A stretch of DNA of 63,424 bases, the filler included, from Choristocarpus tenellus KU-1152 (taxonomy: Eukaryota > Protista > Phaeophyceae), in the NCBI GenBank assembly GCA_964200185.2. It is 12 parts of 12 records of this genome, joined end to end, with 100 filler letters (N's around TTAATTAATTAA, not from the genome) between each part and the next. Parts side by side here need not be neighbours in the genome. Positions count along the whole stretch, not along the records: positions 52,950 to 57,336 come from CAXNAD020014791.1; 11 more parts are not named here. One strand, 5' to 3'. This document shows, one piece after another, positions 1-63,424 of the stretch. The stretch's first letter is position 1, and every line of letters starts with the position of its first letter. The notes below the pieces were generated by a model. It had not been told where the DNA came from. It ran no database searches and saw nothing but the letters and a program-made list of their open reading frames with translations. The position numbers were made by a program, and so were the translations under genes.

Positions 1-1410
1 ATGGTAGGGACCTGATATTGGATCATCAGTATATATTATATATGGCAAATATGGTAAGTAGATATGATTATTTTCTGATTATCCATGTGGACGTTGCAAA
101 TTCTACAGGGTAGTCTGCACTGGTCTTACCCACGTTCTCAGTCAGCGGAATCGAGACCATAAGCCCTCTTGTAATATTAACTTTGCTTATCTACATTAAG
201 CTGTTCTTTGTCCTTCACCAAAGCACCAAAGCCGCGGGTCGAATGTGGGATACTTCAACAAAACGGAGATACGCAAGTGTTAACTATTTGCATTTTAAGA
301 CAGTTTTCGACCTTCTGCAATTCACCCATATTTCTGTGGATGAAATGCTAAGTTTGACTTCAGATGGTATATTTCTCTGTTGTTCGAAACTTTCGACAGA
401 ATTCAGAAAAACCTATACCTATTTGCAAAAAATGCCAAATATTGCCCATATTTGTCAACATCCTAAAGATGCAACTCTGGGTACCTCTCGTTTCCTTTGA
501 CTCTCTCACCGAACGGTCATCGCAAAATTTTCCCCTTGAGTCCAACCTCTCACACAAACCTCGCCCCATCATTTATCCTCCTAATTTCGGAGCCATACGA
601 AGCTTCACATTGGGAGACAAGCTTTAGGAGGAAGGGAGGGAGGGAGACTCTCACCTTCCATTCCTCATTGCATCACCATTTTATCGTCAGATTAAGTACT
701 AGTATGTCACCTTCATGCAACTACGACTACTCTTTGATTTGATATACTCACTACTCTCCCTTTTTGAGTAGTGGTATACTATCTCGACAGATAGCTTCCG
801 TAGGGGGGTAGAAAGAAGAAGAGGAGAAGGGAGTTATCCTATCTCAGGAAGGGTGTCGTTGAACATTTGGAGTCCTTGCTACTACCTCCTGGCACACTTG
901 TTTCTAGCGCTCTGGCGAACGATTTCGCGCTTAGGTTGAAGAGCAAACGTATTTCTTCTACGGTCACAGCCTCTCTTGAGGAGGGTTAGCCGCAATTCCG
1001 GCATGGGAAAAGGCGTCAGGCAGAAGGTGTATATAACGTCTTGAACGATCAAAGGGTTTACATAGACCCCCCTCTGAAATAAGATGGTTCACACGAAGAA
1101 GGGGGAGGGAGCAAGAGAGACAGATGCCAACGTGGACAATTTGATGGTGGAGCAATTTTCGGTTAGCGCACGTTGTGTAACATGTAAATAGCCCCAAGCT
1201 TTTGCTGGATAATATATGTTACCAAGCAGATAAGGTTGACCATATACGGATCAACGGACGTTGCCGAGCAAATGGCGCTGTTCCTTCGCTGGACAACTTA
1301 CTGCATCTGCGAGTGTTGTCGTGGATGACGGACATCTGGGTTCTTTTTATTAGCCTTTTTTCTTCTTTCTTCTGATACATTTCTTTACTTGATGCTTTCT
1401 CCGTTTTTCA

Positions 1411-1588
1411 GACCCAAAGTATCTGGGGGGCAGGGGGGGTCTTCACCAGAGTGTCCATTTGGGGCAAAACCAGGAAAAGTGCACTTTCATTATCCTTCCA
1501 ATGTATGGAACCAAATCACCCAAAAATCGCGATATGAAAAAATTGGTCCCAAATGGACAGCTGCCATCCCTCCCAGACACTTTGAGCC
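1411..1588. mobile_element. MITE family 2, complete copy (~180 bp, poly-G/poly-C inside the TIRs)
   Basis: Ends GACCCAAAGTATCTGGG...CCCAGACACTTTGAGCC; subterminal inverted GTCCATTTGGGG/CCCAAATGGAC; flanks TTCA/TTTA (4-bp TSD, 1 mismatch); homologous to 41288-41474 and 42616-42792. Confidence 0.8.
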
Positions 1589-2437
1589 TTTAGCTCTGAC
1601 CATGACTTGAGAAGATCAGACTAAAGTACGAAACAGTTTTTAAAAATTGAGGAGATGTCCGCTGGTAGGTATTGTTCTAAACGAAGTATCGTACAGGGCA
1701 AATATTGATTCGAGCGATATGTGGACAAGGACAAATTAGATCATCTGGGCCTCAGATATTTTCATGGTGACGAACGATATAGAGCAAATTTGCTCTAACT
1801 TTGTTGTGGATAGCTATGGTCACGGAACCGAATGGGGGTGAATGTTCCAGGGAACACTAGCGTTGAGTGTTATTTTGTTCTGAATGTTAACCTTTCTTCA
1901 ATTTTCTACCTAGATTGCAACAAGATATAATTCCCAGTGATTATGTGCCACTTTTCGATGAAAAGTAGTACTTCTGGAAACTCTAAAGTGCAGAAAAAAC
2001 AAGCCACTGAACGAGTGCCATCTAAGCTGTACTGAACTGAAATGGATTAGCATCATATGATGTTGAAAATATTAACAATCAGGACACTGATACAATGCAG
2101 AACATACTTAACGTAGTGCACTATTAACGTAGAAGTGTAATTTGTCTCTAATAAACTGTGATGGGGCCTATTTCTATTGTTCTAGATTCAAACATCATCA
2201 AGGTATTTGGAGTTTGTGTGGTTTCATATATACCGTAGTGTATACGCTACACAGTATATTATTATGCTGTACCCACACACAGGTGACAATATATATTGAT
2301 AGCAGTGTAGCACTATAATAGTACCCACCCTTTTCGTCCACTTGAAAGAGCTATCAAAAGAACATGTGTGCACAACAGGTTATCCACTTTCTCTCTCCTC
2401 ATAGATGTTCATGCGGAATGATCCAATACTATGCTAA

Positions 2438-2493
2438 TGTTACAGCACGATCCAAAAGCTTTGTTACAGCACGATCCAAAAGCTTTGTTACAG
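2438..2493 (+). repeat. 24-bp tandem duplication TGTTACAGCACGATCCAAAAGCTT x2.3
   Basis: Exact repeat read directly; runs into the start of the following LTR-like unit. Confidence 0.9.
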
Positions 2494-2782
2494 GCGCCCC
2501 AGAAAGCTCACCTCCACAGGATATATAGCTCCAATCTACGGGCTTATAGATGATACTGATGTACGTAAAGGATTCCTGATGCATAAGTCGTCAAGTATGC
2601 TGGATCTCTCACTTGGATTATCACCAATATCATCGTATAAGAAAGGAACTGATACGATGTCTTATCGCAATCGGGGACCATAATGACCAAATAATAAATG
2701 TCAAGAAGTACAAATATATCAAATCTAAAACTTCAATGTCATAATGGTGTTTATGAAACCGCCATCACGACATATTGTCACA
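2486..2782 (+). mobile_element. Solo-LTR-like repeat, family A (~300 bp, TGTTACA...TGTCACA)
   Basis: TG...CA termini with 7-bp inverted ends; homologous to 3245-3335, inverted 3818-4100, inverted 6602-6912, inverted 7249-7312 and 30763-30865. Confidence 0.65.
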
Positions 2783-3008
2783 GGCAAATAGCGCAAGTAC
2801 TTCTTCCCACGCTTTAACCGGCGCGAGCAGTGTACGCGCGTGGGGAACCCCAAAAGGGGGAACTCCGATTTGCCAAAAAGTTACTGAATAAAATCTGTAA
2901 CTCTCAGGAAAGTCGCAAAAGGGCCTCAGGTGGAAAGGTCGCAAAGGTTCTCAGATATATTCCAATGTCTGTAAACCAGAAGAAGTCCCAACGGTAAATG
3001 ATGATAAG
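2776..3008 (+). mobile_element. Solo-LTR-like repeat, family B
   Basis: Starts TGTCACAGGCAAATAGCGC; inverted homolog at 3454-3656 and a related start at 7118. Confidence 0.5.
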
Positions 3009-3169
3009 AAATCCTAAAAACGGCTCCAAACGGCTCAGTTCTTCTGACCTACAGGACCCACCTATTCAGTTTTTGTTCCTTATATCTCTCTTGGCTGATA
3101 CTGTTACACACACTTCTTCGTGCTACTTGGTTGACCTGAGAGTACTCCTGTTCTGCTGAGATGACGTGC

Positions 3170-3335
3170 GTTGATCTGTGCATTGGATTTGAGTTGTACA
3201 TCCTGTGGAGGTGAGCTCCGAAGGGCGCCTGTAAAAATATCGCCTGTGACAGCTTACCTCCACGGGATGTATAGCTCCAATCCACAGGCCTATAGATGGC
3301 GCGCTGATGCTTGTACAGGACTCCCAGGATACTCA
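3170..3335. mobile_element. Two back-to-back family A LTR 5' fragments (inverted 3170-3235, forward 3245-3335)
   Basis: Both carry the ACCTCCAC(A/G)GGATGTA...CTC(C/A)AATCCA core; forward copy nearly identical to 30783-30863. Confidence 0.6.
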
Positions 3336-3453
3336 GACAGTCAAAAGTCCGACACGGAGGACAAATATCAGGTCATTAGACAAAGTTACTATTCTGAATC
3401 AATAACCACGTCTGTAAGAATATGTATCAGATAGAGTGATATGTGTTTATCTC

Positions 3454-3656
3454 TGTTATCATCATCTACCGTTTATTTGTTCTGGTGTACAGACGTTGAA
3501 ATACATCTGAAAACCGTTGTATGCGTTCCCAAGTTACAGATCTTACTTTGCAACTTTTAGCAATCGGAGTTCCCGCTTTTGGGATTCCACATGCCCGTAC
3601 ACTGCTCGCACTGCTTAGCGCACGGGAAGAAATACTTGCGCTGTTCGCTGGTAACA
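3454..3656 (-). mobile_element. Solo-LTR-like repeat, family B (inverted)
   Basis: Reverse complement aligns to 2776-3008 (GCGCAAGTA..., GAGCAGTGTACG, GGGAACTCCGATT, ATCTGTAACT). Confidence 0.55.
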
Positions 3657-3817
3657 CTAATGGTTGGGAATATTGAAGGCTCATATAGATCAAACCTCAT
3701 ATCTGAGCTTGGACAATTATCCTGTAATATACTGAGTTAACAACTGCGATGGTTACTCTCCACAAAAAATGCGACACTTCAGTCAATATTGTGCTGGGTC
3801 AGATTACTCACCATTAC

Positions 3818-4100
3818 TATTACAGGCCATACGTGTTGATGACGGTTTCATAAACCATAATGACCTTAACGTCCTAGATTTTATTTATTTGTACTTAGTG
3901 ACTTTTTTTTGTCATTATGGTCCCCCATTTCCTTATATATATGATGATTGATACTTATGAAGATAATAATCGAAGGGAGAGATACAGCATACTTGGCGAC
4001 TTATGCATCAGGAGTCCTGTACATGCATCAGCACCATCTATAGGCTTGTGGACTGGAGCTATACATCCCGTGAAGACAAGCTATGGAGCATGCTGTAACA
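3818..4100 (-). mobile_element. Solo-LTR-like repeat, family A (inverted)
   Basis: Minus strand starts TGTTACAGCATGCTCC and aligns along 2486-2782. Confidence 0.6.
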
Positions 4101-4921
4101 GATACCAGTAGGCTGAAGCGACCGGTTGTGGCTACTGAAGTTGAAAAGAAGAACGATCGAGCCAAGAAAAGCTGTCTGGGATCACTAAGCAGTACTGAAT
4201 TTACTGATATGTTGCCAGCTTCGCAAACGACGGCCAAGTAGAAGATGTGGATCTAGGCAACAATTACGAATATGATGGAAGAGGTACTTCTGCAAACTGG
4301 TCATATCTCATCAGTTCGGAAAGGCTCGGTGACCACTGAAAGCAATTTTCAAAGCCAAACCTGAAACTGAACAAATATTGCAAGGTTTTGCAATGAACAG
4401 CCGACTTCAAAATTGAGGATGGAGCTTTTCATTGAGGATGGGCTTGACCCAGAATTGACTGGGATAAAGTGTCGATATGTTTTTAAAACCCCAAATATAT
4501 GAGAGACCACAGACCACTGATGACAGAAATGCAGTCATCGTCCACTGTTTGAAAAAAGGGCCCGTGACGATTGGATGACCATTTTGCAAACTAAGCTCTA
4601 GCAAGTCCTTTAAGTACCTGATGATGTGGGTGGTGTTGACCTCAAGAGAGACTGAAATTGTTTTTTTTTGTTTTGGATCGCAAAGATTAAAAGACAACCA
4701 ATTTAGGTATCAGGGGGCTTACCTGACCCACAAAAAATATGATATGGAATAATAATAATACACTGGCAGATATTTCACAGACTAAACAGAATATATCACC
4801 TAGTTCAGGTTCATGCAGGCGCTTATGAAACTACCTTGAGGGGCTTGTATTCTACATGTAATAGATACGTAGTTGTTTTTTTTGTATCACTGGTAATAAA
4901 GAATAACAAAAATGAAAGCAG

Positions 4922-4931
4922 AAAAATAAAA
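4922..4931 (-). terminator. Pol III terminator (TTTTATTTTT) of tRNA-Lys
   Basis: T-runs 5 nt downstream of the tRNA 3' end on the minus strand. Confidence 0.7.
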
Positions 4932-4936
4932 TTCAA

Positions 4937-5009
4937 CACCGAAGGTGGGGCTCGAACCCACGACCATACGATTAAAAGTCGTACGCTCTACCGACTGAGC
5001 TACCCCGGC
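4937..5009 (-). tRNA. tRNA-Lys(UUU): tRNA-Lys (anticodon UUU), 73 nt, no intron
   Basis: GCCGGGGTAGCTCAGTCGGTAGAGCGTACGACTTTTAATCGTATGGTCGTGGGTTCGAGCCCCACCTTCGGTG folds as a cloverleaf: D stem GCTC/GAGC, anticodon stem TACGA/TCGTA with loop CTTTTAA, T stem GTGGG/CCCAC with TTCGAGC. Confidence 0.95.
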
Positions 5010-5419
5010 TTAGAATTACAATTGAAATTGTTAAAATTTAATTTGGCTTCCACAACATTCTACACTTCACTTAATGTACTAAGGTCGCCCTTATCCATCA
5101 TCACCACCACCATCACTGTCTGCTGAATGCTGTTTTCTCACTGGGCTTATTCTCTTGCACCCTCTGCTCGTTTTCTTGCTTCTCTTCTTCCCCTTGTGTT
5201 TTTTTTTCATTATGGTGCTTTTCTCCTACAGGTTCTATTCTTCCTTCTCATTTCTTTCTTATCTACTCTATCATTTTCTTGTCTTTTTCCTACACCGTTC
5301 TGTTTTCTTTCTTGATCCTTATTGCTCTCTTTCTCAAACAGTATGCATTGCCTTGTTTGGGCTACTTTTTCAACCAATCCCTTACACTAATGTAATGATT
5401 AAGTCGCAATAATTATTAT

Positions 5420-5667
5420 GATACTAACGCATGTGGTAGGGGGGAGAGGGACAGGAAGCTACAGCAGAAAAGGGGCTGTAAAATCCCGTCTACGCTGGGT
5501 AGTCTCAGCTACAAAGCAAGTAGCACAATCTAGACGTGTTGTGCGTTTTAAGCTGGAGACACCAGGGAAATGGGCAAGGAGGGGCTTGTTAGATTCTTGG
5601 GATACTTCACTAGCTCCTCACCCTGGGTTACAGAACTAAGCTAGGTTGGAGGCACAGAAAGGAAATG
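5420..5667 (+). mobile_element. 3' end of CRE-like non-LTR retrotransposon (5'-truncated)
   Basis: THVVGGRGTGSYSRKGAVKSRL...; clear nucleotide homology to the reverse complement of 17035-17270. Confidence 0.6.
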
Positions 5668-6601
5668 GTGCAGCATACCTGATAGTAAAATAGATTATAG
5701 AAAAATGTATTTCACATTTATGACAACTATTACCTTTTTAGGGTTTTTTCTGACATCTTAAAAGGTTTTCCTTGTTTTTTTCCCTGACACACCTGGAAAA
5801 TGTCTGAGGGCATAATAATATAAATAATAACAACAATGGTGACTATAATCATAAAATTATATCAATAATAATAATATGTGGAAACCATGGTTGTCTGATA
5901 TCATACCGAAATTGCCGTATGTCGTGTCGTATACTGTTAGATCGATTGAGATTTCTTTTCGGGAATCCTGGATTCCAGTGGAGGGTCTTTGGTGAAACTG
6001 AACCATGGAATCTCTTTAAGAGACCAGTGCCACAGATAGTTGACTTCTCTTCAATCACAAATTCTAAGCATCAAAGAATCTCTTCGACATCACACCTTTT
6101 GACCCTGATGATCCACCTTCTCATGAGATTCTCCACACTCTGCAGTTCTTGCACTTATCCAACCTTAATCTCGTCCTCTCAGTTACGTTCGTCTTGGTCT
6201 ATCTGGTCCGTCTGATCTGTCTTGCCCAGTGATTCTCTTCGCCACCTCAAGTCTGATGAACCGCATGACCACAGAATTATCTAACCCTAACCAGTGAATT
6301 TAGATATAAGGTGGTAGGACAAATTTTGACCACTCGATAACATGCCTAACGAAAAAGCTAGAAGAGGACTCCATCATCGGGAATAACATCTGGCTAATGT
6401 TTTGTTGAGGAGACAACAGAGGAGAAACAAAAGTTGACAAAAGCCAGTCAGTCCAAGATAAGGAGTCATTGGCAAATCATGACTTAGGCACAGGTTGTTC
6501 CTCTAACTCCTCCTCCTCGTCATCTAACAGATCAGAGTTCTGCACAGATTGTAGACAAGGATTCCCCCTATCCCCTCCACCGGATCTGATACAGGAGCAG
6601 T

Positions 6602-6912
6602 TCTCACAGGCAATGTGTCTCAAGGAGGTTTCATAAACGGCATTGTGACCTTGAAGTCCTAGCCATTATGCATCGTACTTAACGTATTTATCATTTACTC
6701 ATTATGATGCCGTATATAGGTCATTCTTGTTTGTTAACTCCTTTTATATGCCCCAATTCAAATGGATAAAGTGAACAGTCGATGTGAGAGACCCAGCATA
6801 TTTGATTACATTTCCTTTATGACCCCCTCTACAACCCTCGTGTTCAGTCGACAGGCTTGTGGATTGGAGGTACATATCTCATCATGGCAAAGTTGCGGAG
6901 TGTATTGTAACA
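6602..6912 (-). mobile_element. Solo LTR family A (inverted) with 4-bp TSD
   Basis: Minus strand starts TGTTACA; aligns to 2486-2782; both flanks are CAGT (6598-6601 and 6913-6916). Confidence 0.65.
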
Positions 6913-7117
6913 CAGTGTCGTTGACCTTTGCGCAACGTGACAACTCAGCCGACGGTGATACCCATCGTGTCCTTAAAAAAAATAACGGCAACAATGCACT
7001 ATTGAAATGCCTGCACAATTGTGTAGGAGTAAAAACAGTAGTTCATAGCAATATATCCCATTTTGTTTTTACGAAACTAAATGATAGATAGGCACGAAAC
7101 GTGCTCTCTAGGACATT

Positions 7118-7312
7118 TGTTACAGGCGAATAGCGCGAGCATTTTTTCTCACGTTTTAGCAAACACGAATATTTGTAACATACATACAGTGTGAGGATTG
7201 TTTCTCGTGTTCTAACAAGAGCGAACAATATACGATATTTGTAACACATGTCACAGACGATATGTCTTGATGGCGGTTTCATAAACACCATTATGACATT
7301 TAAGTTCTAGAT
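7118..7312. mobile_element. Family B LTR-like fragment (7118-7246) abutting the 3' end of an inverted family A LTR (7249-7312, cut by contig end)
   Basis: TGTTACAGGCGAATAGCGC...TGTAACA, then TGTCACAGACGATATGTC...GGCGGTTTCATAAACACCATTATGAC, the reverse complement of about 2722-2782. Confidence 0.55.
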
Positions 7313-7412
7313 NNNNNNNNNNNNNNNNNNNNNNNNNNNNNNNNNNNNNNNNNNNNTTAATTAATTAANNNNNNNNNNNNNNNNNNNNNNNNNNNNNNNN
7401 NNNNNNNNNNNN
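7313..7412. other. Artificial contig-joining spacer (first of 11)
   Basis: N44-TTAATTAATTAA-N44 (stops in all six frames). Also at 12347-12446, 15321-15420, 29485-29584, 37736-37835, 41151-41250, 45078-45177, 47965-48064, 52850-52949, 57337-57436, 60372-60471. Confidence 0.99.
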
Positions 7413-7511
7413 GTTGATGTATTCTTCACCCGGCTACCTTTGGCCCTGCCCCAGGCGCATCTCCACCCCCCCGTTGTTTATGCCCCCCCCCCCCCCCCCC
7501 TCTACCCTCAC

Positions 7512-8822
7512 ATGCTGTAACTGACAGGTGCAATGTCCATCACCACCAGTCCTTCTACAACATCCGGGTGCAGCAAAGCCGTCATGGCAGCAGCCTTGCC
7601 CCCCATGCTATGCCCCACCAACACAGCTCTTGATAATCCCTGGCATCAACGGAACAGTGGCTAATAGTAATTATTTTTTTAATAATAGTAGAAAGATATT
7701 GGTGTTGGTTTACTCTTGCAATTACGCAAAGCATGTGAGTGCTCAAGTAGAAAACTCTACAGGTGTTTTGTTTGTTTCTAGTACACACACACACACACAC
7801 ACGCGCACATTGGGTTGTCTCTCTGCATGCACACAGCAGTATCTCAGACACAAACTGCTTCACAGTGCCAGATGCATAACGCAACACCAACCGGTTCACC
7901 TGGTCGGCTAGAAAGCCAAGCACATCGTCTGCCATTTCTTCATAGGTCATGCTGTCACAGTGTGAACTTCCTCCATGATTACGCATGTCTACGGCAAAGA
8001 GTCGTCTGTCCCTCTCAAGTATCTTTGAAATACAGTCAGATTGGTCACGAGGATGGTAGCGAGGGGAAGAGAGGGCGAGTGGGGGCATGTAGAGGAGAAT
8101 CACGCGAAAAAAATGGAGTTATGTCTCACTTCTAAAAGGTTCGAAAGGCTGAACTGACTCAACAAAAAGCAATGGCAAGAGAAGGAGAGACCTGTGCACA
8201 TGTATATATTGTACGGGTTGGTGGAATCTGGTCTAAGCATTACTCGGAAGATCATAGAGGAGAACCCTCGACTTGAAACTAGAAAAAGACCGATTGTTTC
8301 TGGATATGCGAAGTGTGGAATCCAGAGGCATACGGCACAAAGCTGCTGTTCTACGATCACGCTGAAGGTCGGTGGTGTCGTGTCTTGATGTTCGCGTGCC
8401 AGAGCAAAATTTGGACCAAAAATACACTCTATGTGAAGGTTATGGATCAGGTTACAGTGCACAATCAAGAATAAGGTCAAACCTGTCAAGTATTCCAGGA
8501 GCTCCCAAGTCGCACATTGTGCCAACAAGAGTTGCGTACACTAGTCTTTGCAGCATTTTGAAATAGCACACATAACAAGTATGTAGTTACACTGCACCTT
8601 AAGGAGCTTCAAACCCCACCCTTGAAAGTTGCGGGCATTTCCCAGCAGCCCGTGCATGACGATTATTGGAGTAGATACCCCATCTCCCATCGCAGGGGTA
8701 TCGGGATTAAAGTCGATAAAGTTTAGCCTCGCTGCTGTGGCCGGACGAGACCGCTCTATCGTAGTTGGGGCTGTGGTCAATGTCCCTACTTGTAAACCCT
8801 TCGTTAATCTCGTCGCACTCAT
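7512..8822 (-). CDS. ABHD11: ABHD11/YbfF-like alpha/beta hydrolase, 5' part (exons 8822-8598, 8022-7900, 7639-7512; rest lost at contig end; an upstream exon is possible via the acceptor near 8852)
   Basis: In-phase GT-AG joins give IIVMHGLLGNARNF, FAVDMRNHGGS, MTYEEMADDV, VLVGHSMGGK (nucleophile elbow), LVVMDIAPVSY. Confidence 0.88.
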
Positions 8823-9785
8823 TTTCGGGGCGTAGCAAGCAGTGTATCCAACTGTAAGGGAAGAAATGGAAGTTCGGTCGGAGCATTAAGGCAACATAAG
8901 TCCACCAGTATCGAAGACTGTAAGACATTCCTTTCAATGGCTTCTTGGTCACATTGAGACTTGAGTTTTAAACAGTGCACCATGTAGTACGGTCTACCCT
9001 ACGTTATGTACAATTAATAGCGGTGAAATCTTTCGCCTGAGAGTTTTGACGGTTGGCTAATTGTGGGTCTGGAGATCTCCTTGAGAGAGCCCATGGACCG
9101 GCAGCGGTGAGTCCGGCTAAACTTTGCTACCGTTCCCACCGCATGTCCCGGCCACTGGGGAAAGAAGGCCAAGCACCTGGGGTTCCCAAAGCACAAAACA
9201 GAGAGGTATTATAGCTTAATGAGTGTTGAAGACAGCGCGAAAAGGGTACGGAGAAGTCAGCAAGTTGAATAGTGTTTGTTGGTGATGATACTGACATATT
9301 TTAAAAATTCCATGGCAACATAGAAGCTAGTGCCTTCCCAGTCAATCGTAGAAACAGGACAAATGAAGAAATCCACATCTGAACCATACATGGTAAATAT
9401 GTCATGGGAGAGGGTTCCAATCTCTCCATAGCATGAGAGAAAAGAGACCCTCGACCAAACTAACCAAGTATTCTTTGATATTTCACCACCCGGGTTACAC
9501 ACCTCGACGCCAGCATCCAGAACCCGACCGCAAGGGCTGCTATACGAGGGTTATAGCAACAACCTCTCTCCATCAATGACTCTCTGTCAACCCGAAGTGT
9601 TGTTTCCTCTCAAACTCACTCTTCACTCCCTGTTTGCAACTTACCAATACATCAACTTCGTTCAGTACGAAACTTGGTGTGTTTCTCCGGGATATATTCT
9701 CCCGTCAGGTTCCACCGAGATCATCTTTCTCATACAAGAACATGATACATGATATCTCACCTTTCAATGCATCGCCAGTAGATCC

Positions 9786-11420
9786 ATGTCGGCATGTGAT
9801 GGAAATCCGAGCTCTTGCGAAATCCCGTCGGTGCTTGTGGCCTGGGATTTCGACTGGTGGGTTGGAACGGAGAGATTTGGGTGTAACAATACTTGCGAAA
9901 GCGGGGTAAACTACGCTATGTTGCATTCGGTCTTCGTCTTTGTCTCATTCTTATCTCTGTCCGGATTCTCCTTGGTGGAAGGTCTCTCATCAACGAGAAT
10001 AGTGACACATGGGTGGTGGAGCAGCTGGGGCCGGAATTTGTCCCTGAATTCAAACGCTTGGTCGTAGAGGAAGGATTGGGATGGACGCAGGTCATGGCAA
10101 ACCAGATGAAAACATTGTGGCAGAAGGGGGTGAGAAACAGGCGCACAAGTCGAGACATTTAGTCGAGTAAGCTAGACCATTTCAGAGTTAGCAGTGTTTA
10201 CTCGATAGTACTTGTCTTTCCTTTGAAAACTGAGAACGGTAGGGGCTTGACACTCTCAGCTACTAGTGCCTTCCATGCTGCAACTGCCCAAAAGGCATTG
10301 ACATGCTTGATCCGTGGTTCTTTCTAGCCCTGAAGGACATACCCACTCTCCACTTTCTGAACCCATGCATCACCCACGCAGCCCTTATCCTTCAATTGGA
10401 GTAGACTTTTACCCTACCAGTTGTGGGAGATATACAAGTGGTGTGCTGAACAGCATACATCCCCACACTACGGTCGTATTTTGACTCGCATCAGGTGACG
10501 GAGAAGGAGATTCGATGGAGCATGACTCGCATACCTATCTTAAAGATGATGTTCGACGCTGTATGTCTAGCCGGTAGAGCAGGGGCAGAACAAGCAATCG
10601 TATCTGACGCCAATACTGTGAGGCTCGATATTTCTTTGAGTGGCAATGACATGCATTTTCGCTGCTTTTCGGCTGTCCCCCCAGGCGCCATATCGTTTCC
10701 TCTTGTTCATTTGTCAACTACCCTTTTCCTTAAGCACACCAAACTGAGGCACTTAATTGTAGTGCAATGTTTCCCTCCACAAGGCATGTGTGTTCCTATG
10801 GTAAGGAACCAATCGTGGCACAATATCGTAGTATGTTGCAAAATAGTTTTCAAAATCTACACATGGGATAGCCCACTTGAATTCATCCCCAAGGTGATCA
10901 TCATTTCAAAGCTTTGTAGTCGTGGAGGGTCGGCAGCGCTATTGATGCTGATATCATAAGGCCCATCAACTCCTTCCCACCAACAGTTCTACCCAATAGC
11001 CATGGTATACTTTTTTGGTCCCTATGTTCGTCCTACTCTGTTGAGTCCCTGTTTGTTCAACTTCTACAAGGTCTGTGACACATTCCCAAGACATTTATTT
11101 CAAGTCTGCATTCCTTTTATTGGTATCGTATATGCTTTTGACAGGTATTCATTGAACAAGTCTTATCACACCATGGCCTACGGCCACTCTTCACCAAGGG
11201 AATTCACACAAATAGTGGTGCCTTCAAGGAGGATGGGCGATTGGATATTGGACCACACTGGGCGAAAGAATCTCCACACGGCTGCCCTCGTTGCCCACCC
11301 AACATGTGCAAAGGTGCCCCACCCTCACCCCCTCTCCCTCTTGCGCTCCCACTCTCTACTTTCATTCAAGGATATCATCCCATTGCTCTACTTTATAGCA
11401 ACTATGGACAATCATTTTGA

Positions 11421-11451
<31 letters not shown>

Positions 11452-11930
11452 TTCATCTTGCAAGGCTGCAAGGCAATGACTGTCTTAGAACCTCTCTCTG
11501 TACTGCACTCAATGGGGATCAATATCACCTTGAACTGTGGCATTGACACACACATCGAATGCTACGGACTATTCCGGAATGGTGTAAGGCAGTGTTCAAC
11601 AACAAAATTTGTCGCGACGTCATGCGAGTTGGCCGGCTCTCATTAAGGAGAGATACCTTTTGCTGTCTCTTTGTAGGATGTTGTACAAACTTTCTACCTC
11701 ACCACTTACTACTACTCTTGTGACATCATGCGTACTAGAAGGCATCCCCTCTTTCTTCCTACACTATATATCTCTCGTCCCATAATTGTTTCTACAATGT
11801 GTTTTATCAAGGGTCAATTCTGGAGGAGATTGTGGGTAGGGGCCCGGAAGGAGAACGCAAGTATGACAAGGTGGTCTATGTTGGGGATGGCAAGGGAGAT
11901 TTTTGCCCCGTCCTCCACTCACCTCATTAG
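9786..11930 (+). CDS. PHOSPHO1/PHOSPHO2-family HAD phosphatase (exons 9786-9856, 9982-10129, 10495-10617, 11145-11313, 11812-~11930)
   Basis: Spliced product has HAD motif I WDFDWSLINENSD, motif II IVSDANTVFI, motif III CPPNMCKG and motif IV YVGDGKGDFCP; all introns GT-AG and in phase; 3' end uncertain. Confidence 0.9.
11422..11449 (+). repeat. (TG)n microsatellite, intronic
   Basis: Read directly; a (CA)n tract also lies at about 7783-7802. Confidence 0.9.
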
Positions 11931-12581
11931 CTCCTCATCACAACATCATCAATCACCTTCAGTACACCACAGTACATAGGAAAGCATAAGAACAGTCGCT
12001 TCCTATCACACATACAGGCATACCATGTGTCATATCAGTTCCCTGAGACATTGAATCAAGTTTGTCTCCTTGTATCTTCTTTGTTTTCCCCTTTCTTCTT
12101 CTTCACACAAGAAGCTTTCAGTTGCATATCATGTGTTTATTATTTTCTTGACTGTCATTGCCCCCCCTAATAATTCATCCTGCTCACTCTGCAATACGTA
12201 TACCAGACACACACCGGGATGCAATATAAAAGAGTTGAAAACATCCTGTTTGATTTGACTCTTCCAACTCTATCGGACAGTTACGTGGACAGTTACAGAG
12301 TAACGGAACAATCAATTAGTGGTTGAGTTATCAGAACCTTTTACTANNNNNNNNNNNNNNNNNNNNNNNNNNNNNNNNNNNNNNNNNNNNTTAATTAATT
12401 AANNNNNNNNNNNNNNNNNNNNNNNNNNNNNNNNNNNNNNNNNNNNGGTGCCATACCACATTTCATATGGTATTTACAACCAGGGTTAGCCGTGGTCGAT
12501 GTGCGATTGAGCGAGTCACAACCATATTGTTGAGCTTCAGCCCATAAGGAGTCTGTCTTGGGGATGGTGACATGGGGAACA

Positions 12582-12841
12582 GAGTCAGAGTATCTTAGAG
12601 GGTAGAGGCGCGTCGGTTTGGGGGCCAAAATCCAATGTTGCGATTTTGATGTAATTTTGGCTATCGTGTTTGTTAGGAAGTGTCGATATCCTTATTCCGG
12701 ACGCACCTTTTCATAACGCATACATTTTACCCTCTCCAAAATTGTTTCGGAGTAGGCAAAATCTCATAAAACCCCGGTAGGAAGACAACCCCCAAATGAA
12801 CAAACAGGGCAAAACTCGTACCCTCTAAGATACTTTCACTC
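12582..12841. mobile_element. MITE family 1, complete copy, TSD ACA
   Basis: GAGTCAGAGTATCTTAGAGGGTA...TACCCTCTAAGATACTTTCACTC; inserted in Copia integrase. Confidence 0.9.
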
Positions 12842-12950
12842 ACAAGTAGTGGAGCTTGAAGGCGGGCAGCTAATGAAGCTTCATCAATATTACCCAGCAT
12901 ATGTTCAGCAACCCCATTAAATTGAGGAGTGTCTGCAGGTGTGAACTCCT

Positions 12951-13209
12951 GAGCCAAAGTACCTTAGAGGGTAGGGCCGCGTCCATTTGGTGGCCAGAAT
13001 CCAATGTCGGGATTTTGATGAAATTTTGGGCATCATGTTTGTTAGGAAGTGTCAGTATCCTTGTTGTGGACACACATTTTCATAGCTTGTACATATTACC
13101 AACTCCAAAATATTTTGGAGTAGGAAAATACCATAACTAAACCCATGAGAAGCCAAGTCCCAAATAGACAAACAGGGCAAAACTCGTACCCTCTAAGATA
13201 CTTTCACTC
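12951..13209. mobile_element. MITE family 1, complete copy, TSD TCCT/TCTT
   Basis: Same TIRs; splits integrase GIKQE|FTPADTPQ. Confidence 0.9.
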
Positions 13210-15124
13210 TCTTGTTTTATCCCACAATCACGACAAAGAGCGCCGAAAGCAACCTCATAAAATTCCCCCCCGTTATCAGACCGCACACAAATGACCGGAG
13301 AGGGAGTACCATCAGCCCGGATATCGGCCAGGTACTTCTTGAAGGCTTCGGCGGCATCCGACTTAGCACGAAGGAAATACAACTAAACAAACGAGAATAG
13401 TCGTCCCGGATTATCATGGTGTATTGTTTACCACCGATTGAAAGGGTAGCCCTCTTACCACTTAGATCGAAAAAAACCCGATCCAGCTTTCTTACCGCCC
13501 TTGAAGACGTGCTGGACCGGACGCCCTTCCGCATGCCCTTGCTCATAGAGCAGCCCACACATGGCTCCAGCTCACCCACCAATGTAGTGCCCATAGAAGT
13601 GGCGGTGGACTTGAGCAATGCCTCGTGTGCATGGCCATAAGAGCGATCAAAGAGGTTTATGTCGACGTTGGTGTGGGGAGCGTGAGGTGCAAGCGAGGGG
13701 GCTATAGTGGCCTTTAACGCAGGTTCAGCATTTCTACCTGGTCGTGGCAATATGTGTAGACCATGGAAGGTGTAATGGCAACCAGGATCTCTTGTCAAGA
13801 TATGCGTTCCATTTTACAACGAGAATGCACTGACTGTGAAAATGCCTTTCGCACCCTTATCAGCTGCTGCTTGGCAAGAGAAAAGATTGAATCCAAGATC
13901 TGGGACATGGGCGACATTTTGAAGGAGTATTTCTATCTCCTTGTTATCAGGTGATGGAAACAACATGGTTAGATCACCATGACCAGCGATGCAAAAGGAA
14001 TTTTGGCTGGCAGTGACTACCCTTTTGTCTCCAACACAAGGCTTGTAATTTGTCATGCATGTTATCATATTTGTCATGTGACATGAAGCTGAACTGTCCA
14101 AAACCCATTCTTCTTTCTCGCGGCCAACCCCAACACTTGACAACAAACATTCGTTTTCCCCACACTTGCCTGGAGCATTACTGCTCGGAGAGTCCTTAGT
14201 GGCGGCCAGTAGTGTGTATCGCTCGTTGTCGCCGTAACTGGTGATACTTTCCACAGTAATGTGTAAAGGATTTGCCTCGGTCTCGATCTCTTCTTTCCCA
14301 GACTGCACTGTAGTCATGAACACCAAAGTACATGTTGTAGCATCATGTGCACGTCCACCACACTTGGTGCAAATGCGGTTTGGGCAAGCTGTCTTCTCAT
14401 GTCCATTCTTACCACACCTATATCAAGGAATCTTCTCGGAACATTTAGGGTTGGAATTAGAACCATTTTCCTTTCTTCCATATCATTAAATATACGTTCG
14501 AACCCGCGACCTTGGCCGTTGCGATGAGACTGACTCTTCCCTTGTGATGAGCTGTTAACAACCAAAGCTTGGCTGTTCTTGTGTCTTGATTCCTTCCCCT
14601 GATGAAGGGAAGCATATCGCTCTCTAGCAGTTTTCTCTACGTCTGCTCGACATAGTGTCCACTGCGAGGCCATCATGCATATCTCGGTATCGTAATCTGA
14701 TCCGAGAGCACTCAGGAACTGTAGGAGCAGCAGGTTGTCCGAGATGACAAGGTCCATTGATAGCATCCTCCCCCGTAGCTCTTCCAAGTGGTTTAAGGTC
14801 AGGATCGGATTCGCCCCCTTCTCTACCTTTGAAGTGAAAACCTCACGGAACAAATGTTGGCTATTACCCACTGTATTAGGCATGAACCAATCATCTATTG
14901 CTCAGAAAAGCTTGCTCGGGCTTTGGTGCGTATAGCACGGTGCCCTGGTGGTGGGTGTGACGAGAGCAATATTAAGTACATGGTAGACCTCTTTGGCCAT
15001 CCAGATATCATTCGCACTGAAGCCATCCACGAGAAGTTCCTTGTAGGAGCATTCTTGATTGATTGATCTTTCACTTGTAAATGCACCCAAGCAATGTGTG
15101 TATATCTGCAATGCACGATGAAAC

Positions 15125-15320
15125 AAGCCAAAGTATCTTAGAGGGTAGAGTCGCGTCCATTTGGGGGCCATAATCCAGTTTTCCATTTCGATGTAATTTT
15201 GGCTATCATGTTTGTTAGGAAGTGTCAACATCCTTGTTCCGGACACACCTTTCATAACATAAACATTTTACCCACTCCGAAATATTTGGGAGTAGGAACA
15301 TGTCATAAAAAACACCATGG
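15125..15320. mobile_element. MITE family 1, cut by contig end
   Basis: AAGCCAAAGTATCTTAGAGGGTAG end plus family body. Confidence 0.85.
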
Positions 15321-17029
15321 NNNNNNNNNNNNNNNNNNNNNNNNNNNNNNNNNNNNNNNNNNNNTTAATTAATTAANNNNNNNNNNNNNNNNNNNNNNNN
15401 NNNNNNNNNNNNNNNNNNNNTGATGATCTTCTATCCCCAGCTTTTCTGAAAGCTGAGATTGTCAACCCGAGTTCATTCTGTGGAGTTACCATCCGATTCA
15501 GTGCCGTTCTCGCTTCGCAAGCCCAGATGTTTCGCAGCACTAACGTTAATGGCACAGAGGTTTACTTGGAGAATTTAGAAATCTAAAATCACAACACAGT
15601 ATTCTTTTGTATTTCTTATGACACAGCATGGGGTGAGATAGCTGTCGAAGGATGATGGGAACCGATGGATGATGAGGTGGAAGTTGGATTGAGATGGGAG
15701 TCGATGAGTCCAAGATCAGATTGTATCTAGATCAACCTTCACTCAGAAAGGATATATATATCATCAGCCCCCGTTTCTTCTTCTCTTCCGTGGCTATACC
15801 AGATGGACGGAGGCATGGTCTACTCACCTCTTCAACGAGTTGAAGTGATGACAGATCATCTTTTACTTCCCACACAAGAGTGAAGGAGGTTACGAGTGAT
15901 TGAAGGGGTTTAAGACATATTTTCCGTTGTTCTTGCGCTTTCAAAATGAAACCAGAGGAAGGGAGAATACAAATATGTTATATTTTTGGGGAGTCAGATG
16001 AAGACTATGAAAAAGGTTTGGACCCTTCTTCATTCGAAGTTATGTAATTTATCTTGTTCAAAAGGGAAGTTTAGGAGTAGTCTGAGTTTTGTTAGTAGTA
16101 TGAGAATTCTCACCGAGAAAAATCAATTTAAAGTCAAGGTTAGAATTTCATACATCCAATATGGATGAATATTAATTGTGTGATTCTGTGACGGCGTGGT
16201 TCACTCAGGGAAGGGTGGCGAAGAGAATCACTGAGGAAGACGGACCAACCAAGACGATTTGTAACTGAGAGGGCAAGGTTAAGGTTGGACAAGTGGAAGA
16301 CTGCCTGGACTTGCAGGAAATTGCAGAGCAAATGAGAATATTATGAGAAGTGAATCATCGCACATCACAATATTCAAGACTTGACAACATAGAGAATCAT
16401 TGATGTGAGACATCTCAGGTTGAAGAGATGTCCACTACTTGTGGGGATTGATCTTTTGAAAGATTCTACACCTCAAATATATATATTTTTCTATGCCCTC
16501 TGACATTTTACAGATGTGTCAGGGAAAAACCAATGAAAATCCAATTAAGTGTTAGAACCCCCCGATGTTAAAGAAATTGGTATTCCGAAGACTTGTGTAC
16601 GTAAATGACTCGATTAATTCCTTATTATGCAGAACAGGTTGTACATGAAGTAAGGAAGGTGTAAGGAAGGAGAGTGAACTTCAAAGCTCAAATGGGGCTG
16701 TCACGTTACCATTAATATTCTAATAACACATCATTCATTCTCTGTTACTTGCTATGTTACTCGCTACAACATTCCTTTTCTAGGATTCTTCTTGTACTAT
16801 AATAACCCAGACAATATTTTCGTAGTCACCTGACAAAAACATTACCATCAATTATCCCGCTATCCAACAATAGTTCAACAACTCAATGTTTCGCCTATAG
16901 AATAATCTTTTACACATGAATAAAAAAGCATATTATTAACACCCAAAAAAGTAAAAGTTGTCATACACATGAAAGATATCTCTTCAAAATCTATATACTA
17001 TTTGACTACCACCTATGCTACGCCACTCC

Positions 17030-18010
17030 CCTCCTGTGCCTCCAACCTAGCTTAGCCATACACCCCAGAGTGAGGAGGTAGGTAAGCATCCCAAGAGTCT
17101 AACAAGCTCCTCCTTGCCCATCTCCCTGGTGTCCCCAGCTTAATATGCGTGGCACGTCTTGATAGAGTCACTTGTGTTGTGACAGACACTGTCATAAACA
17201 GGATTTAACAGTCCCTTTTCTGCTGTAATCTCCCACCCCTCTCCCCCAAACTGTGTTCGTAGCCAACTCATCCAGAAAACTTTCCACTAGCTTAAAAAAC
17301 CTTCCACCGTGAAGATGTTGAGGTTAAAACCGTGAAGGTCAAAATAATCTTTGTAGTGGGTGCACTTTCATGCCTCACCTGCGGCAGCAGCTACACCATT
17401 GCTGGTGGATGAGTGTGGCAGATGGGATACTGCTTGCACTTCTGCAAACGTAACATCTAGGAGGAGGCCTTTGTCCTGGTAGGGAGCTGATCCGTCATCC
17501 AAAAGTGCCCCAGCATTGAAGACCACATCCATTCTTGTCCATTGTGAATGCACTACCGTCCTTCATAGTGTAAGAGTTGAACTAGACGCTTCACCATGGT
17601 TATGTGTTGGTGGACCTGTCTTCCTGCTCTAGGGCACGTATGAGCATGTCTGGTGTCCACATTAGGTCTCCTGCCCCCAGCATTTGAGTACCTGTTGGAT
17701 GGGGTCTCCTCCCTCCCTAGGGATCTGCTGGCAGTGAGTCTAAACTCAATGGGTGGGATCTTGTATTCTGGTTCCAGGGGTTGTGTCGACGCCCATGCAT
17801 TTGCTCTTGTCCACACTGGCTCTGATGGCGGGCTAGGACTAGTGAAACATTTAAAAACGGGCTTACAATGCAAATCAGGCAAAACCTAGGAATCAATCTC
17901 CGTATTACATTGAGTCTCAGGCCACTCTTATTGACGAGGAATCCTGCGAAATATTCATTTCTTGGAAGCAATGTATACCAAGCTTGCTTTCCGGTCTCTC
18001 ATATTATATA
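17030..18010 (-). mobile_element. Decayed CRE-like (RLE-type) non-LTR retrotransposon, C-terminal zinc knuckle/endonuclease region
   Basis: PPIEFRLTASRSLG...HAHTCPRAG...H, RMDVVF, LLLDVTFAEVQA, GVAAAAGEA*KCTHYK, FLDELAT; stops present; homologs at 5420-5667 and 29585-29650. Confidence 0.7.
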
Positions 18011-18849
18011 GAGAAATCTTGGCTGAATTTTCATCATCACGACAAAGAATTCGAGTACTTAATATTTGAAGGGGTTGTAGTCGATGCGGTCATTACAGAT
18101 TCCCATGGAGGAGGGACAGTATGGAAAAGGTGAGCCAAAACGCCACAGATCCTACCCGTGGGTCCATTGCAGGGCCAATACCTGGGTGAAGATGTTGTAA
18201 TGGGAGGTGTTAAAACATTGGGTACTCATCTTTTGTGTCATTGATACCATAGAGTATTCCCAGTTCATACTGACTGTCGATTTGCACACCAGTACTTGTC
18301 ATTACTCACATTGACATCATTGGTACCTCATCATAGGATCATCAATTACCATTACAACGCCATGGTGCATAGGAAGTATGGAACAGTCGAAATCTGTCAA
18401 AATACAAGCAGAGTATCTGCTATATGAGTTTTCTCTCAGATATTGATACAACTTTGTTCTATTGCTCTTTGATCTTCACATCAGAATCACCAATTGTGTC
18501 TCATATGTTGATCTTTCTTTCTTCTCTGGTTGACTTTGTCCCCACTTAGACCTCGAGCTCACTCTACACCAAGTGTACCTGAAACACGACTGGATGCAAT
18601 ATATTCAGAGCTCAAACATCTACAAAACCCTTCTTCACAAGGTGACAACCTTCTACTCAGAGCATGCATTTCTTCCTTTGAGCATCTCAAGGAATACCAG
18701 ATAACCTCTGACTGTGCACAGCATGTCACTAGGTTCATCAATCAGAATTCATCAGTACTTTATTGCACTACGCTACCCCTTTACTAAAGCCAGTCCGCCA
18801 CTGTACAAGAGCACGATTCGACCCCAGGTTTTGAAAGGAATGGGAGGTC

Positions 18850-20580
18850 CACGTGATGGACCCGAGTACACAGGAGGCCAAGAAGATCAGGCCATTTCAA
18901 TTGCTGTTCCCGTTCTAGACGAAACTGGTTGGAGAATGCAAGCCAAAGCGTTGGTTTGCTTGGGAAGAATGCAGAGATGCAATAGGATGCCAGGTGATAC
19001 CCGTGAAGCTACTGGTGAGTTATTTGTCCCAGGTCTGCGACAGAGTGGGTGGCGGTGCTCAAACCAATCTCGGACTTATGAGCCAAAGTATCTTAGAGGG
19101 TAGAGTCGCGTCCATTTGGGATTCAACATCCAATGTTGGGATTTTGGTGTAGCTCTGGCTATCATGTTTGTTAGGAAGTGTCAATATCCTCGTTCCGGAC
19201 AAACCGTTTCAGAACGTATACATTTTACCTACTCCAAACCTTTTTCAAGTAGAAAAATGTCATAAAAGAGACCATGGGAAGCCAAGCCCGAAATGGACAA
19301 ACAGGGGAAAAATCGTACCCTCTAAGATACTTTCACTCTTATGGGAGGAGGAAGATCCTCCTCCAATAAGGTTTGCAAGGAGTCTAGGTGCGTTAGTCTT
19401 CTCTTCCATCTTTCGAAGGTGGCGGACTTTCTCCACCTTTTTTTGGTTACCTTGATACTCCACAATTGCTATTTAGGCGGAACAAATCAGATGATACTCG
19501 CACAAAAAAAAAAGTGTTTCAATTTCGTCAGGGTTGCCGCCATTCCTCGACCCAGATTTTCTATATGCCCACCTAGGTTCGGGTGGACCTGGAGATCCTT
19601 GGTAGAGGGAGCTATATTGACGATGTGCAGATATCCTCTGGTATTGCAGAGAACACAGGTCAAGAGTTCTTCCACTTTCTGCCAGAGCTTTGGGAAGGAA
19701 ATGTGTAATACCTGGATCTTCGCCCTCGTTGATGATGACCTGAAGACATGTACAGACACCTTCACCAAGTTGGGGTTTCTGGGTGCCGTGTGGACCGCTG
19801 ATGTGACCCATATTCGCAATGCACCTATTGCGCATGCCACATATTACAGAGGTGAGGAGGGTTGTCGGAGTGTTGCATACCAGGTCACTGTGGACCACAG
19901 TAGGCGTGCTATAGTGGTCACAGAAAGGTTTGCAGGAGCCAAGAATGACAAGACCATCATTCGCTTTGATTAATTTTGTGACAAAGTGAAGCGTGATGAG
20001 AGGTATATCGAAATGGAGTTCACTGAGAAAGGTGCCTACCTCATTGTTGACAGTGGGTATCACAAGGTGAGTAGTAGCAAGTACCGGTGTCTGTATGAAA
20101 TCCATCTTGCTTTGTCATACATTGGATTACGACTGGGACACCGCCTCTCCTTCTCACCAATAGCGGGTCCCTTGCCTTTGTCCATTACGTTTGTCCACCC
20201 TCATTCCAACCCAACTCAGCACATGTGTTGTAGTGATGTTAAGGTGGTACTGTATAGTATTGAAATTGCTGTATAGTGCCTTGTCTGCTATTGTGTATAC
20301 AGTGGAGAAGTTTGATGTGTCCCTTCAAGGCAAGCTCAACCCGACCTCAACTGAATTGGTGTAACCAGAAAGTGTGCACAAGGATGAGGAGTGCTATTTC
20401 GGGAGAATGAAGGGTCGGTTCAGGACCCTTAAACTGCCAATGCTATACTGGTCATCCAGTGACAACCTGACAGAGAAAATCGTTCACGTCTTCACATACT
20501 GTATACTCCAGAACATGCTTGATGCCAGTATGGTCTTGGTAATCAGGAGTGTGGTGTGGACTGGATGGGTCGTGATGGTA
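18850..20580 (+). mobile_element. Decayed PIF/Harbinger-type DDE transposase with introns
   Basis: DPSTQEAKK...KLVGECK.KRWF...DAIGCQVIPVKLL; LGFLGAVWTADVTHI, VAYQVTVDH, GAKNDKTIIRFD, YLIVDSGYHK|WRSLMCP, KDEECYFGRMKGRFRTLKLP, CILQNML; premature stops. Confidence 0.85.
19080..19338. mobile_element. MITE family 1, complete copy, perfect TSD TTAT
   Basis: TTAT|GAGCCAAAGTATCTTAGAGGGTA...TAAGATACTTTCACTC|TTAT. Confidence 0.92.
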
Positions 20581-20949
20581 TAAACCGTGCATACTACTAT
20601 GACCCGGCGGTAGAGATCACATTGGTGTAAGCAAATCATGAAGGAGGCTGGTTGGCTCGGGGTCTGAGCAAATCTCGGAGGTGAAGGGTGGATTTGAAGA
20701 ATTGAGGAATACGTTATGCACAGTAATTATAGTTTTTCGGGAAGGGGGGTGCCATCTCTGTGATTATGGTTACGGAAATGATTTCATCTGTTCTATAATT
20801 TTGTGCTTAGGCCGCACTGAAGACGCGAATAGGGTCAGGGTTTATGATGATTATCAAGTACACCAGGAAGGGGTGCTAGTGGAGAAGGTGGTAGAGGGCA
20901 TATGTCACTAAGTATGGCATTCGCCTCCCTTACCAGCATACCACACAAG

Positions 20950-21830
20950 ATACCAGGATGAAGATGGTGATAGGTAGGTGATATCCAAGAACCCTCTAAA
21001 GTTAGAGAAGTCTATGAAATTCCACATCAGAGTGATGGTGTGGGGAGGGGCCGAAAAGGGGGAATTCGGATACTGTTTGTCAAGCCAGCCCACCTCCAAG
21101 CGCTTGATACTATGGTTTCTAACCAATGTCATATACAGGTATCTGTACATGAAGTAGGTAGGTTAGCAGATATAGAGAGAGTCATGAACAAGAGAGACTT
21201 AGGGGGTGTTGTGCGTCAGATCCGTGGAACATCGGTAGAAGATGAGGGACTTGCCAAGGTTTGAGTATTCAAATGAGTAAGTCTGTAGCTAGGGACTTCA
21301 AGGTACAAGGCTTGTGGAAGGCATACCATGGAGTGGTATAACCCAATAGCGAGGACTCAGGATACTCAGACTGTGCGACACCTCCTTAACTCACGGATAC
21401 TATAATGGAGGCTACCTAGTATAGGGGGAGTTTTTGAGAGATATGTTAGTGGTTAAGGGGGAACTGGTTCATGGGTCCTTTGATGTGTGCCCTGGGCCTT
21501 TTCTTTGGACCGATGGAGTACCTAGTGGAATTAGACCGGAAATGGGGGTTGACTGGTCAGACTAGCAGGAGAATAGGGTCAGAGTGGAAAGGCCTGCAGC
21601 AGGGGGGCCAAGGGATTTGTCAGTGTGGGGGAAGCATATAGGTAAGGTCGATGTTGGAGTATAGGGGTCCTTAGGATAAAGAAGAAAAGGGTTTGGGACT
21701 TGATGACAGGACACAGACCAAGAGGGAGGAATGCGTTGACTGATGGAATCTCTAGGTGATGTAAGGATACTAATTAAACAAAACAACTCTGGTCCATTGG
21801 TTAAACGACAAGAAAGATCCTTGGGAAAGG
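20950..21830 (-). mobile_element. Possible heavily decayed LINE reverse-transcriptase remnant
   Basis: Only weak motif echoes (LLYPKDPYTPTSTLPIC resembling PK.....YRPI); many stops. Confidence 0.3.
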
Positions 21831-23639
21831 AAGGGATGGCTAATCCTCAAGTGAGACAGTTTAGCATGCAATTTATTGCCAGAGCTTCAAGAGCGGTATC
21901 CTTTAGTTACTGGAGTGAATGAGGGTCATATTTGCTGAAGATGGTTAGCATTACTTGTACAGCTCAAACTACAAATCAAAAAGGTGAAACGTCATCAGCA
22001 AATTAGGTACAATAACGGTCACCTTCTTCTATTGTGCAATACAAAATGTCTCCTTTCTGATTAGTCTACATAGTAGGGAGTATCTCAGTATTGAGCGAAT
22101 ATGGTCAAAATTTGATGACAACATATGCCCCATGATCAGCTACCCCTAATATTGCACAACTGCAGTGATGTACGGTGATACTAAGAGTGGGCAGATTGAC
22201 ACGGTGACAGCTGCATACACAGGCCAAAGCATACCACAAAAACAAAGAAAGAGAACACTAGTACACACCATACGCTGTTATTGGAAAGGGGCCTACCTAC
22301 ACTGCCAATCTTATCGTAGCAAATTTCTTTGAAGATAGTCGGTCAACAGATTCAACAATTGCTAGCGTGCCCCCCCGACTCCACTATGTCTTGCCATGTG
22401 CAACCAGACATAAGTCTAGCTATACCCCCCTGGATAGGCCTCGGAGAACTGAATGTCCTAGGCCAACCCCTACAAAGGTGGCAGTAGCATACCCAAGGAT
22501 ACCCGTGAGAAGAGCAGGAAGCACCTGTTACCCCAAGAACAACAGGAAACATATGGGAGAACCTTACTGAGCATAAACAGAATGTGTGTGAGAAGGATTG
22601 GAAACAGGGTAGTGATAGCTGGTAAAATCAAAGCAAGCGTTTGTGCCTTTTATAGCTCCAAAGGTGGAATTTGTATGAATTGTGAGAGTGTGAGCAGGGA
22701 ATGGGGAGTTTTGCAGTGGAAAAGTCTGGCAATAATATCAACATTATAATGGGATGCTCCAAATGCTGTGCTGCAGATTCCAATCGTTTCTCACAACTCT
22801 TGCTAATAACACTTCCGAGTGTAATTACTACAGTACAACAATAACTCATGGGCCAATCTATTTGAAATTTGAAAAAAACAGATCCATCTTGATTATGATA
22901 AAATTGAGATTAATAAACATAACATGGCACCAAAAATCGTAAAAGCGGACTGGAGGTTCAAAAATTGCGACAAGGACCACTTCTTGGGGGGTGGGAGAGG
23001 GTGTGGTTTTTGATTCTTGCGTGTGCTTTCTAGATGCATGACCGTAAGGACCCCAAAAAGAGCCAGAGTCCCTGACTGTTAGTCGGCCACTGTCATTGTT
23101 GTGGTCTACATTTTGCACATGTGAGCTTTGCGATCTCTTCAAAATATGCAAGCAAGAACTATTGCAACGAAAAAAAAAGTCCAACCTTTTGAAAAAAATT
23201 GCGGAAGTACGAGGAAAAGGGGGGCATGACAATGACAGTTATAGTACGCAGCACTTCACGTGTAGCAAGAGCTACCAGTATGTTCATAGTCATAATGTTG
23301 GGGAGGTAGGGAATGTCGTGGGAGAGGTGGTTGGCATGCAGACCATACCACCACCAGCAGTGGAAATGTTGGTGTTCGAACCACTCCCTTTGATTATTGA
23401 TTGGCATGACCCAGGATAGAACACAGAACCAAAAATAGGCACCCTGAGTTGCTTCGGTTCTTGATAGAAACCACAATATATATAGGAGTACAAGGACATT
23501 ACAGAAATATAGGTGTTGGAACAGTCGAACAGTCAATACTGCTACCACAAGGTACAACGATAGTAACCCTTGCCTTGAGGTACTACTCAGAGAGGAAACA
23601 ACCACCGATAAAACCATTGTTGTTGGACACATTGACCAA

Positions 23640-24015
23640 ATGACAATGTTGCTTTAGACAAACTTGTCCTATGTATGATAAGGAGTGGGAATTGCACATC
23701 AATGCAGTTGGTGGGGTCGAATGTATCAGTCCCTTTTTGAGATGTCTGAGAGCTTAGTGACAAATTCCAGTGGAAGAATCTGATGCTGATAAAACAACAT
23801 TCATCATGTCACGCCACCTACACCTTCAACAGTACACCATTTGGTATTGCTATGCCCTGTGGAAACTATTCCAAGTTGTAACGGCATTTGCCATTTATTA
23901 GACATGGATTGTTCAGCGACATACCACTACATGTGGATGGTTTTATTGCTTTCCCATACCTTTGTGGAAAAGATTTGAATAACTAGGGCAGCACTTCAAC
24001 CCTTCGCAAGCCACG
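23640..24015 (+). mobile_element. Decayed Ty3/Gypsy reverse-transcriptase fragment
   Basis: A**QIPVEESDADKTTF...YTFNSTPFGI resembles the Gypsy RT pattern Y.QIP....D..KTAF...Y.F..MPFG. Confidence 0.55.
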
Positions 24016-24446
24016 TATGATAGGTTATGATATATTTCTCCTTAGGCTATCTCGAGAACAAATTCACAAAATAATAATTGCTTCCAAGTATATAGATGCA
24101 CAATGTTGGTTGACTCTTAATGGTACTGCAGTTAGAAAAATAATGCTCAGAAGCAAGCTATTTGTAAGAGACAGCTACAAAGTTGGACATGTGGATGAAG
24201 GGAACTTCAAGTGGGTTGATGCATCAAAATCGAAGAATACAAAAAGTATGGCAAGATCGCATATCTATTGTTGGATATTGTTGATTCTCCTAGATCTTAT
24301 CACCCAATTTGAATTCACTCTGAAGGGCACTAATGCAGCCAGCCAGGTGCTAAGAGAGCACAAAGGGCTTCACAAGGAAGGACCAAGTGGCAGGCAGCAA
24401 ACTGTAGAGCACAAACCTAAGTAGAAATTTTGTCAATAATCATTAC

Positions 24447-25575
24447 CAGTTTTTTCCATCTCTTCGCAGCTGCCATGGCTGCTGCCGTTGTAGGACCCCC
24501 CACATTTGCATTGGAGGCCAGAGCGAGTTCCTTGAAGGGTAGACGAATGAGACGACCAATGCCAACCATGAATCCAAAGTGTACAGCAATCTGACAATAT
24601 GTAAGTAGAGAGGGATATGTCAGAGTAGTGGTGGGTGAGATGTTGATGCTATGAAGATGAATCAATCGCATTCTCCTGCCGTTCAACCCACTGCCCTACA
24701 AGTTTCCTCCCATACCTCGCCTGAAAATACAAGGTAGTACTGCATGTGGTTTAGTGCACCAAGCAAGACTCCCCTCAAAATGAACACTAATCGAATATAT
24801 ATATACGTATGTACATAGTACATACACAGCCAACATCGTCCATCATTCTAAACACAATATAGCCCCAACACCTGCAACATAGATGTGACCTCACTTCCAC
24901 CTCAAACACTAACCCCATCCTACCCTACACCCTTACACAACTTGTGACCAAAATCCTGTATATCATGTCCAATACCATACACCATACACCATACACCAGT
25001 GTTCCCTCTCCACAAAAACATAAATCCCATTAGCTGGACTAGCCCAACCTCTCTGTACCTGGGGCCCCTACCCTCAACATGGCCTTTATCGTCATATTAC
25101 CATCCCAATACTGAGCCCTATCCCTGACCCCAATTATTTACTTGTGCAGTATGGTTCACTTATTGCTCGACTATGAATATTTGAAACTTTTTGGGGGTCT
25201 CGGAGGTCTAAATATTCAAATTATACAAGATCCATACTAAGTCATTACACAACAAGGTAAGCCTTCCTTTTACTATGAAAACACTCTTACGTTTGAATCA
25301 ACTACTGCTCCACTGAGGATGAAGTATTTCACCACAGCAATACATAGAATAAACACACGCAATACATACACACTATGCCGTTACGCATTCATTCAGAAAA
25401 CTAAAATGCACCACGGGGGAACAGAAAATAATCTACACTTCAAAGATTTCTTCACTATATTTGTCACCTGCACCAAGGAGAAGAGGAGGAGGGATGGGGC
25501 GGTCCTGACGACCACTGCCAGGCTGCCCTGAGCACCCGTCACAGCAAAAAAGAGCTGCATCAACAAAATACCCAT
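24447..25575 (-). CDS. DUF819 (YjcL-like) membrane protein, two internal exons (25575-25468, 24590-24447)
   Basis: MGILLMQLFFAVTGAQGSL...LVQ|IAVHFGFMVGIGRL...LALASNANVGGPTTAAAMAAAKRW; SNANVGGPTTA is the family signature; phase-0 GT-AG; other exons not found. Confidence 0.88.
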
Positions 25576-25808
25576 CTAGTTCAGCACACAATTACAAAAG
25601 AGGGCCAGTGCCAACAAGGGGAGAGAGAGGGCGCATAATATCAGAGTGTGTGTGCATGGAAGGCAATCACACAAATGTCCATCTTCGTATTTTGTGAAAT
25701 GGGTGGGGTGACAAGTGGCAAGGTACGAACGATATCGGCGTCCATTTGGATGATGATACACTTGTTTGGTGTCAAACTTGGAAATATGTACAAATTTACT
25801 TACATATA

Positions 25809-27454
25809 CAGCAGGTGTACCTATATAAGAGAGGTCAATATAAGAGAAAACGGGATATAAGAGAGGGTAAATTGCCTCGTCACAACGTTTCAGGCTATAA
25901 GAGAGGTTTCGACGTTTTCCTACCAATTCTCTCTTATATAGAGCAAACTGGCATTTGTTTTCACAACTTGACGGAAGGGTTTCCCAAAAAGCCATGTCTA
26001 GAGTTAGGCAAAATATAACAAAGTAAGGCACGAACCTGCTCGAGACCAGCAGGACACAGTATAGCAGTCTCTTGTCTCTCACCACTGTACAGTGCAGTAC
26101 GTACAGTATATCACATCAAGTTTAGACGACTGCATTCTACAGATATAACGTGCCCTGAACGGTGGGATCCAGCTGCAACATACAGGGTAATACTCCTGGT
26201 CCATCGCACTATACATGCCATATGCGTCGCGTTTGTAGCGACAATATTAATGACACTTCCAATGTCATGGATCCTTTTGGTACCAGCGAAATGAAACGCG
26301 TGTGCAAATTGTGTGTGAGCTCCACCATGCGCAAGGCTTCGAGTCCTCCAGCCGATGACAACACAGCGACGAAACGCCACAAAAAGAAAAACAAGGGCAA
26401 GGGGAAGGTACTGCCAAATAAATCCACGGAGAAAGACGCGTCCCACAAGCCTCACCGTCACGACAATTGTAAACGCTTGAGCTTTGCAGAGAAGGTGGAA
26501 ACATCGATGCTCCTGAAGAACATGATAGGGGAACTGCGGTTGCTCGAAAGTTTGGAATCGGTCGCAGCACCCTCTACAAGTTTCGATGGGTTTATGGGAG
26601 GGGACAGCACATCAGGGGTTTTGTGAGGAAAGGGGAAGCTTCTTCAGTGTTCTCAATTCCTTCACCGTCGTACTCTCAAGTGGCTGACGAGTTTGCAACC
26701 TTAGAAACAGCTGCTGAAGAGTGCAGCTTGAACGATGTTTCGTACCAATTCCGGAAAGCAAAGTTGGCTTGGCTCAGTGCAATTGGGGCAAGGGCAATCA
26801 AACAAGCGGAGATCCCTGATTTTTTTAGTAGCAAATAAGTAGTTTTACTCAGTGCGTGTGATGGAGGGTCCATGGTGGTGCAGCTGCATTTGATCCACGG
26901 TGGCGTTTTTGATACTGCACTGTATAATATCCTTGTAGAGTTCAATTGAATACCTAGGGCAGGGCATCGGGGGGAGATTGGCTTTGAACGTTGATTTAAT
27001 TTGACCTGCCGGTCGTCTGTCCAGCCATCCAACGGCTTGCGGATGCTTTTCTTGGGAAGGTGTACTATACATATGAATACATTGTAATGAGTGTAATTTA
27101 CCAAAGGTACAGTACTATGTACATATGACACTTAGTATACCATGCAGGGGTATTGTAGAAGCGGTGCTTGCTGCACGACCATAGCTTCATCGATATGGTC
27201 TCACTGAGGGCAATGTTCAATACGCTACTCTTGAAGGCACATGGGAAGCACATACAGCAGGGGCGTCGCTCTGTCATCATTCAGGTACAAGTAAAAAGTG
27301 CCTACGGGCACCGTTGCTCGATATAACATAGGTTTCTCCTATCATGATCCCTCAGTTTAAGAGAAAGGCGCCCTTATATACAATAAGAAAGGATTGGGAT
27401 ATAAGAGAAGGGCTTTTCGCTTGGCCCTAACCTCTCTTATATAGGTACACCCTG
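25809..27454 (+). mobile_element. Internally deleted pogo/Tigger-like (Tc1/mariner superfamily) DNA transposon
   Basis: TA|CAGCAGGTGTACCTATATAAGAGAGG ... CCTCTCTTATATAGGTACACCCTG|TA (TIRs, TA TSD); ORF has KRLSFAEKVE (HTH start) joined to a C-terminal ...KQAEIPDFF tail; no DDD core. Confidence 0.8.
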
Positions 27455-28244
27455 TATATACTTCATGACATGTGTTTATTGTGCTCTAAAAATTATCTTC
27501 AGTAACTGAGAGAAATAGAGCAAATGTTTCTTGTGTGGAAATTGAAAGAAGTAGACGTGAAGCAGAAAAATTGTAAACTTTCTCGCAGTAAACAGGAAAG
27601 ACATTGAACTCCAGAATCTTGTGAGGAAACAAACATCCAATTCATCCCCCAAACGCTTCTTGCCTTAGGAAATGAAAGGCGTCCAGCACAAATGCACTCT
27701 ATATTCTGGGGGGCTTTGAGGGGAGGGCGAAATTCCATTACTTTGGCTACATTGCATGGACTTCTGTACCTCCAACCCTTGGAGACGATTCACCCCCTAC
27801 AAAACATCTTCAAGTAATGCATTGTCCCTTACCCTTTGCAGGTAGTGAATTGAGCAAAGCTCATTGCGTGTGTGATGAGTAAGTAAAAAGAACAAATTCT
27901 CCCTCTGCTCCGTAAGTTTGAGGGATTATGTTCAGAGTCAGATATCTCAAGATCTAGAACGATTGGGAACATAAACAGCAGCTCATACCTTATAATTTTA
28001 ATTTTGATTCCCGAACAGTTCGAAAAGTAGAACCGAAAACCGGAAATTTTCGGGCCTTTTCAGGTGGAAAGTACTGGCTCCAAAGGTGCAAACTACCAGC
28101 CCCACCACCTCAAACAACAACGAGCGCACTAGAACAGGTAAGGCAAGCCTCGTGCAGAGGTGCTAGTAGTGAGCCTGGTAGCCCCACAGGCCACGTGCAG
28201 AGCCCATCCAGTCGTGTAGAGAGCCCAACAACCTACAAAACGGG

Positions 28245-29110
28245 ATGCCAACTGAGCGAGGCCGGTCACTGTGGCCTCGCTGTGAGGTACGCCATGGACC
28301 TCCCTCTAGGGGCAAAGCGCCCATCCAATCACATTGGCAGAGCCCTGGCGGAGGAGTTCAATGTCGGCAATGAATTATCCTGTGCACCTCTGGAAATGGG
28401 TCACCGAACATCTCGATTAAGGGCACACGCTCGACCTGGTAACAACAAAAAAGGTCAGGTTGGCCCTTGGACTTCACCCCGCCCAAGATCATGAAGAGAT
28501 ACAGGAAATCAACATGGAGAATCGTACCATAAGTACCATAAGCGGACCATGACAAAGACTCATGAGAGGCGGGAGTACAAGGGCTATGCGGTGATCGACT
28601 ACGTATGGTACCAGAGTTGTACACAGAGACGGGCGGACGATCAACCAGACGATGCCCTGGTTACGTCATGAGGACACGATCATGCAGCAGAATGGCGTCA
28701 TGCTCCACACAGGCCATGGCACACCATCGGAGCTCAAGGAGGTTGGCAGGGAGGGGGGATGGAATATCAAGCTCGCGATGCAGCCAGCGCAATCGCCAGA
28801 CCTGGACGTAAACAATCTGGGGTTTTTGGAGTCCCTCAAAAGTAGAGTCTGGAAGGGGGTTACGACACAATTGACGGGATGGTTGAGGGCACTTTGATTA
28901 CGTTCGACGAGTACGACCGTGAGATGCTAGACAGGGTGTGGCAGAGCCTTTTGAAGAGGTGCACACAAGTGCTCAAAGCACAGTGTGGTGTTGACGATTT
29001 CAAGGCCGAGCAAACAGGAAGCAAGCAAAGGCAGAGAAGGGGGGAGGTGGTGAGAGTGGTGGAAATTGACAAAGACACAAACAAAGCGACACTTCCTTGG
29101 TGAATTGATG
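28245..29110 (+). mobile_element. Decayed mariner-type (DD39D-like) transposase
   Basis: MPWL...MQQNGVMLH...WNIKLAMQPAQSPDLDVNNLGFLESLKS matches QQDNA.PH...QPPNSPDLN.LDLGFF; frameshifts. Confidence 0.8.
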
Positions 29111-29398
29111 CAGAGGAGGACAGTGCAGACGATGGATTTTTATCGGAAAAACATCGAGGTATCCAGCGCAACAATCCGTTTTGCAATCGGAGTTGATCTA
29201 GAGGAGTTATACACACAATCCTACAAACTTATGGAACGGACGGAGTATAAACAAAAAAATCTGATCGAGAAGTTTTAATTGCAATGTCGGATCCTTTTTT
29301 TTTTGCAAAATTGACCGAAAACATCGTCACAATCCACAACTTGTATCAATGCATGTCCTGATTTGAGGCACATTGTATGTGTCAAGGTGTGTGTGTGT

Positions 29399-29484
29399 GA
29401 CCCAAAGTATCTGGGGGGGGGGAGTGTCTACACCAGGTTGTCCATTTGGGCCAAAATCAGGAAAAGTGTATTTACATTGTCCAT
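29399..29484. mobile_element. MITE family 2, cut by contig end
   Basis: GACCCAAAGTATCTG(n)...GTCCATTTGGG. Confidence 0.8.
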
Positions 29485-29584
29485 NNNNNNNNNNNNNNNN
29501 NNNNNNNNNNNNNNNNNNNNNNNNNNNNTTAATTAATTAANNNNNNNNNNNNNNNNNNNNNNNNNNNNNNNNNNNNNNNNNNNN

Positions 29585-29650
29585 TCCTCTCCCTCCTACC
29601 ATGTGGGTAGCCAGCTCATCCAGGAAGCATTCCGCTTGCTTGCCGAGGCG
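29585..29650 (-). mobile_element. CRE-like non-LTR fragment
   Basis: RLGKQAECFLDELATHMVGGR, homologous to about 17240-17290. Confidence 0.55.
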
Positions 29651-30762
29651 CCCAAAACCGATTCACCCTTTCGTTCCCCAAAGGATTATTCTGCGAAATT
29701 GCTAATGGTGGGCGAATTTGGGTTCAGTTTCTTTGGGGAATCAAAATGACATATTCTGGACTCCGATTTGGTGTAGGACATTAGGGAGGAGAGTTGGGAG
29801 CGGTTGTTCAAACAAATCAATGAGTTGATCTTCACCTAGGTATCCCCCCCGAAAAAAGAGTTTCATATGTATGGGGCATCCGGGAGTCCACGGTATACAC
29901 TCGATAGTGCAAAACTAGGTGATGGCCGCAGCCTTCCACGATTGTCCTTTCTCTGCCTTGAAATAACTTATAGCCACCGTAACTTGATTTTTGACTGGTT
30001 ATGTGAAAGGGAGAATTATCTCACCAAAATGTGGACCCATTCGACTGCCGTGAAGTCTTCTCGAGGAACCTATAGGAACTGCCCTGTGACGCTCGGGACC
30101 TCGATTGTAAATGAGTTGCTCAGAAGATCGCTGGTTGTCCTAAGAGAGTCAGACAAGAGTTGTTCGAGGAACTCGATGTGGAAAGAGGTTTAATTATCAC
30201 TGCATGGACGCGATGCATGAACGTGTTGAGCCGTCATGGCTGCTGCGGAAATTCTCGCGAGGTGTGGCCCTGGGCTGGAACCTCTCCAAATCACTGATTC
30301 CCAGTGGAACCTGTGCATCAGGCATGACTTCGATTTCCTGTACACTCTGAGAACCCGACATGTCGCGTACCTGAGGAAGTAAAAAGAACAACATGAAACA
30401 ACAATTGGTAATGTGAGTGTATGAATGGCGAGAAATAGCTACCTTAGCAATGTCTATACCACGGCAGTCAGAGACTACTCGTTTACGATCAGAGGTGTAT
30501 GGTGCCTCCATTGGAGCCACAGATGCCATCGTGCCAGCCCTTTTCTCCAAGTTAGGAGGCGGTGAAAGCGATCGAAGACCATCCGAGGAGACGACAAAAT
30601 CAAGCAGAAGAAAATCCAGTACACCAGTCCAAGACCATCCAAGGAGACGACAAAACCAAGCAGAAGAAAATCCGGGCCATAGTAGGGAGGTACCAAGAAT
30701 CCTAAGTGCTGAAGTGAATACTGATTTTCTCTCCACTTTGAAGAGACAAGGTAAGACCTCCA

Positions 30763-30865
30763 TGTTACAGCAAGCTCCAAACTGCTTACCTCCACGGGAT
30801 GTATAGCTCCAATCCACAGGCCTATAGATGGCGCTGATGCTCGTACAAGGCTCCCAGGATACTCC
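30763..30865 (+). mobile_element. LTR family A 5' fragment
   Basis: Starts TGTTACAGCAAGCTCC; near-identical to 3252-3334. Confidence 0.65.
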
Positions 30866-30919
30866 AACAAGAAAAAGGTCCAACGAACGTCAGGTCGTAA
30901 GCTTTGGAGCGTACTGTAG

Positions 30920-30961
30920 CATTCTCGCTGCACATTCTCGCTGCACATTCTCGCTGCACAT
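30920..30961 (+). repeat. 13-bp tandem repeat CATTCTCGCTGCA x3
   Basis: Read directly. Confidence 0.9.
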
Positions 30962-32219
30962 AATAAGTATATGTTCTTCATGATTTCGGGGTGAGAATGT
31001 CTAGAGAAGCTTTGAAATAGTACTATCTACAAGCACATAATAATAACTATATAACTTGACCTTTGAAGTACACATATTTCCACCTTAGACTATTAATATT
31101 ACAACACGTAGTTGACTTGGTCTGGACAAAGCAGAAAATAGTTAGAATGGCTGGCGATCATGTTCTGGACATGCAAGAAAAGGTTAGAATGGTCAGCTGG
31201 CGGACACGAACGGGCACAATTACCCGGTGGACATGGTCCGGACATGTTAGAGAATGCTAGAACTGGTCCAGATATGGGCTGGTGTAATACCTCATGGACA
31301 TGATCTGGACACATTAGAGAATGTTTGACCTGGTTCGGCTGGCGGACATGGACCGGGACATGTAAAATAATTGTTGGACGAGTTGGGCTGGCGGACTTGA
31401 CCATTTTAATTTGCGGGTCAGTAAAAAGTCTTGATTTTTCCAATGTGTTAGGTTCAGTTATCCTTCATCACTCATCCCTATGCCCCCTCCCTCGATTCTG
31501 TTTTTTTATCCTCTACATTGATAATGAGTCCTTACCAACATATTTCATATCTTTCTATAGGCCTCCTCCTCTTTAGGTGATTCAGTGCGAACCAAAGTAA
31601 ACGAGGGGTATTGAGGTTTTGACTGCTTTACATTTAAGCCTGTTTTTCAATCTTTTGCGATTCACCCATATTTCCGTGGATCTAACCCTAAGTTTGACTT
31701 ACGCATTTATTCCTCTATTGTTTGAACTTTTCCCTACCCCTGTTTACCTCTTGTTTACTTTGACTCTGTAAGGTAGTAGAATACAAGAAGAGCACTTTCG
31801 CAGTGCACATCTCATGTGGTCCATCAAAATCTGCTTCCCCGTGCCCAACGTCTAGATTTAGCGGTTGGGTGTCAAAACCAGACACTTCCACGACTACTTG
31901 GATAAAGGTACTGGTGGAGAAACCTCTGAAGAGGTAATACAAAATAAATTAGTTCCTAGTGTACATATCATCATGGTCGTTTTAAAACATGTTTTTCGAT
32001 AGTTTTTGGGTGAACGTGGCAGTCTGTTGCACTCACTAAAATAATTATGTTTTAGACTACGTAGTAGTAGCGTCTGAGATAGATTGTTACGCCTACTCAC
32101 CGAAAAAATGTCCTTATACGATGTCTCTAAGTATGACACAGCATGGTGTCTTAAGATATGGGTTTCACTCCGATACATACTTAGGTCCCTGTCAGATTTC
32201 ATAATGGTCATGAATCGAC

Positions 32220-34260
32220 CTCATGCAAACAGTGGAGCTCCTGATGCATGAAGTGACCGCTCCATGACTAAGGGACGGGAACTATTCACCTGGGGCTGTT
32301 AGAGCACCCAAGCTCCTCCATCTGATCTCTGGACTACTTCTAGCCAATGATGGAGTTCTCCAGGGATGAACGTTTCACCTGTCTAGCCTCAGGGAATATT
32401 CAGGAGCTGACCACCTGGCCATTGAAACAGTCCCAGAGGATAAACAGATACCAGGAGCCCCGAGGTCAAGACCCCAAATCCTGCCAGGAACAGGATGAGG
32501 CATCGGCCAACACCATGGAGGTATCTCCTAGGGGGCAAGGATTCTCCTAGCGCAGCCCAGAGCTGGGGATGGACAAGATTTTCAGAATACTACTTCCCCA
32601 AGCACCCCAACGAGAGGTGGTATGACCTAGGGCAAGCTGTTATGGAACCTGAGGACAGAGTAGCAACGGACACAGAGTCTGCGGAGCAATGGTATCTCCC
32701 CAATAGGGGGGAATATACCCCAACCTCCCTCTGCATGGCTTCCTTGCAAGTGAACAATAACTATGCACCAGGCCCTGATGGGATGCACCCCAGTCCTGTC
32801 TGATCGGCCATTATGACAAATGTCAGAAATGATGAAGTGTCAGTAATGAGGAAGTGTCAAGAGGTGTTTGGCGAGTTATGGGAGCTTGAAGCTCAGCAGA
32901 CTCTTAACCTCCTGAGTTTTTTGGAAGCTCCACACTACATCCATACTGTCAGCAATCGGGGCAAAGTGTTGCTCAGTCGCCTTTGGTTCTTTCTTCAGGA
33001 GGGCAAATGTGCTTCAGCCTTCTGTGTGGACTGGTACCCGTACCCTGAGGAACGTTTTTGGATATACAGGGCAGTTTGGAATAGGGGTCCCAAATGGGGT
33101 TAAGAGTGCTCTGTAGGACATTCACCTAAGAATCGAGTTTGAAAATATTCTATCAACAGCATTCAGTGCTCAGCTTTCATCGAGGCCCCCCTGAAGTCCT
33201 ATCAGGACCCCAGCCGTACGATGTATCCAAGGTATACAGGGGTACCCATGATCTTATTTCCCATTGAGTGGAGTAGATATGAAATATTGTCCTCAAGGAA
33301 AGGGGCACAACAAGGAGATCCCCTCGGACCCTTGCTCCACTGCATGGTCACAGTCAAGGCTCTCCAGCAGGTCCAGTCCACCTTCGGACCCCAAGGGGTT
33401 TCTTCCCGAAGCTTCCTGAATGAGGAATCCATCTCCGCAAGGGAGATAAACCCCGCTGCTATAGCTGCTCTTGAGCAGTTGAAAACAGACTTTAATGGGG
33501 TGGTCATTGTACTAAACATGCATACGACATACGCCATACCACCTCCAACCACCAGCCCATGCCCTCAGAACTGGAACTCCTAGCTATCGTGGAAATCAAC
33601 CCGACTCCGGCTCCAAATAGTTTTGTCACATTGGGGGCTCCGGTAGGGACAGATGAATTTATCCAAGCCCACATGATCGGGGTGAATTAGAGCTTGGACT
33701 CACGAATGCTCGCCCTGCACCAATGTAAGATGGAGGATTAGCAGATTACCTGACTCTCAACATCTGATACTTTCCTTTCCGTTTGGGGTATTTTGCGAGT
33801 GTCATTCCTCCCCACCCGGCATGCTCCACCATGGAACAAACTGACAACACCTCGCTGTGGAACTCTGGAGAGATAGTAGAAGTAACAAACTCAGCTGGGT
33901 TCATTGAGTTCTTCGATAGGGTATGTGAAAATGGATCTCTTCGTCTTGAAATACACGAAGATACTCAGGGGGCTTAGGCTCATCTTTTGATAATAAGACA
34001 CCGCCACCATGCAGCTTTTGTAGCATCACTAGTGGTGGTCACTCTCCCCACCCTCCTAGGAAGGCAGCAATGACCCCATAAAGAAGTGTTTTCTCACGGC
34101 ATTTGTGCGAGTCTCACAGTCCAGGCCCTAAAATTGTCGATACACACCCCTCTCTCATTAGGACTCCCTTTGAAGGACTCCAGGGATTGCTATTCAAGAC
34201 TGCGTAGACTGAGCAAGAGGTTCACACTATGGCTCATGATGCCGGGATCATGAGGAGGCA
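32220..34260 (+). mobile_element. Decayed CRE-like non-LTR retrotransposon, reverse-transcriptase region
   Basis: APGPDGM, SRKGAQQGDPLGPLLHC, SFLNE (decayed YLDD), VTLGAPVGTDEFI; many stops and frameshifts. Confidence 0.8.
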
Positions 34261-35869
34261 CAACATAAAAGCACCCGCCTTCTGAACTGGGTACGATTCG
34301 ACTCCTTTCAGATGCAACTGGTCAACCCCCTGGCTGATGCAGAAGAAGAAGAGAGGGAAAGTATTTTGATAGTTCCAGTCTGCCACCCAGAGCCAGTGTG
34401 GGCAAGGCAGTCAAGGGTGAAACAAACCAAAAAGGTAACCAGAAAAAAATACTGAAAGTGCAAAGGAGAAGAGTAGAGAGTATATACTAGAAGTACGAAA
34501 GGGAGAAGACAATGAAAAGAATGAACCATGCAACGTAACACCCATGCAATAGGGATATAGAAGAAAGTGTTGAAAGACAAGTCAAGGTAAGTATATGAGA
34601 CATCACGAAAACAGGTCCAAAAAAGTCAGAAAATTCCTATGCTGCAGTAGATCCTCTTAGGGTTAGGAGCGCATCTCATGCATCAACAGGTAGGAGCGAT
34701 TATTTTTGGCGACTTCATCTGGTTTTGCTTCACCACAACCTCCAAAACACAGCATCGCCAAAAGTTGTGGCATCTATGCACCGAACCCTATGGGGAAACA
34801 GGGAAGAGTGATTCCTCCACCTGTTTTAATTTTGACATCTAGGTTTATCTATAGTAATTCATGTATTGGCGCAAACTACTTTGTTGGAGCAAGTAGAGCT
34901 CATCATACCACTTGTCGTTATGTTGGTTGATCTTCTCTGAGTCTGAGCGTTTGCCACGAACAGATATAAACAAGATTTTGCACTTGAAAGGAGTTGGCTG
35001 CTCCCTTTGGTTCCAAAATTATGACTGAGGTCCTGGCGTGCTAGATGGGAGAGAACTACTTCCACCAATGAAGATTCTCAAACCTATGAAATCGCAGTAA
35101 TCGTCCTCTCGATGTCCATCCTGCAAATTCTTATTACATTCAGCCTAGTCGATACATTTGCGTCCGATTTCCACTTGTTGCTACGTTAAATACGTATTAT
35201 TATCCAGTAACTATGGATTATTATTTGCACTCCTTTTTGACGACTATTCTTACTAATCACTGTCATGTTAAAAAAAAGATGTGAGAGTCATTGCTGAAAG
35301 CATGATTTCCCTCCATCAGGCAACCAAACTTGGATCAAATGATTGAATACGACCAAACGTTGCAACCTTCCTTTGCCATCTGTTGAAAATAATGCATAAT
35401 TATAATATGCAGTATGTGCATGTGCCTGTTTCAAACCACTCAGGAAATCTGATACAGAGGGTCCATACAGAGAACACACCTGGTCCTCAAAATTGACAGG
35501 AAAATAGGGAGGGATACCTCATCTGTCAATAAAATTTTCCCATGCAATACTCCCCTAAAACCATGAAAAGTAATACAAAATTTCCCAAGTAATACTCCCA
35601 TAAAAACATGGAAAGCAATAAAAAACGTTCCAGATAAAACTCCCCCAAAGAATGGGAACTACTCCTTGCATAGCCTCGAAACAGTACATCTAGAGGGTGC
35701 TTTCCCCTCATCGGTGTGGCAATGACCTTGCCTAAATTTATGCAAAGATATGACCTTTCTATTGTACGTTTCTAACGTCTTCCAAACTACATACAACGTA
35801 TGTAGTCAGTACTAGTCCCCTCGTTCATATAGAGGTCTCCATGGATGGTGTCGACTTGCCCCTTGATGC

Positions 35870-37346
35870 CTACTTCAAACCCCCCTATGTCCTGCAGGTA
35901 TGTTGCAAGGAAGGAAGAGTATGCGCTCACAAACAACTTTTGTCCCTTCCTGCCGCTCCTGAACTAAGAGCAACTCTACCACAGTTCCAAATATAATAAG
36001 CCATCCCATCCAGTGACAATACATTGACGCACTTCCTGGTACGGTTATCATAATGGTCCAATGTTAGGTTCAATACGTTGACCTACGCTCTAACCATCAC
36101 CTTGTCAGAAGTTTGGCTATTGGCAGGGGATTTGGTGACACCAGCCCTCGTCTTAAGGGCTCATGTCGCGACTGAGCCCGAGGTTTAGCTGAAGTTGCAG
36201 GTGGTGTTACTGGCCTTCCATGGTCAGAATTAGGATGGGAGTTACCAGCACCATTAGATTTCCGTGCCGACCTTGACTGGAGCCTCGCCTGCTTTCGCAA
36301 TTCATACATACATTGCTCGCCTAAGCGAACGCATCGGCTACATGGTAAATGCCCACCACATGCCTTCTTCGCCCTGGTTTGTCATGGGATGCCGAGACAG
36401 AGAGAAGTAGTTGACTTTGAATAAAGATGTTCGAAGTATAAGGGCGCAACCGCTAGGATTTCTTATAGTGAACCTACAAGCATACCACACCGTCACATCC
36501 CAACGACACGAATTGGTGCTTGATCTTCAATGAGCAGTGATATCTTGAAGTGAAATTGATTTGGATTGGGCTAATGCATCTGCCATTCCAATCTAAACGG
36601 TATGTGCTTGACTTGCTTACAGTCACAAAGGGAACGAGGGCTTAGAATGCCGCTTTGGATTGGTCGATGAATGTCCTTTCTTCAGTCTAAGAACAGGATC
36701 AGTTGTGGGTTCTGGGCGTGTGAGCAATTAAATAATAGACGACTACAGGTGTCCTATGAACCAAAAGGAGGTTGTGAAGGCACTTGTTGTGTATTCTATG
36801 GTATTCTATGGTATGCTGGAACGATGCCTATTTCTTGAGGCGTAGTGCTCTATAGACCAGGAACACTTGGACTATCAGTGACATCCATGGAGTTCGCACT
36901 ACAAAACTAGAGCTCTATCGCTTCGTTCACAGGAAACAAACTTGTATAGCAAGAATTGGCACCGAACTGGGATAGGATAGATCTGTTGACCTCTTAAGTA
37001 TGGAAGGAAGATGAAGCATTCTGCTTACCTTACACATTGACTGCAGGCGCTGCGGAGTCTAGGTGGGGCTGGAGTCCTCTTCGTACCACGACTTGGCGTT
37101 TCCAGAGATGTTACAGTGGCTGCTACATCAGGGCTGGAGCTTGCAACTTGGGCAATTCCACTCGAGGTTGATGATGTATGGTCAGGCTGTGAACATCGTG
37201 GAGTGCTCGTGCTGCTAGGGCGGAGACGATAAACACCTGGGATTACGAACCTCTGGGCGACATCGACCTGTGGGTGAAGGCAGGTAGGCCTTGCGTTTCG
37301 TTGCCGAGTCTGTTGCTCACCACCTAATTGCCTCTTTGTCTGGAAC
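35870..37346 (-). CDS. Zn(II)2Cys6 (GAL4-type) binuclear-cluster transcription factor, partial (exons 37346-37029, 36373-36101, probable 35958-~35870; possible further exon 35479-35288)
   Basis: Splicing AG|GTAAG (37029) to CAG|G (36373) gives RLRSACSQCVRAKKACGGHLPCSRCVRLGEQCMYE = C-x2-C-x6-C-x5-C-x2-C-x6-C; exon phases consistent. Confidence 0.85.
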
Positions 37347-37889
37347 CTATTCATTGAACATACTAGTATCAATCCTCAAAAACACATTGTTTAGATGGGA
37401 TGAAAGGTCCGCAGAGTGACCAGAGTATATTGTGAGGAAATTGGAAGGGAAAATATTCCGTGTTGCTTTTTAACTGGAATGGAGAGTCCTGTGGTTGGTC
37501 AGTCCAGTGTTAAACAGGTGAAATTCCTATGATTTTACACGTTGATGTTATGACAATGACATCCTAGTCAGAATATAGGTTACAATCTTCTCTCACATTT
37601 TCTTCTGTGTTTAGGGACTCCAAAATTTACTTGCAGCTCCACCGGTGGTGGTCATGTGTCCCAGAACTTATTATCAACACCCTCCCTTATCAGGGGAATC
37701 TCAAAATTGAGGATGGTGCGGGACTATGAGGATGGNNNNNNNNNNNNNNNNNNNNNNNNNNNNNNNNNNNNNNNNNNNNTTAATTAATTAANNNNNNNNN
37801 NNNNNNNNNNNNNNNNNNNNNNNNNNNNNNNNNNNTTTTTTTTTTTTTCTGAGCTGCGGCCCGCCCAGCGGGCCGCCGCGCGGGTCGGT

Positions 37890-37936
<47 letters not shown>

Positions 37937-38654
37937 GTGGGGTGTGTGGGGGGGGCGTTGGTTCAACGTTGAGTTGTTTCTTGTTCCTCTTCTGTAGGTA
38001 GGTCACACGCACATACTCACGCACTGGTTTAGTTGCTATGTCTGCGAGAGAGGGTATACCTCTGGAGAGTCGGCACTCGGAAGCGATTGGGGGGAGGTCA
38101 CTGTACAGGGAGCTGTGTTTGAATTGATTTCTTAGGAAACGTTATTATTGCGCTTTGCTTGATAAAAAATAAAAATAAAGGTGGTATTTATTGTTCCTTC
38201 CATTAGCGCACCGTTCCGAGCACGTTCTTGTGAGTTGGTGTAACAATCTGTTCGGGCACTATTTTACCAGGTAATCCAAAACACCGTCTTTTTAGTAAGT
38301 GACAGGTGGTTGCATTTGCTAATAACTCGATGTGTGTGTGTGTTTATAATCTCCATTACAATTAATGGGTGCACTCACTAAAAATAATGATGGAAGTATT
38401 GGAGGGATATAGTCGTACTGTAGACAGGGGTGTCAATACGTTGTAGGAAGTTGTGTTCACTTACCAGATTGTATGGAAGGCGTCCTCGGCTCGAAGAACC
38501 TGTTGGTGACCGCCCCCCACCCTGATTTGTCTTGTGAGAGGAGTGTAATAATCGTGAGTATTTTTCAGATTGGTTCTGTAAGTGCTTCGAAAATGGGACC
38601 CTCATCTTTTGTGCACAAAAAAAATACAGGACAGCCGTTGCTGTGAGCAATGCT

Positions 38655-38691
<37 letters not shown>

Positions 38692-38840
38692 GGGGGTGGG
38701 TTGTTGGTGTTGTCAGTCTGTTGTTTGTTGATAAATTTATTTTAAAAAAAGTGCCNNNNNNNNNNTTGTTTTTGTTTTTGATAGTTGTTGTGTTACACCT
38801 GTGGCAAAAACATCAGCCTAAAAAGAAAAAAAAAGAAAAA

Positions 38841-38893
<53 letters not shown>

Positions 38894-39174
38894 AGGGGGG
38901 CTGAGAGTTGGAGTTGATTGGTGCTGACTTCAGTCTGACGTTCGTTGATAAATTTATGTTAAATACAGTGCCATCTAATGAAAAGAGCCAGTGTCCCCAC
39001 CAGGAAGCAATCCTGAGTCTCTTCCACATGTGTATACCCTTGACTTACCCCCCTATCTGCCAAGGCGTCGCTCACACACATATTTTGTTGTATATTTTAC
39101 TTTTTGTGGTAGTAGGGTTTTTTGTTTTTTTTGCTGACCAATGTTTGTTGTGTTTTTTTGCTACCTCTCTGCAG

Positions 39175-41026
39175 ACATCGATGACGTGGCGAAAGAGATA
39201 GTGTACCGGAACTACGTTGACATCTCTGTTGCAGTGTCCTCTCCGAATGGACTGGTTGTTCCTGTTCTTCGAAATGTTGAGGACATGGGTATGTAGTATT
39301 TTGATGTGTGGTGTGTGGCCTTTTTGCTCCTGTATTTTTTTGTGTTTTCTGAGTTTTTTTTAAATCTGGGTTGCCGGCGCTACAAGCAGACCCGATTGCA
39401 TTTCATGAAAGGTCATCGATGGTTCTCCTGAACCAAACAGGCGGTGATGGTGTCCATTTGAAGACTTGTCTCTAATGTACATACCTACATACCATAGGAC
39501 TCATATTCCATCGAGAGGTACAACAGCGATAGGGATATGGGTGAGGAAGTGTTCCTTGTTCCTTCCCTTCAACCCCGCCTTTGCCACTCCACACTATCTC
39601 TCTCCTGTTGCTTTCCACATGCCCACGCCCTCGCTGATTCCCAATTTATTTTATTTTTCTACCTTCCGAAAATGCTCTTCGGTGGGGGGTTTTGGGGGGG
39701 GGGGGAACAGGGTTTGCTGATGTGGAGAAGGCAATTGCAGAGTATGGCAGGAAAGCTAAGGAGGGCTCCCTGGCCCTTGAAGATATGGCTGGTGGGACTT
39801 TTACTATTTCCAATGGAGGTGTTTTTGGGTCCCTCATGGGCACCCCCATCATCAACCCCCCCCAATCTGCCATCCTGGGGATGCACACCACCAAGATGCG
39901 AGCTGTTGTAGTGGATGTGAGAGCCAACCCTAGTGGAGTGAACCTCAACACGTCAACCGGGGGAATTGTGTGTAAGAGGTGTAACTAAAGGGCTGGAAGA
40001 AAATCTATTTGTAAATTGAATTTGTTTATTGTTTATTGTTTATTGTCACCTGTAAAAGAAACTTGTGCTTGTTGTTGCTTGTAAAGTACTGTTTCTCTTT
40101 TCCCTTCGGCTGGTAAACTCCAATGACCGGAAGGTCTCTCACCCCAGCTTTCAAATTTTTGTCCTTCTCTTTTGTGATTTATCTTTATTTTGCACAGTAG
40201 TAGGGAGGAAGCCTTTTGTCACACCATTTTCGGTTGTTTCTGCCCCTTAGCCTGCTCAGTGGTTTTAAGCAGATTTTGTTCAGTGAGGGGTACAGTATGG
40301 CTAGGGAAAACGTGTCGGCAGTATGTCCAGCATTACTCTTAACGACTTTTGGAAAATGTGTGATGTCATATACTGCTCTGCCAGTTGCCGTACTGATCTC
40401 GTTTCCGAATCAGCACAAACTGAGAAAATTTACAGATTGCTTGACGGCCCTGGCCTGCTTGAAAAAAATGAAAGTCCCTGTTGTTGAAAATACTGTTGTT
40501 GTTGGGTGTGAAACGAATCGTGAAGTGATGGTTTCGAAACTTCCACATCGAGCAAGAGATTTGCAGTCTTGCTTATCGCCTGAATTCGGCCTTAGAAATA
40601 GGGAGCACGGAGGAAAGTAGACGCTTTTTGTGTGTTTGGTACATGTGCAGCGTGCATGGACATGGGCATGGGAGGCGTTCTGTTTCAGGTTTTTGTTCCA
40701 GCGATGGCGTTTGATTGTGCCAGGCACACTCCCTCTCGACTGTCAGTCACACTTGGTTGCACTTTGTGATGATCACAGATGCTCTTGTCGTTAGCCTAGA
40801 AAAATCAATCTTGTTCCAGTGAAGTCTACCCCTCCCCATTCGCACATTGCCACGATTGCCACGATTGCCACGATTGCCTCTACAGGGACAGGTCGTGGCC
40901 CGCCCCATGATGTACTTGGCGCTGACCTATGACCATCGCCTAATAGATGGTAGGGAGGCGGTGACCTTCCTAAAGTCGGTCACAGAAAAGGTGGAGGACC
41001 CACATCGACTTTTGCTTGATCTTTAG
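39175..41026 (+). CDS. DLST: Dihydrolipoamide succinyltransferase (2-oxoglutarate dehydrogenase E2), last three exons (39175-39288, 39711-39916, 40886-41026)
   Basis: [77 protein letters not shown] (catalytic DHRxxDG), stop TAG at 41024-41026. Confidence 0.96.
40846..40878 (+). repeat. 9-bp tandem repeat ATTGCCACG x~3.7 before a DLST acceptor
   Basis: Read directly. Confidence 0.85.
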
Positions 41027-41287
41027 GAACTGAAGGGAGGGCTATAACGGGGGGGGGGGGGGGGGGGGGGGCGGTTGTCTTGGACAGCGCTGTTTTCTTT
41101 TTTTTTATATTTTTTATGAAATTAGAGACGAGGTGTTTTAATTACCATTTNNNNNNNNNNNNNNNNNNNNNNNNNNNNNNNNNNNNNNNNNNNNTTAATT
41201 AATTAANNNNNNNNNNNNNNNNNNNNNNNNNNNNNNNNNNNNNNNNNNNNTGGTTGTGCCCAACATAGCACAAAGCATATTTTGACT

Positions 41288-41474
41288 GTCTCGAAGAATC
41301 TGGGGGGGGGGGGGGGGTGGCTGTCTGTTTGTAGTCAATTTTTTGATGTCACAATTCTTGGGTGATTTGGTTGCATACATCGGATGGATAATATAAGTCC
41401 ACTTTTCCTGCTTTTGGTCCAAATGGAGACCCTAGTGCAGATTCCCCCCCCCCTCCCCCAAGATACTTTGGGTC
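41288..41474. mobile_element. MITE family 2, complete copy, TSD ACT
   Basis: ACT|GTCTCGAAGAATCTG(n)...AGATACTTTGGGTC|ACT. Confidence 0.8.
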
Positions 41475-42615
41475 ACTCAATGCACTCAATGTAATATTTT
41501 CCTTTTTTCAGCTATCATCCATAACCAGGCTACTTCCCTCCAAACAAAACAGTACACCAGTCTTTAACCTTTCAGCAAGAAGATTTCTTAGAAGCAACCA
41601 CCTTGTGGCGCTAAAACACACTACAATATCTCACCCTCCCGGGCGCCATGGAAGTAGTTGGAGCGGTATTGCCACCAAAAAGTCTAAATGGACTGTTTCG
41701 CTGCTTCCGCTTACCGCCAGGATTGTGCCAACAAAAGGACATTGAATGGGGGGGGGGAAACAAATGACGCGCAGTGAAAGGTGGTGACAGGTAAGGTCGA
41801 AGGCATGGCGCTGACTTACAAATATATCATTTGAAAGCTGGGTGCAGATGTAAGGGCAATGGTGATGTTATGGGCCGCAGGTATATGGATGGTTTGGGAG
41901 TGGGAACGTTACTTGGGACCGGTGAATGATGTAGGTTGACTCTTTTTTTTTCTAGTTGCAAAGAAAAAATAATTCTATTAAGATTTGTACTTCTAGCCTG
42001 GGAAATGTAGGGAAGAAGAGTTCAGAGCAAAAGAATGTAGTGTCTACAGCACACAAAGGTACTGCTTATTATTGCAAAATTTTATTGCTTGCGACTTGAA
42101 GGCAACTGATTGGAACCTTAGACACTTTTAAGCAATGTACTCTGAACAATACTATGATGAGGAAACAGTGATGCAAGCAGCACATCTGAAGGGCGTCCAC
42201 CTGAAAATTGATCAGCACAACCTGGCTGAGAACATACTCTGAGAGGGTGCTTTTCTCAAATGGAATCCAAAATAATATGGACATGTCTGGTGAAAGTCGT
42301 GCAGGAGGCTCTCTGTCAAAGGTTAACGAGAACATCCAAGTAACTGTCCTCTTCTATCTCTTGGTCTATTTAGAATCCACTTGACTCTTTCTGCCTTTTG
42401 TGGAAGACTAGATACCTCATAGAAAACGATGTTAACTTGCCCAAACCCACTTCAACACCACCCACTTCAATGCAAAGTAGCACTTTCTCATACTCTGGCA
42501 TTCCTTCCCTTTCATTGTAATCGAATAATGTATTCATTATACCCCCCACCCGTCCATCTTGTTACTTGATCTCGATCTAGAGTGCAGCATCATCCCTTAC
42601 TCTGTACTTTACTCA

Positions 42616-42792
42616 GGCTCAAAGTATCTGGGGGGGGGCGGTGGCTGTCCATTTGGGGTCAATTTTTTCAAGTCGCGATTTTGTTTGATTTGGTTGCATA
42701 CGTCAGATGGATAAATGCACTTTCCTGATTTCAAACCAAATGGACACCCTGGTGTAGACCCCCCCCCCACCCCCCCCTAGGTACTTTGGGTC
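42616..42792. mobile_element. MITE family 2, complete copy, TSD TCA
   Basis: TCA|GGCTCAAAGTATCTGGG...TACTTTGGGTC|TCA. Confidence 0.85.
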
Positions 42793-43069
42793 TCAGCTCA
42801 ACTTACCAACTTATTTAGGAGGTCATTCGAGGAAGCAGTGTCATACAGAAGCCCGAGCCTTTGGGCGGCAGCTGCACAATGAGAGGGGAGGCCCATGGCA
42901 GCAGCGCTGCAGCGGCGTCGAATCACACGATTCTTGTAGAGGGGGGAGCGGTTTATGACCTAGAAAACGTCCACAGGGTCGTGGGGCAAGATATTGTCGG
43001 GGTGTAGGACTTAGGGGCATGTTTAGGGTTAGGGTCTGGTTGAGCAATGTCAAGAATAGCAACACAAAC

Positions 43070-43332
43070 GAGTGAAATTATCTTAGGGTTAGGGTACGAG
43101 TTTTGCCCTGTTTGTCCATCTGGGGCTTGGCTCCCCACGGGTTTTTAATGACATTTTTCCCTACTCCAAAATGTTTCGGAGTAGGTAAAATGTATACATT
43201 ATGAAAGGTGTGTCCGGAACAAGGATATTCACATCTCCTAACAAACATGAAAGCCAAAATTACATCAAAATTACGACATCGGATTTTGGTCCCCTTATGG
43301 ACGCGTCTCTACCATCTAAGATACTTTGACTC
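43070..43332. mobile_element. MITE family 1, complete copy, TSD AAC, (TTAGGG)2 in left TIR
   Basis: AAC|GAGTGAAATTATCTTAGGGTTAGGGTACGAG...AAGATACTTTGACTC|AAC. Confidence 0.9.
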
Positions 43333-44406
43333 AACATGGAATAGTGAGATCGTACTAGGAGATTTTGTACGGGAAAAACAATACATCATGCTCTTGTCTC
43401 CTCAATGCAATACGTAATACCAGGTGTAAAAATTAATTTTATCTGTGTCCCCTAGCCCCATCAATCTTGTTCATCTCATAACTAATTATTATTCTTGTTC
43501 ATGTTATTATTGTGCATTCTAATTTCATCTTATCGGGCAGAAAATGGTAGGGATGGGGCGCTCTGTGTACTTCACCTTGTATGAACCGTGGCAAAAATTA
43601 GGCATTGAGTGTGCGGATATGGAAGGGTAGAGGTGTGAGGAAAGGGAGAAGTATGTCTGGGAGGGCGGCATGATGAGAGACAAGGGCATATGCTGATGAA
43701 AAACTGTTGGGAGACAGGGTATTCAGATTGCATTCTTGCATTCACTGGGCGCTAGGTAGGTGTACCTGAATAGTGTCATTGTCCACCAATATGCAGCCTG
43801 CCATGGCTGCGTTTCCTTGGTTGTGATCCTGAGAGGTTGAGAACACTGTAAACACCCTGGCACCCTTAGACAAAGACACACCCTCTGCGTGTGCCTCATG
43901 GGCCCTAAATGGTTGATCAAGAAATACAAGTGTGCAATATTGGTGGGATTGTGGTGGGCTCGTATTTTTGGCAGTGGTTTTTGTTGGTCACACTGTTGGC
44001 TATTGGGGTAGATAATGCATTGCCATTCTCTACTGCAGATTAAGGTTCGAGTTAGTGAGCTACAATGACTTGTGTACTACTCTGAAAGGCATGCATGTAT
44101 GTTGTTTATGCGGTTCGTCTCAATGAAAGATTGACTGTTTGAATGTTCTCAATGTAAAGTGATGGGCACTTGTGCTCGAGAGGGCAACCAATTGGGATGT
44201 GAGAGGAGGTGAAACAGGAGGAGGAAGTCTGGACGCACAAAATACATAAATTGGTACATGTCTAAGCAAAGGTATAACATAATTATTAAAAATAAAAAGA
44301 GCAATGTTTTGAATATTAATTCTGGGGGTGTAGGTGATGTGCAGGACGAATGAATTCCACCAGTTTAATGTGGGAGGTAGTTTGTGCTATTGATGTGAAT
44401 GTTGAT

Positions 44407-44670
44407 GAGTGAAAGTATCTTAGAGGGTACGAGTTTTGCCCTGTTTGTCCATTTGGGGCTTTGCTTCCCATGGGTCGTATAATGACATTTTTCCTACTCC
44501 AAAATATTTAGGAGTAGGTAAAATGTATACATAATGAAAAGGTGTATCCAGAACATGGACATTGACAGTTCCTAACAAACACGATAGCAATAATTACATC
44601 AAAATCGCAACATTGGATTTTGGCTTTCAAATGTACGAGGATCTACCCTAACCCTAAGATACTTTGACTC
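44407..44670. mobile_element. MITE family 1, complete copy, TSD GAT, (CCCTAA)2 in right TIR
   Basis: GAT|GAGTGAAAGTATCTTAGAGGGTAC...TACCCTAACCCTAAGATACTTTGACTC|GAT. Confidence 0.9.
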
Positions 44671-45177
44671 GATTGCACCATGCACTCAACCCCCACAACG
44701 TGATTTTTTCCATTTTTTTAACAGCCTTTTTCTCAGCATGGCTCAAGGCCGATGAATTAATATATATTTTTGGGTCACCCACTAAGGAACCCAGTGGTGA
44801 TGGTCCAACTGTCCGCAACAAAATTATTTGTCATGCTTGACCACTTCCGGCACTCCCAACCCCGGAAGTATGACAAAATGAGGTATCATTGTATCCAATG
44901 TATTTCAAAAACAAAGAATCTAACACAGGGACAGGAAGAGAACTCGGAGGATGTTAAAGACACACGTTGACTCAAAAAGTGTGGAGCTAAGAGAACTGTT
45001 GCAACACGACCTGATTAGACCTGGGTCAAAGACCACATTTATTGCCTCGATTCCTTCTATGGAGAGCTACGTTGCACNNNNNNNNNNNNNNNNNNNNNNN
45101 NNNNNNNNNNNNNNNNNNNNNTTAATTAATTAANNNNNNNNNNNNNNNNNNNNNNNNNNNNNNNNNNNNNNNNNNNN

Positions 45178-45447
45178 AAAAGCACTGGATTTTTTGGGGG
45201 GGGGGGGGTTCGGTGTCCGTTTTTCACCATTTTTTCGATTCTCACTTTTTTGGTGTGATTTGGTCGCACGTGTCGGATTTGAAATGTCAGCAAAAAAAAG
45301 TTGTTTGACCAAAACGGACGCCCCCCCTCACAAACCACCCCCTCCCCCTCAGATACTTTGACCCTAAAGGGCATAATAACCCATGGGAAGCCAAGCCCCA
45401 AACGGACAAACAGGGCAAAACTCCTACCCTCTAAAATGCTTTGGACC
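45178..45447. mobile_element. Partial family-2-like MITE (to 45364) followed by a family 1 end fragment (45380-45447)
   Basis: ...CTCAGATACTTTGACCC, then CCATGGGAAGCCAAGCCCCAAACGGACAAACAGGGCAAAACTCCTACCCTCTAA. Confidence 0.7.
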
Positions 45448-45618
45448 TATCTAAGTTTTTGTTTTCAGCCTTATGCCTGTTGTAAACACATTCTGCACAC
45501 ACAACAGGCTGTAAGCCCTGTGATCTATGGATTGATTTCAAAGCATTGCAAATTTTCCATGAACTCCATTCATTGATCCAAAGTGAGAGTACGTGAATGA
45601 ATCTCAAACACAACACCT

Positions 45619-45877
45619 GAGCGAAAGTATCTTAGAGGGTACGAGTTTTGCCCTGTTTGTCCAATTGAGGTTTGGCTTCCCACGGGTTTCTTATGACATC
45701 TTAATTACTCCGAAATGTTCTGGAGTGGGTAAAATGTATACGTTATGAAAATGGGTGTCCAGAACAAGGATATTGACACTTTCCAACAAACATGATAGCC
45801 AAAATTACATCAAAACACACAACATTGGATTTTGGCCCCAAATATACGCGGCTATACCCTCTAAGATACTTTGACTC
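45619..45877. mobile_element. MITE family 1, complete copy, TSD ACCT/AACT
   Basis: GAGCGAAAGTATCTTAGAGGGTAC...TACCCTCTAAGATACTTTGACTC. Confidence 0.9.
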
Positions 45878-45899
45878 AACTACCCAGTTTATGCTTGAG

Positions 45900-47500
45900 A
45901 ATGATCAATCATCGAGCAATTCCTTCCATTGTTGAATAATTTTATTATCGCAAAATAATGGGTTACATGGAACAGCAGAAGGCGCCTCATGTGAGATGGG
46001 TAGGAAGGAGACTTGCGGTATGTTTGGGGGAAATTGCGAACCTTAGTATATTCACAACTATTTCCACACACCATTCACACTCACTGCTACTCAACGGTCA
46101 CAGCAGCTGCACGACACAAAAAACGTCATGGTTACCCATATGGTAAGCTTTGCTGACATGTATGGACTCTGGCACCCTATCCCCCTCGCTGCCATTCTGC
46201 CCTTTATCTCCAGAACAACAGTGATGCAGAAGGGTGCAAAGAATATGCCAAGGCGCAGAAGAGCACTCTCAATGAAAGCAACAACTATTTTGTTGATCAT
46301 AGCCCTTCTGATAAATGCCCATCCCCCCTTAATGGTCACTGGGATAGTGGGGTTTCATGGTCAACAGCGTCAAGCCAAGACAATCAGCACAACATATATC
46401 CCCAAACTTGTACCCAGCAATATGTTGACTGGTTGGAGGGAAATGTACCTCAGTCCAGCATTGGGAATGTGAGTTTACGGCTGGCCCTCTCTGGGGAAGG
46501 GGTCAAAGAGGAGGAGCAGAGGATGGACAGGGTGCCACCCAAAATTGTAGGTAGTAGTGATGTGAGTAGGGGGAGGGTATCACAGGAAACACTTGGAAAT
46601 GAAATGGGCACAGAAGACTCTGTCGTGGGAGAGGAAGGTGTGAGAGAGTATCAAAAAGAGAGGGTAGGTGTAGTGGGGGGTGGTGTTAAGGAACATATTG
46701 CATCAAAGGAAACATTAGGGTGCCAACAAACTGGGACGGGCATGGGGGGGGATACACATCATGTTCAATGCAGGAGAGCACATCGAACTATTCATCGTCT
46801 GCGTCTCTGGATACGTTGGGCATCATTGGGAGACTTGGTGAGAGGGCTGACTGCAAGAGGAAATGGTGAAGCATCGCTAAAGGCCATGCCAGCAACTAAT
46901 GTGGACAGGAGGAAGAGTGGAATCAAGGAAATGGAGTCTTCCCTATCACCTGTCTCTCCTGGGACTCCTCCACCAGAGCTTGTTTGTAGGGTGATGTGGT
47001 GTGGTAATCATGTCGCCAATGTACAGCTTTCTCCACACACTGGGCTTCCTATTACAGCTGGGGAATGCCTGCTGTTGCAGCCAAGTGGACTGCGATGGGA
47101 ACTCTGCAGCCTTGCCATTGAGGTGTTTGCTGTAGCAAGTTCTCAATACCCCATGAACAACACTTCCACGGCAACTTCTACCACAAACATTGCTGAAATT
47201 GGTGGTGACAGACCGCTGCAAGCAACTACTCTACTCGGGGTTGTTATAGTTCGTGGGAAGGTAAGGTGGGGGGTAAACAATCTATTGTAGCTCAATCCTT
47301 GTACGGAGATGGAACAGGAACTAACTTTATATTAACTTGCATAGAATCTAGGAATGTGGAATGTGGACCAATGTGTGCCATCCCCAAAGCAAAAAATTCA
47401 GAAGGACAGGGGGAAGAGGGGATACTTGTGATAAAGGTTGGTGTTAAAAGCATTAAAATTGGAGAAAATTTGTTTGGGATACTTGTGGATAAAATTTCTT
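45900..47500 (-). mobile_element. Possible decayed LINE-type retrotransposon remnant
   Basis: Weak RT echoes on the minus strand (GIYQKGYD resembling D..KAYD); many stops. Confidence 0.3.
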
Positions 47501-47506
47501 GATCTT

Positions 47507-47763
47507 GAGTGAAAGTATCTTAGAGGGTACGAATTTTGCTCTGTTTGTCCATTTGGGGCTTGGCTTCCCTCGGGGTTTTTATGACATTTTCTTACTCCAG
47601 AATAATTCTGAGTAGGTAAAATGTATACGTTATGAAAGCTGTCTCTGGAACAAGGATATTGACACTTCCTAATAAACACGATAGCCAAAATTACATCGAA
47701 ATCGCAACATTGGAGTCTAGTCCCCAAATGGACACGGCTCTACCCTCTAAGATACGTTTGCTC
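47507..47763. mobile_element. MITE family 1, complete copy, perfect TSD TCTT
   Basis: TCTT|GAGTGAAAGTATC...AAGATACGTTTGCTC|TCTT. Confidence 0.9.
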
Positions 47764-47800
47764 TCTTTCTATCTATATTGCAGATCATGGCCAAGAGAAA

Positions 47801-47964
47801 GAGTGCAAGTATCTTAGAGGGTGCGAGTTTTGTCCTGTTGTCCACTTGGGGCTTGGCTTCCCACAGGCGTTTTATGACATTTTTCTATTCCGATATGTTT
47901 CGGAGTAGGTAAAATTTATACGTTATGAAAGGTGTGTGCCGAACAAGGATATTGACACTTCCTA
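47801..47964. mobile_element. MITE family 1, cut by contig end
   Basis: GAGTGCAAGTATCTTAGAGGGTGCGAG plus body; starts 37 bp after the previous copy. Confidence 0.88.
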
Positions 47965-48064
47965 NNNNNNNNNNNNNNNNNNNNNNNNNNNNNNNNNNNN
48001 NNNNNNNNTTAATTAATTAANNNNNNNNNNNNNNNNNNNNNNNNNNNNNNNNNNNNNNNNNNNN

Positions 48065-48157
48065 GGGGCGACTGGGTTCTACTCCCCACCCAAAAAAAAA
48101 AAAAAACCCCAAAAGAGGGGCCCCCCCCCCCCCCCCCCCCCCCAGATACTTTGAGCC
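48065..48157. mobile_element. MITE family 2 end at contig start
   Basis: poly-C + CAGATACTTTGAGCC. Confidence 0.7.
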
Positions 48158-50330
48158 GGAATTATAATTAATAATAGGAGGGTATGGTACTACAAAACGT
48201 GAATAAAACATGAGCCAAACAATAGAGAGGTAGGCCGGGGTGGACCCTTTCGCATTTGCCATTTTTTCTTACCCTGTGCAATGTGCTCTAATTCACTGCT
48301 CTATGTGTCCAATAGAGTACGCAATATTGATATTCCCTTTCCACAAAGTGTCACCAAAATTAAGCAAAGCCTCTTCTCCAATTAATGGTAGAAAATAGCG
48401 TGTTTTTGCCCTTTCTCAGGATCATGCAACCCTACCTACCTCTCAATTGATTTGATTCACATACCAAATAACATTTGCGGTAGAGTGTATACATTATATT
48501 ACCTGTACCTAACATGTCCCATTAGTATATACACGCTACATAGTGCATTTTTTAAGTTAATATATTATGTTATACTTAAGCACACCGTGTACTAATTGGT
48601 GGTATTATTTTATGTGTGTCATGGCCAAATATTATCGGTATATATATTCCATTCCCCAACCCTCAAATCAATGCACACTAAATCAAATCAGGAGAAAGGG
48701 AGCGATGAAGATGGGCGGTGCTTGAAGTATTTGCATCACCGCCTCTCTCACACAACCCCATTAAACAAAGATGTCAGGTGTCCGCTCTTGATGGGCAAGG
48801 AGCTTGTCGGCTTGGCGTGGAGACAACGCAATTTGCTGGGTCTTGTCCGCGGGAACCCCTTTATACATATTAGGTGTGGAACCCCATATATATTCATGTG
48901 ATGTACTATTACTCACAAATAGTATAGTACTCCACAGTACATGAATACATGGTACAGGCAAAGGATGTCCACTCTACACAAATACGCACATATCAGGGTC
49001 AAGATTAAGAGGTAACCAGAAACCTGTATGGCTTGAGGCCAGGAGGTACCAACCAATGTATGGCTTGTTTCTCCTTCAGGATTTGCATGGATTGAAGTGG
49101 CTGTGTATCTCAACAAAACCCGATTGGTACTGTAATATAGAGAGTTACTTGAATCTCCATCAAGCTGCAGTGGAGAAGTGGCGGAGTATTGGGGTCAACA
49201 GTGAACACTAAAGTCACTACCAATGCGCACATCAAAGCAAGAGAATGCTCGAGTTTCAATTGAATTTCTGGGTATAAAAAAAGAACGATGAGAGACGAGT
49301 TTGTGCTCAAATTGTGGGTTATGGCGCTGGGCAATCTAACTATGTCCATGACCATTTTTTAGTGAAGTTCTTTTTTGGTGCTGTGAACAAAGACCCTAGG
49401 TGGATAGCGGAACATCCTACCCAGTTGGTAGAGCTAGCTACCCTGCTAGAGTTGACTATAATAGCACAATGAAGGCCAGGTACAAAAGATGGAAGAACTT
49501 CATTGGTGGATGGTGATACTCTTTCTTCTACCACTTTTATGTGGTGTATCCATGATCAAATGTCGATACTACAATATTCTGATATCAGTGTAATATATCA
49601 ATAAAACGGTATTCCTGTCAAGGGCGACAACAGACAACCCCAACATGTTGCTAAGGAACAAGGAAGGTAAAAAAAACTTGACATGATAAATATACATCAA
49701 ATTAAATAGTTGGAATCAGTGAGTGATGAGGTGACGATGATAATTAAAATTCAGACACTTCAATCAAATCAATTGATAAGTCAACTCTTTTGTATTGTGA
49801 GAGACTTTCACATCTGAATTTATTCCTCGTTTGACAGTTACAATATAAGGTCAAAGTAATTTACAATTATGAGTACGTAAAAATATTATTTGTATAAAGA
49901 CAGTATTTCAAAATACAAAGATAATACGTACGTAGTACTTGACAACAAATAAAGTTGATACTGGGCTCGTAATTCCAATCTCACAACCCTACGATACTTT
50001 TCGGTCCCTCTCCTGTCATTCCCACCACGCCAGAACGTCGTGCAGACCAATCTCCGCCTCGGTTCGTTGTTGATAGCTTTAGTATTTCCAATGATGATGT
50101 TGAGAGATCCCAAATATGACCAGGTGTGTATGTCTTGTCTGGGTAATTCGTCTTCTCTCGGTTGCCCATGAAGTACCAACTCTACTTCTGCGACCCCTTA
50201 TCTCGTCCCAACATTCATGTATATGCCACTTATCTGTGGCCTCGCATCACATACATCATGTTTTCGAAATAAGGTGCACTATAGAATGATATGCTGACTT
50301 GGCAACCTCGGACTAACTCACCTTCTGCAG

Positions 50331-50597
50331 CAATGCTTCACGATATCTGCACTCTCGGCACCACGGGAGGATGACCTTTCGACCATCCTGAGATCAAGCT
50401 GTGCCCGCAACTCCAGGGCGAACTCCTTGTCTCCTTCGTGTATGTGCCCAATCGGGTGTCATGTCGAAAACTGCCCTTTACAAGAAGTGGCGTGCTCTAA
50501 ACATGGGCAAGGCTGCAAGTGGAAAGGAAAGAGGGTTGCTTTGCAGAAACACCAAGAGGTCTGTTCTATTGAGGAGGAGATATTGCTCAAGCCTGAG
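50331..50597 (+). CDS. Single exon encoding a TRAF/SIAH-type zinc finger
   Basis: Branch point GACTAAC, acceptor CTTCTGCAG, 267-bp open phase-0 exon, donor GAG|GTACG; HVENCPLQEVACSKHGQGCKWKGKRVALQKHQEVC. Confidence 0.65.
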
Positions 50598-52602
50598 GTA
50601 CGCACAAGGCACTCCTACTGTTCCTGCTCGAGGATGGTGTCCCTTATCACCTGAGCGCTTAAATTGTTGTTGCGAAAATTGTAAGAAAAAAAACTCAGTT
50701 GATATTGTTGTTTGGGCTCGATTGGGCGTGTAGTAGCCCTTGACCATACGTCCAGGCAACGATCGAACCCCCACCAGACAGCCTGCATGCAAGACTTAAC
50801 CATAGTAGCAAAGCTAAGTCGATCCTCCCCTCCCCCTGCTTCTCGCCTCGTAAAAACGTTTCCACAACTCCAACTACTACATGTCTGTGTCCCAAACCCT
50901 CAAAACACCAAATTCTTCGACTTCCACCTTCAACCCTTCCAACCTACTTTATTGACTGGTTTTTTGTTGGTATCTAATTTTGTGACCCCTTTAGAGATTA
51001 TGTACCCAGTCCATGTGGGCCAACCATCTCAATTCTTGTTCTCATTATGAATACCTCCTCCAAATGGTTCGCTTCATAAGTCACAAGTAACTGTGCAGGC
51101 TTCATTGCCCTCAACTTGAATGATAACCAAGAAGCCTGGGAACTGTTCCCAGGTCACTAGTCAATGAGCAATGGTATATAGTGGCGTGGGTGTTCTGTTT
51201 ATACGGTAGACGAGTTGACGAATATTATCTAGTTTTTATGCTTTACTTACAAAATTGTCATACAGGGAAACACATGATCGGGTGGGGGTCATCAGCGAGG
51301 GGAGCAGACAAACACAAACAGAGGTTCACGCATTGTCCTCGCACCGTAGGGACAAGGAAAGTGCACATTCTCAATTTGTAGGAGGAGTAGGAAGAGGCAG
51401 CGGTTATATAGCTTTTCCCAACTAGATACATTCGCTCAACATACAAATGTTGACCAATAAAACTCCAGGTGGTTTCAGGAACAGTGTGTAATACTTTCTC
51501 TTTTCTTGTACTTACTCGTTGATGATGAGAAACGAGTGCTATATTCTAGGTGTGACGGGCCTCTTGCATATATAACTCATGCTGGTGACTATCTGGGTCA
51601 AAGCATCTGGGTGGGGGGTGCCGGCGTCCGTTTTTGAACCTTCTGGTTACCAACACCTAGTGCTGTAGCTGCATACATGGTGCATCTGTATGTAATTCCG
51701 TAACAGCTAACCCTCAATATAATGACAGTACTGTACTTTCGTAGTTCGAGTATCTATGTACTCATACGTAGAGGTACGTAGAGAGGTACTTGCTTTATTA
51801 TAGCGAATCAACCGCTCAATATGTTATGTTGAACCAGCAAAGGCTGGGACCTCTCTCTATTGGTAGAATGGCTCAGCTTTCGAAAGAATTATGTTTATTG
51901 ATAACAGTGGATGGCAGGGTTCACACCAAGTCTTAGGCACGTCTGATTTGAGACCAGAGTTCTATGTTTGCGAAACTTAGGCTATTGGTTGTCTCTGTTG
52001 GGAATTGGATGTAAATATATCTTCCAAAAATGTGTACCTATCCAAAGCCGCGATATCACCCAGGTGTAGAGAGGTGTTCGCTGATCCAGTCCAAGGATCA
52101 TCCCATCAAAGGTGGCTTGGCCGGCCTTCCCATCATTGGGACGCACGCTGCTCAAAAGAAGTACTACATGGGACCCTTCTTCTCCCCTTAATAGCCCACT
52201 TATAGATAACCCTAGTTGGTGATATCACAGGCCCCCATACTAAATTTTTGTGTACTACAAATTACTCCAGCTTCTAATATCCTTTGTCTATTCCCCTCAA
52301 CAATCCTCTCCGAATTTTTTAGAGCTCCCAAAACTGGTCTTACTGGAGAATATACTGCTGTTTTTACATCACCTTACTACGTACTATCTATGTTATAAAG
52401 TACCTACTACTCAATTGAGCACAGGTCGCGCGCACCTGCAAATATTGAAAAAATGGTACCTACTTTGATCTATCACGTTTAAGAAACAGTTTTTTCTTGA
52501 GACGAATATCTCCAGAAACTGGATGGATTGGTGGTGCATGGCTGTGGATTGGTGGTGCATGGCTGTGGATCAGAGCTACTAGTTTTAAGAGATGCAGTAC
52601 CT

Positions 52603-52694
52603 AACAACCACATAGCGAAAATTGCATCAAAATCGCAACATTGGGTTTTGGCCCCCAAACGGACGAGGGTCTACTCTCTAAGATGCTTTGACGC
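52603..52694. mobile_element. MITE family 1, right-end fragment
   Basis: CATCAAAATCGCAACATTGGGTTTTGGCCCCCAAACGGAC...CTCTAAGATGCTTTGAC. Confidence 0.75.
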
Positions 52695-53374
52695 TAATAT
52701 GTATATATATTTAGTACTTCATTTAAATATGGGATAATCCACCAGTTCATTTGTTGATAGTGAGACTGTTTAATAGTAGAAAAATGTTGAATCGAAGGAA
52801 TACCATTCTGCTGATGTTATAAATGGGCACTCTGGTGTAGATCCAGATCNNNNNNNNNNNNNNNNNNNNNNNNNNNNNNNNNNNNNNNNNNNNTTAATTA
52901 ATTAANNNNNNNNNNNNNNNNNNNNNNNNNNNNNNNNNNNNNNNNNNNNCTGTCCTACACCTGAACATAGAGTTGTAGGGGATGATACCCCCATCCCTCT
53001 TTCTTGGATGGCAGGATTAACATTTTTTTTTGCAATTTTTAGCTTATGTCTGGTTGGCATTGATAACCCTAACCCTTACTTACTCACTTCAAGTACTAAG
53101 ATCATTTGTGGGTACCTGCTTTTCCACGAGTATAGTACTCTTTGGAGGGTACTAGACAAAACGAAGTGAGGGACAGGAAGAGAAATTTCAAAGGTGCGTG
53201 AGTGCTAACCCACCCTTTAGTAGTTGAACGATTGAATATATTCATTGTGCCTTGTACCTTGTACCTTGTGCGAGTCCGCTGTAGTAGTAGTAATAATACT
53301 ACTCAAGGTTCAATTATTTCCCAGTACTTTTATGCTATCTCCTGTAACATCGATTGTACTGTGGACTTCAACAG

Positions 53375-56300
53375 GTGCACAGAGGCCCCCTAGACCATGG
53401 TTTAGTGTTACCCCGCTGTTTGGCAAGTGTACACCATGGAGGTAGTGGTACAACTGCAGCAGTACTGAGAGCTGGCATTCCACATGGTGAGGGTGGAGTG
53501 AGGTGTGGCATCACGCCTAGTATGTGACGCCATGTATGACATTATGCTGGTATTATCACCAACTAGGCTGATTGTGCATTAGTGTGGTCTAATATAATTA
53601 GTCATGTGCTGCCAGGCATTGTTGTGTGATCTTGTACACAAGTGTACTAACGTATGCAGAATTTGCTCAGAGAGTAGGAAGAAACCTGTTAGTAGATATA
53701 CCTGTAAGGGATGTAACATCATCCACTGTTGATCTGTTGTACTATACCACACATAAGAAGGTTTTAAGTCATTGTAAGTACCTTGGAGTGTTGGTCTGGT
53801 CTGTGATTGATAGTGCTAAAGAGGCAGTTATATGTGTGGTTTCTACAGCACTCTAGGCATGGATCGATGGTGTATGGTCAATGAGTAATGATGGATATGT
53901 TAATTATTGACGGTTCTGGCGCTGGCACAAGTGGAAGATATAAGTCAATACATGCGTATGTATGTAGTATATATATTATGTATTTATGTGCATATAGTGT
54001 CCACAGGCACGGTAAGTAGTATGTGAAGCCACCCAACCGTTGTGTGCTATAGTAGGGTGCTTCTAGAGCTCTACACAACATTTTTGTTAGTCCTGGTAGC
54101 TTCAAATACCACCTTCCCACCTTTGCACACACTTTGAGCCAAGCACGCCCTCTTCCCATTTATTTGTGTATATTAAATACTTTTAATTTCTCTAATGTGA
54201 ATCGTTCCCCTATTGTTCACCCATCCTATAGATTAATCAGACTAACCAATAGATTAATCAGACTAACCAATAGATTAATCAGACTAACCAATAGATTAAT
54301 CAGACTAACCTATAGATTAATCAGACTAACCAATAGATTAATCAGACTAACCTACTTAACATGTGCGCATTGGCCAAATAACTTCATAAACCTTTTCAAG
54401 TTGTGTGTCCTCAGCACTTGGATCAGTTTTTTTGGTCCGAACGCATGTCACATCTGGGCTTGGGAACCGTGCTGGAGCGGTCCCTCTTTGTGGGAACTGG
54501 TCCTAATCGATCCCGTGGCACGTCTCCTACTACTATTGATAACTGCAGTCCCAGCCTGGTGGCCAGGGTCACGTCTGCTCTCCTCTCTGCTACCACACCA
54601 CAGGTACCAACCTCAATATTGTATTACCAATCAATTTTGGCAAGGGTTCCAACTTCAGCAATTACTCATATGGTTAATGTTACCGTAACATCGATAAACA
54701 TTGTGAGAAAGTAAACAGTTTTTTCACTCTAGATTATTTGTCTTTCTTTCCTACCCACTGGATGATGTTGCTGTGATGGGAGAGACTCAATGTTGTGTAC
54801 CTAGCACCAGGTCAGGACAGGTGAATGTTCAGTCCACTTTTGTTAGGTACGAAGGGTGATCAGTGGTTGTAGTGATAAGGGATAGTCCATAGGTGGTTCT
54901 CTTTTTGAAATACTGATTAATTGATGATTTCTTCGTCTTTCTGCAACTTGGTAACACCTGTCTGCTAAGGACATTTGTGGCAGAAGCTTTGTTGATGCCA
55001 CTGCTGGACCATGTACTTGATCTTTTCCTTTCTGAAAATTCAGTACTTTCTTCAAGAATTGAATATGTCCCACTGTACTGTATGTACCCCATTGTACCTA
55101 CTCTAGGTCCGTCTACGCTGTGCCTGTCTAGGTGTCAAGATCAGGGCTGAGGATAGCGTGACAAACATTCTCACAGCAATAGAGGATTTCGTGGTCCTTC
55201 AATCTGCTTCAAGGGATCCAACAAATGTTCAGATGGGTGCAATGTTCAGTACAGCACCAAAGTACCTAACAAGAACCCTTGCTACCATCAAGCTAAAAGA
55301 GGACAGGGGGCAAGAATCAATCTCGGAACCAGCAGTGGACCATGGACCTGAAGAAGAATCAGTACCAGAACCAACAGGGGACCATGGACAAGAAACAATA
55401 GCGGCAATTGTGGGAAAGGACCAACAAAGTACTGATGTTATCTTAGACAAAGGGGTGAAGGAGAGGCTGTTGACCTTGACGGATCTCCCAAATGATCTCA
55501 GTGTGTGGTGTATTGATGGGGCAATGGAGGAGACACTGTTTGTGTACAAAGAGGTGTTTGAAGCAGGTACCTACTTTCAACATCGTATTGCCTTGGGAGA
55601 GGGTGATACGGTATGGGATGTAGGTGAGGTCAAGATATGTGATGGATGTACTTTTTTATTCATATCATGCATCTGTTCTGTCTTGTTTTTTTTCTGTTGC
55701 CTGGTAGTGTATGCCAAAGTTTGTCTGTAGCGCCCACATTATTTCAGTGTTAGTTTTGTTGCAGTTGTTTGCAGCTGAAATCAAATCACTACTGTAGCAC
55801 TCTTGCAGTGTAGATTTACCCTTTCGACCTGTTGGGGATTGTTATTATTGTCATTATTATTTTGGATGCTTTGCGACAATGCAGTGGACACCTTCAACCT
55901 ACCTACCTTCATCGTACCTTTATGGAGTTGGAGCACTGTTCAACATGATGCAGGCCACTCTCTGTTTCTGCCAACGCTGCACTTCAGCATTAAAGATAGC
56001 TCTTATCAATTGCTTTGTTTTGGTTAGGATTTTTATGTTATTTGGACACTAGGCTAGTCCAACTAGCCAGCATTGTAATGTTGTGTTGTCTACTCTTTTC
56101 CCAACTGGCTATCACTGTGCATGCATGGCACCTCTCTTGCTCTTTTGGGTGGTACGTGAATGCTTGTTAGTTTTTTCCATTATGCTATACATTTCGGTAT
56201 TGAAAATGTTTCTACTGCTAGAGCGTCATTTCACTTCATCTTGACATAATAATTGCACAGGTGCCAACATAGGTCTTTTCAGCATCCAATCAGAGCTCAG

Positions 56301-56384
56301 TGTGGACACACCAGACAGTCTCCACCTCTTTGCATTTGAACCCATCCCAGTTACTCGAGAGGCCCTTCGGAGAAATCTTGACAT
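53375..56384 (+). CDS. GT1 (sterol-glucosyltransferase/UGT80-like) glycosyltransferase C-domain fused to an FkbM-family SAM methyltransferase, partial (exons 53375-53486, 54401-54603, 55107-55623, 56261-56384)
   Basis: [32 protein letters not shown]|[22 protein letters not shown]...|...[11 protein letters not shown]...LPNDLSV...[31 protein letters not shown]|GANIGLFS...FAFEPIP...ALRRN; all joins GT-AG and in phase. Confidence 0.9.
54228..54353 (+). repeat. 21-bp minisatellite ATAGATTAATCAGACTAACC(A/T) x6, intronic
   Basis: Read directly; no spacers. Confidence 0.95.
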
Positions 56385-57247
56385 GTGAGAAGCCATGGAA
56401 TTGCATCAGTTGAACTTAGAATCCTTCCAGTTGTTCAGTGAAGCAAGTGTTGTTTTGTGCCCCTGCCGTGGTCTTGTAGGAGAATATTGATAGGCCAAGA
56501 GCTGACAAGAATAGGGTGCATATTGCAAAATAACACTATTCAATACTGTGCCATGAATAGCACCGTTCTGATAGATGTTAGAGCTTCACCATTGCCTCTA
56601 AGTATGACATATAGCTAGCCACCTTTGTGTAGCTCCGAGGCATCATTAATCAACTTCCTCCTGCTGTAATCCCAGACAAAACAATGCTGCCTGGGATTAC
56701 AGCATGTATCTATCCGTCAACACCTCAATCTCAGCTTCTGAGAATGTTTGCCTGGTATGACTTGGTTTTGCTTGCACTAGTTATTGACCAACAAATGACC
56801 CACTGTTTTAACCTCCTACTTGGGTGTACAAATTAGATCTTTTCAGTGCATTTCCTGGACCTCAAGGTTGGGAAGATAATCATTTGTTAGAGGTCAGCCT
56901 CACAACCGATCACTTAGCCTTGTACTCTCTCAAAGATGTCTATTTCCTTTCAATATTTATGCTTGGTTACTTGTGTGATACACTATAGTGTACAAGAGAG
57001 AAGTGTTGAGACTGTCGTGCCTTGACTTGATAGATATTTTCCGTTTACTATAGGTGTTGTAGCAGGACCATGAGTTTGGACCGTGAGGTGTGTAGAACAG
57101 TTCCAGATTATATACTCTGGAATACTGTACGTTGGACAATACATTAGTCAGTATGTTGGGTATAATTGTTGGCTGAATGACAGGAGAGATCAAGGAGCTC
57201 ACATTGTGAAGCAAGGCTCACTACGGTATCTGAAGTTGGATAACTCT

Positions 57248-57476
57248 GGCCCAAAGTATCTGGGGGGGGGGGGGGGGATTTTTTGCGGTACTTGCAAGTC
57301 CCCCTTTGCTATGTTTTTTCCAACCCTCATAACCCGNNNNNNNNNNNNNNNNNNNNNNNNNNNNNNNNNNNNNNNNNNNNTTAATTAATTAANNNNNNNN
57401 NNNNNNNNNNNNNNNNNNNNNNNNNNNNNNNNNNNNATGGACAGCCGCCACCCCCCCCCCCCAGATACTTCGAACC
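57248..57476. mobile_element. MITE family 2 ends at two contig edges (57248-57336 and 57437-57476)
   Basis: GGCCCAAAGTATCTG(n) and C(n)AGATACTTCGAACC. Confidence 0.7.
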
Positions 57477-57912
57477 AATCATGTACCTGCAAGATACAGT
57501 CATATCTCAGCTACAGAATACGAAAAGCTCCAGATTGTGTGAAGCATGCTGAGGATATATGTTACAGCAGGTAGTGCTTCCAAACGTAGACCTCTTATTC
57601 CGTACTGTTTGCAGTGAGAATGCCTTTTGTCTCCCTCTTTTCACACCCACATCTCTAACTCACACCCAATCCTCACAGTATGCACGTATAGCTGTCGGAT
57701 TGTGGGCTAGTCGGACAAAGTACACGTGTTGTGTCAGGGAGAGCTGAGAGCATTGTCGGACAAAAGGCAACGAGTACAATAATGCCAAAGTTGCGAACAC
57801 TGACGGGACTTCCTCCTTCTCACTTCACTCCCCCAGTCACTCCCTTCTCCACCATATCGCCCTGTGCCACCCCTCCACCCTCACCCCACTTCCGACTTGC
57901 ACAAAAAAAAAG

Positions 57913-59476
57913 GTAGCTGTCGGATTCAAGGACCGCATCCGCATATACAACGTGCTCATTGATGGCCTTCGACTGGCCCGCGACCTGACACTAAGGAACT
58001 GCCGTGCTGCAGCTTACTCCAACGGAGGACATCTCTTGGCCGTTGCATGCGGATTTTCTGTCGTGGTTTACACTTCCTTCAACATCCAACAGGTCGGCAA
58101 AGCAAGCCCCGAACAAGCTGTGTAGCACACACACCCTAGGTGTGACCGTTTGACTTACTCTATTCATGTTGCATGCATGCATAAATAGATTAAAGTACAG
58201 CTTTTATGGGCAAAGTGATCCAATCTACCCACTATCCAACAGGATGCAAAAGCTGAACACAGAGCCTTGTCGTTTTTTTCCTGCATCCTGCTGCGTTCTG
58301 ATGAAGTAAGTGTGTGTGCTTTTACTGGAATAATTAATATTGTTTTTTCGATTTTTGAAATCTGTCTGGTAGGTACACCAAGTCCTAATCCCGATCGTGA
58401 GAAGACCCTAGCTTGCACAAAGGGGTGTTTACCCTGAAGACTCGATTTGTCCATTCTACTAATCCAAAAGTGACCGCTTAAAAATTTGACTCTGAGGATG
58501 GTTCCAAAACATTATTCCACCTCTCTTCTCCTTGCTTCCCTCCCTTTCACCACACAGTCACTATTATCAAGGGAAAAAATCCAATCGCAAGTACGATCGT
58601 CACCCCCTTTCCCCTTGCTAAGGTGCACAACCTTACAGGGCACATTGCAGCAATATCTTTGCTCAAGTGGGCCCCCAAGGACAACGCCATCTTCAGTACT
58701 GGACAGGATGGAAATGTCTATGGGTAAGAGATTCATCCACTATCCCCCCCCCCCAAGAACGCCACGACGGAAATTTATGCCTTATCCCCAATAGCAAGGG
58801 TCAAAAAGTGAGACTATCAATAGCCCTGTGCAGAACTGATCGTTGTCTTTGCAGAAAATACACCTCAGCTCCAAGATTTGCTATACAACCGAGCCACCCT
58901 CAGTCGAATCACGCGCATATTTCAGCTCATCTGAGCTCATTTCACCTCCCTGTGCTAATCCCGAGCACTGACTTGAGACCACTGATCAGGAAAGCGTTCT
59001 TGAAGGTGCCGGAAAACCCCCAAAAACACATGCACACATACATTTTTTTTGTCTTTGCCTTCATAGTAATTGACCAATGACCTTCTGCCTCCCCACACTG
59101 AAGTACATCTCGAAAAATGGTTACAATAGAAAAGGTTAGGGAAGTATCACCATCAAGGGCTCACTTTGTACTTCAAAGTAGTTGGGGGGAACAAATCAGG
59201 TGCTCAACCATGCAAAATATGCTTGTGTCTTCCGGAGTGTAGGTCTGGTGTCAAGCTCCTTGTTTAGTCCTCCTATGGGAGAGCGTGGTTCCAGCCGGCG
59301 GTCAAGTCCTCCTGCTCTCACCTCTTTCCCTCCCTGAGAAATAACCATTCATGTTTGCTTCCCTCTCCCAATGTAGGTGGAATCTCCAGACTGGAAATCG
59401 TGCTGATGAGTGCGTTGGTTTGAACCGGACGCTCCCTTACCATGCTCTTGTAATTCGATTGTCGGACAAGAAAGAG
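57913..59476 (+). CDS. CFAP57: CFAP57/WDR65-like WD40 flagellar protein, three internal exons (57913-58092, 58623-58723, 59377-59476)
   Basis: VAVGFKDRIRIYNVLID...RNCRAAAYSNGGHLLA...|...LTGHIAAISLLKWAPKDNAIFSTGQDGNVYG|WNL matches the CFAP57 pattern VGF.DKLR..N.LID...C....FSNGGH..A...GH....DG.VY.W; phases consistent. Confidence 0.78.
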
Positions 59477-60327
59477 GTGTGTACAGGGTCATGAAAAGCA
59501 CCCTGGTAACTGCAGCAGCAGTGGGTTGAGTTGGGAGGGAAAATGAATTACGGGGGGTGACTTTTGGTCACTCGTGGGTAACACTGCTTGCTTTTTACTG
59601 AAGCAGAATGCTCTCTATCCCTTTGCCCATCACTCATGACTCTTATGGGTGAGCAACACCCCCCACTTCTCCTATAAAAGATAAACACAGGTACAGAAAC
59701 CACACATACCAGTATAACAGGATGAAAAAAATAGCTTATAGAGTGATGCATGACTTGAAAGGTTGGCAAAGATCTAAAGACAGGGAGTATCTCAGGGTGA
59801 TCTTGCCTCACTTTATACCCTGGTACTCTCTAATGTTACCGCTGAAACATCCCACTTCCAGAGTATCTGCAAGAACTCGAAGCTCCATGCGGGAGTTATT
59901 GACCCAACAGGAAATTACTGATGTTTGAACAGTAGTTACTTCTTGAGCAGAACAGGAAATACTCTTGATGCAGTTGCAAGATGATATGTGCAGAATAGGC
60001 TAACGGAAACATCCAACAGAGCAACTCATCTACTTCTTCACGTGGACCATGGTTTCATAGAGTCTTGTAAGGAGATAAAATATCGAGGAGTGGTATACTC
60101 CAGTAAAACTAAGGTCACAACAAGCTTTGCGTCGAAGAACATTAGGGTAGGAGTCTCACAGCGGAGTCAGTCTAGCACTGCTTGTCCGATTGAATCGAAC
60201 TATTAATGAAAGGATACAAGAAGATATTTTATGTCAATGCTATTATATCAAGAATCGGGTAGGTTTTAGAAACTCATACCTCAAAAGCACCCAAGCAACC
60301 TATGATTGAACTACCCTGCAACCAACT

Positions 60328-60371
60328 GACCCAAAGTATCTGGGGGGGGGGGGGGCAGGGGGGTTGTTCTT
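60328..60371. mobile_element. MITE family 2 end, cut by contig end
   Basis: GACCCAAAGTATCTG(n). Confidence 0.75.
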
Positions 60372-62926
60372 NNNNNNNNNNNNNNNNNNNNNNNNNNNNN
60401 NNNNNNNNNNNNNNNTTAATTAATTAANNNNNNNNNNNNNNNNNNNNNNNNNNNNNNNNNNNNNNNNNNNNGGGATAGGGGAAGCGGGGAGGGGGGGGGG
60501 GGTGGAGCGGGGGGGGGAAGGGGGGGGGGGGGGGGGGGGGGCAGGTGCTGGCGGTGCTGGTAATGTGGTAAGGCCGCCGGTAGCAGGGTTATCCAAGACC
60601 TTTGGAGATGGTAAGGCTAGGGGGGGCGGGGGTGGTGTAATTGATGTTGACCTCGGGGCAGTCAGGGGGTGATGAAGGAGGATAGAGAGTAGTTGTGGGT
60701 CTGACATTATTTTGACGTCTTTGAACGGTGTTTGAGTTGGAACCATTGACAAGGGAAATTACAGGTGTTTTTGGTGGGTTAGTCTTTGACTGTTGTCCTT
60801 GGTGCGGTGGGAGGGGGGTTGGGGAGAACTTTGGAGTGATGTATTGTGACATTTGTTGTCATAGGTATTTGCTAAGTATCAGGTCGCCGGTTTTTGCTTT
60901 TTACATTTTTTTTGTAAAATGATGGAAATTTGATCTTTGTCACCTGCAGTGAGCTTGTATTGGAGAGCAGCTTAGGAGTTCTGCATTTCATGCCACTGAT
61001 CACTCTCCAACACACTCTGTGAGCCTTCACCTGCCTTGGAGAGTGCAGTTGGGGTAGGCTATATCTAGAAGGCTGTTCACTTTACTCACTTCATATGGAA
61101 CAAAGGGGTGTGGTATGGCTTGGGTGCGTGGGGATGTACAAGGATTGCGTTGGCCTAAGACTAACTTCAGGCAAGGTGCCTCATCCTATAGTAGTGTTAA
61201 TAGTAGCTATCAAGCCAGTGCAGTCGGCAACATCTATCCATTGACTGTTGTTTCCTCCATTACTAAATATGTCCCTACATCCATGTTCATCTTACAGAGA
61301 TCTACCTCCATTAAGTGGTATCCTTTGTTTGTCTTACCTTCCATGGACATTGATCAGTCAGTTTACTGAAATAGATTTTTGAAAAGCGACATGCCTGGTC
61401 CAGCAAGGATGACCTACGCTTAATTTTACATTTTGTGTGAGCCATGTGCTGTGGTGTAAGCCCAGATGGCCGAGATGGGTAGAAATGTCGCTCCCAGAAT
61501 GTTCCCACTTAAGTCAGAACCTGGTGAGTGAGAGGCTGGTGGGGCGTTGATTATTGTTACTGCAGTTGACGCCAAAGTTGAAGTTGGTGCTGTTCAAAAC
61601 GCTTTTGTTTTTTCAAGCAAGAAGTGCTGACTGTTTTGCAGTTCTCGATTATCAAGGAGGTTGATACACCTTGTTGACAACAGAGAGGGGAGCTTGTACA
61701 CCAACCTGGCGTGCACAGTACACAATTGAAGCAGTAGTTCTTTTTGTGACAAGACAGGGATATACAAAGCAATCAATTGGAGGATGCAAAAACCGGAAGA
61801 AGCGCTACTTTTTTTTTACTAACGGGTTAAACGTGTTGGATAAGGTTCAGATGAAGGATCTTCCAAGCATCTCCAGGAGATAGCAAAATGAGACAAGAGG
61901 AGAAAATGCGCCCAAGGTGTTGGACTTGGTGGGGGGGGTGTTAGACACTGAGGATTATTCCCGTGAGATGGAAATCATATCTGAATATCACATCAACAGC
62001 AGACTCGCTTTCTTATTGAAGAGAGGTACGTACCAGAAATTCCCAGATAATATATTATTCCCATATCTATTTCAAATTGGCGTTTCAAAGGAAAAAATAA
62101 CACGAAAAGACTACAGTTGCCCATAACGAATGCATCAAACTGGGCAAACTTAATCTGTTAAGTAATGGGAGAGTTCGTACATAATCCACATGCTACTGAT
62201 CCACACTTTTGCGTTGGAACAATCACCCAACCGGGGGCATGTCTTGCAAATCTCAACATAGAGTGAATAATCCACCACAACTAAATGTAGACCCCACCCC
62301 ACCCAAAAGCCCAAGATGGGGCAAACGAACACTGCGCACTCACAAAAATAAAATATTAATAAAACAATAAAATTACGCCAAATGTTGAAAAAAAAAAAAA
62401 CTACAAAAGCAACACCAAACCGGAAAAAAAACACCACCCCCCAAAAACCAGACCACACCCAAAGAACCCCCNNNNNNNNNCAATAAAAATACGCCAAATG
62501 TAAAAAAAAAAAAAAACTACAAAAGCTTCATCTAATTGGATAAAAAACAGCACTCACTACAAACCAGATCGCACCCAAAGTGAGGGTCACGAAACCAAGC
62601 AGAACAAGCTCACTGCACAAACATACACACAGCAGGTCAAAAACTGTCAGACGGATCAACTCCTCTCGCAATCTATCCATTTCTATCAGTCTTGTCTCTA
62701 CCATACGGCTCAAGAAAGGAATCTTTGAAAAGGAAGGCCAACTCTCTTAGCCACGCTACAACCGCTTACAAAATCTCTCACCAGAACAAAGTACAGCACA
62801 ATGATCGGGTATTGCGCACCTTTGAGATATACTCTCGGATGGGAAATTATGGACTGATCTCAAAATACTACTGGTACTGAACTTAAGTTCTTTGCTCCAC
62901 CACCACCACCACACACACTACGTGAT

Positions 62927-62961
62927 CACACACTTCACACACTTCACACACTTCACACACT
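62927..62961 (+). repeat. 9-bp tandem repeat CACACACTT x~4
   Basis: Read directly. Confidence 0.85.
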
Positions 62962-63424
62962 GCAGCTACAGGAGCTTCATACACCCAAACACAAAACATA
63001 GATTGTAAGTAACCTGTTTCGAACCCTAAATTTCCAACTGGCGAAATCTTCCTTGGGCAACGCCTGTATGCACCTCAAACAACCCTAGGAGACCCAACGG
63101 CAGTAATGGCAAGCGGCACTTTGCTTGAAGTACACCGATTCATCAACAAAAATGATTCCCAGCACAAAAGGTAGTCATCCTTTGGGATTGGTCAAACGTA
63201 CAAGGAATGGTAAGGTATTAAGAACTATTTCACGAAACATACGGGACAAACTATCCGCATCCCATCAACCATAGCGAGCGTGCTTGTTTCCATTCAAATA
63301 TCCTTAGGAAGCAAGCACAACTGAGATGGATGAGGGGAGAGGTATTGAGGGGTAGGGGCAGAGGGGGAACTTGATAAGTCAATCCCTCCCCCCCCCCCCG
63401 TCAGCGCACATGAGAAATTGGACA

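What the first reader, a model, noticed from the sequence alone, without database searches (positions are those of the whole stretch)
53375..56384. Glycosyltransferase (GT1) - FkbM methyltransferase fusion: candidate bifunctional tailoring enzyme
Seen: four in-phase exons give the GT1 nucleotide-sugar-binding signature ([17 protein letters not shown]...P...DQFFW) and the terminal helix ([11 protein letters not shown]). Within one exon (55107-55623) this runs through an acidic linker into an FkbM-type domain (LPN.L.V...ET.FVYKEVF...[19 protein letters not shown]...AFEP.P). Because the junction is inside a single exon, it is not a gene-merging artefact. Known: such GT1s glycosylate sterols, lipids or macrolides, and FkbM O-methylates FK506/FK520, with relatives in bacterial PKS/NRPS pathways. 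Inference: one polypeptide that glycosylates an acceptor and O-methylates the sugar or aglycone, implying an uncharacterised methylated glycoside or glycolipid pathway. I cannot check whether this architecture has been described; both ends of the gene are missing.
Basis: partly seen in the sequence, partly recalled or inferred. Interest (0 to 1): 0.8.

Follow-up and report, generated by a model that had tools for sequence, protein, structure and literature searches.

The report
Glycosyltransferase–FkbM methyltransferase fusion, brown alga
The piece holds four exons from the middle of a brown-alga gene that joins a sugar-adding enzyme to a methyl-adding enzyme in one protein; the same fusion occurs in many algae and is listed in databases, but I found no paper saying what it makes.

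Summary
The piece is a whole 4,387-bp contig of the brown alga Choristocarpus tenellus. It carries four GT-AG exons without stops (53375-53486, 54401-54603, 55107-55623, 56261-56384). They encode the C-terminal half of a GT1 glycosyltransferase, a mildly acidic linker, and the first ~95 residues of an FkbM-type SAM methyltransferase. The domain junction lies inside exon 3. A homologous exon occurs in more than ten other assemblies.

The exons map consecutively onto annotated proteins that carry both Pfam domains. These come from Discosporangium, Ectocarpus (1,016 aa, misnamed "amino acid adenylation domain protein") and Chrysoparadoxa. The fusion also occurs in Prymnesium, Botryococcus and an intronless metagenomic ORF, and as partial models in Phaeothamnion and Epipyxis. 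It is therefore a real, old, alga-wide family that is catalogued but apparently uncharacterised.

The glycosyltransferase domains cluster with a 534-aa land-plant protein, apart from GRAM-type sterol glucosyltransferases and bacterial GT1s. That plant protein is probably the orphan UGT713B1 type, which lacks sterol glucosyltransferase activity. The methyltransferase belongs to the FkbM subfamily also embedded in NRPS/PKS as O-methyltransferase domains.

A bifunctional glycosylate-then-O-methylate enzyme is the best reading, but the substrate is unknown. Both gene ends lie off the contig, and no RNA data were available.

The parts
53375..53486 (+). Exon 1 in the piece. It encodes GT1 C-terminal domain beta-strand and the start of the nucleotide-sugar motif (..[20 protein letters not shown]). 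It ends one base into a codon.
   Evidence: AG/GT splice sites. PF06722 at E 7e-7. 86% identity to P0162 residues 191-227. The same exon start is seen in L001 and L002.
54401..54603 (+). Exon 2. It encodes the rest of the sugar-donor motif (V)[11 protein letters not shown] and a variable loop, and ends in phase 0.
   Evidence: 60% identity to P0162 residues 229-294. tblastx match to L001 4152-4271.
55107..55196 (+). Exon 3, first 30 codons. This is the last helix of the GT1 domain ([17 protein letters not shown]..).
   Evidence: [12 protein letters not shown] are invariant in 11 homologous exons. The stretch aligns with the C-terminal helix region of the plant GT P0295.
55197..55460 (+). Exon 3, codons 31-118. 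This is the poorly conserved, mildly acidic inter-domain linker.
   Evidence: 15 D/E against 9 K/R, pI 4.7. There is no conservation across homologues. The equivalent stretch in the P0166 model has pLDDT below 55.
55461..55623 (+). Exon 3, codons 119-172 plus one base. This is the N-terminal sub-domain of the FkbM-type methyltransferase ([29 protein letters not shown]).
   Evidence: It matches a motif shared by stand-alone and NRPS/PKS-embedded FkbM domains. In the model it folds as three short strands followed by a helix.
56261..56384 (+). Exon 4. It encodes SAM-binding motif I (D-V-)G-A-N-I-G, the acidic AFEP motif and RRNL. It ends two bases into a codon at a gtgaga donor. The rest of the domain lies beyond the contig.
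   Evidence: 67% identity to P0162 residues 439-477, which lie inside its PF05050 match 436-624. NCBI's own partial model P0001 makes the same E3-E4 junction.

Best explanation
The piece is an internal fragment, about 290 of roughly 700-1,000 codons, of a nuclear gene of Choristocarpus tenellus. The gene encodes a two-domain enzyme. Its N-terminal part is a GT-B fold family-1 glycosyltransferase. A flexible linker joins it to a C-terminal FkbM-family, SAM-dependent methyltransferase.

Shown: the architecture, the exon structure, its conservation across algae, and intact cofactor-binding motifs in the parts present. Those motifs are HHGGSGT..DQ for the nucleotide sugar, and DVGANIG plus AFEP for SAM.

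Inferred: the protein is cytosolic, because orthologues start directly with the first Rossmann strand MK..AFGTRGDVQP and have no leader peptide. The GT domain would move a sugar from a nucleotide sugar onto a small or lipophilic acceptor. The tethered methyltransferase would then O-methylate that glycoside, on the sugar or nearby. The result would be a methylated glycoside or glycolipid that has not been identified. The acceptor is probably not a bulk membrane sterol.
For: Exon and splice evidence.

Homologous exons: the exon that contains the junction is found in 10 Logan assemblies at 30-34% identity and 99-100% coverage in nine of them, all ending at ..WDVG followed by an intron. Seventeen representatives score E <= 1e-30 against the exon profile.

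Whole orthologous genes: brown-alga contigs L001 and L002 carry the later FkbM exons, including DLLKIDVEGAE with PF05050 at E 6e-4 on that exon alone.

Full-length proteins with PF06722, PF05050 and TIGR01444 over their cut-offs: Discosporangium 693 aa, Ectocarpus 1,002 and 1,016 aa, Chrysoparadoxa 594 aa, and ENA P0166 696 aa. By the precomputed Pfam hits listed with the search, Prymnesium parvum 781 aa and Botryococcus braunii 877 aa also carry PF05050 and PF06722. An ESM Atlas cluster of 64 eukaryotic members carries both domains.

Structure: the P0166 model has mean pLDDT 90.1, two well-folded domains and a low-confidence linker at 412-442. Its GT half resembles GtfB, UGT51, GtfD and OleD at Foldseek E about 1e-20. 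The methyltransferase model has pLDDT 84.8 and pTM 0.86, with a class-I SAM-MT fold whose matches include 2py6 'Methyltransferase FkbM'.

Catalytic residues: the invariant methyltransferase residues E, Y, G-A-x-x-G, E-P, N, K-x-D-x-E are kept in fused proteins. Those that fall in E3 and E4 are kept in the window.

Precedent: an FkbM-type DxGxNxG domain in an NRPS is assigned as the candidate O-methyltransferase for O-21 of hangtaimycin (PMC10624959), and FkbM genes in prasinophytes are predicted to methylate glycans (PMC5082852).

Gene neighbourhood: in one Acidobacteria MAG, a separate FkbM gene, a gene with a weak, sub-threshold match to PapA-type acyltransferases, and a GT1 gene lie side by side.
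Against: There is no biochemical or genetic evidence for any member. No RNA run was available for this organism, so splicing rests on comparative evidence and on NCBI's partial model. Both ends of the gene lie off the contig, so completeness in Choristocarpus itself is not shown. One nearly invariant Gly of the methyltransferase N-terminal part is Arg in the window (HRI against HGI). pTM 0.65 for the two-domain model gives no defined interface, so substrate hand-over between the domains is only assumed. Structure searches gave no substrate-level clue for the methyltransferase.
Confidence: 0.7

Rival explanations
1. It is a sterol 3-beta-glucosyltransferase with an added methyltransferase, and it makes methylated steryl glycosides.
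For: The best solved-structure matches by sequence are yeast UGT51 sterol glucosyltransferase, 5gl5 and 5xvm, at E 7e-18 to 2e-19. Automatic names of many bacterial relatives and of the plant relative say 'sterol 3-beta-glucosyltransferase'.
Against: In the GT-domain tree, the fused proteins and the plant 534-aa protein form their own clade (SH-aLRT 100, long stem). It is separate from the GRAM-domain sterol GTs. The plant orphan UGT713B1, which that protein most likely represents, showed little or no sterol glucosylation in yeast or E. coli expression, and its mutants had normal steryl glucosides (PMC4265157). GtfB, GtfD and macrolide GTs match about as well as UGT51.
Confidence: 0.12
2. The two domains are joined but do not act on one product. 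The methyltransferase may methylate an unrelated substrate, or one domain may be a non-catalytic scaffold or regulator.
For: The linker is long, unconserved and predicted to be disordered. The model gives no confident inter-domain interface (pTM 0.65). Land plants keep the GT alone.
Against: Cofactor-binding and invariant residues are kept in both domains across distant algal lineages. The fusion itself is retained across ochrophytes, a haptophyte and green algae, which is the usual mark of coupled function. GT1 and FkbM genes are neighbours in a bacterial cluster.
Confidence: 0.13
3. The Choristocarpus copy is a pseudogene remnant, an assembly chimera or a contaminant, not a working gene.
For: The contig is only 4.4 kb, and both gene ends are missing. 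NCBI's model for it is a 124-aa fragment. No RNA data were found. A poly-G run sits near the contig end.
Against: The four exons have no stops and have canonical splice sites. Conservation is high in the domains and low in the linker, which is the pattern of purifying selection. Exon boundaries are the same as in other brown algae. Its closest relative among those compared here is Discosporangium, as expected from taxonomy. Three DNA runs of one study hold 58-99% of the words.
Confidence: 0.04
4. It is part of an NRPS-like 'amino acid adenylation domain protein', as the Ectocarpus siliculosus orthologue is named.
For: That is the name given in NCBI and UniRef to P0164. The methyltransferase N-terminal motif matches many NRPS megasynthases best.
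Against: Pfam finds no AMP-binding, condensation or PP-binding domain in P0164, P0163, P0162 or P0166. It finds only PF06722 and PF05050. The NRPS matches cover only the embedded FkbM domain. The name is a transfer error.
Confidence: 0.01

Closest known systems
Annotated but uncharacterised orthologues: Ectocarpus siliculosus 'amino acid adenylation domain protein' (P0164, 1,016 aa), Discosporangium mesarthrocarpum P0162, Chrysoparadoxa australica P0044, and Prymnesium parvum 'Methyltransferase FkbM domain-containing protein' (P0283)
   Same: They have the same two-domain order, GT1 then FkbM. The window exons align colinearly at 42-86% identity to P0162. The exon that contains the junction is shared among brown algae.
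   Different: The window holds only the middle ~290 residues. Linker length varies: the spacing from HHGG to DVGAN is 185-256 residues. None has a known function.
Land-plant orphan GT1 of the UGT713B1 / At5g24750 type (represented here by the Aristolochia 534-aa protein P0295)
   Same: The GT domains are homologous end to end: 28% identity over residues 2-508 of P0077, E 1e-52. They share AFGTxGDVxPL, THAAH, NxFALEGWHxAE, DVxHWxWP and HHGGSGxTAAAL..DQFxWAE. They form one clade with SH-aLRT 100.
   Different: The plant protein has no methyltransferase domain. That P0295 is the UGT713 type is inferred from its length, its naming and its position outside the GRAM-type sterol-GT clade. It was not tested against At5g24750 itself. 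The paper took UGT713 to be limited to embryophytes (PMC4265157).
Sterol 3-beta-glucosyltransferases UGT51 / UGT80 and natural-product GT1s (GtfA/B/D, OleD, CalG)
   Same: They share the GT-B fold, the N-terminal G-x-R-G-D motif and the C-terminal HHGGxGT..DQ donor motif.
   Different: Identity to the P0166 model is 14-24% among the 50 matches shown, and the sterol GTs sit in a separate clade. None carries a fused methyltransferase. The acceptor cannot be transferred from them.
FkbM family methyltransferases (PF05050 / TIGR01444), including the FkbM-type domains embedded in NRPS and PKS
   Same: They share the DxGxNxG motif (DVGANIG), AFEP and KxDxEG. They also share the N-terminal extension LPNGL..ET..VYxEIFExRxY..GIxLxxGDxVxDVGAN, seen in stand-alone and A-MT-T / DH-MT embedded domains. 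Such a domain is assigned as the candidate O-methyltransferase in hangtaimycin biosynthesis (PMC10624959).
   Different: Here the domain is fused to a glycosyltransferase, not to an assembly line. Only its first third lies in the window. Its substrate is unknown.

Membership tests
Glycosyltransferase family 1 (GT-B, EryCIII/UGT-like) | C-terminal nucleotide-sugar binding motif HHGGxGT ... P ... DQ | tested here: met
   The window's E1 and E2 read [30 protein letters not shown]. E1 alone hits PF06722 at E 7e-7, 29.7 bits, just under the 31.7 whole-protein cut-off. Orthologues score 40-60 bits, over the cut-off.
Glycosyltransferase family 1 (GT-B, EryCIII/UGT-like) | Two-Rossmann GT-B fold with the N-terminal GxRGD acceptor-side motif | tested here: inconclusive
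   This part is not in the piece. It is met in orthologues: AFGTRGDVQPL is invariant, PF03033 matches in P0166, and the model matches GtfB and UGT51 at E 5e-21.
FkbM family methyltransferase (PF05050 / TIGR01444) | SAM motif DxGxNxG followed by an acidic (A/V)xEP motif | tested here: met
   The window's E3 and E4 read [11 protein letters not shown] ... LFAFEPIP. These columns are invariant in alignment A3.
FkbM family methyltransferase (PF05050 / TIGR01444) | Complete domain, including the KxDxEGxE motif and C-terminal strands, scoring over the curated cut-offs | tested here: inconclusive
   E3 and E4 alone gave no Pfam hit, and the rest of the domain is off the contig. It is met in orthologues: PF05050 at 48-65 bits against a 22.7 cut-off, and TIGR01444 at 69-92 bits against 37.7 in P0044, P0164 and P0166. 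The later exons are seen in L001.
Sterol 3-beta-glucosyltransferase (UGT51 / UGT80) | Placement within the sterol-GT clade | tested here: not met
   The fused proteins and plant P0295 form a separate clade (SH-aLRT 100), apart from the GRAM-GT clade.
Sterol 3-beta-glucosyltransferase (UGT51 / UGT80) | Sterol glucosylating activity | not testable with these tools
   The only published evidence bears on the likely plant relative UGT713B1, which showed little or no activity (PMC4265157).
Nonribosomal peptide synthetase (name carried by the Ectocarpus orthologue) | AMP-binding adenylation domain, carrier and condensation domains | tested here: not met
   There is no PF00501, PF00550 or PF00668 hit in P0164, P0163, P0162 or P0166.

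The most novel reading that the evidence does not exclude
The fusion acts as a 'Rosetta stone'. It would mark a conserved, still unknown pathway in algae that makes an O-methylated glycoside of a non-sterol acceptor. By homology of the GT domain, it would also give the first functional lead for the orphan land-plant enzyme UGT713B1, which would then work with a separate methyltransferase or on an unmethylated version of the same acceptor.
Probability: 0.3. Interest if true: 0.6.

Novelty: new variant of a known kind. Interest (0 to 1): 0.42.

Why it matters
Both domains belong to well-known enzyme families. Their fusion is kept across brown algae and other ochrophytes, a haptophyte and green algae, so the two activities are very probably coupled. 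No product is known.

This gives a concrete, testable handle on an uncharacterised methylated glycoside or glycolipid in ecologically important algae. It also bears on a plant glycosyltransferase, UGT713B1, that has been without a function since 2014.

It exposes annotation errors as well. The Choristocarpus model is a 124-aa fragment with no domain call, and the Ectocarpus orthologue carries a wrong NRPS-type name.

It is not a new kind of biochemistry, and the architecture is already present in public databases.

Tried and rejected
- Pfam on single exons: only E1 gave a hit. E2, E3 and E4 alone gave none.
- Joined spliced protein: not built or searched. All searches were exon by exon, by reference, or used stored orthologues.
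- RNA evidence: the run search listed only three DNA-type holders from one study and no RNA. Read laying was not used because contigs of DNA runs cannot show splicing.
- More exons in the piece: none found by tblastx.
- Rfam: no match in the piece.
- Solved structures by sequence: no match for the methyltransferase domain. Foldseek gave only generic class-I methyltransferases and the uncharacterised FkbM entry 2py6, so no substrate clue.
- Prokaryotic fusion: a scan of GTDB species representatives with P0166 found nothing. The narrower alignment returned 80 loci, 79 of them matching only the GT part of the query. The one locus that matched both domains (L056, Acidobacteria) has separate FkbM and GT1 genes. 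No prokaryotic fusion was seen, but this is not proof of absence.
- Literature: searches for the fusion, for FkbM in brown algae or stramenopiles, and for the two Pfam accessions together found no description.
- The NRPS reading was rejected.
Full report
**What the piece is**

The usable range 52950-57336 is a complete 4,387-bp contig. NCBI's partial protein model for it (P0001, 124 aa, 100% identical) names the organism as Choristocarpus tenellus, an early-branching brown alga. G+C is about 39-46% throughout. Three DNA-type runs from one study hold 58-99% of its words, and no RNA run was listed.

**Check of the observation**

Reading the sequence and testing the boundaries gives four exons, each with an AG acceptor and a GT donor:

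| Exon | Coordinates | Length |
|---|---|---|
| E1 | 53375-53486 | 112 nt |
| E2 | 54401-54603 | 203 nt |
| E3 | 55107-55623 | 517 nt |
| E4 | 56261-56384 | 124 nt |

- The phases fit. E1 ends one base into a codon, which E2 completes as Val. E2 ends in phase 0. E3 ends one base into a Gly codon, which E4 completes. E4 ends two bases into a codon at a gtgaga donor.
- No exon has a stop codon.
- E1 and E2 spell [30 protein letters not shown], the GT1 donor-binding motif. E1 alone hits Pfam PF06722 at E 7e-7.
- E3 runs from the last GT helix ([17 protein letters not shown]) through an 88-residue linker into [27 protein letters not shown]. The linker is unconserved and mildly acidic, with 15 D/E against 9 K/R and pI 4.7.
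- E4 continues with (G)[21 protein letters not shown].

Every search used single exons by reference, or stored orthologues.

**Is the fusion real?**

- A word search with E3 alone found ten products called on Logan contigs (P0002-P0011). They show 30-34% identity and 99-100% coverage in nine of the ten. Each has the same GT helix ([17 protein letters not shown]), a variable linker and the same methyltransferase start. Each ends at ..GDTVWDVG, where the reading frame runs into an intron.
- A profile of these exons (A2), searched against 1.84 billion representatives, gave 17 hits at E <= 1e-30. Whole-profile hits included named partial proteins of Ectocarpus fasciculatus, Phaeothamnion confervicola and the chrysophyte Epipyxis.
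- Two 10-11 kb brown-alga contigs, L001 and L002, hold the whole orthologous gene in the same exon order. It starts with an N-terminal exon reading MKAAVIAFGTRGDVQP. Later FkbM exons include DLLKIDVEGAE, with PF05050 at E 6e-4 on that exon alone.
- The window exons map consecutively onto Discosporangium P0162, at residues 191-227, 229-294, 295-437 and 439-477. This confirms each splice junction.

Full-length annotated proteins with both PF06722 and PF05050 over Pfam's cut-offs, and TIGR01444 over NCBIfam's where tested, exist in these organisms:

| Organism | Protein | Length |
|---|---|---|
| Discosporangium mesarthrocarpum | P0162 | 693 aa |
| Ectocarpus sp. | P0163 | 1,002 aa |
| Ectocarpus siliculosus | P0164 | 1,016 aa |
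| Chrysoparadoxa australica | P0044 | 594 aa |

Outside the ochrophytes, the fusion shows up in several more places:

- The same architecture occurs in Prymnesium parvum (781 aa), Botryococcus braunii (877 aa) and several marine metagenome proteins (by the Pfam hits listed with that search).
- One metagenome protein, P0166, is an intronless 696-aa ORF on a compact 70% G+C contig.
- An ESM Atlas cluster of 64 eukaryotic members, mostly Chlorophyta where the phylum is known, carries both domains.

An artefact of gene merging is excluded.

**What the domains are**

*Glycosyltransferase.*
- By sequence, the nearest solved structures are yeast UGT51 sterol glucosyltransferase (E 7e-18 to 2e-19) and the vancomycin-group GtfA/B/D.
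- A model of P0166 has mean pLDDT 90.1, with two well-folded domains. The linker at 412-442 has low confidence, and pTM is 0.65, so there is no defined inter-domain packing. Its GT half superposes on GtfB, UGT51, GtfD, OleD and CalG enzymes.
- The nearest non-fused relative is not a bacterial GT. It is a 534-aa land-plant protein (Aristolochia P0295) that aligns end to end with the Phaeothamnion GT domain at E 1e-52.
- In a GT-domain tree, all fused proteins plus this plant protein form one clade (SH-aLRT 100, long stem). That clade is separate from GRAM-domain sterol GTs and from bacterial GT1s. The ochrophyte fused proteins form a subclade with 99% support.
- Plants have three sterol-GT-like GT1s. 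The short one, UGT713B1/At5g24750 (520 aa), showed little or no sterol glucosylation in vitro, and its mutants have normal steryl glucosides. Its function is unknown, and it was thought to be limited to embryophytes (PMC4265157).
- I infer that P0295 is of this type, but I could not compare it with At5g24750 itself.

*Methyltransferase.*
- Alignment with stand-alone and NRPS/PKS-embedded FkbM domains shows a shared N-terminal extension. It also shows invariant E, Y, G-A-x-x-G, E-P, N and K-x-D-x-E. The residues that fall in E3 and E4 are present in the window. One nearly invariant Gly is Arg there.
- The model of the Chrysoparadoxa domain is confident (pLDDT 84.8, pTM 0.86). It is a class-I SAM methyltransferase. 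PDB neighbours are generic methyltransferases plus the uncharacterised FkbM entry 2py6.
- The best non-fused matches to the N-terminal motif are A-MT-T and DH-MT modules of megasynthases. Such a DxGxNxG domain is assigned as the candidate O-methyltransferase in hangtaimycin biosynthesis (PMC10624959).
- This similarity explains why the Ectocarpus orthologue is misnamed 'amino acid adenylation domain protein'. It has no adenylation, carrier or condensation domain.

**How it most likely works**

- Shown: one reading frame joins a GT1 with intact donor motifs to an FkbM methyltransferase with intact SAM motifs, through a flexible linker. This arrangement is conserved across distant algal groups.
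- Inferred: orthologues begin directly with the first Rossmann strand, so the enzyme is probably cytosolic. GT1 enzymes of this structural neighbourhood glycosylate small or lipophilic acceptors. FkbM-type enzymes are O-methyltransferases. The simplest coupled reaction is therefore glycosylation followed by O-methylation of the glycoside.
- A single bacterial locus (Acidobacteria MAG, L056) has a separate FkbM gene, a gene with a weak, sub-threshold match to PapA-type acyltransferases (E 2e-4, 21 bits against a cut-off of 30), a GT1 gene and another methyltransferase gene side by side. This is weak support for a GT1/FkbM partnership in glycolipid-like chemistry.
- No prokaryotic fusion was found among 80 related loci, 79 of which matched only the GT part.
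- The acceptor remains unknown.

**Novelty and verdict**

The gene fragment is a true member of an alga-wide GT1-FkbM fusion family. The family is already in public databases with automatic domain calls. I found no paper that describes or characterises it.

It is a new variant (a domain fusion) of known enzyme kinds, not a new kind. Its main value is as a lead to an unidentified methylated glycoside in algae, and as a functional hint for the plant orphan UGT713B1.

Limits:
- Both gene ends are off the contig.
- There is no RNA evidence for this species.
- The UGT713 link is inferred.
- No function has been tested.

Noticed in passing
window 54228-54352 (intron 1): There is a perfect-looking minisatellite: six copies of the 21-bp unit ATAGATTAATCAGACTAACCA, 98% matching. 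It lies just upstream of exon 2.
   Followed up: partly
window about 57263-57280: There is a run of about 17 G near the 3' end of the contig, followed by T-rich sequence. It could be a natural homopolymer or a sequencing/assembly artefact that ended the contig.
   Followed up: no
window about 55377-56384: NCBI's own model for this contig (P0001, 124 aa, no Pfam call) starts in the middle of exon 3 and omits exons 1 and 2 and the GT helix. The public annotation therefore hides the fusion.
   Followed up: yes
P0164 (Ectocarpus siliculosus orthologue): It is named 'amino acid adenylation domain protein' in NCBI and UniRef but has no adenylation domain. The name seems to have been transferred from NRPS proteins that share only the embedded FkbM domain.
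   Followed up: yes
L003:919-6637: The intronless fused gene P0166 sits on a compact 70% G+C contig. A GDSL lipase/esterase gene lies 34 bp away on the opposite strand, and an APH-type kinase gene lies further along. This may hint at acylated glycolipid chemistry. The organism is unknown. P0166 groups with Prymnesium and metagenome proteins in the tree.
   Followed up: partly
L056:2866-6998 (Acidobacteria MAG): This looks like an operon of four genes: an FkbM methyltransferase, a gene with a weak sub-threshold PapA_C match (E 2e-4), a GT1 glycosyltransferase and a Methyltransf_24 gene. GT1 and FkbM are separate genes here.
   Followed up: partly
L001:766-1227 and L002:853-1293 (minus strand): In both brown-alga contigs, a gamma-tubulin complex protein gene fragment (PF17681) lies just upstream of the fused gene on the other strand. 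The neighbourhood is therefore conserved.
   Followed up: no
P0295 / PMC4265157: The paper took the plant UGT713 clade to be limited to embryophytes. The tree here puts a plant protein, probably of that type, together with the algal fused proteins. The clade would then be much older than stated.
   Followed up: partly
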